From: Octopus vulgaris
Lineage: Eukaryota
Assembly (NCBI GenBank): GCA_951406725.2
Contig: OX597835.1
Location: forward strand, 43,524,001-43,588,000
DNA: 64,000 nucleotides
Direction: 5' to 3'
In this document: piece after piece, positions 1 through 64,000 of the stretch
How the letters are laid out: each line of letters starts with the position of its first letter
Position numbering within the stretch: position 1 is the stretch's first letter
Program-made: the position numbers and the translations under genes
The notes under the pieces: model-generated
Database searches by the model: none
Seen by the model: only the letters and a program-made list of their open reading frames with translations
What the model was told of the DNA's origin: nothing

Positions 1-454
1 TGCCTGTCACCTGGATGGTGAGGAATCCTACATTGGGAGTGTTAACGACTAGGGTAGGGTAGCTGACTGCTTATTGTGATCATTCGTCTTTTGATTTCCT
101 GTAGCTTTACTCTCTTTTACAAACCCAGTGAACATATATTTCCTATTTCAAACAAATTCAAACAATAGATATAGATGTTGTAGATATATATATATAGATG
201 TACATGTAATATGTACACACATATATATACACATATATATATATATGCATACATATATACATCAATACACACATATACACATACCCACACACACACACAT
301 ACATAGTTGCAGTTAAAAAGATTTTCAACAATTCAATTTTTATTAAAATTTACTTTCACTTTAGCATTCTGCCTTATAATTTTTCCTCTTTTATCATTTC
401 TCCACATGCGGTCAACCCCACCATTTACTCACTTATATATATATATATATATAT

Positions 455-780
455 TCATTTATTTTATTTGTTTCATTCATTAGACTGTGGCCACACTGAG
501 GCACCATCTTGACAAATTTTAAATTGGACGGCTGGACCCTAGTACATATTTTTTAAAGCCTTATACATATTCTATTGGGCCCTTTTACCGAACCGCTAAT
601 TTTTAAAGGACATAAATACACCAGCACTGATAGTCAAGCTGTAGAAGGGGATAAACACGCATGCACACACACATATACACGACGGGATTATTTAAGTTTC
701 CTTCTACCAAATGCAAAGTAGTGGGAGTGAACTCGGAGCCATGTAGTTGGGGGTTAAATTTCTTAGCACACAGCCACGCC
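455..780 (-). mobile_element. tRNA-derived SINE family A (CORE-like), degenerate copy with internal deletion
   Basis: Reverse complement of the family A tail (ttgtttca..gactgtggcc) through the head (cacacagccacgcc). Confidence 0.75.
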
Positions 781-781
781 T

Positions 782-1118
782 ACGCCTGGCTGTGTGCTAA
801 GAAGTTTGCTCCCCAGCCATGTGGTGCAGGGTTCACTTTCACTGCGTGGCATTTTGGAGAAGTGTCTTCTACTGTAGCCTCGGGCCAAACCAATGCCTTT
901 TCAGTGGATTTGGTAGACAGGAACTGAAAGAAGCCTGTCGTATATATATATATCTATATGTATATATCTATGTGTGTGTGTCTTTGTATCTGTGTTTGTC
1001 CCTCCACCATCGGTTGACAACTGGGGCTGGTGCGTTTATGTTCCTGCAACTTAGCGCTTCAGCAAATGAAACCAATGCGATAAGTACTCAGCTTTAAAAA
1101 AAATGTCCTGGGTTTGAT
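782..1118 (+). mobile_element. SINE family A, diverged copy, head-to-head with the previous copy
   Basis: tggctgtgtgctaagaag head, gtggatttggtagac body, internal (TA)/(TG) tract. Confidence 0.75.
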
Positions 1119-1120
1119 TT

Positions 1121-1430
1121 AAATAATAATAATAATAATAATTGTGTACAGTGCTCAGGTGCACTACAACTCATCTAAAGTGTATATATAATCAGGTGTA
1201 GTTTCGACGGATTTCGGGAAGCATGAGGGCCTTAAAGGATGCAGTGTCATGGCAGTCAACAACTGATGCAGGCAGTTTATTCCATGCTTCAGCAACCCTG
1301 AGCGTGAAAAAATGTTTCCGAAAGTCATGGGAGCTGTGCTGTTTTCTGACTTTGTAGGCATGTCCACGTGTGTTAGACACATGGAGATCAAAAAGGTGTT
1401 CAGTGTTGTTGTTGGTGAGGTGGTTGATAA
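1121..1430 (-). mobile_element. CR1-clade LINE 3' fragment with (ATT)n tail
   Basis: Translation TRGHAYKV..RKHFFTLRVAEAWNKLP..FK is the typical CR1 ORF2 C-terminus; the same 3' end (gtgcacctgagcactgta) recurs at ~9040. Confidence 0.85.
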
Positions 1431-1532
1431 CCTTGTGGGTGTTTACCAAGTCCGTCGCCAGACGCCGGAGCTTCGACTAAATCCCTTTATGGCGGTGCCC
1501 CAGCATTGCTGTAGTCAAATGACTGAAACATG

Positions 1533-1573
<41 letters not shown>

Positions 1574-1673
1574 TATATATGTATGTACATAATTCATGGT
1601 CACCTATGATATATATATATTTATCTATATATATATATATATATATTTTTATACACACACATACACATACACA

Positions 1674-2055
1674 CGTGGCTGTGTGGTAAGTAGCTTGCTA
1701 ACCAACCACATGGTTCCGGGGTCATTCTCACTACGTGGCACCTTGGGCAAGTGTCTTCTACCATAGCCTCTGGCCAACCACCGCCATGGTGATTTGGTAG
1801 ATGGAAACTGAAAGAAGCCCATTGTGTATATGTATGTGTGTGTGTGTGTGTGTGTTTGCCCCTCCACCATTGCTTGGCAACTGATGTTGGTGTGTTCACG
1901 TCCCCATAACTTAGTGGTTCGGCAAAAGAAACCGACAGAATAAGTACTAGGCTTACAAAGAATAAGTCTTGGGGTTGATTTGGTCGACTAAAAGTGGTGC
2001 TCCAGCATTGCCGCAGTCAAATGTCTGAAACAAGTAAAAGAATAAAGGAATAAAA

Positions 2056-2057
<2 letters not shown>
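1674..2057 (+). mobile_element. SINE family A, near full length
   Basis: A-box-like gtggctgtgtggtaag, ccttgggcaagt CORE-like motif, internal microsatellite, gtaaaaga repeat tail. Confidence 0.9.
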
Positions 2058-2088
<31 letters not shown>

Positions 2089-2098
<10 letters not shown>

Positions 2099-2610
2099 TA
2101 AATTAGAGATAAAACCACTATTAGGCAAATCATACAATGAAAAACTTAGCCAATACATAAGATTATTTCATTTATATTATTTAAATATATAACAAAATTA
2201 TTAAAAAAATATAATTAATATAACACTACGATCGTTTCATGGCTGTTAATTTCTTTAAATTTTCGAGTTACAGTCATTCATCAGGTGGTTTAAATATTTA
2301 ACTTGGCGAGGTTTATCGCCAAGTTAAATATTTAAACCACCTGATGAATGACTGTAACTCGAAAATTTAAAGAAATTAACAGCCATGAAACGATCGTAGT
2401 GTTATATTAATTATATTTTTTTAATAATTTTGTTATATATTTAAATAATATAAATGAAATAATCTTATGTATTGGCTAAGTTTTTCATTGTATGATTTGC
2501 CTAATAGTGGTTTTATCTCTAATTTAATATAATATAATATTTTACTATAAAATTGGATTCAATCCTAAATCTGATTTTTCCCTGTAAGTTTGGATTTATT
2601 CCCTAATATT

Positions 2611-2615
<5 letters not shown>
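2089..2615 (+). mobile_element. Palindromic Penelope-like pseudo-LTR with hammerhead motif, in (TA)n
   Basis: ~220-bp arms (2089-2309 / 2316-2536) that appear perfect, 6-nt loop, ~80-bp one-sided tail, (TA)n on both sides. Confidence 0.7.
2334..2402 (+). ncRNA. Putative type I hammerhead ribozyme (mirror copy on - strand at ~2223-2291)
   Basis: CTGATGA 2341-2347, stem II atgactgt...acagccat, GAAA 2387-2390, cgaTC site, imperfect stem I accac/gtagt. Confidence 0.6.
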
Positions 2616-2653
<38 letters not shown>

Positions 2654-3555
2654 ATTCATATATATTCCATAGGTGACGTTTAATTTCATTTCATTGACAG
2701 TTTTTCACGTTCGTGTTCTCATCTTTAACCGAAAGCCTTTGTTTATTTCTTTCACTTTATGGGTCATAAACTGAAAGATTACCCACATCTGGATTGCTCT
2801 ATTTCTATGACTTTATATTTAGAAAAGCTTCTTCATATCCTTGAGATATATATATTGTTGTCCTTTGAAACTGATATGCCAGTTAGAAACCGTTTCTTTC
2901 TTTACCTGATGATATTTTGGCAATATTTCTGGACAATTAGCTTTAAACTGCCAGAGTGGTGAATAATCATTATTCACTTCCGGTTTCTTCAGTGCTGTCA
3001 ACTAATACGCCACGCAGAGCTTTTTCTTGCCAACATCTCGACATATTTATTTTGTTATTCCATTTTCTCAGTACAATTATTAGTTCTCTTCATAATTTCT
3101 GTTCTTCTTTCTTCCATTCTCTTCACAACTGTCTGTTACTCTTGCTTCTATTCTATATTTTTTGGCTTCGTTGAAGACAAAAAGCAATTCTTTGTTTTGC
3201 TTAATACTTTTTCTTTAGCTTTTTCTATTAGATATTCCTTACGGTATGTTTTTGTAATCCTACAATAAATATTTCATAATGCTTTTTTACTTGCAAAAAA
3301 CCTCCTATCTACTTACATCTTCGTACTTAAAGTAAATATATTCTTTCTATATTCGTATTCAGGTGGTGTATTCCAAATATACTCATTATTTTCCATGTTT
3401 CTCTACCTAATATCACTAATTCGATTGCCACTCGAAAATTCTATATACTAAACCAAGGATACTGTAGTCATCTCTGCCCATAAAGTTATGGTTTTGGTGT
3501 ACCCCAGTCAGATGGTAGCACTTTAACCCTGTATCAATTTCTATTGTATAATATA

Positions 3556-3965
3556 TCATCATCATCATCGTTTAATGTCCGCTTTCCATGCTAGCATGGG
3601 TTGGACGATTTGACTAAGATCTGGTGAACCAGATGGCTGCACCAGGCTTCAATCTTGATCTGGCAGAGTTTCTACAGCTAGATGCCCTTCCTAACGCCAA
3701 CCACTCCGAGAGTGTAGTGGATGCTTTTACATGCCACCAGCACGAGGGCCAGTTTGGTGGTACTGGCAACGGCCACGCTCAAATGGTGCTTTTATGTGCC
3801 ACCTGCACAGGAGCCAGTCCAGCGGCACTGGCAACAAGACCTCACTTGAATGTTTCTTCATGTGCCACCAGCACAAGTGCCAGTAAAGCTACACAGGTAA
3901 CGATTACGCTCGAATGGTGCTTTTTATGTGCCACCTGCACGGAAGCCAGTTTGTTGCTCTGGCAA
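3556..3965 (-). mobile_element. SINE 3' part with (GAT)n tail and internal ~60-bp tandem subrepeats
   Basis: (cat)n on + strand, ggttggcgttaggaagggcatc motif on - strand, repeated atgtgccacc(t/a)gcac units. Confidence 0.65.
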
Positions 3966-4144
3966 TTCTTTAAAACAAACTATACTGCAGTGGTTACCAT
4001 GAGAGAAATTATCATATTGGCTTTTGGTGTAAAATGCATTCTTATTTATATCGCCAGTGGGGAGATGAATTCCCGCCACCTCCAACACCACCAGGTTACC
4101 TGATTAATTTACATATATACACACACATCGTATATATACACACT

Positions 4145-4656
4145 GAGCACAATGGCCCAGTGGTTAGGGCAGCGGACTCGTGGTCGTAGGATCGCGGTTT
4201 CGATTCCCAGACTGGACATTGTGAGTATTTATTGAGTGAAAACACCTAAAGCTCCACAAGGCTCTGGCAGGGGATGGTGGCGATCCCTGCTGTACTCTTT
4301 CACCACAACTTTCTCTCACTGTTTCTTCCTGTTTCTGTTGTACCTGTATTTTTCAAAGGGCCAGTCTTGTCACACTCTGTGTCACGCTGAATCTCCCTGA
4401 GAACTATGTTAAGGGTACACATGTCTGTGGAGTGCTCAGCCACTTGCATGTTAATAAATGAGCTGCGACGTCACTGGTGCCAAGCTGTATCGGCCCCTTT
4501 GCCTTTCCCTTGGATAACATCGGTGGCATGGAGAGGGGAGGCCGGTATACGTGGCCGGTATATGCTGGTCTTCCATAAACAACCTTGCCCAGACCTGTGC
4601 CTTGGAGGGTAACTTTCTAGGTGCCATCCCATAGTCATTCATGACCGAAGGGGGCC
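4145..4656 (+). mobile_element. Chimeric tRNA-derived SINE (head of the 14118 family, middle of family D, tail of the 10920 family)
   Basis: tggcccagtggttagggcagcggactcg head; each segment matches another copy in the window. Confidence 0.8.
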
Positions 4657-4711
4657 ACAAATACACACACACATCCATTTACAGACGATGGGTTGGAGCA
4701 GCTGTAATCTA

Positions 4712-5256
4712 CGTGTGGCTTTATGGTTAGGGCATTCAGCCCACGATCGGAAGGTAGGGAGGGATTCTTGGTGACGCATTGTGCCATTGATCAAGACACT
4801 TTATTTCACGTTGCTCCATTTCACCCAGCTGACCAAAATACGAGAAGCATCTGTATTTGAAAGGGCCAGCCTTGTCACATTCTGTTCCACGCTGAATCTC
4901 CCTCAGAGCTACGTTAACCCTTTAGCATTTAAACCGGCCATATCCGGCCAAAAGTATTCTACCTGTTTTATGTTCACACTGGCCAGATCTGGTCTCTCAC
5001 ACCAACCCTACAATATCGTTCTAGAAATTAACAGCTACCTCATCAAAATCTCATAGCTACAACATTAATGCATAATTAGCTCAAAACAATGTGGATAAAA
5101 AAGCATTAATTTTGGCAGAATAATGCGAACACTAAAGGGTTAAGGGTACGTGGGTTTCTGAAGTGCTGAACCACATGCATTTTAGTTTCACAAGCAGTCT
5201 CTTCTGTTGATCGGATCAGCTGGAACCTTTCTTTGGCGTAACCGATGCTGTGCCAG
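4712..5256 (+). mobile_element. SINE family D interrupted by a piggyBac-like MITE
   Basis: Matches the reverse complement of 19382-19697 once 4918-5143 is removed. Confidence 0.75.
4918..5139. mobile_element. piggyBac-like MITE
   Basis: TTAA-ccctttag ... ctaaaggg-TTAA; the host SINE is continuous across a single TTAA. Confidence 0.85.
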
Positions 5257-5541
5257 TCTAGTCTATTAATCTGGATATAGTAAATACTTCATGCTGAGCA
5301 TCAGTTGGATAAAATACACTATTGGATATCTTAGCACTCTTATGGGCCTCTAGCCAGATCAATACACTGGGCCCTATAGAATTTATTTATTTATTGACGG
5401 CAAGCCGCAGCCTATGAGGCTGTGAGACCCCTGAGCAAGTACCCAATGTACTCATGCCTTAAGACAGCACTACTACTGACAAAATTTGAATTCGTTCCCT
5501 AATCAACGAAAATAATTACTGCATTAATATAAACAATCTTT

Positions 5542-5745
5542 AAGGTGGTGAGCTGGCAGAGATGTTCGCACGCCGGGCGAAATGCTTAGCGGTATTTCGT
5601 CTGCCGTTACGTTCTGAGTTCAAATTCCGCCAAGGTCGACTTTGCCTTTCATCCTTTGGGGGTCGATAAATTAATTACCAGTGAATTACTGGGGGTTGAT
5701 ATAATCGACTAGTCCCCTTCTCCTTGTGTCTATAGTAGAAAGGAT
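5542..5745 (+). mobile_element. SINE family B
   Basis: ggtgagctggcaga head, gagttcaaattcc B-box-like, gtcgactttgcctttcatcctt core. Confidence 0.85.
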
Positions 5746-5898
5746 ATTTGTAGAGGGCATTTTTTAGAAAATTATTTTCCTGTATTGTATGGGTTGGAAG
5801 CTTGCTTTGCAATCATATAACTCTGGGACCCTTGCGCAAGTGTCTTCTGCTAAAACCCCAGCTGACCAATGCTTTATGAGTAGACAGAAACTGTGTGG

Positions 5899-6135
5899 CA
5901 AGCTGGCAGAAACGTTAGGACGCTGGGTGAAATGCTTAGCAGTATTTCATCTGCTGTTACATTCTGAATTCAAATTCCGCCGAGGTCGACTTTGCCTTTC
6001 ATCCTTTCAGGGTCGATTAAATAAGTACCTGTTACGCACTGGGGGCGATGTAATCGACTTAATCTGTTTGTCAGTCCTTGTCTGTCCCCTCTGTGTGTAG
6101 CCCCTTGTGGGTAGTAAAGAAATAAAAAAAAGAAA
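5899..6135 (+). mobile_element. SINE family B with TSD
   Basis: Flanking direct repeat aaactgtgtgg at ~5888 and ~6138; A-rich tail. Confidence 0.85.
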
Positions 6136-6642
6136 GAAAAACTGTGTGGAAGTGCGAGGCTATAGTAGAAGACATTTGCCCAAGGTGCCGCGCAGTGGGA
6201 CTGAACCTGGAACCATGTGACTGCAAAGCGAGCTTCTTAACCGCATCCTTACTTGTTTGTTTGTTTGCTACATGCTCTTTCTTGACGGGGTGGGAGTCAT
6301 CCCAGATTAGGAATCCTAGGGACGCCATCATGCGTAGAATCAACCAAGTCCACCACTGCTCTCGATTGCTGGCTATCCTATGCCAGCTCCGCTGCATCAT
6401 CTAAGGTGGCGCCAATCCTTGGGAGATCTTCCCTAAAGACATTGCGCCATCTGGTGTCAGTTTCCGTCAACCAAATCCACTCACAAAGCTTTGGTCGGCC
6501 TGGGGCTATTGTAGAAGACACTTACCCAAGGTCCTATGCTGTGGGACTGAACCCAGACCTATTTAGTTGGGAAGGAAGCTTCTTACCACACAGCCATGCT
6601 TGTGCCTGTTCCATCAGTCAGCAGAAGTCCTGGGCACCAATA

Positions 6643-6830
6643 CAGTGGTCCTGATACATCTACGTAAGGTAATCTAGTTTTACCAAAATTGCTGTTGAAG
6701 TTTTAGGGTTAGGATAAATTTAAGGGTTAGTTTTTAGGGTTAGGGTTAGGGTTATATGAAGTCACAGTAGTTTTGATAAAACTAAATTACCTCCTCTTTA
6801 TATTGTTACGTAGATGCATCGGGACCTCTG
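6643..6830. mobile_element. Tc1/mariner-like MITE with central (TTAGGG)n
   Basis: TA-cagtggtcctgatacatctacgtaa ... ttacgtagatgcatcgggacctctg-TA, a second internal inverted repeat, ttagggttagggttaggg core. Confidence 0.7.
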
Positions 6831-7006
6831 TATTTAAGCAGTACCAAGTTACGGAGTGCCTCAAGAAGCGAGGGTTTCATACATTGACACCCTCACTTCT
6901 CAAACTTCTGATATAAAAGTAGTTATAATTGAAATAAACACTATAAAATAAAAATAATCCACCGCACTTAAATAATTATAAAATCAAATCAATAAAAATA
7001 CTCCTG

Positions 7007-7423
7007 GGATCTTTTCGGTTTGAACGGCAGTTTTTTCTAGCGGTGTCATATGAAATTGTCACCCATAATCATGACCCTAGTATCGATCTATTGCATTTCA
7101 ATCTGTTTTAGGGTTAGTGTTAGGGGTGGGGGAAGGGTTTCTTTTTTTCTTCACAAATGTAAATAAACCCAATCTGTTTCTTAAACGAGGGACATATTCA
7201 TACAGCACAGAATGTTTTTTACCTCAATGGACATCATTGATTGATTGAAATTGCAGAAATCGAAGAAAAAAAACAACAAATATCTTACAAACTATAGAAT
7301 TTTCTCAATGAAGCCAAGAGAAAAAGATGTTTTATAAACACATTCTACCAGTATACGAAGTTCAAAAGTTTTTAGTTAACTAGAAATTATGTTAAAAAAC
7401 TGCCATTCAAACCGAAAAGATCC
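7007..7423. mobile_element. MITE family C (Merlin-like), short form
   Basis: TIRs ggatcttttcggtttgaacggcagtttt / aaaactgccattcaaaccgaaaagatcc; no TSD seen at this copy. Confidence 0.85.
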
Positions 7424-7527
7424 CTCAAAACTGTATCTAAAAACCAGGGTATTTTAATCGCATTATTCTATCAACAAAAGCCGAAAGATCTATTTCCGGT
7501 TAGCATGCAGGAAACAAAAAGTGAAAA

Positions 7528-7574
<47 letters not shown>

Positions 7575-7816
7575 ACACACATGATCCATTGGTGTTGTTA
7601 TATCTATGAACATTCTTTTAATTTCCAACAGATGTCTACTTAGCCATCATTAGATTTCCCTATAATTTTTCTTAGTTGATGGAAGATTTTATGAATTGCT
7701 TGACGGCTGTTTGCCTTAATTTAATTTGTCTGAAAACTATTCTGGGCGTGGAGGGATACACACACACACACACAAAAATGACCCATTAAAAATTTTTGTT
7801 AATGATTGTAGATGCT

Positions 7817-8292
7817 TTGATGAAGAAGGTGGAGGAGGAGGAGGAGAAGAGGAAGAAGGTGATGATGGTGGTGATGATGGAGATGATGGAGATGATGGAA
7901 ATGGAGATGATGATGATGATGGAGATGATGATGATGATGATGAAGATGATGATGAAGAGGAGGAAGATGATGATGATGAAAAGGAGGAGGAGGAGGAGGA
8001 GGAAGAAGAAGAGGAGGAGGAGGAGGAAGAAGAAGAAGAAGAGGAGGAGGAAGAAGAAGAAGAAGAGGGGAGGGGGAGGAATAATAAGAAGAAGAGAGGA
8101 GGAGGAGGGGGAAGAAGAGGAGGAGAAGGGGGAGGAAGAGGAAGATGAAGATGAAGTAGAAGAAGAGGAGGAGGAAGAAGAAGAAGAAGAGGAGGAGGAA
8201 GAAGAAGAAGTAGAAGAAGAGGAGGAGGAAGAAGTAAAAGAAGAGGAGGAGGAAGAAGAGGAAGAAGAGGAGGAGGAAAAAGATGATGAAGA
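7817..8292. repeat. (GAT)/(GAG)/(GAA) trinucleotide low-complexity tract
   Basis: Visible directly in the sequence. Confidence 0.95.
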
Positions 8293-8524
8293 ACCAAAAT
8301 CCTGGCTGAAGAATTTGGAACTCTTCAAGTACGTTATTTCGTAACTAGTAGGAATACGGAAATAACATGAAGAATGCTGAGCTACTTTAACCGTCAGAAC
8401 ACATTAATAATGGTTGCAGCCATTTAGATGTGTTTTTATATTAAGAAAATAAATCTCCCAAATTTCGGATGTTTTTCTAAATATAGTTTAACTCGTAAAC
8501 ATCCGGGAAGGTTCATTCTACCAT

Positions 8525-9013
8525 TTTCTCTCTCTCTTTCTCTCTCTTTTTCTTTCCCTCTATCAAACTCACTCCTTCTCTCTCTCTCTCACTTTCACTT
8601 TTCTCTTTCTCTCTCTTTATTGATCTTTCTCCTCCCTATATCTCTCTTTTTCTCTTTCCTTCTCCCTCTTTCTCTTCTATTCCTCTCTCTCCATCCTCCT
8701 TTCTCCCGATCCTCCCTCCCCCCTCTCTCTATCTCTCCTGATTCCCTTCCCTCTTTCTCCCAATCCTCACTCCCTCTCTCTCCTTTCCCCTTCCTTCCCT
8801 CTCTCTCTCTCTTTTTCCTACCTCTGTCCCTCTTTTCTCTCGCTCTCTAGTCCTCCCTGTCCCACCTTCCCCCCGTTTCCTTTCCTCACTTTCTCCCTCC
8901 CTCTCTCTCCTTCTCTGCTTCCTTCCTGCTCACTCTCCCTCCTCTTCTCCCTGCCTTCCTAACTCTCTCTTCTTGTATCTCCCCATCTCTCCCCACGTCT
9001 TCTCTCTCTCTCT
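8525..9013. repeat. CT-rich polypyrimidine tract
   Basis: Visible directly in the sequence. Confidence 0.9.
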
Positions 9014-9326
9014 TTAATAAATGCGTATCAACAATTGTGGTGCACCTGAGCACTGTATACAATAATTTCATTATATTTATATTATATGATATTGTCAGGC
9101 ATAGCATGCCATATCAAACTGAAATACTAAAACCCAGTTAATATCAGTGGCCTCAATAAAGAACTAATCTATATTGACCAATCATAAACACCTGTAAATC
9201 TCGATTGACCAATCGAAAGCATCTTTAAATATTTTCTATGGCAAATCTCAAAGTCTATCATACATTAGAATTAGTTTCACCATTGCTATTATTTTACGAC
9301 AGAATTATTTGAAAGAAAGTTGATTT

Positions 9327-9731
9327 GGATCTTTTTGGTTTGAACGGCAGTTTTTAACATAATTTCTAGGTAACAAAAAATTTTAAACTTCCTATACTGG
9401 TAGAATGTGTTTATAAAACATATTTTTCTCTTGGCTTTCTTGAGAAAATTCTGTAGTTTGTAACATATTTCATCTTTAATTTCTTGCATTTCGGCAATTT
9501 TAACCAATCACTGGCATCTATTGAGTTAAAAAGCATTCTGTGTCGTATGAATATGTCCTCGTTTAAGAAACAGATTGGGTTTATTTACATTTGTGAAGAA
9601 AAAAGATACCCTCCCCCCACCCCTAACCCTACCTAACCCTAAATCTAAAAGAGATTGAAATGCAATAGATCGATACTAGGGTCATAATTATGGGTGACAA
9701 TTTCATATGATCCCGCTAGAAAAAATGGCAG
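9327..9731. mobile_element. MITE family C, opposite orientation, one end truncated
   Basis: Left TIR present, ccctaaccct core, ends at aaaaatggcagtt. Confidence 0.8.
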
Positions 9732-10142
9732 TTAAGGGTACACATGTCTGTGGAGTGCTGAGCGGGGCTGTTCTGTTGATTGGATGAACTGGAACAATCA
9801 TTGTCGTAAGCGACGGAGTCCCAGTACCAATTAATGTCGCTAGGACTGCATTATCTAATATGTCTTTCCTTCAGGCATGTGCCGTCAGTAATTACTCTGG
9901 GTAGGCTGTTGGTGACACAGAAAATTAAGCGAAACACCACACACGACTGAGTTGAAGGCAGATTTACTGCTGCCTTCATAGCACGTAAAGAAAACGTTGT
10001 TGTAGGAATGCATGCAGCATGTGTACTACAGCAGTATTATGCATAGCTTAAATACTGAGACTGAAAAGCAGGGTTGAATTATGCCTACCTAATATACAAA
10101 ACAATAAAATATTTTGCATTTTATGCGTAGTAATCAGAGTAA

Positions 10143-10550
10143 CTCTTTACTCTCTTTTACTTGTTTCAGTCATTTGACTGCGGCCATGCTGGAGCACCGC
10201 CTTTGGTCAAGCAACTAGACCCTGGGACTTATTCTTTTGTAAGCCCAGTACTTATTCTATCGGTCTCTTTTGCCGAACCGCTAAGTAACGGGGGCATAAA
10301 CACACCAGCATGGGTTGTCAAGCAATGCTAGGGGGACAAACACAGACACACAAACACACACACGCATATATACATATGCATATATACGATGGGCTTCTTT
10401 CAGTTTCCATCTACCAAATCCACTCACAAGGCTTTGGTCGGCCCAAGGCTATAGTAGAAGACACTTGCCCAAGGTGCCACGCAGTAGGACTGAACCCAGA
10501 ACCATGTGGTTGGTAAACAAGCTACTTACCACACAGCCACTCCTGCGCCT
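10143..10550 (-). mobile_element. SINE family A, full length
   Basis: Complete reverse complement ending cactcctgcgcct. Confidence 0.92.
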
Positions 10551-10919
10551 TCATAATTTTATTGAATTAGGTACATATTTTGCCATAACAGAAAAATGTT
10601 ACTATTGATCTATTTTATTCAAGGTAGGCACATCCCTGCTTTCCTTGTTCAAGATGTTGCTGTTTAGTTTTAGGTCAACCTTGATGTAGCACAACTACTG
10701 ATCAGTGGCGTTCCAGTTATGACCATCAAGCCTTGTGTTCAGAAATACTGCATCTAGGATTACATTATTTAACATGATTTGCCTTCCTTGATGGTGTTCA
10801 GCCCTCGGTCCGGTCAGCCATGATCTGCAGACCAATGAGCAAAGTGTTCCAGCCATGATCATAATTTCACTATTTTATAACGGTAAACTGTATTTTAACC
10901 CTTATTTAATATTTTAGCT

Positions 10920-11243
10920 CCGTAGTTAGAGCGTCAGGCTCACAGTCATAGCGTAGTGAGTTCAATTCTCGGACCGGGTTGTGTGTTGTGTTCTTGAGCG
11001 AGACACTTTATTTCATGTTGCTTCAATTCATTCAATGAAATGAGTTGCGACATCACTGGTGCCAAGTTGTATCGGCCTTTGCTTTTTGTCTTGGATAAGA
11101 TTGGTGGCATCGAGAGGGGAGACCGGTATGCATGGCTGACTGCTGGTCTTCCATAAACAACCTTGCCTGGACTTGGGCCTTGGAGAGGAACTTTCTATGT
11201 GCAATCCCATGGTCATTCATGACCGAAGGGAGTCTTTACCCTT
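10920..11243 (+). mobile_element. tRNA-derived SINE (family G)
   Basis: gtagttagagcg..gagttcaattctc head; tail ggtcattcatgaccgaaggg shared with the 4145 element. Confidence 0.75.
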
Positions 11244-11552
11244 TAATGCTTCTTTCATCACTACTTAGACAAATATGGTGAAGATTATGTTTCGTCGATG
11301 AGATCAGAATAATATGAAACATCTACGGAGTTATCTCCCCTACTTCGCTTTTTTAATACTCCATGAATTAATTATGTTAAACATTAACATTTTTGTTGTT
11401 TGTCTTCACAATTTTTTTTCACACCAATAATGTCTCTGAATTATTTAACTTCTAAACAATTCTGTTTTCATACACGAATGCACACCCGTAGCTAATGGAG
11501 ATGATTGACAAGATCATCCCGTACCTCCATGTAAACTAACAAACGCGATTTC

Positions 11553-12009
11553 GGCGATGTTTCGCTTGTCGTAGCACACGTTTCCGTCGATTTCCTCCGT
11601 CGATTTCCGTAAAAAATGTAAACACTGAATCGGCCATACATACATACATACATACATACATACATACACACACACACATACATAGATACATACACACACA
11701 CATACATGCAGACATACATATACACATACACCGAGTATAAAATTTCAGTTATCTCTCTCTTTCACACATTACTCTCTCTGTCTCTTCGCACACACTAACA
11801 GAAGCACTTCACTTACACAACATACTGTCTGTCTCCCACACCCCATCAAACACACACACGGGGACTTCAAAGAGAAATTCCCTCGTCATAAAATCGCTTC
11901 CTCTTAGTCTCTTTCGCTCTCATTACTGATGTAAAAAAATAAAAGTTTTTTACGGAAATCGACGGAGGAAATCGACGGAAACTTGTGCTACGACAAGCGA
12001 AACATCGCC
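11553..12009. mobile_element. Merlin-like MITE, distinct family, ~65-bp TIRs
   Basis: TIR ggcgatgtttcgcttgtcgtagcac...; perfect 8-bp TSD gcgatttc (11545-11552, 12010-12017). Confidence 0.9.
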
Positions 12010-12339
12010 GCGATTTCGTTTTTCGTAAACTAGACGAATCATGCTGGAACCGTTTTAATAATTGAGAGACCCTTCTTCAACCGAAACGTCGGTTACACCC
12101 ATAACAATACTTGTGTAATTACTATCTGTCTATTTATCTCTCTATCTGTCTGTCGGTCGGTCGAATTCTCAGAGTGTCTGTTTAACTATCAACTTCCCTT
12201 TCCTACACGCACACGCGTACACACACCCGTACGCACAAACACACCTACATTTATAGTCAGGTATTTAACAGCTTACGGCACGCGCTACCGCTAACTCCAC
12301 TATCTACCTAATTTATCTAATTCTGTGTTTCACTATATA

Positions 12340-12354
12340 CATGTGTGTGTGTGT

Positions 12355-12410
<56 letters not shown>

Positions 12411-12528
12411 GTGTACATACATACACATATACAGATATATATCTAAATGCATTTATGTTATATATATACGGTATATATAATTATATATATTTAATATATA
12501 TTTAAATATAGACAAAATATGAATTGAA

Positions 12529-12561
<33 letters not shown>

Positions 12562-12837
12562 TATGCACATACATTATATATATATATATAATTTATGTGC
12601 ATATACATATATATATGCACACACATTATATATATATATATATATATATATGCATGTGAATATGTATGTATACCTATTAATATGTATAATGTATGCATGT
12701 GTGTATATATGTATACATTTATGTACGCATGTATGTATGTATGCACGCATATGGATATACACATTTCTCGGAAGCTACTTAATGGTTCATATTTTAACAC
12801 TTATCTGTTTTATCTATCTATGCATCTGCCTCTCACA

Positions 12838-12902
<65 letters not shown>

Positions 12903-12905
12903 CAG
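12340..12905. repeat. (TG)n/(TA)n/(CA)n microsatellite cluster
   Basis: Visible directly in the sequence. Confidence 0.9.
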
Positions 12906-13991
12906 ACATATTATACAATATAGTTCTTAATGACTTAGCTATTTAATGGTTCGCGTTAACACCAATTCAAATATGGCAATATATAACCTGGATACAACAG
13001 TAGATATAAAGCCGTTCCTATCTACAGAATCAAAACTTTTTAACCCCACCTCCTTGCTATCCCTTATTTACCCTTTGGTCACTTGTGACGTCTGATGCAC
13101 CTGACATCTCTGACTTGCATTGACCTCTTCTTATCCGGAGTTCATATGATTATGAAACTATAATTTTGGATCTTTTCGGTTTGAACGGCAGTTTTTAACA
13201 TAATTTCTAGGTAACTAAAAAATTTTAAACTCCGTATACTGGTAGAATGTGTTTTCAGCCATAGCTTTTAGCCATAAAAAATATCAGCCATAGCTCTTTT
13301 GACGGCGTCTAACAAAAAAAAATAAGATAAAGAAAAGTGGAAGAAGAGCAGAGAGTTTCACGGGAAAGACAAAGTGAGAGAGAGGGAGAGAGAGAGAGAG
13401 AGAGAGTAAGTGACGACGTTCATAAAAAATAAAATGTAAAATGTTTTGTTTTTTTTGTTTTTGCAAAACACTATATTTTATAATCATAGTATATATACTT
13501 TCTCACACAACAATTACAATATATTTATTCTAAATCATTTATTTATTTTAAATAGTTCATCTTTCTCCCCCTCTCTCCCTCACACACATTACTTTGAGTG
13601 CGGAAGAGTTTTGTTTTTATTTTACACCGAGTAAAAAAGTGTTTTGTTGACAATCCATTTATTTAACAACTAAGAAACAAAGAGGTGAGTAACAATTTAT
13701 CAGTGAATTACACAATATAAATGGGTACAATTTGCGAGGCTTCCACCACACCCCACCGGAGTAGTTGATTCCACGCAAAAAAAAAAAAATCGATTTTTTC
13801 TTAGTGAAAATCGTGCGAGTGTTAATCTACAAATTTAACAACATTTCTTCCATTCATTTCTGTTTATGAACATGTATGCATGCACAAAACATGCAATAGG
13901 TGTACGTACGTACATGTGTGTATGTGTGTTCGTATCTGTTGCCCATATATAATTATATTATATATATAAATATAATGTATATAATATATAG

Positions 13992-14052
<61 letters not shown>

Positions 14053-14117
14053 TTGTATGTATGTGTGTGTTTGTGTGTATGTGTGTGTGTGTGTGTGTAT
14101 GTGTGTGTGTGTGTGTA

Positions 14118-14400
14118 GGCGCAATGGCCCAGTGGTTAGGGCAGCGGACTCGCGGTCGTAGGATCGCGGTTTCGGGCGTTGTGTGTGTTTATTGAGCGAA
14201 AACACCTAAAAAGCTCCACGAGGCTCCGGCAGGGGGTGGTGATCCCTGCTGTACTCTTTCACCACTCTTTCTCTCACTCTTCCTTCTGTTGGCCTGCTCG
14301 CTTAGCCAGCGGGGTGGCGTCATTCGAAGGCTAAAACAATGCGAACGCATTGTGACCAGTGATGTGTAACAACATCTGATAGCCTGGTCGGTCACGGTGA
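14118..14400 (+). mobile_element. tRNA-derived SINE, possibly tRNA-Arg related, between (TG)n and (TA)n
   Basis: ggcgcaatggcccagtggttagggcagcggactcg head; body shared with the 4145 and 20729 elements. Confidence 0.8.
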
Positions 14401-15099
14401 TATATATATATATATATATATATATAGCAATAATAAATCTCTGAACGAGATGTAAACAGTAACTGCTCGACAACGTAAAGTATACTAGCCATCTCAATAT
14501 GGCTAACCACTAAGGGTGGGTGTTACTGTAGCTTTTAGCCCTAGGAGATCATCGGCTCCAGCTGGCTTTAGGCACACTTTCTGTGCCCTTATGGTATTTG
14601 CAAAGGGAGGTCATCCCTCTCTCGTGAGCCTAAGTGATACGCACGGACTGCAGTTTCTAGGCATTTGCCTGTGTTCGACGTACGGCAGTCACCGGTTTAC
14701 GATGAAAGGGAGACCTGTTTGCAAATACTTATTGTTTTTCTAGTAACTTTACTCTTTTACTTGTTTCAGTCATTTGACTGTGGCCATGCTGGAGCAGCGC
14801 CTTTAGTCGAGCAAATTGAACCCAGGTCTTAATCTTTGGAAACCTAGTACTTATTCTATTGGTCTCTTTTGCCGAACCACTAAGTTACAGAGACGTAAAC
14901 ACACCAGCTCTTTGCCCATGGAAGTAGTTCAGCTGCCAGAATGTCGCTAACGTATCACTGAGTGTTAATTTGGCAAGACTTCCGCCCGTCCCCACCAAAC
15001 CACCCATTAATAAAAATCTATTTTTTCGACATATCCCTCCTTTTCAGCTACGGGAAATACGAATCTGCAAAACAATTGGCAAAAATCGGCATTTTTAAA

Positions 15100-16843
15100 A
15101 GGGTGAAAGGCAAAGTCGACTTCGGCGGAATTTGAACTTAGAAGATAAAGACGGACGAATTGCCACTAAGCATTTCGTCCGGCGTGCTAACGATTCTGCC
15201 AGCTCCTCGCCGCCTTAAATATTGTAGAAATATTGATCTTAATGTCGATTCGTTTAGGGAAATGGCAAGGCAGAATCATTACTCCGTCGTACAAATTGTG
15301 TTGCAATATTTATTGTGGCTCTCTTGTGGTTGAGATCAATATGACCTTTCATCTCTCTGGGGTCGATTAAATAAAGAACGTGTCCCCTACTGTGTAGAGA
15401 TAATCGATTATCATCCTCCCCTCAAAATTTTGGTCGCGAACCCTAATTAAAAATCATTATTATAATTCGGATTTTAAGGTTGGGAGCTGGTAAGACCGTT
15501 GCCGCGCCGGATAAAATGCTTTGTAACATTTCTTACAGATCTTTTCTTTCTGAGTTCAAATTCTGTCGAAACCGCTTCTACCTTTCATCTCTTTCGGGGT
15601 CGATGAAATAAGTACCAGTTAACACTGGGGGTCGATGTAATTGACTTTCGCCTCTCCCGCGAAATCTGAGGCTTTGTGCAGATTGTCGAAAGGATCATCA
15701 TTTGGATTAAGGTGAAGGCGGTGAGCTGACTGAATCGTTAGCACGCCGCGCGAAATGCTTAGCGGTCGATAAATTAAGTACCAGTTGTGTACTGGGTCGA
15801 TCTAAAAATTCGGGACTTATGCCAAGAGTAGAAAAGATTATTTGGATTGAGGTGGCTGACAGAATCTTTAGCGGCATTTTGTCCGTCTTTATATTCTGGG
15901 TTCAAATTCCGCTGAGGTTTGTTGACTTCGCCTTTCAACCTTTCGGGTCGATGAAATAAGTAACAGCTGAGCACTGGGGTCGATGTAATCGATTAGCCAC
16001 CTTCCCCCACAGAATTTCGGGCCTTATGCCTACAGTAGAAAGAATTATTATAATTTGGATTGGCGGTGAACTAGCAGAATCGTGAGTGAGTCAAACAAAT
16101 TGTCTACTGACATTTCTTCCGACTCCTTACGTTCCGAGTTCAAATTCGGCCAGGGTTGACTTCGCCTATAATTCCTTCGGCATTGGTAAAATAAGTTCTA
16201 GCTGAGTAGTTTAGTCTTGTACCTAAATTAAAAGACCATCGGCGAGATGGCAGAAACGTTAGCACTCCGAGCAAAATGCTTAGCGCCATTTCGTCCGTCT
16301 TCAGATTATGAGTTCAAATTCCGCCGAGTCCGATTTTTAGCTTTCGTCCTTTCGGGGTCGATGAAATAAGTATCAGTCAAGTACCAGTCCCCTCCCTTCA
16401 AATTTCAGGCCTTGTGCCTATAGTAGAAAAGATTATTATTCTTTCCTACTCTAGGCACAAGGCCCGAAATTTTGGGGGAGGGACCAATCGATTAGGTGGA
16501 TCCTAGTACGCAACTGATATTTAATTTATCGACCCCGAAAGGATGAAAGGCAAAGTCGACATCGGTGGAATTTGAACTCAGAACGTATCGACAGACGAAA
16601 TACCTATTGCTATTTCTTTACTACCCACAAGGGGCTAAACATAGAGAGGACAAACAAGGACAGACAAACGGATTAAGTCGATTACATCGACCCCAGTGCA
16701 TAACTGGTACTTATTTAATCGACCCCGAAGGGATGAAAGGCAAAGTCGATCTCGGCGGAATTTGAACTCAGAACGTAGCGGCAGACGACATACGGCTACG
16801 CATTTCGCCCGGCGTGCTTAACGATTCTGCCAGCTCGCCACCT
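15100..16843. mobile_element. Dense cluster of SINE family B: ~6 head-to-tail + copies (15265-16440) flanked by - strand copies
   Basis: Repeated gagctggcagaatcgtt / gagttcaaattcc / ggggtcgat units about every 200 bp. Confidence 0.85.
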
Positions 16844-17111
16844 TATAATTTCTTGTAATTTCTTGTTGATGTCTAAACAATGAAAAAAAAAAAACCTTTC
16901 CGAGCAGAACGTGAAGTTTGACATCCCTCTCGACGACATCGGTATTTCTCATGTCTGTCCGCTTTCGTTTTTCTTGCATGACACTAACTTATGGATAGCA
17001 AGAGTCTACTTTTCTGTGGTGTATCCCCAAGAGATTGTTTTTCTGTAAAAATGCAATTGTTGTTTCCCTATCAAAATGATACGTCTATAGAAATCTTTTA
17101 ACAGCGAATTT

Positions 17112-17507
17112 GGATCTTTTCGGTTGTTCAAACCGAAAAGATTTTAAACTTCGTATACTGATAGAATGTGTTTATAAAACATATTTTTCTCTTGGCTTTA
17201 TTGAGAAAATTCTATAGTTTGTAAGATATTTGTTGTTTTTTTTCTTCAATTTCTGCAATTTCAACCAATCAATGAACGTCTATTGAGGTAAAAAAACACA
17301 TTCTGTGCCGTATGAATATGTCCCTCGTTTAAGAAACACATTGGGTTTATTTACATTTGTGAAGAAAAAAAGATACCCTTCCCCCCACCCCTAACCCTAA
17401 CCCTAAAACAGATTGAAATGCAATAGATTGATACTAGGGTCATAATTATGGGTGACAATTTCATATGACACCGCTAGAAAAAACTGCCGTTCAAACCGAA
17501 AAGATCC
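17112..17507. mobile_element. MITE family C with rearranged left end
   Basis: TIRs; TSD gcgaattt / gcgaatgt (7 of 8 match). Confidence 0.85.
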
Positions 17508-18054
17508 GCGAATGTTTCAAGTGTTGCTGTGGAGAAATATATTACAGTACAACACACACACACACAGAGTAAACTATAGACACTACAGTAGACCGCACAC
17601 TAAATCAGCACCTATATATATGAGACACACAGACAGACAGACAGAGGCAGTTGACGTAACTGTCATGATATCAGAGCTCTCTGAAATCAAGGCTATGTGT
17701 TTGTGCGCGCGCCAAACTGGCTGATAACGAGCAGATGACAGGACGAGCAGATAACGCCGCAGAAATCGGTAGACTTGTGGTGTCTCACACCAACAAACAT
17801 TTATCAATAAAGCCGTAGTCTGGTTCTGCTGATTGGTGCCTAGTTTGGTCCAGACACCCATCCACTCACCCACCGGTCTGGGCGGGAAACAACTGAATCG
17901 TGTTAAACGAAATGAGTGGCAAAGTCTCAGGAATGGTCGAGGAAGAAGTTGTCTTTGAAAGTAAACCATCGCGGTGGGGGTGGGGTGGGGGCTAACATAT
18001 TTAATTGAGAAGGCTGTGATGGTTTAATTAATTAATTATCTTTATGCTATCTAG

Positions 18055-18500
18055 AGGCAGTGAGCTGGCAGAATCATTAGAGCGCCGGGCGAAATGCTTA
18101 CAGGTATTTCGTCTGCCGTTACGTTCTGAGTTCAAGTTCCGCCGAGGTCGACTTTGCATTTCATCCTTTCGGGGTCGATTAAATAAGTACCAGTTACGCA
18201 CTGGGGTCGATGTAATCGACTTAATCCCCTTGTTTGTCTCCTCTATGTTTAGCCCCTTGTGGGCAATAAAGAAACAAGAATCATTAGAGCGCCCGACCAA
18301 AATACCTGGTGGTGATCTGGCTCCTATACGTTCTAAGCTCAACTTCCATCCGGAGTCAATTTTGCCGTTCATTTCACCGGGTCGGCTTTGCTTTTCATCT
18401 CTCTGGGGTCCATAAAGTACCAGCCAACTAGCAGGAGCGATGTAATCGACTGGTTCCTTTCCCCTTTCCTTCAAAATTCCTGACCTTGTAACAATATCAG
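18055..18500 (+). mobile_element. Young SINE B nested in an older SINE B
   Basis: Duplicated agaatcattagagcgcc at ~18070 and ~18277. Confidence 0.8.
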
Positions 18501-18611
18501 AAAATGTTATATCTACACCCGAAGACAGGAGTAAAAATGCCATTAATGGTATTATTAATTCTGACCAAAAAAGGCGAGGGAGGAAACCTGGAATTTAGGT
18601 TAATTAAAGAA

Positions 18612-18892
18612 TGCAGATCAGGCCGAAAATGTCGCTAGAAGCTAGGATCACCAAGCATAGATTGGCATATTTCGGTCATATTATGCGGAGAAAATCCCTG
18701 GAGAAGGACATCATGCTCGGAATGGTCAGCGGCAAGAGAGGAAGAGGCCGACCAAGAACCCGCTGGCTTGACACCATCACGAGTGATACCGGAATGGACA
18801 TAGCCAATCTGAAAGAAGCGGCCCAGGATAGAACTGACTGGAGGACACTGATCCAACGAGTAACCGAGAGTCGACTTCGACTGAGCGGAAAC
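18612..18892 (+). mobile_element. RTE-clade LINE 3' fragment
   Basis: RLAYFGHIMRR..LEKDIMLGMVSGKRGRGRPRTRWLD..DRTDWR is the RTE/BovB-like ORF C-terminus. Confidence 0.9.
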
Positions 18893-19381
18893 ACCTATAT
18901 AGATACAGTGGGGAACAAGTGTGGTGGCCAACTCCGTATATATTTCGGCCTTATTAAATTTCATCAGGGAAGCATTAACTGTTGTTGCCATATATTTGAT
19001 GAAAGGTCAAGCGGAGGTGGCAACGGGTACATCGTGTTGTCGCCATTGTTCAGTTTCCAGTCAGTCCGAATCGAGCAAGCTTATGATCAAAGGCAATCCA
19101 GATATGACCATATCGTCCTCCTTTTTGTGGCGGTAGAGGTGAAGAAATAGTGTATCCAATATGTCCTTCCTTTGGTTAAACGATAGCGTGTGCGTTAAGA
19201 GGTTTGGCTGCTACTTTCTGATATGTCATCGACCAGGTTGAGCCCTGCCCTTTGTCACGCTACAGTTTAACAGGTGTCTTTGTCTCGAGGAATGCCTGAT
19301 CTAAATGGACCCTGCTCTTGTGGATGTGGGTTGGGGCGTTAAGGAAACTAGTACCGTTGATAAGAAATCTGGAAAACTTTC

Positions 19382-19697
19382 GCTCCGTCGGTGGCTACGA
19401 TGAGTACTCCGGTTGATCTGATCAACGGAACAGCCAGCTCGTAAAATTAATGTGCAAGTGGCTGAGCACCCCACAAATACGCAAACCCTTAACGAAGTTC
19501 TGAGGGTGATTCAGCGGGACACAGAATGTGACAAGGCTGGCCCCTTTGAAGTTACAGGTGCTATTCATCTTTTCCAGCTGAGTGGACTGGAACAACGTGA
19601 AATAAAGTGAATTGCTCAAGGGCACAAGACGTCGCCGGGAATCGAACTCACGACTTTACGATCGTGAGCTGAATACCCTAACCACTAAGCCACGCGA
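19382..19697 (-). mobile_element. SINE family D, full length
   Basis: - strand head gtggcttagtggttagggtattc..gagttcgattccc (A and B boxes). Confidence 0.85.
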
Positions 19698-19808
19698 CAG
19701 GAAAATATATCGGCTGGGAAAATTCACTCTTTTAGGAGTTTTTAGCATGTTCTCTTAGACATGTGTTGCTGCTACAGAATCTGCTCCTATTTCCTTATTA
19801 AACCTTAT

Positions 19809-19972
19809 CGCAAGAGTGGCTGTGTGGTAAGTAGCTTGTTTACCAACCACATGGTTCCGGGTTCAGTCCCACTGCGTGGCACCTTGGGCAAGTGTCTTCT
19901 ACTATAGCCTCGGGCCGACCAAAGTCTTGTGAGTGGATTTGGTAGACGGAAACTGAAAAGAAGCCCGTCATA

Positions 19973-20030
<58 letters not shown>

Positions 20031-20232
20031 TGTGTGTGTTTGTCCCCCTAGCATTGCTTGACAACCGATGCTGGTGTGTTTATGTCCCTGTCACTTAGCG
20101 GTTCGGCAAAAGAAACCGAAAGAATAAGTACTGGGCTTACAAAGAATAAGTCCCGGGGTCGAGTTGCTCGATTAAAGGTGGTGCTCCAGCATGGCCGCAG
20201 TCAAATGACTGAAACAAGTAAAAGAGTAAAAA
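19809..20232 (+). mobile_element. SINE family A, full length
   Basis: Head, core, internal (TA)n and tail all present. Confidence 0.92.
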
Positions 20233-20728
20233 ACGATTCTCATCGTCACCGATGGTGGTTAACCCCATTCATGCCTGGCCATCATTGGTTATTTGCGATT
20301 GCCTCATCAACCCCACTTATTTGCTAATCCGGTCTCTATAATATTGACGCGCCAAAATGACACTTTTATCTTCCAGTAGCCGGATCCGCCTCTATGAAAC
20401 CGATTTAGGTCAACCGTACAGATCACGAACTTGTAGTCTTTGTAGACGATCCCCTGGCTTTCTTTATAAGGTCCACATTAACAGGCCCTACTCTAGAAAT
20501 TACTTCGATGCCAGTGATGACAAGCTATAAATGCAAACAAATTGACCCCACTGTAAATTCACTTGAGCTTTTATTCATCCCCTGCCTAAAATTTAACTCA
20601 CCCTCGTGGGTCTATGCGAATAACTGTGGAAAGTCCTGGCCAAAAAGTTACTCTTGACGTGAACGATGAGAAAGTTATAAATGCCAACTAATAAATTCTC
20701 CCTCTGTAGATACTCTAGTTTTTATTCG

Positions 20729-20978
20729 TTTGTTCCTTCTCGAGCCATGCCTGGCTCATAAGGGCCGGTTTCCCGGTTTCATTGACGTATAGGTTCCCCA
20801 CCTGGACGGGACGCCGGTCCGTCGCAGGTCGGCTGCTAGATGCAAGAGGAAAGAGCGAGAGAAAGTTGTAGCGAAAGAGTAAGCAGAAGTTCGCCATTAC
20901 CTTCTGCCGGAGCAGCATAGAGCTTAGGTGTTTCGCTCATAAACACACACATCGCCTGGTCTGAGATTCGAACCCGCG
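20729..20978 (-). mobile_element. 5'-truncated SINE with V-domain-like 3' part, 12-bp TSD
   Basis: TSD agtttttattcg at 20717-20728 and 20979-20990; begins at a B-box (gggttcgaatc on - strand). Confidence 0.85.
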
Positions 20979-21212
20979 AGTTTTTATTCGACCCCCTACT
21001 AAAAATTTTACCCACCCTGCAAGAGATTATACGAAACCCTTTTGAGAAATCTTGACCTAGAAAGTTACTCTGGACGTCGGTGATAAGTTATAAATGCAAG
21101 CTAGGAACTTGACCCCTTTCATAAACCCTTGAGCATTTATTCACCCATGTAGACCCCTTTGAGCTTTCATTCACCCCCGTCATAAATTTTACTCACTCAC
21201 AAGGTGCTATAC

Positions 21213-21484
21213 CAGTGATTCTGAACCATTTTTTATCTAAGAACTCCTTTATTTACTATCTTATACTTGTGGGCCCCATAATCATTTGATATTTTACAAA
21301 TTTTAGAGAAGAAATCTTGCTGTTTCGTGCAATAAAGACATCTAAAGCATAAATTTTTCTTGGATGCTTGATATACTACTGTGGGTCTCCACTGTATTAT
21401 TCTGCTTTCGTGGAGCCCCCAAAATCTTATATGGACCCCTAGGGTCCATATAAGATTTATATAGACTCCGGTTGAGAATCACTG
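21213..21484. mobile_element. hAT (Charlie-like) MITE
   Basis: TIRs cagtgattctgaacc / ggttgagaatcactg; imperfect TSD; internal perfect hairpin at 21422-21458. Confidence 0.75.
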
Positions 21485-22764
21485 GTCTTATACGAACAAC
21501 TTTGAGAAACCCTTTCCTAGAAGTTACTCTGGGCGTCAGCAATGACAAATTATACAGTCAGACTCGCTCAGGGTACTTTTAGGTCAAGCAGTGTGGATTT
21601 TTCCAGAAATCTTTGTCTGACAGTGTCCCCCCGAAAACTGAAAACCAGTTGTTTATAACAGGTTACAATAAGCAATATAATTCGGAAACACGTTAAGACA
21701 GACATTTGTTTGAAAGATTATTTTATTTTAACACAGATTCGTAATATTTCCCACGACCAACTCGCTGTGAACTTATGTGGAACAGTTACTATGTCATGTG
21801 GGTAGGATTAACTTGTTTACTGAGTCCATCGTAAACATTGTTTCGTCGTCACTTTTAACAAGGAATGTCGGCAACAGTGTGGTTGTTGTTGTTGTTGTTC
21901 TTGTTGCTGTGCAGCTCCCAAGCGGATCTATTGTTGTGGTTGTTGTTGCGTATGTGCCTAGCAGATCTATAGTTGTTCTTGTTCACTCACCAGTCGGCCT
22001 AGATTGAGCAAACTTATGTATGATAAAAGGCATTCCAGCCGTGACCATCCCGTTTTTTTTTTCTTTAAGCGATGGTACTCAAACCGACAAATACCGGTCC
22101 CTGTGTCCACCGTACCCCTCTCACCTCCCACCGCCACAAAGGAAAATAGGGAAAATTTTTTTGATCCCTTTTCCCCGCCCCTTTATTAATGAGAAAAACA
22201 AAATAATGGAGTTTGCAGCTATACAACTCTTCTTACTCTGCCATGATGTTGGACAAATTTCACATTTTAAAAACTATTTTAATTTAATTAAACATGACAA
22301 TTTATGTGCCTCGCCCCCCCCCCCCGCCACTGCCCCCCCCCCACATATTTTTCAGTCTTTGCAATCACTCCACCCCATAAGAGAACAAAAAAAAAAACCC
22401 TTTTTAATGCCTCTCCCTTTTTAAGACGGTATCGTGTGATTAGAGAGAGATTTAGCTGCCAATTCTAACAGGTCAAATGACTGTATAGTATTCTGATTCT
22501 GAGTTGTTAATACTTAGAACTAGTGGACATAGTAGTAAGAACCGATGGGTGTAGTAATTAGTAAAAGTTAGAAATGGTAACTATGTTAGTTAGTAAAAGT
22601 TTGTACGATTGGAAAGCCTTTTTCGAGAAGGGTAACCACGTGAGACTTGATTTATCTTCAGGATCGCACTACTAAAGAATTAAAGTAATTTTGCATTGGT
22701 GTGCCTTTCAGAAAGTCCCAAGGGACGCAGAAATAGCACTTGCTAGTTATGTTTAGTAATAACA

Positions 22765-23438
22765 GTACCGATCAGGTAAAGGACCTGGGTATCTTGGTGG
22801 ATTCCTCCTTTTCGCCTTCGGCCCAGTGCGTCCATGCTGCCAACAAAGCACGCGGAATTCTGTTCTTGATTCGACGGTCATTCGGAATGCTCACAGCAGC
22901 CATATTCCTACCACTCTATGTCACGCTGGTGAGACCCATATTGGAGTACGGGATTCAAGCCTCTTCTCCTTATCTCCTCAAAGACATACAGCATCTCGAA
23001 AGAGTCCAGAAGCTGGCTACCCGCATGGTTCATGGTCTCAAAAGTTTTCCTATGAAGAAAGGCTGAGGACGCTCGACCTTTATTCTCTAGAAAAACGCCG
23101 CCGCCGTGGAGATCTCATTCTCGCCCACAACATCATAAGCGGAAAGTGTAACCTCTCGAAAGAGCTGTTCTTCACTCCTGCTCCAGAGCGTCGGCTGCGG
23201 GGTCATTCAGAAAAGCTCTACCTGCGACGATTTCATCTCAATCGAAGGAGAGGAGCTTTCTCCGTCCGGGTTGCGGATCCGTGGAACAAGCTGCCAGACG
23301 AGATGGTGAAGATGCCGACGACCGCTTTGTTCAAAGCCTACCTTGACCTCAAGTGGCCTGAACTCTTTACATGAACACCACCCTGTACTTAACTCCATGT
23401 CCCCCTACATGGCCTTGCTATTTGCTTTTGAGCCAAAT

Positions 23439-23472
<34 letters not shown>

Positions 23473-23473
23473 C
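22765..23473 (+). mobile_element. CR1-clade LINE 3' fragment (one frameshift) with (TAAC)n tail
   Basis: KDLGILVD..LYVTLVRPILEYG..LERVQKLAT / RRRRGDLI..RGHSEKL..FSVRVADPWNKLP. Confidence 0.93.
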
Positions 23474-23508
23474 TAGTAGAGGTGCTTCGTAGTAATAGGT
23501 AATAATAC

Positions 23509-23939
23509 TCGGGGCCGGATTGAGACCCATCGTGGTCCTAAGCACTTAAAAGATTTTGGTGCCCCCATAAAAGATTATGCAATTCAAAATATAAATAATA
23601 ACAAACCATGAAATAATTTTTTATTTTTCAAAACAAAGCAAAACGGTAAGAGGGGAGAAATAATGTTTATTTTTGTCTCCTTCCACTTTATTAATTATTT
23701 GAAAAGTTTCCTCCTACTTTTTTGAATTGCAAAGTCTTTGATCAGATCCTCAAAATTAATCTTTGGTAACACATCTGCATCTATACTTAGTAGAGATAAA
23801 GGTATCCCGAATATTATTTTAGTAAGTTTAAAGTGATTTTCATTTGTGTCGTAAACCATTTACCATTTCTGTGGTTCCCCCTCCTTCTGCTGATGCCCTA
23901 AACACTTGGTTATTTTGCTTAATGGATTACCCAGCACTG
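23509..23939 (-). mobile_element. hAT transposon remnant with transposase C-terminus
   Basis: - strand ~23800-23700 reads LSLLSIDADVLPKINFEDLIKDFAIQKSRRK, like the end of a hAT dimerisation domain; TIR-like ends. Confidence 0.6.
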
Positions 23940-24160
23940 ATAATATTGGCTGTTGTAGTTAGTCAGAATACTATGAGAGTAATAGTTAGTATTTGTGTCT
24001 ATGGTATTAGTAAGGTTATAGTAGTAATAATATTGATGTCTATAATAATTAGAAATAGTATTGCGGGTTATTGTATTCAATAATAATACTGGTGACAGTA
24101 GTATTAGTAATAATTAGTAATTAGTTATTGGTCTCTATTGTAATTATCTTTAATCTTTAA

Positions 24161-24384
24161 CCCGTTAAGTCCCAGACTACTTAAATTTCTGAATATTACT
24201 TTTAAATTTTTACAAGTGATTGAAAATTGGTTAAAATGAAAAAAATAATTATTAAAACTCCTTTACTTCAAGTAGAAATGGAAATACTCGGTGTCCTATA
24301 AATAGGACACTGAGACAATGTGATTATAGTTTATTTAATATTTTTATTTAGTGTCCTATTTATAGGACAGTGGGACTTAATGGG
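24161..24384. mobile_element. piggyBac-like MITE
   Basis: TTAA-cccgttaagtccca ... tgggacttaatggg-TTAA; internal palindromes gtgtcctat..ataggaca. Confidence 0.88.
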
Positions 24385-24565
24385 TTAATCTTTTACTTGT
24401 TTCAGTCATTACACTGCGGCCATGCTAGAGCACCGCTTTGAAGAATTCTTAATCGGATGAATCGACCACAGTGTTTTTTTTCAAAGCCCGGTACTACTTA
24501 TTCTCTCACGTCAGCTAAGCTAAGTTGAACTGTCTAAAGTCGAAAGACACCTGTTGTTTTTGTCC

Positions 24566-24625
<60 letters not shown>

Positions 24626-24930
24626 CATTATTGTTTTTTGTATTTATATTCGTGTGACATCGTCCGTTTTTCTGTCTTTGTTACGTATACATTCGATCCT
24701 TAGTCCAAGAAATCTAATGCTCGTAGCTTAGTTTTTCCTTGGGGCTGGCCGGATCGGAGCGATCTCAAGATTAATCAGTCGAAATTGCTAGGATGATCCG
24801 GTTCTTGACTGAAGATTAGAGGCTTCGAATGACCCGTCCGTTTTTTTTTGTGTCGTCTATTTGAGTGTTTTGCGTTCTTGTTCCATTTTGTATTTTTATA
24901 TATATTTTATATATATATATTATATATATT

Positions 24931-24982
<52 letters not shown>

Positions 24983-25322
24983 GAGAATAAGGTGGTCAGA
25001 CTGTTGGATGATATTTTTATTTACATTTTTTAGCGCTTTCTTCCGTTATCGGATTTATACACAGGTGTGGAATGACGGGAGAACAGGAATTGCGTAATCA
25101 ACTTCATTAGTTTGCCGTTGTTTCTGCTGTGCGATGCAGTGCATTCAGAGCTCAGTGTCTCTGCTTCCTCGGAGCCTTTATATTTCATTTTGTTCTTTGA
25201 TGTAGCATTCCCTTTTTTTTTCTCTTATTCTTTCCAATCAGTTAAGATCAGAAGCCATGAGAGCCACTGTCTGGTACTGCATCAGGGCTATTATCATCAT
25301 TATCATCATCATCATCATTATC

Positions 25323-25520
25323 AAGGCAGTGAGTTAGGAGGATCTTTAGCGCGCCGGACAAAATGCTTAGTACAGAGTTCAAATTCCGCCGAGGTCGATT
25401 TTGCCTTTCATCCTTTCGAGGTCGATAAAGTAAGTACCAGTTGAACATTAGGGCCCATGTAATCGACTAGCTCCCTCCCTTGAAATTTCAGGTCTTGTGC
25501 CTATAGTTAGAAGGGTTACT
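25323..25520 (+). mobile_element. SINE family B
   Basis: Family B head and core. Confidence 0.75.
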
Positions 25521-25629
25521 ATATATAGTAACAACCATACTATCACATTGCCGGAAACCTATTCACTTACGTCACATTCCGGGTAGAAACATGTTAATAT
25601 GCTGTCCAAATCAACATTGTGTGTGTATA

Positions 25630-25681
<52 letters not shown>

Positions 25682-25682
<1 letters not shown>

Positions 25683-25890
25683 TCAAAATGTGACCTTGTG
25701 TGTACCGTTGGCGATTTTTTTCCCCTCTGTCTTCTCTTCTCTGGATCTTTCCTTCTCCTATGTTTCCGACGAAGAGCTCCGCTCGAAACGTTAAACTCTC
25801 CTTCTTTCCTGAGCGTCCAATAATACTATATTTGTTCCACGTCCTCGCGTTGTTGTCTTTTTTTTGTGCTTTCTTGTTTGGATTAACTTT
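25682..25890 (+). mobile_element. Family E: ~210-bp hammerhead-containing element in (TA)n (Penelope pLTR or retrozyme-like)
   Basis: Homologous to copies at 39143, 40030 and 41480; all TA-flanked. Confidence 0.8.
25762..25796 (+). ncRNA. Minimal type I hammerhead ribozyme (CCGA core variant)
   Basis: gttt-CCGACGA-a-gagc tcc gctc-GAAA-cg-TT-aaac. Confidence 0.6.
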
Positions 25891-25901
25891 ATATATATAT
25901 A

Positions 25902-25974
25902 TCGGGCCGACCAAAGCCTTGAGAGTGGATTTGGCCGACTGAAACTGAAAGATGCCCGTTGTATACATACATAC

Positions 25975-26042
<68 letters not shown>

Positions 26043-26237
26043 GTATATATGTGTGTGTGTTTGTTCCCACCACCACCAACATCGCTTGACAACTGATGCC
26101 GGTGCGTTTAAGTCCCCGAGACATAGTGGTTCGGCAAAAGAGAGCGATGGAATAAGTACTAGGGCTTACAATTTGCTCGACTAAAGGCGGTGCTCCAGCA
26201 TGGCCGCAGTCAAAATGAGTTAAACAAGTAAAAGAAT
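25902..26237 (+). mobile_element. SINE family A, 5'-truncated
   Basis: Body and tail of family A. Confidence 0.85.
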
Positions 26238-26319
26238 ATATATATATATATAGTTCAGCTCAAAAGAGTGAAAACAGATTGTTTTATTTTGTTTCGGGCA
26301 GAATTTACAAAAATATGAC

Positions 26320-26370
<51 letters not shown>

Positions 26371-26902
26371 GTGAACCGTTTCAATCAACCAATTGTGTTT
26401 AAATCTTGTGCAACTTATATCACTGGAATTCCACCATTAATACTTCTACATGGTGTGGTGTCTAGTCTTAACTGATATCTCTAAAGCTAAATGTTCCTTA
26501 TCTACAAGCTTTATTACATTAAGAAGAAACGGAAAACTTCTAACGAGAAGACGACTTTCTTCCCCTCTTACTTTCGACTTTTCTGGTTCCCCCACCCCTC
26601 GTCCTTTCAGACTTCCGGTTCTTTCTTCTATCTTTCAGCATATTTTACTTATCAATAATGGTTATGTAGGAAGCGCGAGTAGGAAGTATCAGAACGGCGA
26701 TAAATGACCTCGACAGTTTAGTAGTATGGCGGACTACATGCTCCAAGTTCAGATCACGCAGGAACGACTTTGCGTTTGGTTTTTGTTATGTTTTTTTCTT
26801 TTTTTTATTATTATACCTCTTCGCAAGTGGTGGGTAAATGGTTGGGTGGTCTACAAAGTGACAAGTCTAGTCATGTTTGACTTTTATTTTTTTATTTCTT
26901 TC

Positions 26903-27311
26903 AGGCGCAGGAGTGGCTGTGTGGTAAGTAGCTTGCTAACCAACCACATGGTTCCGGGTTCAGTCCCACTGCGTGGCATCTTGGGCAAGTGTCTTCTGCT
27001 ATAGCCCCGGGCCGACCGATGCCTTGTGAGTGGATTTGGTAGACGGAAACTGAAAGAAGCCTGTCGTATATATGTATATATATGTGTGTGTTTGTTTGTG
27101 TGTCTGTGTTTGTTCCCCTAGCATTGCTTGACAACCGATGCTGGTGTGTTTACGTCCCCGTCACTTAGCGGGTCGGCAAAAAAGAGACCGATAGAATAAG
27201 TACTGGGCTTACAAAGAATAAGTCCCGGGGTCGAGTTGCTCGATTAAAGGCGGTGCTCCAGCATGGCCGCAGTCAAATGACTGAAACAAGTAAAAGAGAA
27301 AAGAGAAAGAG
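26903..27311 (+). mobile_element. SINE family A, full length; a decayed - strand copy follows tail-to-tail to ~27610
   Basis: aggcgcaggagtggctgtgtgg head through tail. Confidence 0.92.
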
Positions 27312-27741
27312 AGGCATTAGACTACGGCCAGGCGGGGGTACTCCCTTTAAGCGTGTTAACCGAACGAATCGATTCCGGTAGTCACTTTGCTTTTTAGAGT
27401 TCTGTACTTATTTTATGCCGAATCGCTTAGTTACGAAAACGTAAACCACTAGTCATAAATATATACGACGGGATTCTTTCGGTTTCCGTCTACCAAATCC
27501 ACACACAAGGCTTTTGCCGTCCCGAGGCTATAGTAGAAGGCACTTGCCGAACTGAACCCAGAACCATATGGTTGGTAAGCAAGCTTCTTACTACACAGTC
27601 ACGCCTGCACTATGTATATAAATATTTACATAATCACAATGAGGATATTTAGACCTCTTAGAGGGATATTTTTTATCCTAGATACACTGGTTTGATATAT
27701 TGTAGTTTCAAGAGATATTTCTTCAATGAATATCTCTATAT

Positions 27742-28406
27742 AGGCGCAGGAGTGGCTGTATGGTAAGTAGCTTGCTTACCAACCACATGGTTCCGGGTTC
27801 AGTCCCACTGCGTGGCACCTTGGGCAAGTGTCTTCTACTATAGCCTCGGGCCGACCAAAGCTTTGTGAGTGGATTTGGTAGACGGAAACTGAAAGAAGCC
27901 CGTCGTATATATGTATATATATATATATTTCTTTACTACCCACAAGGGGCTAAACATAGAGGGGACAAACAAGGACAGACAAAGGGATTCAGTCGATTAC
28001 ATCGACCCAGTGCGAAACTGGTACTTTATTTATCGACCCCGAAAGGATGAAAGGCAAAGTCTACCTCGGCGGAATTTGAACTCAGAACGTAACGACATAC
28101 GAAATACCGCTAAGCATTTCGCCCGGCGCGCTAACGTTTCTGCCAGCTCGCCGCCTTAATATATGTATATATATATGTATGTGCGTGTGTGTTTGTGTGT
28201 CTGTGTTTGTTCCCCTAGCATTGCTTGACAACCGATGCTGGTGTGTTTATGTCCCCGTCACTTAGTGGTTCGGCAAAAGACACCGATAGAATAAGTACTG
28301 GGCTTACAAAGAATAAGTCCCGGGGTCGAGTTGCTCGACTAAAGGCGGTGCTCCAGCATGGCCGCAGTCAAATGACTGAAACAAGTAAAAGAGTAAAAGA
28401 GTAAAA
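27742..28406 (+). mobile_element. SINE family A with a - strand SINE B (27926-28157) in its internal (TA)n
   Basis: Both halves of A flank a complete reverse-complement B. Confidence 0.9.
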
Positions 28407-28758
28407 TATATAAACGGCAAAATGTCTGCGTGTGTGTCCTTTACAGAAATCCACAATTTTTCAGTTAGAGGGCTCGCACTTTCTATGGTCATTCAAAACC
28501 ATCCAAGGGTGGTCATGCACATCTTTACATTTCCCCAGTCACACCGCAAAGCCATTCAAAAATCAATAGAAGTGACTTTTTTGTGAATTTTCTATCCCAA
28601 ACCCAATCAAAATGCCCAAAACTTGATACGCCAATTGAATGCCAGCTAGCTGTATGTGATTGGTCGGAGATTTGGACAGTACTCTCGTGTATGTGCGCAC
28701 GCAGCTGTATATGCATGCACTAGCACTATGACCCGGCAACGCCGGGTCATAGTGCTAA
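28407..28758 (+). mobile_element. Non-autonomous Helitron-like element, copy 1
   Basis: Very similar to 35648-36011; 3' GC-rich hairpin then ctaa (CTAG in copy 2); no TIR or TSD. Confidence 0.75.
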
Positions 28759-29044
28759 TATTATATAAAATATCGTAAAATATTAAATATTATTATCGAA
28801 TTTGAAAACAGAGAGATCAATAGATACAAATTAATTTATCAATTAACATATTCACCTGCAATTATTTCATTTATACATATATACGCTAGGCTTCTTTCAG
28901 TTTCCGTCTACCAAATTCACTCACAAGGCATTGGCCGGCCTGGAGGTATCGCAGAAGATACTTGCCCAAGGTGTCGCGCAGAGAGAGGGACTGAACTCGG
29001 ATTCATGTGGTTAGGCAAAAAAAACAAAAAAACTTTTACTCTAT

Positions 29045-29431
29045 AGGAGTGGCTGTGTGGTACATAGCTTGCTTACGAACTACATGGTTCCGGGTTCAGT
29101 CCCACTGCATGGCAACTTGGGCATGTGTCTTCTACTATAGCCTTGGACCAACCAAAGCCTTGTGAGTGGATTTGGTAGACGGAAACTGAAAGAAGCTTGT
29201 CGTATGTATATATATATATATGTGTGTGTTTGTGTGTCTGTGTTTGTCCCCCAACATCGCTTGACAACCGATGTTGGTGTGTTTACGTCCACGTAACCTA
29301 GCGGCTCGGCAAAAGAGACCCGATAGAATAAATACTAGGCTTACAAAGAATAAGTACTGGGGTCGATGTGCTCGACTATAGGCGGTGCTCCAGCATGGCC
29401 ACAGTCAAATGAGTGAAACAAGTAAAAGAGT
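29045..29431 (+). mobile_element. SINE family A, full length
   Basis: Head to tail match to family A. Confidence 0.9.
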
Positions 29432-29582
29432 ATAGATTTTTTACTTCATAACTTCCTTTTCTGGGCCTCAACCCGAACTTTATTGGCCGTGAATGTCTTT
29501 TGAACTTTCGTTGCTTCGTTGTATTTCATCGGTGTTCAATATCGCAGACTCACACGGACTCTCTGCGGTCATATATATATAC

Positions 29583-30710
29583 AGGCAGGGAGCTGGCAGA
29601 AACGTTAGCACGCCGGGCGAAATGCTTAGCAGTATGTCATCTGGCTTTACATTCTGAGTTCAAATTCCGCCGAGGTCGACTTTGCCTTTCACACTTACTG
29701 GGTCGATAAATTAAATACCTATTTCTTTATTGCCCACAAGGGGCTAAACATAGAGAGGACGAACAAGGACAGACAAACGGATTAAGTCGATTACATCGAC
29801 CCCAGTGCGTCACTGGTACTTATTTAATCGACCCTGAAAAGATGAAAGGTAAAGTCGACCTCGGCGAAATTTGAACTCAGAACGCAGCGGCGGACGAAAT
29901 ACCACAAAGCATTTCACCCGGCGTGCTAACGTTTCTGCCAGATCGCCGCCTTTATTTCCAGTTGCGTACTGGGGTCGATCTAATCGACTGGAATCCTTCC
30001 CCAAAATTTCGAGCCTTGTGCCTAGAGAAGAAAAGAATATTAGACAAGGCGGCGAACTGGCAGAAACGTTAGCACGCCGGGCGAATTGCGTAGCCGTATT
30101 TCATCTGCCGTTACGTTCTGAGTTCAAATTCCGCCGAGGTCGACTTTGCCTTTCATTCTTTCGAGATCAATTAAATAAGGGATCTTTTCGGTTTGAACGG
30201 CAGTTTTTTCTAGCGGTGTCATATGAAATTGTCACCCATAATTATGACCCTAGTATCGATCTATTGCATTTCAATCTGTTTTAGGGTTAGTTAGGGTTAG
30301 GGGTGGGGGGAAGGGTATCTTTTTTTTTCTTCGCAAATGTAAATAAACCCAATCTGTTTCTTAAACGAGGGTCAAATTCATATGGCACAGAATGTTTTTT
30401 TTTATCTCAATAGACGTCATTGATTGGTTGAAATTGCAGAAATTGAAGAAAAAAATCAACAAATATCTTACAAACGGTAGAATTTTCTCAATAAAGCCAA
30501 GAGTAAAATGTTTTATAAACACATTCTACCAGTATACGAAGTTTAAAAGTATTTAGTTACCTAGAAATTATGTTAAAAACTGCCGTTCAAACCGAAAAGA
30601 TCCTAAATAAGTACCAGTTACGCACTGAGGTCGATATAATCGACTTAATCCCTTTGTCTGTCCTTGTTTGTCCCCTCTATGTTTAGCCCCTTGTGGGCAA
30701 TAAAGAAATA
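29583..30710. mobile_element. Nested SINE B cluster (- copy inside a + copy; second + copy interrupted by MITE C)
   Basis: Family B motifs on both strands. Confidence 0.85.
30180..30603. mobile_element. MITE family C (Merlin-like) inserted in SINE B
   Basis: Perfect 8-bp TSD taaataag (30172-30179, 30604-30611); GG...CC termini. Confidence 0.93.
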
Positions 30711-31562
30711 TATATATATATATACACGGATTGGGTCGAATTCGAGAAAACTATAACCTCCCTATCTCTCACACTACAAAAACTAGTTGACCTTGTCGCC
30801 TCTGTTCAGAAATCAATAAGCAGGAAGTAGTTAGAAATTCTGTAATTATTCTTATTAAATTTTTCCAGAGTTAAAAATATTTTTTCCCCTCTTCTCCTTA
30901 AACTTGTAGACTGAATGACACTAGTATAATTAAAATATAGCAGCTGGTCTTTACATTTTTCCTTTTTTTTCACTGGCCGAGGTTGCATATACGTAAAAAT
31001 AAACGAGAAAAGAACACGTTAGAATTTGGGGCAAATGCTGCTCTTTGTGTGTGAAAGAGAGAGAGAGAGATACACAGTGAGATACAGAGAGAGAGAGAAA
31101 GAGAGATTGAGTGTACTATCTCAGAATGTGTACCCGCGTTACAAGTTGTGTTTATGTAGTAACCACCTCTTTTTTAGCTTCAGTGACACACCCACAAAAT
31201 CCCTCTCCTTGTTAACAACTATACAAGTGTGTTTAACAAAGAAAACTAACATACTTGCTTGTAACACAGTCAGTCAGTCCCCTGGTATATATATATATAT
31301 ATATAGATATATAGATATATAGATATATATACATACATAAAATACACCCTCACGCACGTGCATACAAGCACAGAGGAAATAAGTAGCAACCGAGCAACAA
31401 ATAGATTCTTCATTTTGGTGTGTGTCTGTCCGTCCGTCCGCGTATCTTTACGTGTGTGAATGTGAGAGAGAGAGAGAGAGATAGAGAGAGAGAAGCGAGG
31501 TGAGATATAAATAGAAAAAGCAAACTCTAGAGAATGACAAAGAAATCGGGATATTTTATATA

Positions 31563-32255
31563 TTTATTTACTCTTTTGCTCGTTTCAGTCAGGTGACTGT
31601 GGCCATGCTGGAGCACCGCCCAGTAGTCGAGCAAATCGATCCCCCAGGACTTATTCTTTGTAAGCCTAGTACTTATACTATCGGTTCTCTTATGCCGAAC
31701 CGCTAAGTTACGGGGACGTAAACACACCAGCATCGGTTGTCAAGCGATGTTGGGGGACAAACACAGACACATACATACACACACACATATACGACGGGCT
31801 TCTTTCAGTTTCCCTCTACCAAATCCACTCACAAATCTTTGGTCAGCCCGAGGCTACAGTAGAAAATACTTGCTCAAGGTGCCACGCAGTGGGATTGAAC
31901 CTGGAACCATGCGGTTGGTAAACAAGCTACTCACCGCCTTTTACTCTTTTACTGCTTTCAGCTATTAGACTGCGGCCGTGCTGGAGCACTGCCTTGTTGA
32001 AATAAATGGGACAATTCGATACCAGTATTGTGTTTTGGGGGAAGAAATCAAACAAATACCGGTTTTCAAAGGTAGGGACACTAAGGACAAAGACAGTTTT
32101 TCGATGGGCTTCTATGTAGTTTCCTTCTACCAAATTCACTAGGCATTGGTTGGCCTGGGGCTATAGTTAAAAACACTTGTCCAAGCTGCCGTGCAGCGCG
32201 ACCGAACCCAAAACCATCTGGTTGCGAAGTGAATTTGTTAACCATACACCCATGC
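31563..32255 (-). mobile_element. Two tandem SINE family A copies (second decayed)
   Basis: Reverse-complement family A motifs. Confidence 0.85.
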
Positions 32256-32259
32256 TTGC

Positions 32260-32590
32260 GTCTCTCTCTCTCTTTGTTTCTTTCCCCCTCTCTCTTTGTT
32301 TTTCTCTCTTTCTCTCTTTATTTCTCTCTCTCTTTGTTTCGCTCACTCTTTGTTTTTTCTCTTTCTCTCTCTCTTTGTTTCTCTCCTTCCCTCTCTGTTT
32401 CTCTCCCTCTCTCTTTGTTTCTCTCTGTTTTCCCTCTCTTTCATTTTGTTTCTCTCTCCCTCTTTGTTTCTCTCTCTCTCTTCGTTTCTCTCTCTCTTTG
32501 TTTTCCTCTCTCTCACTTTCTTTCTCTCTCTCTTTGTTTTTTCTCTCTCTCACTTTCTTTCTCTCTCTCTTTCTCTCTCTCTCCCTCCTT
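32260..32590. repeat. CT-rich minisatellite (tctctctttgttt units)
   Basis: Visible directly in the sequence. Confidence 0.9.
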
Positions 32591-33054
32591 CTTTATCTAT
32601 TTGTCTGTCCCCCTTATCTCTTTCTGCCTAATTTAGACGCAAAGCGAATACTCCAAAGGGAGTTGATAACATCGGCCCCAGTCCCTTGTTTGGTACTTTT
32701 TTCATCTACACCGAAAAGATAGATGAAGGACCAAAGTTGACCTTGGCAGGATTTGAACTCAGAATGTGAAGAGAGCCAGAAGAAATGCGCTAAGCATTTT
32801 TGTCCGATGCACCAACGATTCAGCCTAGAAAAATAAAGTCACAAATTACGCAATAGTTGTTTATTAAATGAGTCCTGGTATATAACTGGTACTTTACATA
32901 CACATTTACCTACACGATTAAAACCTTTCGTAACAGACTCGCATCAAGGATCAATATGCATTAAAAATACTTTGTTGAACAGCTTGGTGGTTTTCTTAGA
33001 TTTTGGTGGTTTACTGAGACATTCCAGTATTAATTAATTAATTAATTAACCTTA

Positions 33055-33475
33055 GGATCTTTTCGGTTTGAACGGCAGTTTTTAACATAATTTCTAGGTA
33101 ACTAAAACATTTTAAACTTCGTATACTGGTAGAATGTGTTTTTAAAACATCTTTTTCTCCTGGCTTTATTGAGAAAATTCTATAGTTTTGTAAGATATTT
33201 GTTGTTGTTTTTTGCTTCAATTTCTGCAATTTCAACCAATCAATGACGTCTATTGAGGTAAAAAAAACCATTCTGTGCCGTATGAATATGCCCCTCGTTT
33301 AAGAATCAGACTGGGTTTATTTACATTTGTGAAAAAAAAAAAAAAAAAAGATACCCCCCCCACCTCACCCCTAACCCTAACTAACCCTAACCCTAAAACA
33401 GATTGAAATGCAATTATGAATTTTCATAATGACTCCGCTAGAAAAACTGCCGCCGCTTCAAACCGAAAAAGATCC
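33055..33475. mobile_element. MITE family C
   Basis: Both TIRs, ccctaa core. Confidence 0.85.
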
Positions 33476-33817
33476 TTTTAACCTCTCTTATCCTAACTAT
33501 CCACGTGGTTCTAACAATTCAGAATTGGAACTGATGTCGCTACCAAATTGATAAACTCTCTGCGGTCTGCGTTGACAAATGGCTGCCCAATATCTAGAAG
33601 CCATCTTGCACTCGCCACATTCAGTTTCTGCGAACCTGATTAAGGTTCGTTTGACGCACCTACCAAACTTTACATGGAACCGAATCAAACTGCTATTAAA
33701 TAGTGCGCGCGCATACATACATACATACATACATACATACATACATACATACATACATACATACATACGTACATACGTACGTACGTATGTATGTATGTAT
33801 GTATGTATGTATGTATG

Positions 33818-33857
<40 letters not shown>

Positions 33858-33952
33858 TGTATTAAACTTTTTAATGCTTTTTGGTTATTTAAAAAAAAGG
33901 TTAAAAGTTTAAAATTTTAAAAGTTTAAAAATTAAAAAATTTAAAATTAAAG

Positions 33953-34290
33953 TATCTCTCTCTATAAAACGGCATTTTGTCTGTGCGTTTTCTGTGTGTC
34001 TGTTTTCTCGTACCCTCAACCACGGCTTTCAACCGATTCTGATGAAACTTGACACACACATAGCCAAATAATTCAAAACTAACGCAGCGAAAATTTTGAA
34101 AAGTTCCCCCAGTTCTGAAAAAATCGATAAATTCGACATGGGGTCGAGAATCAGAAACCCAAACCACAGACCGTCTAGGGGACGCAACTCCACCTTTTTT
34201 AACTCTCAAAAAATTTGCCATCATTTTTTTCTATTTTTTGCTATAACTTAAAAATGCTTTATAGTTATTTCCTTACAAACCTGAGCAAAT
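33953..34290 (+). mobile_element. Helitron-like non-autonomous element, second family, 3'-truncated
   Basis: 5' atctctctctataaaacggc..tgtctg resembles the start at 35648. Confidence 0.55.
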
Positions 34291-34556
34291 TATAAAAATA
34301 TAAAAATTTATAAATTTAAAATTTAAATATAAAATTATCAAAATTTATAAATATAAATTTTAAAATTTCAAATTAAATAATTTAAATTTAAATTTAATAT
34401 TTTATATATATTTTGTATATTATATTAATTATATTTATTTTTTGTTATTTATGTTTTGGTTTTTGTCTATCACTGTTTGAGTTGCCTAATAGTGGTTTTG
34501 TCTCTAATTTAATTTATATATATATTAGCAGACACGCGTATTATTATATATATATA

Positions 34557-34980
34557 GGCGCAGGAGTGGCTGTGTGGTAAGTAGCTTGCTAACCAACCAC
34601 ATGGTTCCGGGTTCAGTCCCACTGCGTGGCATCTTGGGCAAGTGTCTTCTGCTATAGTCCCGGGCCGACCAATGCCTTGTGAGTGGATTTGGTAGACGGA
34701 GACTGAAAGAAGCCTGTCGTATATATGTATATATATATATAAGTGTGTGTGTATATGTTTGTGTGTCTGTGTTTGTCCCCCTAGCATTGCTTGACAACCG
34801 ATGCTGGTGTGTTTACGTCTCCGTCACTTAGCGGTTCGGCAAAAGAGACCGATAGAATAAGTACTGGGCTTACAAAGAATAAGTCCCGGGGTCGATTTGC
34901 TCGACTAAAGGCGGTGCTCCAGCATGGCCGCAGTCAAATGACTGAAACAAGTAAAAGAGAAAAGAGAGAGAGAGAGAGAG
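34557..34980 (+). mobile_element. SINE family A, full length, flanked by 21-bp inverted repeats
   Basis: Complete A; flanks 34524-34544 and 34994-35014 are reverse complements. Confidence 0.92.
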
Positions 34981-35647
34981 TATATACATATATATAATAC
35001 GCGTGTCTGCTAATACTTTGCATGTACCACGTCCCCGCATTGTTTTTCTTCTTCTTTTTGGGTTGGGGATTAACTATATACTCTTTACTCTTTTACTTGT
35101 TTCAGTCATTTGACTGCGGCCATGCTGGAGCACCGCCTTTACTCGAGCAAATTGACCCCCAGGACTTATTCTTTGTAAGCCTTGTACTTATTCTATCGGT
35201 CTCTTTTGTTGCCGAACCGCTAAGTTATGGGGACGTAAACACACCAGCATTATTAAATAATAATCTTTCTATTATATTTGTAGAAATTTTGGGAGAGGGG
35301 ATGAGTTTATTACATCGACCACGGTGCGTAACTGGTACCTAATTTATCGACCCCCGAAAGGATGAACGGAAAAGTCGACCCCGAAAGGATGAAAGGTAAA
35401 GTTGACCTCGGCAGCATTTGAACTCAGAACGAGATAGATGAAATACCGCTAAGCATTTCGCCCGCCGTGCTAACGAATCTGCCAGCTTGCCACCTCATTA
35501 ATAGTAATAATTATAATAATAACTTAATACTTAAAATTTAATGCAGAACGGTGGATGGACAAAATTTAAACCTCTTATCGGGATATTTTATATAAAATAC
35601 ACTGGTTTAGTATATAATATTTTGAATAGATATTTCTTTAATGAATA

Positions 35648-36011
35648 TCTCTCTATTTATAAACGGCAAAATGTCTGCGTGTGTGTCCTTTATACAAATC
35701 CACAATTTTTCAGTTAGAGGGCTCGCACTTTCTATGGTCATTCAAAACCGTCCAAGGGTGGTCGTGCACAACTTTACATTTCCCCAGCCACCCAGCAAAG
35801 CCATTCAAAAATCAATAGAAGTGACTTTTTTGTGAATTTTCTATCCAAAACCCAATCAAAATGCCCAAAACTTGATACGCCAATTGAATGCCAGCTTGCT
35901 GTATGTGATTGGTCAGAGATTTGGACAGTACTCGTGTGTATGTGCGCACGCACGCAGCTGTATATGCATGCACTAGCACTATGACCCGGCGTTGCCGGAT
36001 CATAGTGCTAG
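35648..36011 (+). mobile_element. Non-autonomous Helitron-like element, copy 2
   Basis: a|TC start, 3' hairpin, CTAG|t end. Confidence 0.8.
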
Positions 36012-36307
36012 TATTATATAAAATATCAGACATTATAATCAAGTTAGAAGACAGATCTAATGGATACAAATTTATTAACATATTCACCTACAACTGTTTC
36101 GTTTCACAAGCAAAATTAAAATTACAAAACATATGTAAATATATAATTTTGCATTTCAAGTACCTTGTATGGAAAAATCATTAGGGTGTACAAAAGACAA
36201 TACAACGATTACATTAGGATACATTTGGAACACTCAGAATATATAGACATATTTATTATGTGTGTATGTATATATGTGTGTGTGTGCACGCTGTGCGTTA
36301 AAATTAT

Positions 36308-36793
<486 letters not shown>

Positions 36794-36999
36794 ATACTTT
36801 AATTTTGTTTGTGAAATGAAACAGTTGTAGGTGGATATGTTAAGTAATTAATAAATTAATTCCTATCCATTAAAATCTCTGTATTCTAACTGGATAAGAT
36901 AGCGTCGGAGTTTTATCATGTGTCCGATAATTTATCAAATTTCTTCTTGACCGTTTATTTCCCTCTATCCGTGTTTGTGCCTCTGGTGACTAAAAAGGC

Positions 37000-37935
37000 C
37001 GATTCTTGCATGGAAGCGTCTGTTACAAAATTCACAGGGGATCTGTGGTGAAGGCTTCGGTTGTTGTAGTCTCCATTTTCTTTCTTGTCGTTTATCTTCC
37101 TCTTTCCTCTGTCGATCAGCTTCGAAATGATCTGTCACCGTAGAGATGGAATGATACCAGTCGGGACTGTCCTGAGCTTCAATGTCCCAGGCTCTGGGAT
37201 CGATTTCAGTCAGCTTTAGGCTTTGTTTCAGTTGATCTTGTCACTTATTTATGAGAAAAAAGATACCCAGTGGTCATAAACTGAGGAGTCCACCAGATAA
37301 AATTGACGCAGTAGCCTGGTTTCTTTCATTCTTGCTACGTTGCCCGCCCATCTCAGACAATGTTTCAGGACGGGAGCCTCGATCCTATTGCTTTTCGTTC
37401 TCTCCAAAACGGAGACATCAGTCACATAGTCATTCCATTTAATGGGATGGTATCAAAGGCCTTTTCGGGGTCATAGAAAACAAAAGGGAGAGGTATTTTG
37501 TTGTTCTCTAATATTTTCTTGTAATAGTTGAGCACAATAGATCATGTCAGTTGTTACTCAGGATGGTCGAAGTCCACATTGTGATTCAGGTAGGATCTCC
37601 TCCGTGACGATTTGGTGACGATCCAGAAGGAGCCTTGCACAGATTTTCCCCGCAGTGGGGAGCAGTGAGGTGCCACGATAGTTTCTATCTCCTTTTTTAA
37701 AGATGGTGATAATAACAGCATTTTTGAAGTTTTGGGGGAACATGGCAGTTCTTTCACATTCGGAGAATCAATGTGAACAGACTGGTGTTTAATAGTCGTC
37801 CATTATGTTTTAGAAGTCCCACTGGGATGTTGTCTGGGCCAGGGGACTTCCGCTGCTTCATGCGGTTGAAGGCAACTTGGGACTCTTCGTAGGATGGTGG
37901 CGTGGTCATCGAGTGTTTTGTTGGATGCATGGAGT
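37000..37935 (-). pseudogene. Decayed RTE-clade reverse transcriptase fragments
   Basis: KSPGPDNIP; FKNAVIITIFKKGD..NYRGTSLL..AGKI.AR..ILPESQCG; frameshifted. Confidence 0.85.
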
Positions 37936-38075
37936 AACTTCTAAACGAGAGTGAGACAGCATGTTTTTTGTCTATCACCTTAACTTCTTGGAGATTTTAG
38001 ATATAATTACACTAATGTGTCCATCTGGTTCTAATTTAATTAAATTCTATGTTTTTGTGCAGCTGAAGATTGCTC

Positions 38076-39017
38076 GGATCTTTTCGGTTTGAACGGCAGA
38101 TTTTTAAAATGATTTCTTTGTAACTAAACACTTTTAAACTTCGTATACTGGTAGAATGTGTTACATAAAACATCTTTTTCTCTTGGCTTTCTTGAGAAAA
38201 TTCTGTAGTTTGTAAGCTATTTGTTGTTTAATGTCTTGCATTTCGGCAATTTCAACCAATCAATGACGTCTATTGAGGTGAATGCAATTTCTCCGGATCT
38301 TTGTCAACAACAATTATTTGCGGTGTCATATGAATTTGTCACTGTTATTTATGAGAAAAAAGATACTCTGTGGCCATAAACCGAGGGGTCACTCGTAAAC
38401 AGAGCTGGATAACAAAACCGTTCCCTCTTTAGTGTCCACTCATAATTATGGCCTTAGTATCGATCTATTGCATTTCAATCTGTTTTAGGGTTAGGGTTAG
38501 AGTTAAGGTTAGGGTTAGAGTTAGGGTTAAAGTTAGGGGTGGGGGGAAGGGTATCTTTTTTTCTTCAGAAATGTAAATAAACCCAATCTGTTTCTTAAAC
38601 GAATATATAATATGTAATGTGTGCAACAGAGAGGGAAATTAAAACTGCATATGTTGTGAACTTAGAATATGTGTTTATTAATAAAAGTTTAATAATGATA
38701 ATCTTTTATTCATACGAACGTAACTGATATGAAATATGTCATAAATAACAGGGACATTTTCTTATGACACTGCAAATAATTGTTGTTGACAAAGATTCGG
38801 AGAAATTGTATTCACCTCAATAAACGTCATTGATGGGTTGATATTGCCGAAATGCAAGAAATTAAACAACAAATAGCTTACAAACTACAGAATTTTCTCA
38901 AGAAAGCCAAGAGAAAAAGATGTTTTATGTAACACATTCTACCAGTATACGAAGTTTAGAAGTGTTTAGTTACAAAGAAATTATTTTAAAAATCTGCCGG
39001 CCAAAGCGAAAAGATCC
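38076..39017. mobile_element. MITE family C, long-TIR form (~270-bp arms)
   Basis: Perfect 8-bp TSD gattgctc (38068-38075, 39018-39025); TTAGGG-like array at ~38485-38537. Confidence 0.93.
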
Positions 39018-39149
39018 GATTGCTCTGCATTTTAAACTGATGTAATGATTGTATTGTTCAATTAAATGGAGTTGCATGAAACGATCGTACTGCATTACCT
39101 CTGGATTTCCTTTACATACATACATATATATATATATATATAATGTATA

Positions 39150-39188
39150 TAGTTTCTGACGAAGAGCTTCGCTCGAAACATAAGACTA
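39150..39188 (+). ncRNA. Type I hammerhead ribozyme in a family E copy (39143-39300)
   Basis: tagttt-CTGACGA-a-gagc ttc gctc-GAAA-ca-TA-agacta; 6-bp stem I. Confidence 0.65.
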
Positions 39189-40101
39189 CCTTCCTTTCCT
39201 TCCCTGAGCGTCTGCTAATACTTTGCTTGTACCCCGTCCTCGCGTTGTTTTTTTTTTTTCTTGTGTTTTCTTTCTTCGTTTTTCTTTTTGTATTAACTAA
39301 TATAAATATATATATATATATATGTCTCTGTGTGTGTCTGTATGTATGCATGTGTTATACACACACACACATTTGTATGTATGCAAGCACGTATGAATGA
39401 ATGTGTGTGAGCGAATATGTGTGTGTATGTATGTATGTATCCATATACTTCACCTATATGTGTATCAAATGCGGAAAGGCACAAATAAAAGATTTTATAG
39501 GTGGGTGTATAAATGAAGTGACCGGCACGCGACAGGTACGATATATAAAACTAACAGGAGTCACATAAAAGGAACAATAAAACAGAAAACAACGTCGAGC
39601 CTGTTCTGTAGGAAGGTGAGAGGAAAATTTTGTAACTTTATAGATAACAACAACAGCCAGAAAAGTGAGTGTGTATATATACGCGCCTTTGTGTGTGTGT
39701 GGTATGTATATGTCTGCGTGCGCACACATACATACAAACAGACACACACACATTCACACATGATATGTTTTTGATGTACTGAAATTATCTTTGTTCTTAG
39801 AGAAGGTAAAACAAACGCCTGCTGGCAATTTTGACCAATTTCACATGAAAAAAGTAAATGTGGTAAGATTTCTTTCCAACTGCATGGTTCCGGGTTCAGT
39901 TCCACTGCATGGCACCTTGGGTAGGTACCTTTTTACTTATAGGGTCGGCCTGACTAAAGTCTCGTGAGTAGATATTTGGTAGACAGAAACTGAAAGAAGC
40001 CCGTCGGATATATATATATATATATATTGTGATCTCTTGAGCACCACCAGCTCAAATATTTTCTCCTCTGTCTTCCCTCCTTGGGATCTTTCCTTCTCCT
40101 T

Positions 40102-40136
40102 GTTTCCGACGAAGAGCTCCGCTCGAAACGTTAAAC
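40102..40136 (+). ncRNA. Hammerhead motif (CCGA variant) in a family E copy (40030-40255), after the (TA)n of a SINE A 5' half
   Basis: gttt-CCGACGA-agagctccgctc-GAAAcgTT-aaac. Confidence 0.6.
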
Positions 40137-40249
40137 CCTCCTTCCCTTCTTTCCTGAGCGTCAATAATACTTTAATTGTTCCACGTCCTGCGTCGCTGTG
40201 TTTTTTTCCCCTTTTTTCTCTTTTTTTCTGTGTTTTCTTGTTTGGATTA

Positions 40250-40304
<55 letters not shown>

Positions 40305-40306
<2 letters not shown>

Positions 40307-40492
40307 TTTACTCTCTTACTTGTTTTGGAGCACCGCCTATAGTCGACCCCAGGACTTATTCTTTGTAAGCCTAGTACTTATTCTATCGGTCTCTATTGCC
40401 GAACCGCTAAGTTACGGGGACGTAAACACAACAGCATCGGTTGTCAAGCGATGTTGGGGGGAGAAACACAGACACACACACACACAGACACG

Positions 40493-40544
<52 letters not shown>

Positions 40545-40675
40545 CGACGGGCTTCTTTCAGTTTCCGTCTACCAAATCCACTCACAAGGCTTTGATCAGC
40601 CTGAGGCTATAGTAGAAGACACTTGCTCAAGGTGCCACGCAGAGGGACTGAACCTGGAACCATGTGGGTGGCAAG
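40305..40675 (-). mobile_element. SINE family A
   Basis: Reverse complement of family A. Confidence 0.85.
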
Positions 40676-41159
40676 CAAAGAAACAAAGGAATAAAAGGTC
40701 TAGAATCAGGAATTCATTGGAGCTAACGTTTCCATTTAAGAAAAGACAATATTCTTTTCTCTCTCTGGAAATAAGAGGGTAACTGAAGTACATGTTTCTG
40801 TCCTTTTAAGCGTCACCAGCAAAGAAGTCCGTCTGGTTTAAAGTCGCTTATTGACATGCTACAACCTTAAAAGCCATGGACAGGGTGTCTCCTTTTTCTA
40901 TCTTGTATATCGCTACTATAATGGTTCCTTTTCATTGGAACTGGCTGGGCCTTGCCACTACCAAGTAGATCCACCCTGTTTTCTCGCCACCTCCTCCTCT
41001 GACGATTCCTGCCACATCTAAGCCTCTCCTTCCTAGAATACCGGTTCTTTCGACTTTATTCCTAGCTCATATCTTTCCTGCTGGTGTAGATTTACAGAGG
41101 TTCGATCTCACCGGTCTCACAAGGCCTGCAAAGATTACGCATGTTACCGCTTCTGCAAA

Positions 41160-41236
<77 letters not shown>

Positions 41237-41240
<4 letters not shown>

Positions 41241-41436
41241 GGTCTCGGGTTGATTCGGGGTTAACCACAGTAAATAAGGTACTCAATACACAGCAGAGTA
41301 AAATTAATTTATTATATAGAAGGAGCTTCTACAGGACTAGAACTGTTTCATTCAAGAGAAATCATCAGGAAGCTTCCTGATGATTTCTCTTGAATGAAAC
41401 AGTTCTAGTCCTGTAGAAGCTCCTTCTATATAATAA

Positions 41437-41438
<2 letters not shown>
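41237..41438 (-). mobile_element. Palindromic Penelope-like element with hammerhead core, in (TA)n
   Basis: Perfect 66-bp arms 41307-41372 / 41373-41438, no spacer, ~70-bp one-sided tail; CTGATGA 41377-41383, GAAA 41396-41399. Confidence 0.7.
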
Positions 41439-41484
<46 letters not shown>

Positions 41485-41557
41485 AATGTGACCGCGTGTG
41501 TACCATTGGCGATTTTTTTCCTCCGTCTTCCCTTCTTTGGATCTTTCCTTTTCCTAT

Positions 41558-41592
41558 GTTTCTGACGAAGAGCTCCGCTCGAAACGTTAAAT
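41558..41592 (+). ncRNA. Minimal type I hammerhead ribozyme in a family E copy (41480-41700)
   Basis: gttt-CTGACGA-a-gagc tcc gctc-GAAA-cg-TT-aaat. Confidence 0.68.
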
Positions 41593-41694
41593 CCCCCTTC
41601 TTTCCTTCCTTCCTGAGCGTCCAATGATACTATTCTTGTTCCACATCATCGCGTTGTGTTTTCTCTTTGTGTTTTCATGTTTGGATTAACTTTG

Positions 41695-41748
<54 letters not shown>

Positions 41749-42346
41749 GAGCCATACATTAATGCATACATATACGCTTACAAAAAGTGACTGAAACAAA
41801 AACTAAGGGAAATTGTGTTTGTGAAAGGTGAACAAAGAAACTAAGAAAAAAAATGAAAAGTATGGAGAGGAGAGTGAGAGTGAGAGACGAAATAAACTAG
41901 TAAGAGACACATAAAGGGGAGATAGAGAGATACAGAAGAAATATAGATATATATAGAGAGTAACAAAGACATAACAAGTGAGGGAGAGGGGGAGAGATTT
42001 AGTAAGAGAGAGAGAGGGGGAGATATAATGAGAAAGAGGTAAAGAATGATGAGAGTGGGAATAGTGGTGGGAGGAAAGTGTGATGTCAGACGACAAAAAA
42101 AAAATGTAGCAGACGTCAATATAAAAGTTAGCGATTTTGACTGATTTGGCTACAAAATTTGTGCATTTCAATGACTGAGAACAGGTCTAAAGAAATGGTA
42201 GAACAGTTCTTTAAAAGCTGTGGCACAACGTAGAGGACATATGAAGGAAAGTTTCATAGAAAATATTTTACTGATAAATTTTTTTACGGTAATAGTTTGG
42301 TATTATGGAAAAGACACATAAATAGACATACTGACGTGTATGTCTG

Positions 42347-42971
<625 letters not shown>

Positions 42972-44445
42972 TTGCTCGGAGTTTGGTTCGGTCCGGACTT
43001 CCAAATGAAGAAGAACTAGGGCGAAATAACGACTAGGGTGGCCACTCTCACCCAGCAATGGGCTGAGAGAAAGCTATCCCTAAAAGGTCGGGCGGAGGTG
43101 GCGAACGCGTACATCGCATCCGTCATCGAGTATCGTCTGACCGTCGTGCCTTGTCCTGACCCTACCATCACCAAACTGGAATGTATACTCTTCCGCTTCC
43201 TGTGGAAGGGAAACGTTCCGATGGTTAGGCGATCCATTTGCTGCCAACACCCGCTAAATGGAGGGCTGGGCATGCCGTGGTTGATGATGCGCAGACATGC
43301 GCTGAGACTGCGACTTCTCCGGTGCTTCATAGACGACGGTGAACAGGTGTGGTTGCCTTTTGTGCGACGCGCTTTCCCGCAGCTCGTCTCCTTGGCCGAA
43401 CTACAATCGTGGATCAAACAGAGACCAAGGCTAGGCGAATGTCACCGCGAGTGTCGCGTTGCTCTCAAGCAACTCTGCCGCCCGGGACCAAACTTGTGCG
43501 ACTTCATCACAACAAAGACTTTCTATAGAGGATTAGTGGAGGGGAGGTGCGACGACGTTCTCGGGCAGAATCTGGGCATCGACGAGGAACACCTGACCCG
43601 CTTGTTCAGGACAACTTTCGGGCGGGACCTATGGACAATTACCAAAGATCCCTGGCCTGGCAGTGCTATCGAGAAGCATTACCTGTTTGGGATAAGCTCT
43701 ACAGGCACGGTTCGAGACACACTAGACCGACTTGCTCGAGATGCGGTCAGAGCGACGAAACCGTTCTGCACGCACTCGTGCAATGTCTAACCATTTCGGC
43801 TGCTGTCAGGTGTGGGACGAGTCCGGCTGTCGGCCGAGTCTATCGTGAAAATTGCACCGCTCCCTTCCCTCAACCGGGAAGGCAAGGCAGTTTTCATCGT
43901 ACTGGTGGCTATGGTGAAAGAATGTGTATGGTGGACTCGAGCGAAAGGATTAGAGACAAACACTTACCCCTCTGGCCAATCGCTCATCAACTTTTTCAAG
44001 TACCACTTGAAAAGGAAGGTGAGAATGGAAAGGCAGGTTTTGTCTCGTGAAAGTTTCAAAAAAAGGTGGGTGAATGTAGCAAAGATGGTGCGTGCGAGTG
44101 ACGAAACCACTTTGAGCATGATCCTGTAAATCGTAAAAGAGAAAGAGAGAACACTTTGCTCTCATGTGTTTATTTCCTCCCTGCCTGAGGTTACCGTGGT
44201 CTTTTCTGTAGGCTTTTCTTTCCACGGATAAACCTAATCTTGTTTGTTCCTTAAAAAAAAAAAATTTCTTTCTGTGATACACGACCCCTTTTGATCGCTT
44301 TTTTTCCCCCGATCCCTTTTGATCGAAATTTTACATTTGTTTCCTTTTTTTCTTTTTCCTTTTCCATCTTCGAAAAGAACCTCTTCAACAACTCTCTGTC
44401 CCATGTGTCTTCTCTGGTTCTGCTTATTCCATCTCGTATCTTTGT
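42972..44445 (+). mobile_element. Tx1/L1-clade LINE 3' fragment (ORF2 C-terminus with Cys/His motif, T-rich 3' UTR)
   Basis: LLGVWFG..W..RKLSLKGR..FRFLWKG..GGLGMP; CSRCGQSDETVLHALVQC; stop codon and frameshifts; ORF ends at 44129. Confidence 0.88.
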
Positions 44446-44600
44446 TAGGTTAGCAGAGAAAGACAAGATGGAATAAACAGGACAAGAGAAGAAAGGCACG
44501 TGGGATGGAGCGTTGCTAAAGAGGTCACAGAGTGTGTAATGAAAGAACTCTGATAAAAAAAACAAAAAAAACTATAAAATAATACTAAAGTGAAGACTAA

Positions 44601-44649
<49 letters not shown>

Positions 44650-44842
44650 ATGATATATATCTACAACGGGCTTCTTTCAGTTTCCGTCTACCATATCCAC
44701 TCAAAAGGCTTTAGTCGGTCCGAGACTATAATAGACGACATTTTCCCAAGGTGTCACGCAGCGGGATTGAACCCGGGACCATGAGGTTGGGAAGCAAGCT
44801 TATCACACAACCACGGTTGCGTACTCGCATACACACACCTGT

Positions 44843-44884
<42 letters not shown>

Positions 44885-45586
44885 GAGAGACAGAGATAGG
44901 TTAACAGATAACGAGTGAAATGTCAATAGACAAAAACAGAAGGAAAAAAAAGTCGCCTAAAATCATGAAAATTGATTTCGTGAAATTCTTAAATCGACTC
45001 CAAATCTTTCTGTGTTCCATTGTTAAGCTGGTGGTGGTTAATCTGTTTTGGTTATCCCACTTACACTCGGTAAAAAAGGGGAGGGAGTATTCATTGACCC
45101 CGTCCCGCTTATTGACATCCTTTATTGAAGGGAGGGGCAAGAGAAAAACTACCATTACCGCCGTCATCACTAACAACACCACCGTCATCACCCTCATCAA
45201 CTACAGCAGCAACAGTACTACCACCACCACCACCACCATCACAAGTATCACCATCATCGCTACCACCACCACCACCATCATCATCATCACCAACAAACAT
45301 CATCATTACTGCCACCACCACCACCACCTCCACCATCATCATCACCGCCATGATTTTTCTCATCCTTAATTTAGAAACTATATTTAGAACTAAATCCGTT
45401 TTATGTGTCCCTTCCTCTTTTTAATGACTCTAACGGTGTAGTTTGAGGAAGATTTGTCCCATTGCGGCCTCGAGTCTAAATTGTCGCTTTTGCACCTCAT
45501 CAATTTCTTCTTTACATCCAGTTTTTTACAAGTTTTGCATAGGTTACACGAGTTTCAGCATAATGAGATACTTTTTTTTTTTTTTT

Positions 45587-46013
45587 TTACTTTTTACTTG
45601 TTTCAGTCATGTGACTGTGGCCATGCTGGAGCACCGCCTTTTTAGTCGAGCAAATCGACCCCAGGACTTGTTCTTTGTAAGCCTAGTTCTTATTCTATCA
45701 GTGTCTTTTGCCGAACCGCTAAGTTACGGGGACGTAAACACACCAGCATCGGTTGTCAAGCGATGTTGGGGGGAAAAACGCAGACACACAAACATATACA
45801 CACACATACATATATATACACACACATATATATATATATATACATATATACGACGGGCTTCTTTCAGTTTCCGTCTACCAAATCCACTCACAAGGCTTTG
45901 GTCGGCCCGAAGCTATAGTAGAAGACACTTACCCAAGGTGCCTCGCAGTGGGAATGAACCCAGAACCATGTGGTTGGTAAACAAGCTACTTATCACACAG
46001 CCACTCCTGCGCC
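45587..46013 (-). mobile_element. SINE family A, full length
   Basis: Reverse complement of family A. Confidence 0.92.
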
Positions 46014-46093
46014 TATTAGCTTTCATTACATCTCGCCATATTTTCCTAGGTCTTCTTTCCGCAGGTTCCTTACATTTGGCTTACTTGGTAATG

Positions 46094-46509
46094 GGATCTT
46101 TTCGGTTTGAACGGCAGTTTTTTAAAATAATTTCCACATAACTAAACACTTTTAAACTTCGTTTACTGGTAGAATGTGTTTATAAAACATATTTTTCTCT
46201 TGGCTTTATTGAGGAAATTCTATAGTTTGTAAGATATTTGTTGTTTTTTTTTCTTCAATTTCTGTAATTTCAACCAATCAATGACTTCTATTGAGGTAAA
46301 AAAAACATTCTGTGCCGTATGAATATGTCCCTCGTTTAAGAAACAGATTGGGTTTATTTACATTTCTGAAGAAAAAAGATACCCTTCCCCCCACCCCTAG
46401 CCATAACCCTAAAACAGATTGAAACAGATCGATACTAGGGTCATAATTATGGGTGACAATTTCATATGAAACCGCTAGAAAAAAACTGCCGTTCAAACCG
46501 AAAAGATCC
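46094..46509. mobile_element. MITE family C (Merlin-like)
   Basis: Perfect 8-bp TSD tggtaatg (46086-46093, 46510-46517). Confidence 0.93.
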
Positions 46510-46944
46510 TGGTAATGTTCCAACCAATTGTTATCATCTGTTCATACCAGCTCGGTCTTTTCTTTTGCGCGCTACATCTGAATCCTCTTATATTCTTTAT
46601 GGGAAAAGAATGTTTTGTTGATTAGGCTTGTCATAACAAATTAATCCTTTGGTATGTGATCTACAAGGGCGATTACTTTAGGTTACCTTTAAAATCATTT
46701 TGTACATTCTTAACATTGTAAATATATTCTTCAAAGTTCTTACTATAAAAATAATAAGAAAACAATATAGTAATTAAAATAAGCGCGTACATCACCCTCC
46801 AAAGTGAATTTGCTCTCGTCAATCACACGGAAAGTAGCTCTAACACAAAGTAAACTAAAACGTAACCAATTACATTTGGCGTGTGATCTCCCTTTAAATT
46901 GTAGATCACACGCCAAAGTGGCACGTTTCGTTTTCTTAAGAAAT

Positions 46945-47420
46945 TTTCAATTCAATTCAGTTCAATTTTTATTGGCTCAAAAAGCAAAAGCAAGGCCATG
47001 TAGGGGGACAGGGAGTTATGTACAGAGAGGGTGGTCATACAAAGAGTTCAGGCCATTTCTGGTCAAGAGAGACTTTGAACCGAGCGGTCGTCGGCATCTT
47101 CACTATCTCGTCCGGCAGCTTATTCCACGGATCCGCAACCCGGACGGAGAAAACCCCTCTCCTTCGATTGAGATGAAATCGTCGTAGATAGAGCTTTTCG
47201 GAGTGACCCCGCGGCCCACGCTCTGGAGCAGGAGTGAAGAACAGCTCTTTCGAGAGGTTACACTTTCCGCTTATGATGTTGTGAGCAAGAATGAGATCAC
47301 CACGGCGTCGTCGTTTTTCTAGAGAATAAAGGTCGAGCGTCCTCAGCCTTTCTTCATAAGACAAATGCTTGAGACCAAGAACCATGTGGGTAGCCAGTTT
47401 CTGGACTCTTTCAAGATGAT
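46945..47420 (-). mobile_element. CR1 3' fragment, same family as 22765-23473
   Basis: Near-identical protein (LERVQKLAT...KWPELF) and 3' UTR; tail is (AATTG)n-like. Confidence 0.92.
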
Positions 47421-47689
47421 GTGAATTTAGTGCTGGTTTCTTGTAAAAATGCCACTTCGCCTCGTCGCTGATCAGATTGTTAAAATCTGCAGCCAACATA
47501 TTATGGGTTTTAGAAACTGAAAGGTAAACTACAAAGTAACCCAAAGTAATCTCCCTTGTAGATCATACGCCAAAGTAGTACCAAATTAATTTTTCAACGA
47601 GTTGAAAATAGATTTTTTCCATACCATAGCCGCCACTCGAATAAAACGGAGACTACTTCATTTAAGCCTGTTAGAGAAGATTTCGCCTA

Positions 47690-47940
47690 GTGTAGAAATA
47701 AGAAGACCGTCAAGGTATCGGTCGCATTCTGACATTCATGGTCGAGCCTGTGGCAGTGGAGACCTCTGGCATTTTTGGCCCCCGGACCATATCCCTGCTT
47801 GCTGCTACTGAAGTGAAGACGGTCATCCACAAGTCAAAAGCCCCACGAGTCAGAATAGCTGTTTCAGCGCCTCTCCTTCGCCATCCTCCGGGACAACGCC
47901 CTTTCCATTCTGTCTGCTGGGATTGTGAGGTGGTCTGAAT
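47690..47940 (+). pseudogene. CRE-like non-LTR element, restriction-like endonuclease C-terminus, decayed
   Basis: PVAVETSGIFGP, then a frameshifted LFQRLSFAILRDNALSIL (cf. CRE-type FQRLSVAIQRGNA). Confidence 0.65.
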
Positions 47941-48194
47941 TACAGGAAATTGTACGTTCAACCCTTTAAGGTAAATTTGCTCCATATATATGTGTGTGAC
48001 AAACTAATAAGGATATAATCCTGTTTTAATAAACTGGCCACAGATCTCGTACCTGAACATGAGAAAAAGCAACTTACCTCTACACCAGGTAAAAATCCTC
48101 AATAAAACCACTTTTGCATTTTATTCATGGTGACCACCGATCTCCTCTCTTTCTTTTTCACTAGCATGCGCGCCCACACGCACGCACAATCGTT

Positions 48195-48920
48195 TATCTT
48201 TTAGACTGCGGCCATGTTGGGGCACCGCTTTGAAGAATTTTAGTCGACCGAATCGATACCCTATTTTACTTGTTTCAATCATGTGACTGTGGCCATGCTG
48301 GAGCACCGCCTTTAGTCGAGCAAATCGACCCCAGAACTTATTCTTTGTAAGCCTAATACTTATTCTATCGGTCTCTTTTGCCGAACCGCTAAGTTACGGG
48401 GACGTAAACACACCAGCATCGGTTGTCAAGCGATGTTGGGGAGACAAACACACACAAACACATACACACACATATATATACATATATACGACGGGCTTCT
48501 TTCAGTTTCCGTCTACCAATTCTACTCACAAGGCTTTGGTCAGCCTGAGGCTATTGTAGAAGACACTTGCCCAAGGTGCCACGCAGTGGGACTGAACCCG
48601 GAACCATGTGGTTGGTAAGCGAGCTACTTACCACACAGCCACTCCTATACCAGTAATTCTTTTTTTTAAAGCCTGGTACTTATTCTATCGGTCACTTTTA
48701 CCGAACCGCTAAGTTACAGGGACGTAAACACCAATACTGGTTGTCAATGTGTGGAACACACACACATATACATACACGGCGGACTCCTTTCAGTTTCCGT
48801 CTACCACAAGGCTTTGGTCGACTCGAAGCTATACTAGAAGAAATTTTCCCAAGGTGCTACTCAGTGGGACTGAACTCGGAAGCATATGATTGAGAAGCAA
48901 ACTTCTTACCACACAGTCGT
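48195..48920 (-). mobile_element. Nested or tandem SINE family A copies (young copy 48263-48648)
   Basis: Reverse-complement family A motifs. Confidence 0.85.
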
Positions 48921-49021
48921 GAAATTATTGAGCATGCGTCGGTTTGTGTGTGTGTGTGTGTGTGACTGAAAAAAACCCCCTCTCCTGTCATCGTCTCAAA
49001 CTAAGTCAGTCAAACTCTAGA

Positions 49022-49200
49022 TATCTGCCGCTACGCTCTGAGTTTAAATTCCGCCGAGGTCGACTTTGCTTTTCATCCTTTCGGGGTCGATTAAATAAGT
49101 ACCAGTTACGCACTGGGGTCGATGTAATCGACTTAATCCGTTTCTATGTCCTTGTTTGTCCCCTCTATGTATTTAGCCCCTTGTGGGTAGTAAAGAAATA
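49022..49200 (+). mobile_element. SINE family B, 5'-truncated
   Basis: Family B core and tail. Confidence 0.85.
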
Positions 49201-50514
49201 GGTATTTATCAGTAATAAGACTATTTTGCTGAAGCGGATCAAACGAAATATTTAAAATTGGTCGATTGAAAAAAAAAAAACTCATTCCAGATTAAAACGT
49301 AATTGAAAATATGTTTGTTCTGTTTTTATAGAATTTGACATCATCCTTTTGCGATTTTAGCTTCGTTTGTAATGGTTATATATATATATATATCTATATA
49401 TAATAACAGATGCACTGTAGTTACGTATCTTTTGTAACACCAAACACTTTCACCATCAGACATGTCAGGATTACGTAAACACACGCAACAATTCATTTTG
49501 CCAAGGGCGCAATATGACAATTAGCAAGTAAACATGTACTTGGAGAAAGCTATAAAATTTAGCAGAGCTGAAAAGGCAACAATTAATATTCTATATATGA
49601 AAAGTCAAGAATAAATTTTTTATACTAGGAAAAACCCCCAAAAAAACTGTTAGGCACAAAATGTGGGCTTAAGCCCTCATTTTGTAAGCCTTTCAACGTC
49701 TCTAATGGCGACCACTAAAGTAATGAACTAACTTGTTAGTTTAACCACCTACTCTGAAGATATGAAATAAAAAGTAAGACAGCGGGGAAGGAGAGGGAAG
49801 ATTTTCGTTTATTTGCAGACAGTTCGACAGACAGCAGACACATGGTTGCTTAACCAACTGAAACTAGCCAGAAATCTCACTCATCATATCTTTAAATATA
49901 TACTACATTGAACAATGTAGTTTTTTATATACAAACAAAGGGATTCTGCAGGTTTTTGACTACGACTGTTCTGGAATTACATGTCAATACCAAAGTTTAC
50001 TTCGTGCGAACGAAGAAGGCCTCTGTGCGTGTGTGCAACTTGTTAGATATTGCGACCAATTTCTTTTAAACCACATCTGTCATTCTGAGTCGGGGAAGAT
50101 GAAGAACAACTTCTGAAGTAGTTGTGAAGTTTAATCCTCGATAGGGTGTATGTCTGTGTCTAATTGTAATAGAAAAGCAGATATTTCTCAGGAGAAATAA
50201 TTTTGTCTTTATATTATTTTAAATATCTCGCTCTCAACTATTGTTTTAGCCAGTATTATATGTGCATTTTTAATCTACCAACATCTATCGTATTGTGATA
50301 AATGGGAGTTTAACGATGTATTAATATCTGAGATCTTAAAAACCGTGGATACACTTCGATGCTTTTACATCAACGTAGCGTGCTCACACACACACACTAA
50401 TTATATTTCATGTTCCTTCAATAGAATATAATACCGTAACCTCCATTCTTCGACTTAATTAATGGCGTAGTATAAAGAATTATCTTCGGAATTTCATTTT
50501 GTATGAGCGGTTTC

Positions 50515-51126
50515 GGATCTTTACCTTTTGACCGACAGATTAAAAAAAATAATTTTTTGTAATTAAACACTTTCAAACTTCGGACACTGGTAGAATGTGT
50601 CATATAAAACGTCTTTTAACTCTTAGCATTTTGAGAAAAATATATATTTACGAAGTTATTTCACGTTAAAGTAGTCCTATTTCGGTAATTCCAACCAATC
50701 AATGACGTGTATTCAGCTGAATAAAATTACTGCCGTTGTTTGTCAACAAGAACTTCCAGCGGTGTATTTTTCGTTTGCCATTGTTATTTACGACATCGTT
50801 GGTGCGTTTGTACTGGTTTTAAGGTTTTAGGGTTAAGGTTTAGGGTTGTCATAAATAACAGTGACAAACGAAATATACACAGCCGGAAGTTCTTGTTGAC
50901 AAACAATGGCAGTAATTTTATTCAGCTGAATACACGTCATTGATTGGTTGAAATTACCGAAATAGGACAACTTTAACGTGAAATAACTTTGTAAATATAA
51001 GCTTTTCTCAAAAACGTTTAGAGTAAAACATGTTTTATATGACACATTCTACCAGTGTCCGAAATTTGAAAGTGTTTAGTTACAAAAAAATATTTTTTTA
51101 ATCTGTAGGTCAAAAGGTAAAGACCC
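50515..51126. mobile_element. Foldback Merlin-like MITE related to family C
   Basis: ~270-bp inverted arms; perfect 8-bp TSD gcggtttc (50507-50514, 51127-51134); TTAGGG-like centre. Confidence 0.93.
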
Positions 51127-52209
51127 GCGGTTTCCTTTAAGGAAAATTGTCAACATCTTCACATTCTGTTAGTCGATGGTGCTATTAAGTTAGATATGGC
51201 CTGGGCCAATCTTTGGCGAAACCTATCTAAGTACTGAATGAGGACACAGCTCAGATTTATAAATCCCCTTTTATCGCTCACACACGTCATTTGAGCAGCA
51301 GAAAACCGCTCAGTGGGCGGTGTTCCTACTAGTGAAAAAATGTTTAAATGCTACGCATATGTATACCTTGTGTCTCTGCAATAATGTGTAGCATCTACCT
51401 TCTTAATTATTAGATATTATTCACTCCGCTAGCTTGCATTGGGATTCTTTTCGAAGTTTGAGATTTGCCGTGTTCGTGACGCATTAACAAAGATCCCGCC
51501 TATATATATTAAGGGTGTATGTAGATGGGTCTGTGTGTATGTGTGTGTACATGTGTGTGTATTATGCACGATGTGTACGAGAAAAAGAGATTAAATATTG
51601 TCAGACTAAGGAATTAAGTTATAAAATAAAATGAAAGTTTAAAGAGAGAAAAAAAAAGGAAGCGATAGAATTAAACAAACAAGGGAAAGATATAATCTAA
51701 CTACTCACACACATACAAGAATGTATACACAAATATATATACATACATAGATTGAATACATGTGTGCTCATACACTCACTCCAACACAAAGAATGCGTGT
51801 GTGTGTGTGTGTAAATGTGTGTAAAGAAGTGTGCACACGCGCGTGACACTATAAAAAAATGATGTCTGACAGACGTTGAGTTAACCAGCCCTGTTCTGTG
51901 ATCTAAACCAGCACGCACTCATATATACACACATAGGCACGCGCCAGATATATACACCATTATGTATGTATATTGTGTGTGTGTGTATATATGTGCTTGT
52001 GTATGTATATATATATATATACACACACATACGTACACATGCTTAGACAGATGTATACGCATACTGACATTTACATATACACACTGATATAGCGATACAC
52101 GCATTGACATACACACACATTTTAGAGAGAGATAAGCAATCATGCACACATAGACACACGCTCATACACACAATTACCTACGTTAGTAGACGCATACACT
52201 GATACTTAC

Positions 52210-52950
52210 ACTGTCACACACACACGTAATACTGTCTCACACACACACTCACATACACACACGTAATACTGTCACACACACACACACGTAATACTGTCTC
52301 ACACACACACACGTAATACTGTACACACACAAACACGTAATACTGTCTCACACACACACTCACATACACACACGTAATACTGTCTCACACACACGTAATA
52401 CTGTCTCACACACACACTCACATACACACACGTAATACTGTCTCACACACACTCACATACACACACGTAATACTGTCTCACACACATAATACTGTCTCAC
52501 ACACACACACTCACACGTAATACTGTCTCACACACACACGTAATACTGTCTCACACACACACACTCACACGTAATACTGTCACACACACGTAATACTGTC
52601 TCACACATACACACACTCACATACACACACGTAATACTGTCTCACACACACACACACACACGTAATACTGTCTCACACACACACACTCACACGTAATACT
52701 GTCACACACACGTAATACTGTCTCACACACACACTCACATACACACACGTAATACTGTCTCACACACACATACACACACGTAATACTGTCTCACACACAC
52801 ACACGTAATACTGTCTCACACACACACTCACATACACACACGTAATACTGTCTCACACACACATACACACACGTAATACTGTCTCACACACACACACACG
52901 TAATACTGTCTCACACACACACTCACATACACACACGTAATACTGTCTCC
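52210..52950. repeat. Minisatellite cgtaatactgtct(ca)n
   Basis: More than 20 units with a variable CA spacer. Confidence 0.95.
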
Positions 52951-53263
52951 CACACACATACGCACACTCAGCGCTGCTTAACACAGTGGCTCCCTCCAGC
53001 GTTAAGGACCAAGTTATATAACCGAGAGATGATGGAGTAACGTTGGAGGATGCTGCGAAGGGAGGAGAAGTGGGAGGTTGGTTAATAAGGCTGGACGCCC
53101 CCACCTTTTTCTTTTCCTCTCCTCCTATTGTTTCTGACAGTAGGACTCCCTCCCACCACCTCTACATGTCTGTGCGCTCAGCTGGAGATGTTACACACAT
53201 GCACACATACACACATACGCACACACTATACATATATAGACATACTATACATATATATACAGG

Positions 53264-53300
<37 letters not shown>

Positions 53301-53399
53301 ACAGACTATATACATATACATACACAGACATATTCACACATCAACACAGCCACAGACTCACATAAACACACGCACATATAAACACATATAGACATACAT

Positions 53400-53474
53400 A
53401 AATACACACACACACACACACAACACAAACACTCACACACACACACAACACAAACACACACACACACAACACAA

Positions 53475-53506
<32 letters not shown>

Positions 53507-53762
53507 ACACTCACACACACACACACAACACAAACACTCACACACATACACACACACACAACACAAACACACACACACACACAACACAAACACTCACACA
53601 CACACACAACACAAACACACTCACACACACACACACAACACAAACACACTCACACACACACAAACACACACACTCACACACACACAACACAAACACACTC
53701 ACACACACACAACACAAACACTCACACACACACACACACACACACAACACAAACACACTCAT

Positions 53763-53797
<35 letters not shown>

Positions 53798-53955
53798 CAC
53801 AACACAAACACACTCACACACACACAACACAAACACACACACACACACACACAACACAAACACACTCACACACTCACACACACACAACACAAGCACACTC
53901 ACACACACACAACACAAGCACACTCACATACACACACACACACAACACAAACACA

Positions 53956-53996
<41 letters not shown>

Positions 53997-54008
53997 CACA
54001 AGCACACA
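53400..54008. repeat. Minisatellite caacacaaacacact(ca)n
   Basis: Visible directly in the sequence. Confidence 0.93.
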
Positions 54009-54253
54009 GGTACACACGCAGTGACAGTTAATGAGTTTTGGCCACTGAATGGAAGAGTATCTGTCAGTCAGTTAATTAGACAGTAAAGTCTCTTTTTCTA
54101 GTTTAGTTTAATTTGTAAATGATTGCGTTAATTAATTAGGGAGTTGTGGGTGAAGTTAGAGGCAGGCTGTCACTACAGTGGCACGCGACACAGTGGCGAA
54201 CAGGGTGGCCCCACCCACAGTTATTAAAGGACGGTCATTGTGTGACCGGGGAA

Positions 54254-55062
54254 CACACACACACACACACACACACGCATATTACATACACACACACACA
54301 CACACGCATAGTACATACACACACACACGCGTATTACATACACACACACACACGCACATTACATACACACACACACGCATATTACATACACACACGCATA
54401 TTACACACACACACACACGCATATTACACACACACACACGCATATTACATGCACACACACACGCGTATTACATACACACACACACGCATATTACATACAC
54501 ACACACACGCATATTACATACACACACACACACGCATATTACATACACACACACACGCATATTACATACACACACACACGCATATTACATACACACACAC
54601 ACACACACGCATATTACATACACACACACACGCATATTACATACACACACACGCATATTACATACACACACACACACACGCAAATTACATACACACACAC
54701 ACGCGTATTACATACACACACACACGCATATTACATACACACACACGCATATTACATACACACACACACACACGCATATTACATACACACACACACATAT
54801 TACATACACACACACACGCGTATTACATACACACACACACGCATATTACATACACACACGCGTATTACATACACACACACACGCATATTACATACACACA
54901 CACACGCATATTACATACACACACACACGCATATTACATACACACACACACGCATATAATACATACACACACACACACGCATATTACATACACACACACG
55001 CATATTACATACACACACACACACGCATATTACATACACACACACACACGCGTATTACATAC
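54254..55062. repeat. Minisatellite cgcatattacata(ca)n
   Basis: More than 30 units. Confidence 0.95.
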
Positions 55063-55565
55063 AAGTGTAAGTAAATATGTGTATATGTGTATGCATGTAT
55101 TTGTGAATGTACATATGTGTATGTGTATATATATATGCATACGTGCATGTATATATTGTATGTTGTATGTATGCGTTTGTATATATATATATATGTGTGT
55201 GTGTTGTATGGATACGTGTGTGAATGCGTGTATGTCCGTATATTCGTATATATGTTGTGTCCATGTATGTGTGTATATTTAGTTGTGTGTGTGTGTGTGT
55301 GTTTAGGTATAGAGGGAGAGAGAGAGAGAGGGACAGAGAGAGAGGGGGGACAGAGAGAGAGAGAGAGAGAGAGAGACGGAGAAAGCCAGGCCTGATTGTC
55401 TTAACAGTACTTTTTACCCACCGGCCTATATATAAATATATACACACGTAATATAATTGTGTGCGTGTGTATATTGGTAGGCAAGCGGTGTGTTTGAAGC
55501 CGACCAGCTGCTGTCTATTCTTTGTCTTGTTCAACAGCCACCGCAAATATCTCCAGACTTTCAAC

Positions 55566-55607
<42 letters not shown>

Positions 55608-55722
55608 TATACAAACACATTCACACGCAAATATATATGTATGTGTGTCTATATTGTATGTGTGTGTGTTCTGTGTGTGGGTATTGTTTGTATGTGTATG
55701 CGTCTGTCTATCTATCTATCTA

Positions 55723-55796
<74 letters not shown>

Positions 55797-55846
55797 GCTC
55801 TCTCTCTCTATCTATCTATCTATCTCTCTCTCTCTCTATCTATCTA

Positions 55847-55895
<49 letters not shown>

Positions 55896-56007
55896 CTATC
55901 CATCCATCCATGCATGTGTAATTTGTGCAATATGCGAAACTTTCGGCCCTTGATTCACTTTGTATTCAATTGTATTCATCCAGTTTGCTCTGTATACCCT
56001 CCTCCAC

Positions 56008-56093
<86 letters not shown>

Positions 56094-56619
56094 TGTGTTT
56101 GAGGGCAAGCAAGCACATTTGGAGCGTTTACGTAACAGTGTAAAATATATTGCATATCACTGAGTGTGTGTGTGTGTCTGTCGACGTGTGTACGTACGTA
56201 CATACATATACGTGTGTGTGTGTGCGTTTGTATATATATTCATTCAAATGCAAATATTTGTACACATGTAACACTAACAAATGTGCACACACACACACAC
56301 ACACACACACGCAACTGTGAAGGAGAAACGAAGAAGGTTGACTAAAAATATTCCGTATAAATTCGGGGAAACCCTCCTTCTTTCTTCACAGAACACCCTC
56401 TCTTTGTATGTAAGCTTTCCTCCCCCTCTCTCTATATAACTTGCCTTTTTCTCTGTACATAGTCTCCTCTCTCTCTCTCTACATAACGTCCCCCTCTCTC
56501 GCTCCTTTTGTATAGATCTCTCTCTCTCTCTCTCTGAACAGAACACTCTCTTGATACTGAACTCTTTCTCTCGATACAGAACTCTCTCTCGGCACAGAAA
56601 CGCCCTCTCTCTTTGTACA

Positions 56620-56649
56620 TGACTCGTTCTCTCTCTCTTTGTACCTGAC

Positions 56650-56680
<31 letters not shown>

Positions 56681-56970
56681 GTACCTGACCCTTTCTCTCT
56701 CTCTCTCTCTGTGTACCTGACCCTTTCTCTCTCTCTCTCCCTCTGTACCTGACCCTTTCTCTCTCTCTCTCTCTCTGTACCTGACCCTTTCTCTCTCTCT
56801 CTCTCTCTCTGTACCTGACCCTTTCTCTCTCTCTCTCTCTCTGTACCTGACCCTTTCTCTCTCTCTCTCCCTCTGTACCTGACCCTTTCTCTCTCTCTCT
56901 CCCTCTGTACCTGACCCTTTCTCTCTTTCTCTCTCTCTCTCTCTGTACCTGACCCTTTCTCTCTCTCTCT
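56620..56970. repeat. Minisatellite gtacctgaccctt(tc)n
   Basis: About 10 units. Confidence 0.95.
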
Positions 56971-57223
56971 ACATTATCCCCAATCTCTGTACATAGCCAA
57001 CTCTCTAAAATATAACCCGCCTTTTTTTGTCTTTATAACCTTCCTCTCTCTAATACTCATGTCTCTCTCTCTCCCTCTCTCTCCCTCTCTCTAAGCCTTT
57101 TATATATTCTATCATTACACAACTCTTTCCCTTTCTCTTTATAATCTTTCTTTCTCTCTTTCTCAATAACTCTCCCTCTCTATAAACCTCCTCTCTTTAT
57201 ATCACTCCCTTTATGTAATTCTC

Positions 57224-59470
57224 TGTGGGATGACGTCAGCAGCTGGGGAGCTGACCGGAACTTGGGGCTGACCGGAAGAGGAAGGGGCAGGAGTGACGCG
57301 CGCTCCGAAGATCCGGCAGTGCTTAAGTCCGTCCTAGCGAAAGAGGACAAGATTAGAAAGGCCACCAGTTCCTACATTTTGGTGGACGAAACTGTAGTGC
57401 CAGCCAACGGAGAAGTTCGGACTAATTGCGAAGCCACCGGAGTCGATGGAAGGGGGAGCCGCGCTGGGGCTGAAGCTGCGAAGAGATAGATCAGGTGAGT
57501 TGGTGTTCCGGAGAGGGAATGAAATCCCAGAGCTGAGTTCCAGCGACAGCAAGAGAGAGCTGTTCTCGGTGTGTGGGAAGTTGGTCGGTCACTACCCGAT
57601 CGCTGGATGGCTGCGTTACAATGTGCAGTTACCCCAAGTGACGAGCGGAGACGGAGAGTTGGGGCGACAAGGTGGGAGGAAGGGACGGTAGCGATGATGC
57701 TGGAAATCCTAGAAAGGACGAAAGCGGAAGACCCGGTCAGGGGGAACTGGTATGTGCCGAAGACGGAATGCGGGACCGTCTGGTGTGATGCTAGCAGTAT
57801 AGCGATAGGGGTTGTGTTGGAGATCGAAGGCGCTGCGGTGGAGGACGCGGCCTGGCTTCGGAAAGCAGACGACTTCAACTACATCAATGTCGCTGAATTA
57901 GACGCGGGGTGAACTTGGCCCTGAAATGGGGGCTGCGCTCAATTGAAATCCGGACAGATTCAGCCACTGTGCTTGGCTGGGTAAGATCGGTGATCACCGG
58001 TGAAAGGAGAGTTCGGACGAAAGGTGCCAGGGACATGTTGGTGAAGCGCCGTCTAGGAGTTCTTGGAGAATTGATTGCCGAGTTCGGACTGAAGCTGAAC
58101 GTGGTTTTCATGCCTTCGGAGAAAAACAGGGCAGACGCACTGACCAGGGTGAAAAAGGCGTGGTTGGAGAAACCGGAGGAGGCAGAGAAAGGGATAGCTG
58201 CGGTGTGTCGGTTGGATGACTCCGAACTGAAGAGACTGAAGATGCTATGTATCACTTGGGTGTGGACAGGAACCTGTATCTGGCGAAGAAAATTGATGCT
58301 GACGTTACTAGAAGCACCCAGAAAGTGGCCGGGAGCTACGAAAGGTGTCAGTCCATTGACCCTGCTCCGTGTGGGCATGAGCAGGGAAACCTTTCGGTGG
58401 AGCACAACTGGAAAAGGCTAGCTGTGGATGTGACGCGCTACCGTGAGGGAATGTATCTCTCCATGGTCGACTGCGGGCCGGGCCGGCTGGCCATTTGGAG
58501 GGAGTTGAGAACGGGCATTGCTGACGAGATTGCACAGATCTTGAACGGGATATTTTTAGAGAGAGGTCCCGTGGAAGAACTGCTAATGGACAACGGGGCG
58601 GCGTTTCTTTCGGAAGCATTGAGGGATATGCTCGACCGGTGGAAGGTGCGTCGCTTGTTCAGAGCAGCGTATAGGCCGAGCGGTAACGGGATCGTAGAGA
58701 GGCACCATCGGACAGTCAAGGCCACAGCGGAAAGAGGGCACATTTCGCCGCTTGAAGCAGTTTTTTGGTACAACATGTCTCCCCGATCCGGACAAGCTGA
58801 AGAATCTGTGCTGCACAGAGCTGTATTTAGATATGAATGGAGGCACCCGAGAAAAGCGCCGAAGGGCCACGAGGAAGAGAAGGGATCCGCTTGCATGAAA
58901 ATAGGGGAGGAAGTCTGGGTTAAGCCACCGAAGGCGCATTGTTCGTCTCAATGGAGCAGAGGAACGGTGACGGCGGTCAATTCCAGAAACAACGTCTCCG
59001 TGGTTGGAATGCCGCGACATGTCTTGGACCTTCGCAGGATTGTCGCTTCGTCGGACGACGATTGTGGAGAGGGGGAGAACGAGGTGCCTAGCCTGAGAAG
59101 ATCTCGACGCGCGAGGCGCCCTCCCGGTTTGATGGTGGACTACGACGTGGAGTAGAGAGAATGTGATCTTTAAGATCAGGGTGGCGTGAGGGATGACGTC
59201 AGCAGCTGGGGAGCTGATCGGAAATTGGGGATGACTGGAAGAGGAAGGGACAGGAGTGACGCGTGCGCAGGCAGGGCAGCATTGGGCCTTTTTTCAATCG
59301 AGGTAGCCGAGGAGTCGGACGTGTGAGCTCGTTGTTAAGGTAGGGGAAAAGCAGCTGCTATTTCTAGTGTTCGGGTCGGGCCGCGCGGAAGGGTGCATTA
59401 CCACTGGGGAGGTCTCCGTCAACGAAGAGAAGGTAGGTGTCCTTATTTCAAATCTCCCGCATACAACACA
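57224..59470 (+). mobile_element. Ty3/Gypsy LTR retrotransposon, internally deleted
   Basis: TG...CA ends, TSD ttctc (57219-57223, 59471-59475), partial 5' LTR 57224-57300, 3' LTR 59187-59470, purine-rich tract before the 3' LTR. Confidence 0.9.
57301..59155 (+). pseudogene. Frameshifted pol remnant: RNase H plus integrase
   Basis: WCDASS..INVAELDA..IRTDS (RNase H); HLG..CQ, LAVDVT, LLMDNGAAF, GNGIVERHHRT (DDE integrase). Confidence 0.9.
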
Positions 59471-61006
59471 TTCTCCTCCCCTTCTCTTTATTACCCTCCC
59501 TCACTACAACCTTTTCCTCCTCATTCTCTTACTCACCCTGTCCTTAACCCTTTCTTCTTCCGCAAACAAACCAGTTTACTCCCTCCCTCTTCATCTTGAT
59601 ACATCTCTTCTCCCTCCACACTGCTCATACCGTTTATCTCTTTCTGATCCATTTGATCCATGTACAATGATGTTCCCGCCACGACCACCTTTCTTATAAT
59701 TAGACGGTATATGTAGGCTGTTCGTGTTAGCACCGGTCAGTTTTGTAATCGGACTGTGTGTGTGTTTGAATTAGGGTTTTTGTAGTATATTATGGCTACA
59801 TAACGAAATACGATGTCCCTACCAGCCATTAGTGGGTACTACCAGTTGTCAGGAATGTGTTCTATGTAAAATAGGGATATCTAATTGTGTTACACCGCTA
59901 AATTTAGTAGATAATTAAGCAATATGTTCATGGATGGCTAATGGATTGGATGTGGTACTGAAGAAGGAGCAAGAACTCCTGAAATGTGCATATACACCAA
60001 TTATCTTATTTTTCTATCTTCAGTCGCAGTGTTTACATAGACGTATTCATATATGAAACGTCGTAACTTTCAGGACTGGCTCTAATTTCTAGAGAAAATC
60101 TTTCGGGATAACTTTTAAAAGTGACTTTTATACATGAGAAGATACTTAAAAGTTCCTGTCTTTTGGTAAAAGAAAATACAGGTGGATCAGTTAATTATGA
60201 TTTTATTCAATATATCCTCCTCTCAGATTCATACATTTATTGCAACAGTCCTTCAGTTTTTCTAAACCCTGTAAAAGCCAGGCCTTTCGCGATATCCTTG
60301 AAGCCAGGAACTTTTCAGTAGCCCCTCGTATGCACTCAGCTCTGAAAGCACTGCTTCTTGTTGTAGAAACACCTGTTCTTTGCCATTCTTTAATGAACTA
60401 GCATAAAAGCTGCACTCTGTGTTTTTAAGTTAGCTCCTGCCGATGGCCAATTGGGTCTGTAGCCCCAAACTATAGAGAGCTAAATAGCATGACTTTAATA
60501 CATCTACAATGACTATATGGCCCCAGTGGTGTTTGATCAGAGGTTAAGGACGGATGAGAATTAATTCTGTAATACAAACATTCTATTGTTCTAAGATGAA
60601 TTCCAACTGTTGCTTAATTTGTCCCAAAGTCCTTATCTCGATGTAAAATTAAGGAAGCGAATGTCATTCATCTCCCTATTAATTTCTAACGTCATCTGAA
60701 TCAGCCAAGCTTCACCTGCTAGAAATAGCAACCCAAATGCTTTTAAATCAGATGCCAATGCTGGATGTTCTAGAACCAAATGAAGGGCAAATTTTCAATC
60801 CCGGGATCACCCTGTTTCCAAAAAGGTTATAATATGTCAATGTAGAGCAAATGTAGAGAGAAATACAGGGGTCCCAGGCGGACAGACAGAATTTCGCTTT
60901 TATTAATAAAGATTTTATGCTCTCTTGACGCTTTTTAAAACTCTAATGTATAAGTATATTGAGTTTTGACAACTGGTTTTCAGGATCATTATGCCGAAGC
61001 GAAATC

Positions 61007-61087
<81 letters not shown>

Positions 61088-61088
<1 letters not shown>

Positions 61089-61332
61089 AAATAATTGTTG
61101 TTGACAAAGATCCGGAGAGATTGTATTCACCGCAATAGACGTCATTGATTGGTTGAAATTGCCGAAATGCAAGAAATTAAACAACAAATAGCTTACAAAC
61201 TACAGAATTTTCTCAAGAAAGCCAAGAGAAAAAGATGTTTTATAAACACATTCTACCAGTATACGAAGTTTAAAAGTGTTTAGTTACAAAGAAATTATCT
61301 TAAAAATCTGACGGTCAAAGCGAAAAAGATCC
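61088..61332. mobile_element. Right arm of long-form MITE C next to (TATC)n
   Basis: Matches 38773-39017. Confidence 0.85.
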
Positions 61333-61710
61333 CATGATCGTAAAAGAGAAACCTTACATTATGAAAGATATATTTAGTTTTATAATCCGACCTAAATAAC
61401 ACTATAGTCGTGGAAAATATGTTTTTTTAAATTTAAATAAAAAAAGAAAAAGACGGAAACAAAAAAACCCAGCAGTTACAGAGAGAAAAACTTTCAGACG
61501 CACTTTAAACGACTCTCAATGCCTGCACGTAATTTAGACTGTGATAAAGTTTAAAAAGATATCAGCTATTCTTGTTTGAAAACTTCCTTGTTGTTCTCAG
61601 CGATGTTCGTTGGTATTTCTTACTTGTTTGAGTAATAAAATATCGTCAGACATGAACTGAAGAACGCTGTGATGACGTCTAAAACAGTGACTTCAGTGAG
61701 AAATGAGTGG

Positions 61711-61771
<61 letters not shown>

Positions 61772-61773
<2 letters not shown>

Positions 61774-62160
61774 TACTTGTTTCAGTCATTTGACTGCGGC
61801 CATGCTGGAGCACCGCCTTTAGTCGAGCAACTCGACCCCGGGACTTATTCTTTTGTAAGCCCATTACTTAGGATCTTATTCTATCGTTCTATTTTGCCGA
61901 ACCGCTTAGTGACGAGGACATAAACACACCAGCATCGGTTGTCAAGCAACGCTAGGGGGACAAACACAAACATACACGCACACACACATATACATATATA
62001 CGACAGGCTTCTTTCAGTTTCCGTCAACCAAATCCACTCACAAGGCTTTGGTCGGCCCGAGGCTATAGTAGAAGACACTTGCCCTAGGTGCCACGCAGTG
62101 GGACTGAACCCGGAACCATGTGGTTGGGAAGCAAGCTACTTACCACGCAGCCACTCCTGC
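61772..62160 (-). mobile_element. SINE family A, full length
   Basis: Reverse complement of family A. Confidence 0.92.
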
Positions 62161-62719
62161 ATATATAATGTGTGAGTTATCGATTCAATCGTAAATCCTT
62201 GTTCTTGTTTGATGCAAGGATCAAACTTGAAAGAGATGGAAGGATTTGAACTCAGAATGCAGAAAGCTATAAGTGATTATTACCATTAAGGCCGAAGACT
62301 ACGCCTGTTCACCAGATACAACGATTTTAGAAACGTGGGTGTAGAGGGAAGCGGAAGGCTTAATCGATTTCTTTGAACCTGAAAAGATTAATGACTAAAT
62401 TGATCTGGAACAAACACCGCAAGGTACTTTTGTCTGTTTCTAACGTGCAATGTCAACCAGCCATGATTGTGACAAAAGACTACCAAACCATATACCAAAA
62501 AGTATGTTCGGGTGGTAAGCGACACCAGTTACTCACTCACTTTTTTTTTCGTTTTTAGTGAAAACATCAAACATGGCGTCACTTTGTAATCACGGTGTCT
62601 TGGGTTCAATCCCACTGCACTTAATGTATTTTTATTATAAAACTCTTATCTTAGAGAACTTGGTAGAGGAAACTGTGGAAATTGATTAAAGGGGAGGGAG
62701 GTATTGATGTTTCTGGGCA

Positions 62720-63040
62720 AAGCAATCTCAAACAGTCTTGCTGGGGACAGGCAAACCAGCACCTAACGAAAACCCAGATGAAGGGGAGGAAACGGGGTAG
62801 GCGACACACCCTACAGAAACCCCGTTTCCAACAGTACAAAATAAGCCCTGCAATGGACAACCTCACGGGAGACATGGAAGCATGACAGACCAAAAACAAG
62901 GAGAAAGTCCCCAGAAACTGAAGCCCTAGCAAGCAGTTACACTTGGGGACAACTGCAATCTAGTACCAAAGATTGAGACTGAATGTGGTCTCTTGTTGGC
63001 ACCCTATGCTCCATATGGCATTAAAGGATTAAGAAGAAAA
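62720..63040 (+). mobile_element. Decayed RTE-like LINE 3' end
   Basis: KGRKRGR-like segment and a ccctatgctcca..taaagga tail. Confidence 0.5.
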
Positions 63041-63239
63041 TTCCACCCTGGATCGGTTTAACACAACCCCACCCCACCAATACTTGGATGCCTTTGGTAG
63101 AGTCCACTTTGCGCTGGGGTCTCCTGACTGCGGATAAAGCTTTCTCTCGCTTCTTCCTTCAACCAGTGTTGGAAGCCCAGTGTCAATGGATGTTCCTTTA
63201 ACTAAGCCATGAAGTCAAAGGTGTTAATATTTCCAGAGA

Positions 63240-63582
63240 AAAGCACGCCGGAAAAAATACTTAGCGGCATTTTGCCAGTTCTTACGTTCTGAGTTCAAAT
63301 TCCGCCGAGGCCGACTTTGCCTTTCATCCATTCGGGGTCGTTAAAATAAGTATCAGCTGAGCATTGGGGTCGATATAATGAACTGGCCCCAACTTTCTTG
63401 AAATTGCTGGCCTTGTGTCTATTGTAGAAAGGAATATTCCCAGAGAAAAAAAGAGAGGGAGCTGGCAGAATCGTTAGCACGCCGGATAAAATGATTCGTG
63501 GCATTTCGTCTGTCTTCACATCCTGAGTTCAAATTCTACCAAGGTCGACTTTACCTTTCATTATTTCAGGGTCGATAAAATT
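63240..63582 (+). mobile_element. Two tandem SINE family B copies
   Basis: Family B motifs. Confidence 0.8.
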
Positions 63583-64000
63583 GCTAATGAGCCACCTATT
63601 TAATTTGTTATGTATTTAAATAATGTCAACAGCAGGTTACAATGTTTCACCAAAAAGGAGATTTATAATTGTCACTAAATGTGACTACGGTGTTAGGAAA
63701 CACCTACATTGCTAGAAATAAGAGCTAAAACGGTCTAATGCTGTAGTCAATGCACATGAATGAAAACATATACACTAACAGGAACCAAAATTCTCCGAAA
63801 AAAGCCAACTGAGAATCCTTAAGACTGACGTTAGTTTCGTCAATCTCCGTTGCAATCATCAGTTAAGCCAGTTCTGTGTTCGGCTATTTCCTGACCAGTT
63901 TCTTTATTAATGACTGATTTAGCGATTCGCTAATATGTATACACAAAATTAATGTAAACAGCAGGTTGCAATGTTTCACGAAAAAGGAGAATTAAAATTG

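Follow-up and report, generated by a model that had tools for sequence, protein, structure and literature searches.

Positions 2089 to 2613 of the window, a 64-kb stretch of Octopus vulgaris DNA that is of animal type and rich in SINE-like repeats and microsatellites, hold a long palindrome with a tail on one side. The left arm (2089-2309, minus strand) and the right arm (2316-2536, plus strand) are each 221 nt long and 100% complementary, with no mismatch, so that the identity judged by eye in a first-pass annotation was borne out by computation. Between the arms lie the six centre bases GGTTTA (2310-2315). The right arm continues into an unpaired tail (plus strand) that starts at 2537 and ends at about 2606 to 2613, where it blurs into (TA)n; the tail is one-sided, as had been noticed, but measures 70 to 77 bp instead of the roughly 80 bp first proposed. 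The presence of (TA)n on both sides was also confirmed, at 2058-2098 and 2606-2665. The left tract proper (2058-2093), preceded by a dispersed SINE-like repeat that ends A-rich, is the likely target site, with the arm boundary overlapping it by a few AT bases, while the right tract proper (2614-2650) gives way to unique sequence. Inside the (TA)n at the main palindrome, no target-site duplication was readable.

When the whole window was scanned for hairpin palindromes (arms of at least 25, loops of 0 to 30, low-complexity arms removed), only two were kept, the main palindrome and one at 41307-41438, and the main palindrome is therefore far beyond chance. It is confirmed as real. Neither the arm nor the tail contains an ORF, and an ATG at 2348, in what we parse below as stem II, leads to a stop after 20 codons. 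The tail itself folds into a weak stem-loop (z -1.3).

Each arm carries a hammerhead motif. The pattern CTGATGA-N10-40-GAAACGATCGT gave two matches, one per arm (2341-2397 on the plus strand and 2228-2284 on the minus strand), versus none in 100 shuffles, and a stem-checked scan of the window returned four sites, two of them in the arms of the main palindrome, versus 0 to 1 per shuffle in 10 shuffles. The right-arm motif (2338-2401, plus strand) parses into stem I (CAC/GUG, 2338-2340/2399-2401), CUGAUGA (2341-2347), stem II (2348-2355/2379-2386, seven of eight pairs) with a 23-nt loop II (2356-2378), GAAA (2387-2390), and a palindromic CGAUCG (2391-2396) closed by a one-pair helix III. The cut triplet is GUA, and the cut is predicted after A2398. 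The mirror copy (2224-2287, minus strand) was found by both the pattern match and the stem-checked scan. Judged by the core CUGANGA, GAAA, and UH together with helices I to III, each arm can be classed as a putative minimal type I hammerhead. The earlier claim of a hammerhead on each strand thus holds in that each arm has the motif, but the 'GAAAcgaTC' given for it was out of register, with the triplet being GUA; the GAUC cut site proposed there fails the stem I check and was rejected.

Among the listed family variants, which comprise only those above 5% of depth, all five substitutions within the 64-nt motif lie in loop II (P ~0.004 if substitutions were uniform), as does the one listed single-base gap. 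In Rfam nothing reached the gathering score, and hammerhead models were absent from the hits even with the cutoff relaxed to E<=10; miRNA matches below threshold at the palindrome were due only to the hairpin and were set aside. As a monomer the hammerhead folds weakly (-1.1 kcal/mol; z +0.4 to +0.7, no better than shuffles), and an 8-bp helix III formed by a dimer is predicted at -10 kcal/mol. In the parent element, the hammerhead would act as a dimer, paired through helix III, which is self-complementary.

To place the palindrome in a family, we used public runs. Part of 1900-2900 is contained in 20 of the 24 listed runs, and the contigs of four of the 24 (X1, X3, X4, and X10, the last possibly an RNA run), aligned at 90% likeness, supplied the family evidence, with 849, 2723, 2582, and 161 contigs, respectively, aligning to the stretch. 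Summed depth in X1, which does not convert into a copy number, was 87,000 to 162,000 over the arm end and tail, the deepest-covered part of the family, 4,500 to 10,800 over the right-arm hammerhead, and 16 over the unique flank. Such a 3'-weighted depth is expected from 5'-truncated retrotransposition. In 8, 22, 26, and 4 contigs of X1, X3, X4, and X10, respectively, the arm end passed into (TA)n, and loose ends at 2528/2536 were seen in all four runs, so that the outer end of the left arm at the locus coincides with a family terminus that recurs at (TA)n. The unique right flank was covered by X1 alone, by one contig of depth 16 that spans 2662-2790 without a difference, and by no contig from X3, X4, or X10; X1 may represent the sample of origin. 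Within the window, an older copy of the arm end (34449-34526, 82% identical) ends where the family terminus lies, ahead of (TA)n, and has no tail. The 3'-heavy depth, the ends running into (TA)n, and the copy at 34449-34526 together reveal dispersed 5'-truncated copies in (TA)n targets, and the family, which is repetitive, is probably young. Elsewhere, the hammerhead pattern had no locus in the viral collection and the arm-end pattern none in viral contigs. Eight hammerhead-pattern loci in metagenomes (five) and prokaryote genomes (three) were rejected as chance, all eight matching only a 15-21-nt part of the pattern without the family flanks.

The same contigs contain head-to-head joints, which bear on how the two arms came together. 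Of 23 joints, 15 were listed, and 14 of these join a left to a right arm at points other than the one at the locus, the remaining one being an internal variant. The longer arm among the 14 listed inversion joints was the left in nine and the right in five, with differences of up to 224 nt; the difference exceeded 90 nt in eight and came to 4, 12, and 13 nt in others. Any one joint is represented in a run by a single short contig, and these contigs do not extend to the outer end of the longer arm. Six of the 14 include all six centre bases together with 3 to 9 letters beyond them, and a contig from X10 aligns to 2224-2315 and then continues further. Because these joints in other copies and the X10 contig continue through the centre, the six bases (minus strand) are native to the left, untailed arm, which makes this arm 227 nt long versus 221 for the right. 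The 6-nt loop of the first-pass annotation does correspond to six bases between the arms, but they are native element sequence of the left arm. Both arms also have in common a rare variant (2456 G/2169 C), where more than 98% of the family depth reads T/A, and were therefore derived from one template. Two independent insertions were ruled out by the identity of the arms and the presence of the rare variant in both.

We compared this anatomy with known elements, and the Penelope-like identity proposed earlier was upheld: the inverted truncated copy, direct copy, one-sided tail, hammerhead, and (TA)n all match the insertion signature in the available portions of PMC8557442, PMC3846280, and PMC4209133. 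As described there, Penelope-like insertions consist of an inverted truncated copy plus a direct pLTR of about 200 bp, with a tail of 30 to 40 bp at one end only (PMC8557442), and head-to-head junctions form palindromes (PMC3846280); (TA)n serves as target in Hydra and Naiad, Neptune shows a microsatellite bias, and the hammerhead lies about 100 to 200 nt from the 3' end (PMC8557442, PMC3846280). The locus resembles these insertion units in its inversion, one-sided tail, (TA)n, and hammerhead position, with the inverted 5'-truncated copy present head to head with a direct pLTR-like arm. It differs from them in that the main copy is without an ORF, its tail of 70 to 77 bp (68 bp in a second element of the window) is about twice the published 30 to 40 bp, and no short motif matched the consensus file: 0 of 12 short window motifs were found in the file of Craig et al., where line breaks and cut runs may hide matches. 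The loop 3 motif was likewise absent from the searchable part of the Cervera supplement.

The sense-strand hammerhead of the pLTR-like arm, with motif and stems present, agrees in layout with the table in File S2 of PMC8557442, as far as that table is available. Minimal hammerheads of metazoan Penelope-like elements have a long helix II and a palindromic loop 3 and occur as opposite-strand pairs 100 to 700 bp apart (PMC4209133, in part). The main motif is like them in being type I, with a helix II of 7 to 8 bp, a short helix I, and a palindromic loop 3 suited to a dimer, but unlike them in its long loop II (23 nt) and a helix I of only 3 bp (5 with a bulge). The Naiad clade, in contrast, has no canonical hammerhead and an N-terminal endonuclease, and the 3' end of Naiad_Obim shows no resemblance to the main element by eye; the hammerhead of Hydra-1_Obim differs in sequence from the main motif (available rows of PMC8557442 File S2). 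PAc, the Poseidon element of Anolis, nicks and extends both target strands, and two internal RT start sites bracket its tail (PMC11167929, in part). The main element is like PAc in having a tail at the insertion end and an AT-rich target, whereas the PAc ORF starts in stem II and the ATG of the main element at 2348 soon closes. Inverted structures receive no treatment in the available text of the PAc paper. Recently active Penelope-like families have been reported in Octopus vulgaris in the accessible part of PMC13282606.

No RVT_1 or GIY-YIG domain was found in a Pfam scan of 150 ORFs of the window, a set made up of 149 of the 261 filtered ORFs, the other 112 all being shorter, and one added ORF. 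The lack of an RT or endonuclease ORF is expected in a stump of 520 bp. The right flank was searched at 2650-3528 in one minus-strand frame, with X at stops, and gave no hits, and there is therefore no sign of an adjoining Penelope ORF in that frame. The flank (2650-3530, minus strand) is unique, AT-rich, and resembles decayed coding DNA. On balance, we regard the Penelope-like identity of the main element as highly probable, and by analogy with the published units it likely belongs to the endonuclease-positive members of the group.

How the two arms were joined is a separate question. The native-order strand, reading arm, centre, arm, is the top strand and starts at the untailed end, so the tail cannot come from a fold-back of the top strand. 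With the centre bases native sequence of the untailed arm, the tail cannot be a copy made from that strand, and two primed cDNAs appear to fit better. We hypothesize that the locus is a 5'-truncated Penelope-like insertion with its two hammerhead-bearing ends head to head in (TA)n, each target strand having primed a cDNA, and we hold this full reading to be somewhat favored; once the Penelope-like identity is granted, the two-priming route becomes fairly probable. Both target strands would be nicked and each would prime a cDNA on the element RNA; the two cDNAs, one per target end and per internal RT start site, would then be joined at their 3' ends, and the product would be a dead stump without an ORF.

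The first-pass annotation had instead proposed a recent insertion made by self-primed fold-back. Recency agrees with a family that is probably young; a single fold-back is less well supported, with the native-order strand starting at the untailed end and the arms of other copies very unequal. According to this explanation, one cDNA, or in the proposal of Arkhipova et al. an antisense template, would fold back at its 3' end to prime synthesis of its own complement, after which an endonuclease removes the tail at one end of the hairpin. In print, such palindromes have been attributed to self-priming (PMC3846280, in the portion available) and the tail to endonuclease resolution (PMC8557442, likewise), and a fold-back would account for a centre that is near-symmetric (227 versus 221 nt), for identical arms with a common rare variant, and for those copies whose arms differ by only 4, 12, or 13 nt. 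However, the centre belongs to the untailed arm, so that the first strand must lose its own tail; native pairing at the centre amounts to no more than 2 bp, and the native continuations that were seen give a 7-nt loop, not a 6-nt one. The excess of more than 90 nt in eight of the 14 listed joints also speaks against it, even if a fold-back with a large loop, or later deletion in unstable palindromes, could give unequal arms, and a loop is absent altogether from the second element. We consider one self-primed fold-back rather unlikely, but it is the most serious of the alternatives to two priming events.

Another possibility concerns the parent and would fit either joining route: it may have been a short, non-autonomous, retrozyme-like RNA of about 310 nt that carried a hammerhead but lacked an ORF and depended on a Penelope protein acting in trans for its mobility. 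The absence of an ORF from arm and tail would suit such a parent, as would the six listed joints that end 3 to 9 letters past the centre, as if at a template start, and a preprint (10.64898/2026.07.22.740005, seen in its available part) derives animal retrozymes from Penelope pLTRs. Joints that stop at most 9 letters past the centre do hint at a template RNA beginning at that point; the joint list (15 of 23), however, is biased toward short inserts, and an internal pLTR promoter of an autonomous element gives the same predicted 5' end. The main element is like the animal non-LTR retrozymes of the same preprint in being short, non-coding, equipped with a type I hammerhead, and Penelope-related; unlike them, it forms no head-to-tail tandem array but a single inverted pair, and no head-to-tail tandem hammerhead units were found at the locus. 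A retrozyme-like parent is improbable on this evidence.

An assembly or library artefact, in which a fold-back chimeric long read or polishing mirrored one arm, would likewise produce arms with zero mismatches and a common rare variant, and among the contigs listed none bridges the exact centre or spans the whole stretch; one contig from X3 crosses 2316 with two letters omitted. Against a mirrored read, the mirror ends exactly at the recurrent family terminus, the flanks differ and are not mirrored, the tail is one-sided only, three independent DNA runs contain joints of the head-to-head type, and the layout is repeated in a second family at 41239-41438. An artefact is thus very improbable, although polishing may have erased a few differences between the arms and inflated their identity. 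Least probable of all is a MITE or fold-back DNA transposon, with the arms as terminal inverted repeats and the TA flanks as target duplications: long inverted repeats, TA flanks, and the lack of coding capacity would suit it, but the tail is one-sided, the centres vary by hundreds of bases among copies, the depth is 3'-heavy, the copy at 34449-34526 has a single arm, the hammerhead core is conserved, and symmetric termini with a constant interior are absent from both locus and family.

The first-pass annotation suggested that long dsRNA could form, and a read-through transcript is indeed predicted to form a 221-bp duplex. The further suggestion of a ribozyme core whichever strand is transcribed proved misleading: the sense hammerhead is second in order on both strands of a palindrome transcript, and the duplex through the whole palindrome is predicted at about -340 kcal/mol versus -1.1 kcal/mol for the monomer hammerhead. 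On either strand, the hammerhead is predicted by this folding to be trapped in the duplex. In our proposed scheme of two priming events, read-through RNA from the stump would form this duplex and bury the hammerhead.

The main element is ordinary in kind, its architecture having already been published. PMC8557442 (available text) counts the origin of inverted insertions among the questions still open for Penelope-like elements. If two priming events are the correct account, twin priming at two internal RT start sites would explain in one stroke why one copy is inverted, why only one end is tailed, and why the arms differ in length, and the centres of stumps would record, across the genome, a step of the Penelope cycle listed as unresolved by Craig et al. 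2021 (PMC8557442, same text). A large family with variable centres could separate fold-back from twin priming by which arm is longer, which arm has the tail, and which arm owns the centre. As a tentative generalization, to which we give somewhat less than even chances, head-to-head Penelope palindromes may be twin-primed as a rule, with the ORF-less dsRNA hairpins arising from unit-length transcripts that start just upstream of the hammerhead. A search by title gave no twin-priming account of Penelope-like elements, with Evgen'ev and Arkhipova 2005 and Arkhipova 2006 lying outside its scope, and we make no claim that the idea is unpublished. Perfect hairpins of this type may give rise to long dsRNA and may also cause errors in assemblies.

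Several other elements of the window carry hammerhead-like motifs. The second palindrome (41239-41438, minus strand) is unrelated in sequence to the main one. Its perfect 66-bp arms meet at a 4-nt self-complementary centre with no loop, both contain a hammerhead, and the element has a tail of 68 bp on one side and is flanked by (TA)n at both ends; no other copy is present in the window. By eye, its hammerhead layout resembles the Hydra-clade rows in the available part of PMC8557442 File S2, and its tail has a 10-nt word in common with the 3' end of Hydra-2_Amil. The same 8-nt AT-rich word occurs near both tail starts (2537-2545 and 41298-41306), which may reflect chance or a start-site feature. 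A third family has a short minimal-hammerhead motif and ends in (TA)n; its four copies (41481-41700, 25683-25897, 40059-40261, and 39152-39270) are 77 to 85% identical to the first, and a core base is changed in two of them. A diverged hammerhead at 39037-39095 agrees with the main motif over its 15-nt 3' half, has a damaged 5' core, and adjoins an inverted-repeat element. At 38074-38354 and 38739-39019, inverted repeats of 281 bp, 94% complementary, surround (TTAGGG)n (38485-38538) in a MITE-like arrangement. Decayed coding remnants in the window comprise an LTR-retrotransposon pol (57145-59152; rve, DUF7047, and a weak RNase H-like match) and a LINE fragment (43020-44126; zf-RVT).

Follow-up and report, generated by a model that had tools for sequence, protein, structure and literature searches.

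Palindrome, one-sided tail and flanking (TA)n tracts

Positions 41196-41480 of the window, by which we mean the whole analysed stretch of 64,000 nucleotides, harbor a perfect palindrome without spacer (41307-41372|41373-41438) whose arms measure 66 bp each. It was recovered in an exhaustive inverted-repeat scan of the window (perfect arms of at least 15 bp, spacer 0-30), in agreement with the initial annotation. The axis lies between 41372 and 41373 within the self-complementary AGCT at 41371-41374, while the outer boundary is uncertain by ∼4 AT-rich bases. The sole longer palindrome of the window has arms of 221 bp and a spacer of 6 nt (2089-2309/2316-2536); the remaining output consisted of hairpins of 15-17 bp or of microsatellite, and no other non-microsatellite arms exceeded 17 bp.

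The left arm (41307-41372, 66 bp, sense on the minus strand) represents the main, 5'-truncated copy, which continues 3' of the arm end into a one-sided tail of 69-70 bp (41237/8-41306, minus strand), close to the ∼70 bp originally estimated. Arm and tail form a unit of 136 nt that runs on the minus strand from the axis to the (TA)n, and A and C account for 21/26 of the tail's final nucleotides. The right arm (41373-41438, plus strand) is complementary to the left one at 66/66 bp and constitutes an inverted copy of the same sequence minus the tail, so the two arms are arranged head-to-head. Altogether the locus comprises 202 bp, including the perfect 132-bp palindrome. The tail borders on a (TA)n tract at 41196-41237, the likely target site, which is preceded by a (CT)n run. 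The right (TA)n tract (41441-41480) is shared, as had been noted before, with the abutting 5' end of an unrelated repeat copy at 41480-41693, which belongs to family E, a TA-embedded unit of ∼210 nt with a minimal hammerhead of the type known from Penelope-like elements (PLEs). By a rough estimate based on 41 tracts, a segment with both ends on TA tracts is expected by chance with a probability of ∼5e-5. No target-site duplication of the palindrome is discernible within the (TA)n.

The 'family' of the initial annotation is a single locus within the window, since neither blastn and nhmmer nor a covariance model trained on just the two identical arms detected a second copy there. The best other matches (blastn E 0.12-0.47, nhmmer E at least 1.1, covariance model E at least 0.36) were judged not real, and the 16-nt matches at 36815 and 36088, both devoid of the core described below, were rejected as further copies. 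A resemblance of the tail to a local SINE (80% over 25 nt, E 0.47) was not significant. An exact 26-nt stretch of the arm had 0 matches in bacterial and archaeal genomes, which is uninformative for an animal repeat. The sub-threshold matches to Rfam miRNA hairpins are caused by the palindrome, and a miRNA reading was dropped.

The longer palindrome belongs to an element at 2089-2619 (plus strand; 221-bp arms, 6-nt spacer, 83-bp tail). As already noted, the two elements have their architecture in common, with inverted arms, a one-sided tail, a hammerhead and a TA context, and show no significant sequence similarity (514/2000 shuffles score equally well). An AT-rich look-alike at the arm/tail junctions was considered as a sign of homology and discarded (195/2000, not significant).

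Identical arms could also have arisen if an original of plain arm and tail was inverted after insertion, by repair or replication fold-back near the (TA)n, or if the palindrome is a library or assembly chimera. In favor of this, the arms are 100% identical, (TA)n tracts break easily and chimeric fold-backs are a familiar artefact. At both 41237 and 2089, however, the inverted part ends inside the element, ∼70 bp short, with no flank copied, and such asymmetry is the published signature of PLEs. We regard such a later inversion or chimera as quite improbable.

Hammerhead motif in the two arms

The plus strand holds a type I hammerhead motif at 41371-41421, and an identical motif occupies 41324-41374 of the minus strand, with its core starting at 41368. 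The conserved elements CUGANGA, GAAA and UH follow each other in order on the plus strand (41377-41383, 41396-41399 and 41414-41415). The core CUGAUGA (41377-41383) begins after 4 nt of the arm, as reported initially, and is followed by helix II (41384-41395), with a U.U at its base, 3 Watson-Crick pairs and a UCUU loop of 4 nt, by GAAA (41396-41399) and by helix III (41399-41402/41411-41414), with 4 bp and an 8-nt loop around a central CUAG. The predicted cleavage triplet GUA (41413-41415) is directly followed by the 3' strand of helix I (41371-41376/41416-41421, 6 bp). Cleavage is predicted 3' of A41415 on the plus strand and after the A at 41330 on the minus strand. Helices I and III close the core, and the open ends lie in helix I, which corresponds to the type I topology.

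The initial annotation had read 'GAAAcagTT' downstream of the core and had found stem I unclear. That parse provides 0 helix-I pairs, whereas the one given above yields a helix I of 6 bp together with helix III and H17 at 41415. Seven candidate parses were enumerated for the core at 41377, and helix I forms in 1/7; the initial parse, which places cleavage after GUU at 41404, was rejected. A strict descriptor (helix I of at least 4 bp, II of at least 3 and III of at least 3 plus an A-U pair, with thresholds set post hoc) had the two arms as its sole matches in the real window and matched none of 300 block-shuffled windows. When the arms were shuffled, the core words alone appeared in 1,977/200,000 cases (∼1%) and the complete motif in 0/200,000. 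The hammerhead motif is thus real, as originally claimed, while self-cleavage is only predicted from the sequence. Two further hammerhead-like words, at 59958 (plus) and 63862 (minus), were seen in a wobble-tolerant scan only and fail the strict one; both lie outside any palindrome or TA tract and are probably due to chance.

These counts also bear on the possibility that the palindrome is a hairpin MITE or foldback DNA transposon at TA, with a hammerhead present by chance or captured and with an unrelated flank in place of the tail. Perfect inverted repeats in a TA context would fit such an element, the window contains MITE-like sequences (38074-39019), and palindromic DNA elements are known, such as Harbinger in frog (PMC5625713). 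Against this stand the absence of the complete motif from the 200,000 shuffled arms and the exact end of the tail on (TA)n, which recurs in the 2089 element; two unrelated elements display the same asymmetry. Moreover, un-inverted pieces of 2089-type sequence are present elsewhere (34449-34526 and 39029-39092). As for the features by which MITEs are recognized, the inverted repeat is present but asymmetric with a tail, the window holds a single copy, and a target-site duplication is not discernible in the (TA)n. Taken together, a DNA transposon is a very unlikely source.

Folded without constraints, the 51-nt segment adopts a three-way junction that contains the parsed helices I and III. Pair probabilities in this segment reach 0.72-0.99 for helix I, but helix II, with its U.U and three Watson-Crick pairs, is weakly populated (0.12-0.17). 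With only 4 nt of its own axis side, helix I drops to a probability of 0.05. The fold energy of the isolated hammerhead is ordinary (z 0.17; 108/200 shuffles are as stable). A competing local hairpin of 8 bp with a 3-nt loop (41408-41430, ends approximate, plus strand) straddles the predicted cleavage site and captures the 3' strand of helix I. The Rfam hammerhead models gave no match to the motif, either at the gathering threshold or at E up to 10, and they likewise miss the 2089 motif and the textbook-like family-E motif. A natural, weakly self-cleaving axolotl hammerhead (HHR_Amex2) is reported to carry a U.U as well at the base of helix II (PMC7229834). By eye, no open frame was seen to start inside the motif.

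Fold-back point and ribozyme core

In the palindrome, 4 nt separate the axis from the core and 43 nt separate it from the predicted cut; beyond the cut the arm ends at 23 nt and the tail at 93 nt. The corresponding distances in the 2089 element are 25 nt from axis to core, as stated in the initial annotation, 83 nt from axis to cut, 138 nt from cut to arm end and 221 nt from cut to tail end. Since the uncut site is contained in all four arms of the two elements, the template should have been an uncleaved RNA and the axis was not defined by cleavage. That self-cleavage supplied the RNA end on which the cDNA turned back is consistent with the complete hammerhead motif, but the predicted scissile bond is 43 nt 3' of the axis, both arms cross the uncut site, the 2089 element behaves likewise, and the axis shows no sign of a further ribozyme site upstream. 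This origin is hardly credible, and the link between fold-back and cleavage that was entertained before is not supported.

Two of the six helix-I pairs use bases beyond the axis, which has a chance of ∼1 in 8 to 1 in 16. This suggests that the parent already had AG in front of CTTC, and that the join took place on a self-complementary AGCT native to it. The AG at the axis was also considered as an intron acceptor, by analogy to D. virilis (PMC4209133), but this was dropped because any CT fold-back creates AG.

The initial annotation had also connected the fold-back to ribozyme structure and had called for the axis positions to be plotted relative to the core. Within the window, the two fold-back axes precede the core by 4 and 25-28 nt, and the 5' ends of the family-E copies lie 82, 84, ∼76-78 and ∼4 nt upstream (n=4). 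The significance of this proximity depends on the null: both axes fall within 28 nt of the core with p 0.11, 0.035 or 0.009 for uniform nulls of 85, 150 or 300 nt, and at least 2 of 6 ends fall within 8 nt with p 0.10, 0.037 or 0.010 for the same nulls, the distance windows having been chosen after the fact in both cases. The 85-nt null corresponds to cDNA ends bounded by the leader, as suggested by the local family-E copies, and the shorter nulls are fairer because cDNAs derived from a pseudo-LTR (pLTR) are bounded by a short leader. The degenerate fragment at 39029, whose boundary abuts a MITE-like arm, was excluded from these statistics. With two events in the window, any clustering of fold-backs at helix I is at most putative. 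We found no mapping of a palindrome axis against a hammerhead core in the literature consulted, although subscription papers or supplements may contain one.

If ribozyme structure sets the fold-back point, the reverse transcriptase may stall at a protein-bound helix I, or two template RNAs may be held antiparallel via a self-complementary helix III, whereupon two cDNAs would end beside the core and join head-to-head. The axis inside the 5' strand of helix I, the 2089 axis 25-28 nt upstream of its core and the beginning of 1/4 family-E copies (39152) ∼4 nt before the core are in agreement with this, as is the predicted self-dimer of the helix III segment (−12.8 versus −1.4 kcal/mol for the hairpin). 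The predicted dimer makes a pairing of templates conceivable. Published work adds that PLE hammerheads act as dimers (PMC4209133) and that the hammerhead of Poseidon PAc is protein-assisted (PMC11167929). On the other side, the p value of 0.11 under the 85-nt leader null is based on n=2 fold-back events, 3/4 family-E copies begin 76-84 nt upstream of the core, and ascertainment plays a role, as only core-containing palindromes were noticed. Long palindromes are likely to be lost or misassembled, which counts against this reading as well. Furthermore, Naiad PLEs without canonical hammerheads still yield inverted copies (PMC8557442) and hammerhead mutants insert normally in vitro (PMC11167929). 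A structural determination of the fold-back point, which would be compatible with the PLE origin proposed below, appears rather doubtful. A more specific variant, in which the hammerhead is a template-pairing device instead of, or besides, a cutter, is unlikely: two uncleaved RNAs would kiss via helix III, a dimeric PLE protein would copy both of them from opposite-strand (TA)n nicks, and the cDNAs would join at the 5' strand of helix I.

A minimal Penelope-like insertion as probable origin

The layout of the locus itself has already been described for PLEs, a known class that the initial annotation had left unnamed. Published PLE insertions show strong 5' truncation and frequently carry a second, inverted and likewise 5'-truncated copy immediately at their 5' end; further traits are a tail of 30-40 bp at one end, pLTR hammerheads near the 3' end and (TA)n targets (PMC8557442). 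Head-to-head PLE junctions exhibit palindromes and microhomology, and self-priming has been proposed (PMC3846280). The purified PLE protein nicks and extends both strands of AT-rich DNA in vitro, starts at two internal sites bounding the tail and uses unprocessed RNA, and insertion in vitro is independent of hammerhead cleavage (PMC11167929). Type I hammerheads in pLTRs are mostly dispersed single motifs, with some opposite-strand pairs 100-700 bp apart (PMC4209133). Judged by this comparison, the visible features of the locus all appear on the published list, but the tail of 69-70 bp is about twice as long as the published 30-40 bp and is assigned to the element by layout alone. Other TA-embedded fragments with a PLE-type hammerhead are present in the window, namely the 2089 element (83-bp tail) and four family-E copies.

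We propose that palindrome and tail probably represent a minimal 5'-truncated insertion, made by the reverse transcriptase/endonuclease of a PLE from uncleaved hammerhead RNA, and that the ribozyme is predicted to be silenced. A GIY-YIG endonuclease would nick the (TA)n tract, and reverse transcription would then proceed from two start sites ∼70 nt apart, one corresponding to the tail end and the other to the arm end. Synthesis would halt 4-6 nt upstream of the ribozyme core. The self-complementary AGCT would then serve as the joining point, through annealing of the two cDNA ends or through snap-back self-priming, both of which lead to the same sequence. As parent we envisage a PLE pseudo-LTR or a non-autonomous element derived from it, and the family-E copy would have arrived separately in the same TA tract.

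Upon read-through of either strand, the antisense arm would be made first and would trap the ribozyme in a 66-bp duplex. The modelled read-through RNAs have an MFE of −116 (minus) and −135 kcal/mol (plus), with probabilities of 0.00 for the hammerhead helices on both strands. The palindromic copy is therefore predicted to be a dead end that could, at best, yield double-stranded RNA. That this copy may be inactive, as initially supposed, thus agrees with the prediction for its present context, but the predicted cause is pairing of the inverted arm with the ribozyme and not a defective stem I.

Membership in the PLEs is putative: a Pfam scan of 108 window ORFs revealed no PLE reverse transcriptase or GIY-YIG domain and yielded LINE and LTR-retrotransposon remnants only. 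These 108 were taken from 234 complexity-filtered ORFs of at least 60 aa and comprise 94/121 of those with at least 80 aa, the others having been dropped by eye (SINE-derived or overlapping frames), and 14/21 shorter ones near the locus. A search of the Craig 2021 supplement for two motifs, the 26-nt arm stretch included, gave 0 matches. For one octopus genome, 190 Penelope-like families covering 6.83% of the genome were listed (PMC13282606); 'hammerhead' and 'palindrom' do not occur in the available parts of its text and supplement.

The closest known counterparts are the inverted pLTR/tail structures of EN+ PLEs (Penelope/Poseidon, Neptune, Naiad; PMC8557442, PMC3846280, PMC8969392). These share with the octopus locus a head-to-head 5'-truncated copy with a junction palindrome, a tail at one end, a hammerhead near the 3' end, a (TA)n target and a target-site duplication that is not discernible. 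In contrast to them, the palindrome has no ORF-bearing body (202 bp in total); its spacer is zero nt, a direct tandem pLTR is lacking, and the tail is longer (69-70 versus 30-40 bp). In Poseidon PAc of Anolis (PMC11167929), likewise, copies span the uncut hammerhead and have two end points 3' of it, the target is AT-rich and the tail end AC-rich (21/26 nt here). PAc differs in its minimal hammerhead with an ORF start in stem II, while helix III at the palindrome is a real 4-bp stem and the end points are farther apart.

With the minimal hammerheads of metazoan PLEs (PMC4209133), the motif shares the type I arrangement, the CUGANGA/GAAA/UH core and the self-complementary character of helix III. 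It lacks their G10.1-C11.1 pair and long helix II, and has instead a helix I of 6 bp, a helix II of 3-4 bp with U.U and a helix III of 4 bp with an 8-nt loop. It is nearer to the canonical 6/4 geometry and to the fungal/protist type with long helix III than to the minimal form, which in this window is shown by family E and not by the palindrome. Non-LTR retrozymes, too, are non-coding and carry a near-canonical type I hammerhead (PMC7229834; bioRxiv 10.64898/2026.07.22.740005), and the U.U at the base of helix II is shared with axolotl HHR_Amex2 (PMC7229834). Mobilization by PLEs has been proposed for retrozymes, so a non-autonomous parent is possible; the tandem layout, however, is absent. 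Unlike the head-to-tail tandem repeats of retrozymes, the palindrome is head-to-head, forms a single locus in the window and is truncated within helix I. No tandem hammerhead unit was found at the palindrome, the next hammerhead (41562) belonging to an unrelated family (1641/2000 shuffles).

The palindrome gives a clean and tiny instance of a retrotransposon footprint already known, from a sequence family not described before; its hammerhead is near-canonical and its tail unusually long. How the tandem and inverted structures of PLEs are formed is still unexplained (PMC8557442, PMC11167929), and minimal palindromic copies record, to the base, the two start points of reverse transcription and the point of joining. 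If many copies had their axes fixed at helix I, this would point to a role of the PLE hammerhead that in vitro cleavage mutants leave unseen. Were the pairing of templates true, axes should cluster immediately 5' of CUGANGA in unrelated families, each palindrome locking its ribozyme in a perfect hairpin, and the present genome, rich in TA microsatellites, would hold enough palindromes to map the inversion step of PLEs. Such palindromes are also putative ready-made double-stranded RNA, comparable to the palindromic repeats described as editing substrates in PMC5625713.

The four family-E copies (41480-41693, 25682-25889, 40028-40253 and 39152-39300) have a hammerhead with a palindromic AACGTT helix III and an extra A before helix II, and the cores of two copies read CCGACGA instead of CTGACGA. 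The copy at 39152 starts ∼4 nt before the core without fold-back. Similarity between the palindrome and family E is not significant (1641/2000 shuffles), and although the plus-strand hammerhead of the palindrome and the family-E hammerhead stand head-to-tail, 185 nt apart (41377-41590), this pair is likely a coincidence of a common target, the families being unrelated. The hammerhead of the 2089 element (2341/2284) has a 3-bp helix I, a long helix II and a palindromic helix III. Two degenerate, un-inverted relatives of this element were observed: 39029-39092 contains a mutated hammerhead region (0/2000 shuffles), and 34449-34526 is an arm-end fragment without tail that ends in TA repeats.

The window as a whole is microsatellite-rich animal DNA with a GC content of 32-51% per 2 kb, many SINE copies, LINE ends and an LTR-retrotransposon remnant. 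We take its SINEs to resemble those of octopus. The remnant (57398-59152) comprises several frames with DUF7047, weak RVT_3 and rve integrase matches. Among the LINE 3' fragments, 43020-44129 has a zf-RVT match at 43529-44047, those at 22737-23374 and 47035-47562 are inverted copies (91% over 335 nt), and a further one at 18608-19150 was named by eye. ARAGORN predicted 0 genes on the window. The MITE-like element at 38074-39019 has arms of 281 bp that are 94% complementary, a related arm at 50846-51097 and a short (TTAGGG)-like run at 38490-38535. Another repeated element, possibly of the Helitron or MITE type, contains a tight GC-rich hairpin with 17-bp arms followed by AT-rich sequence (28721-28757 and 35965-36010), and a copy of it near 36060-36860 is interrupted by a SINE pair.
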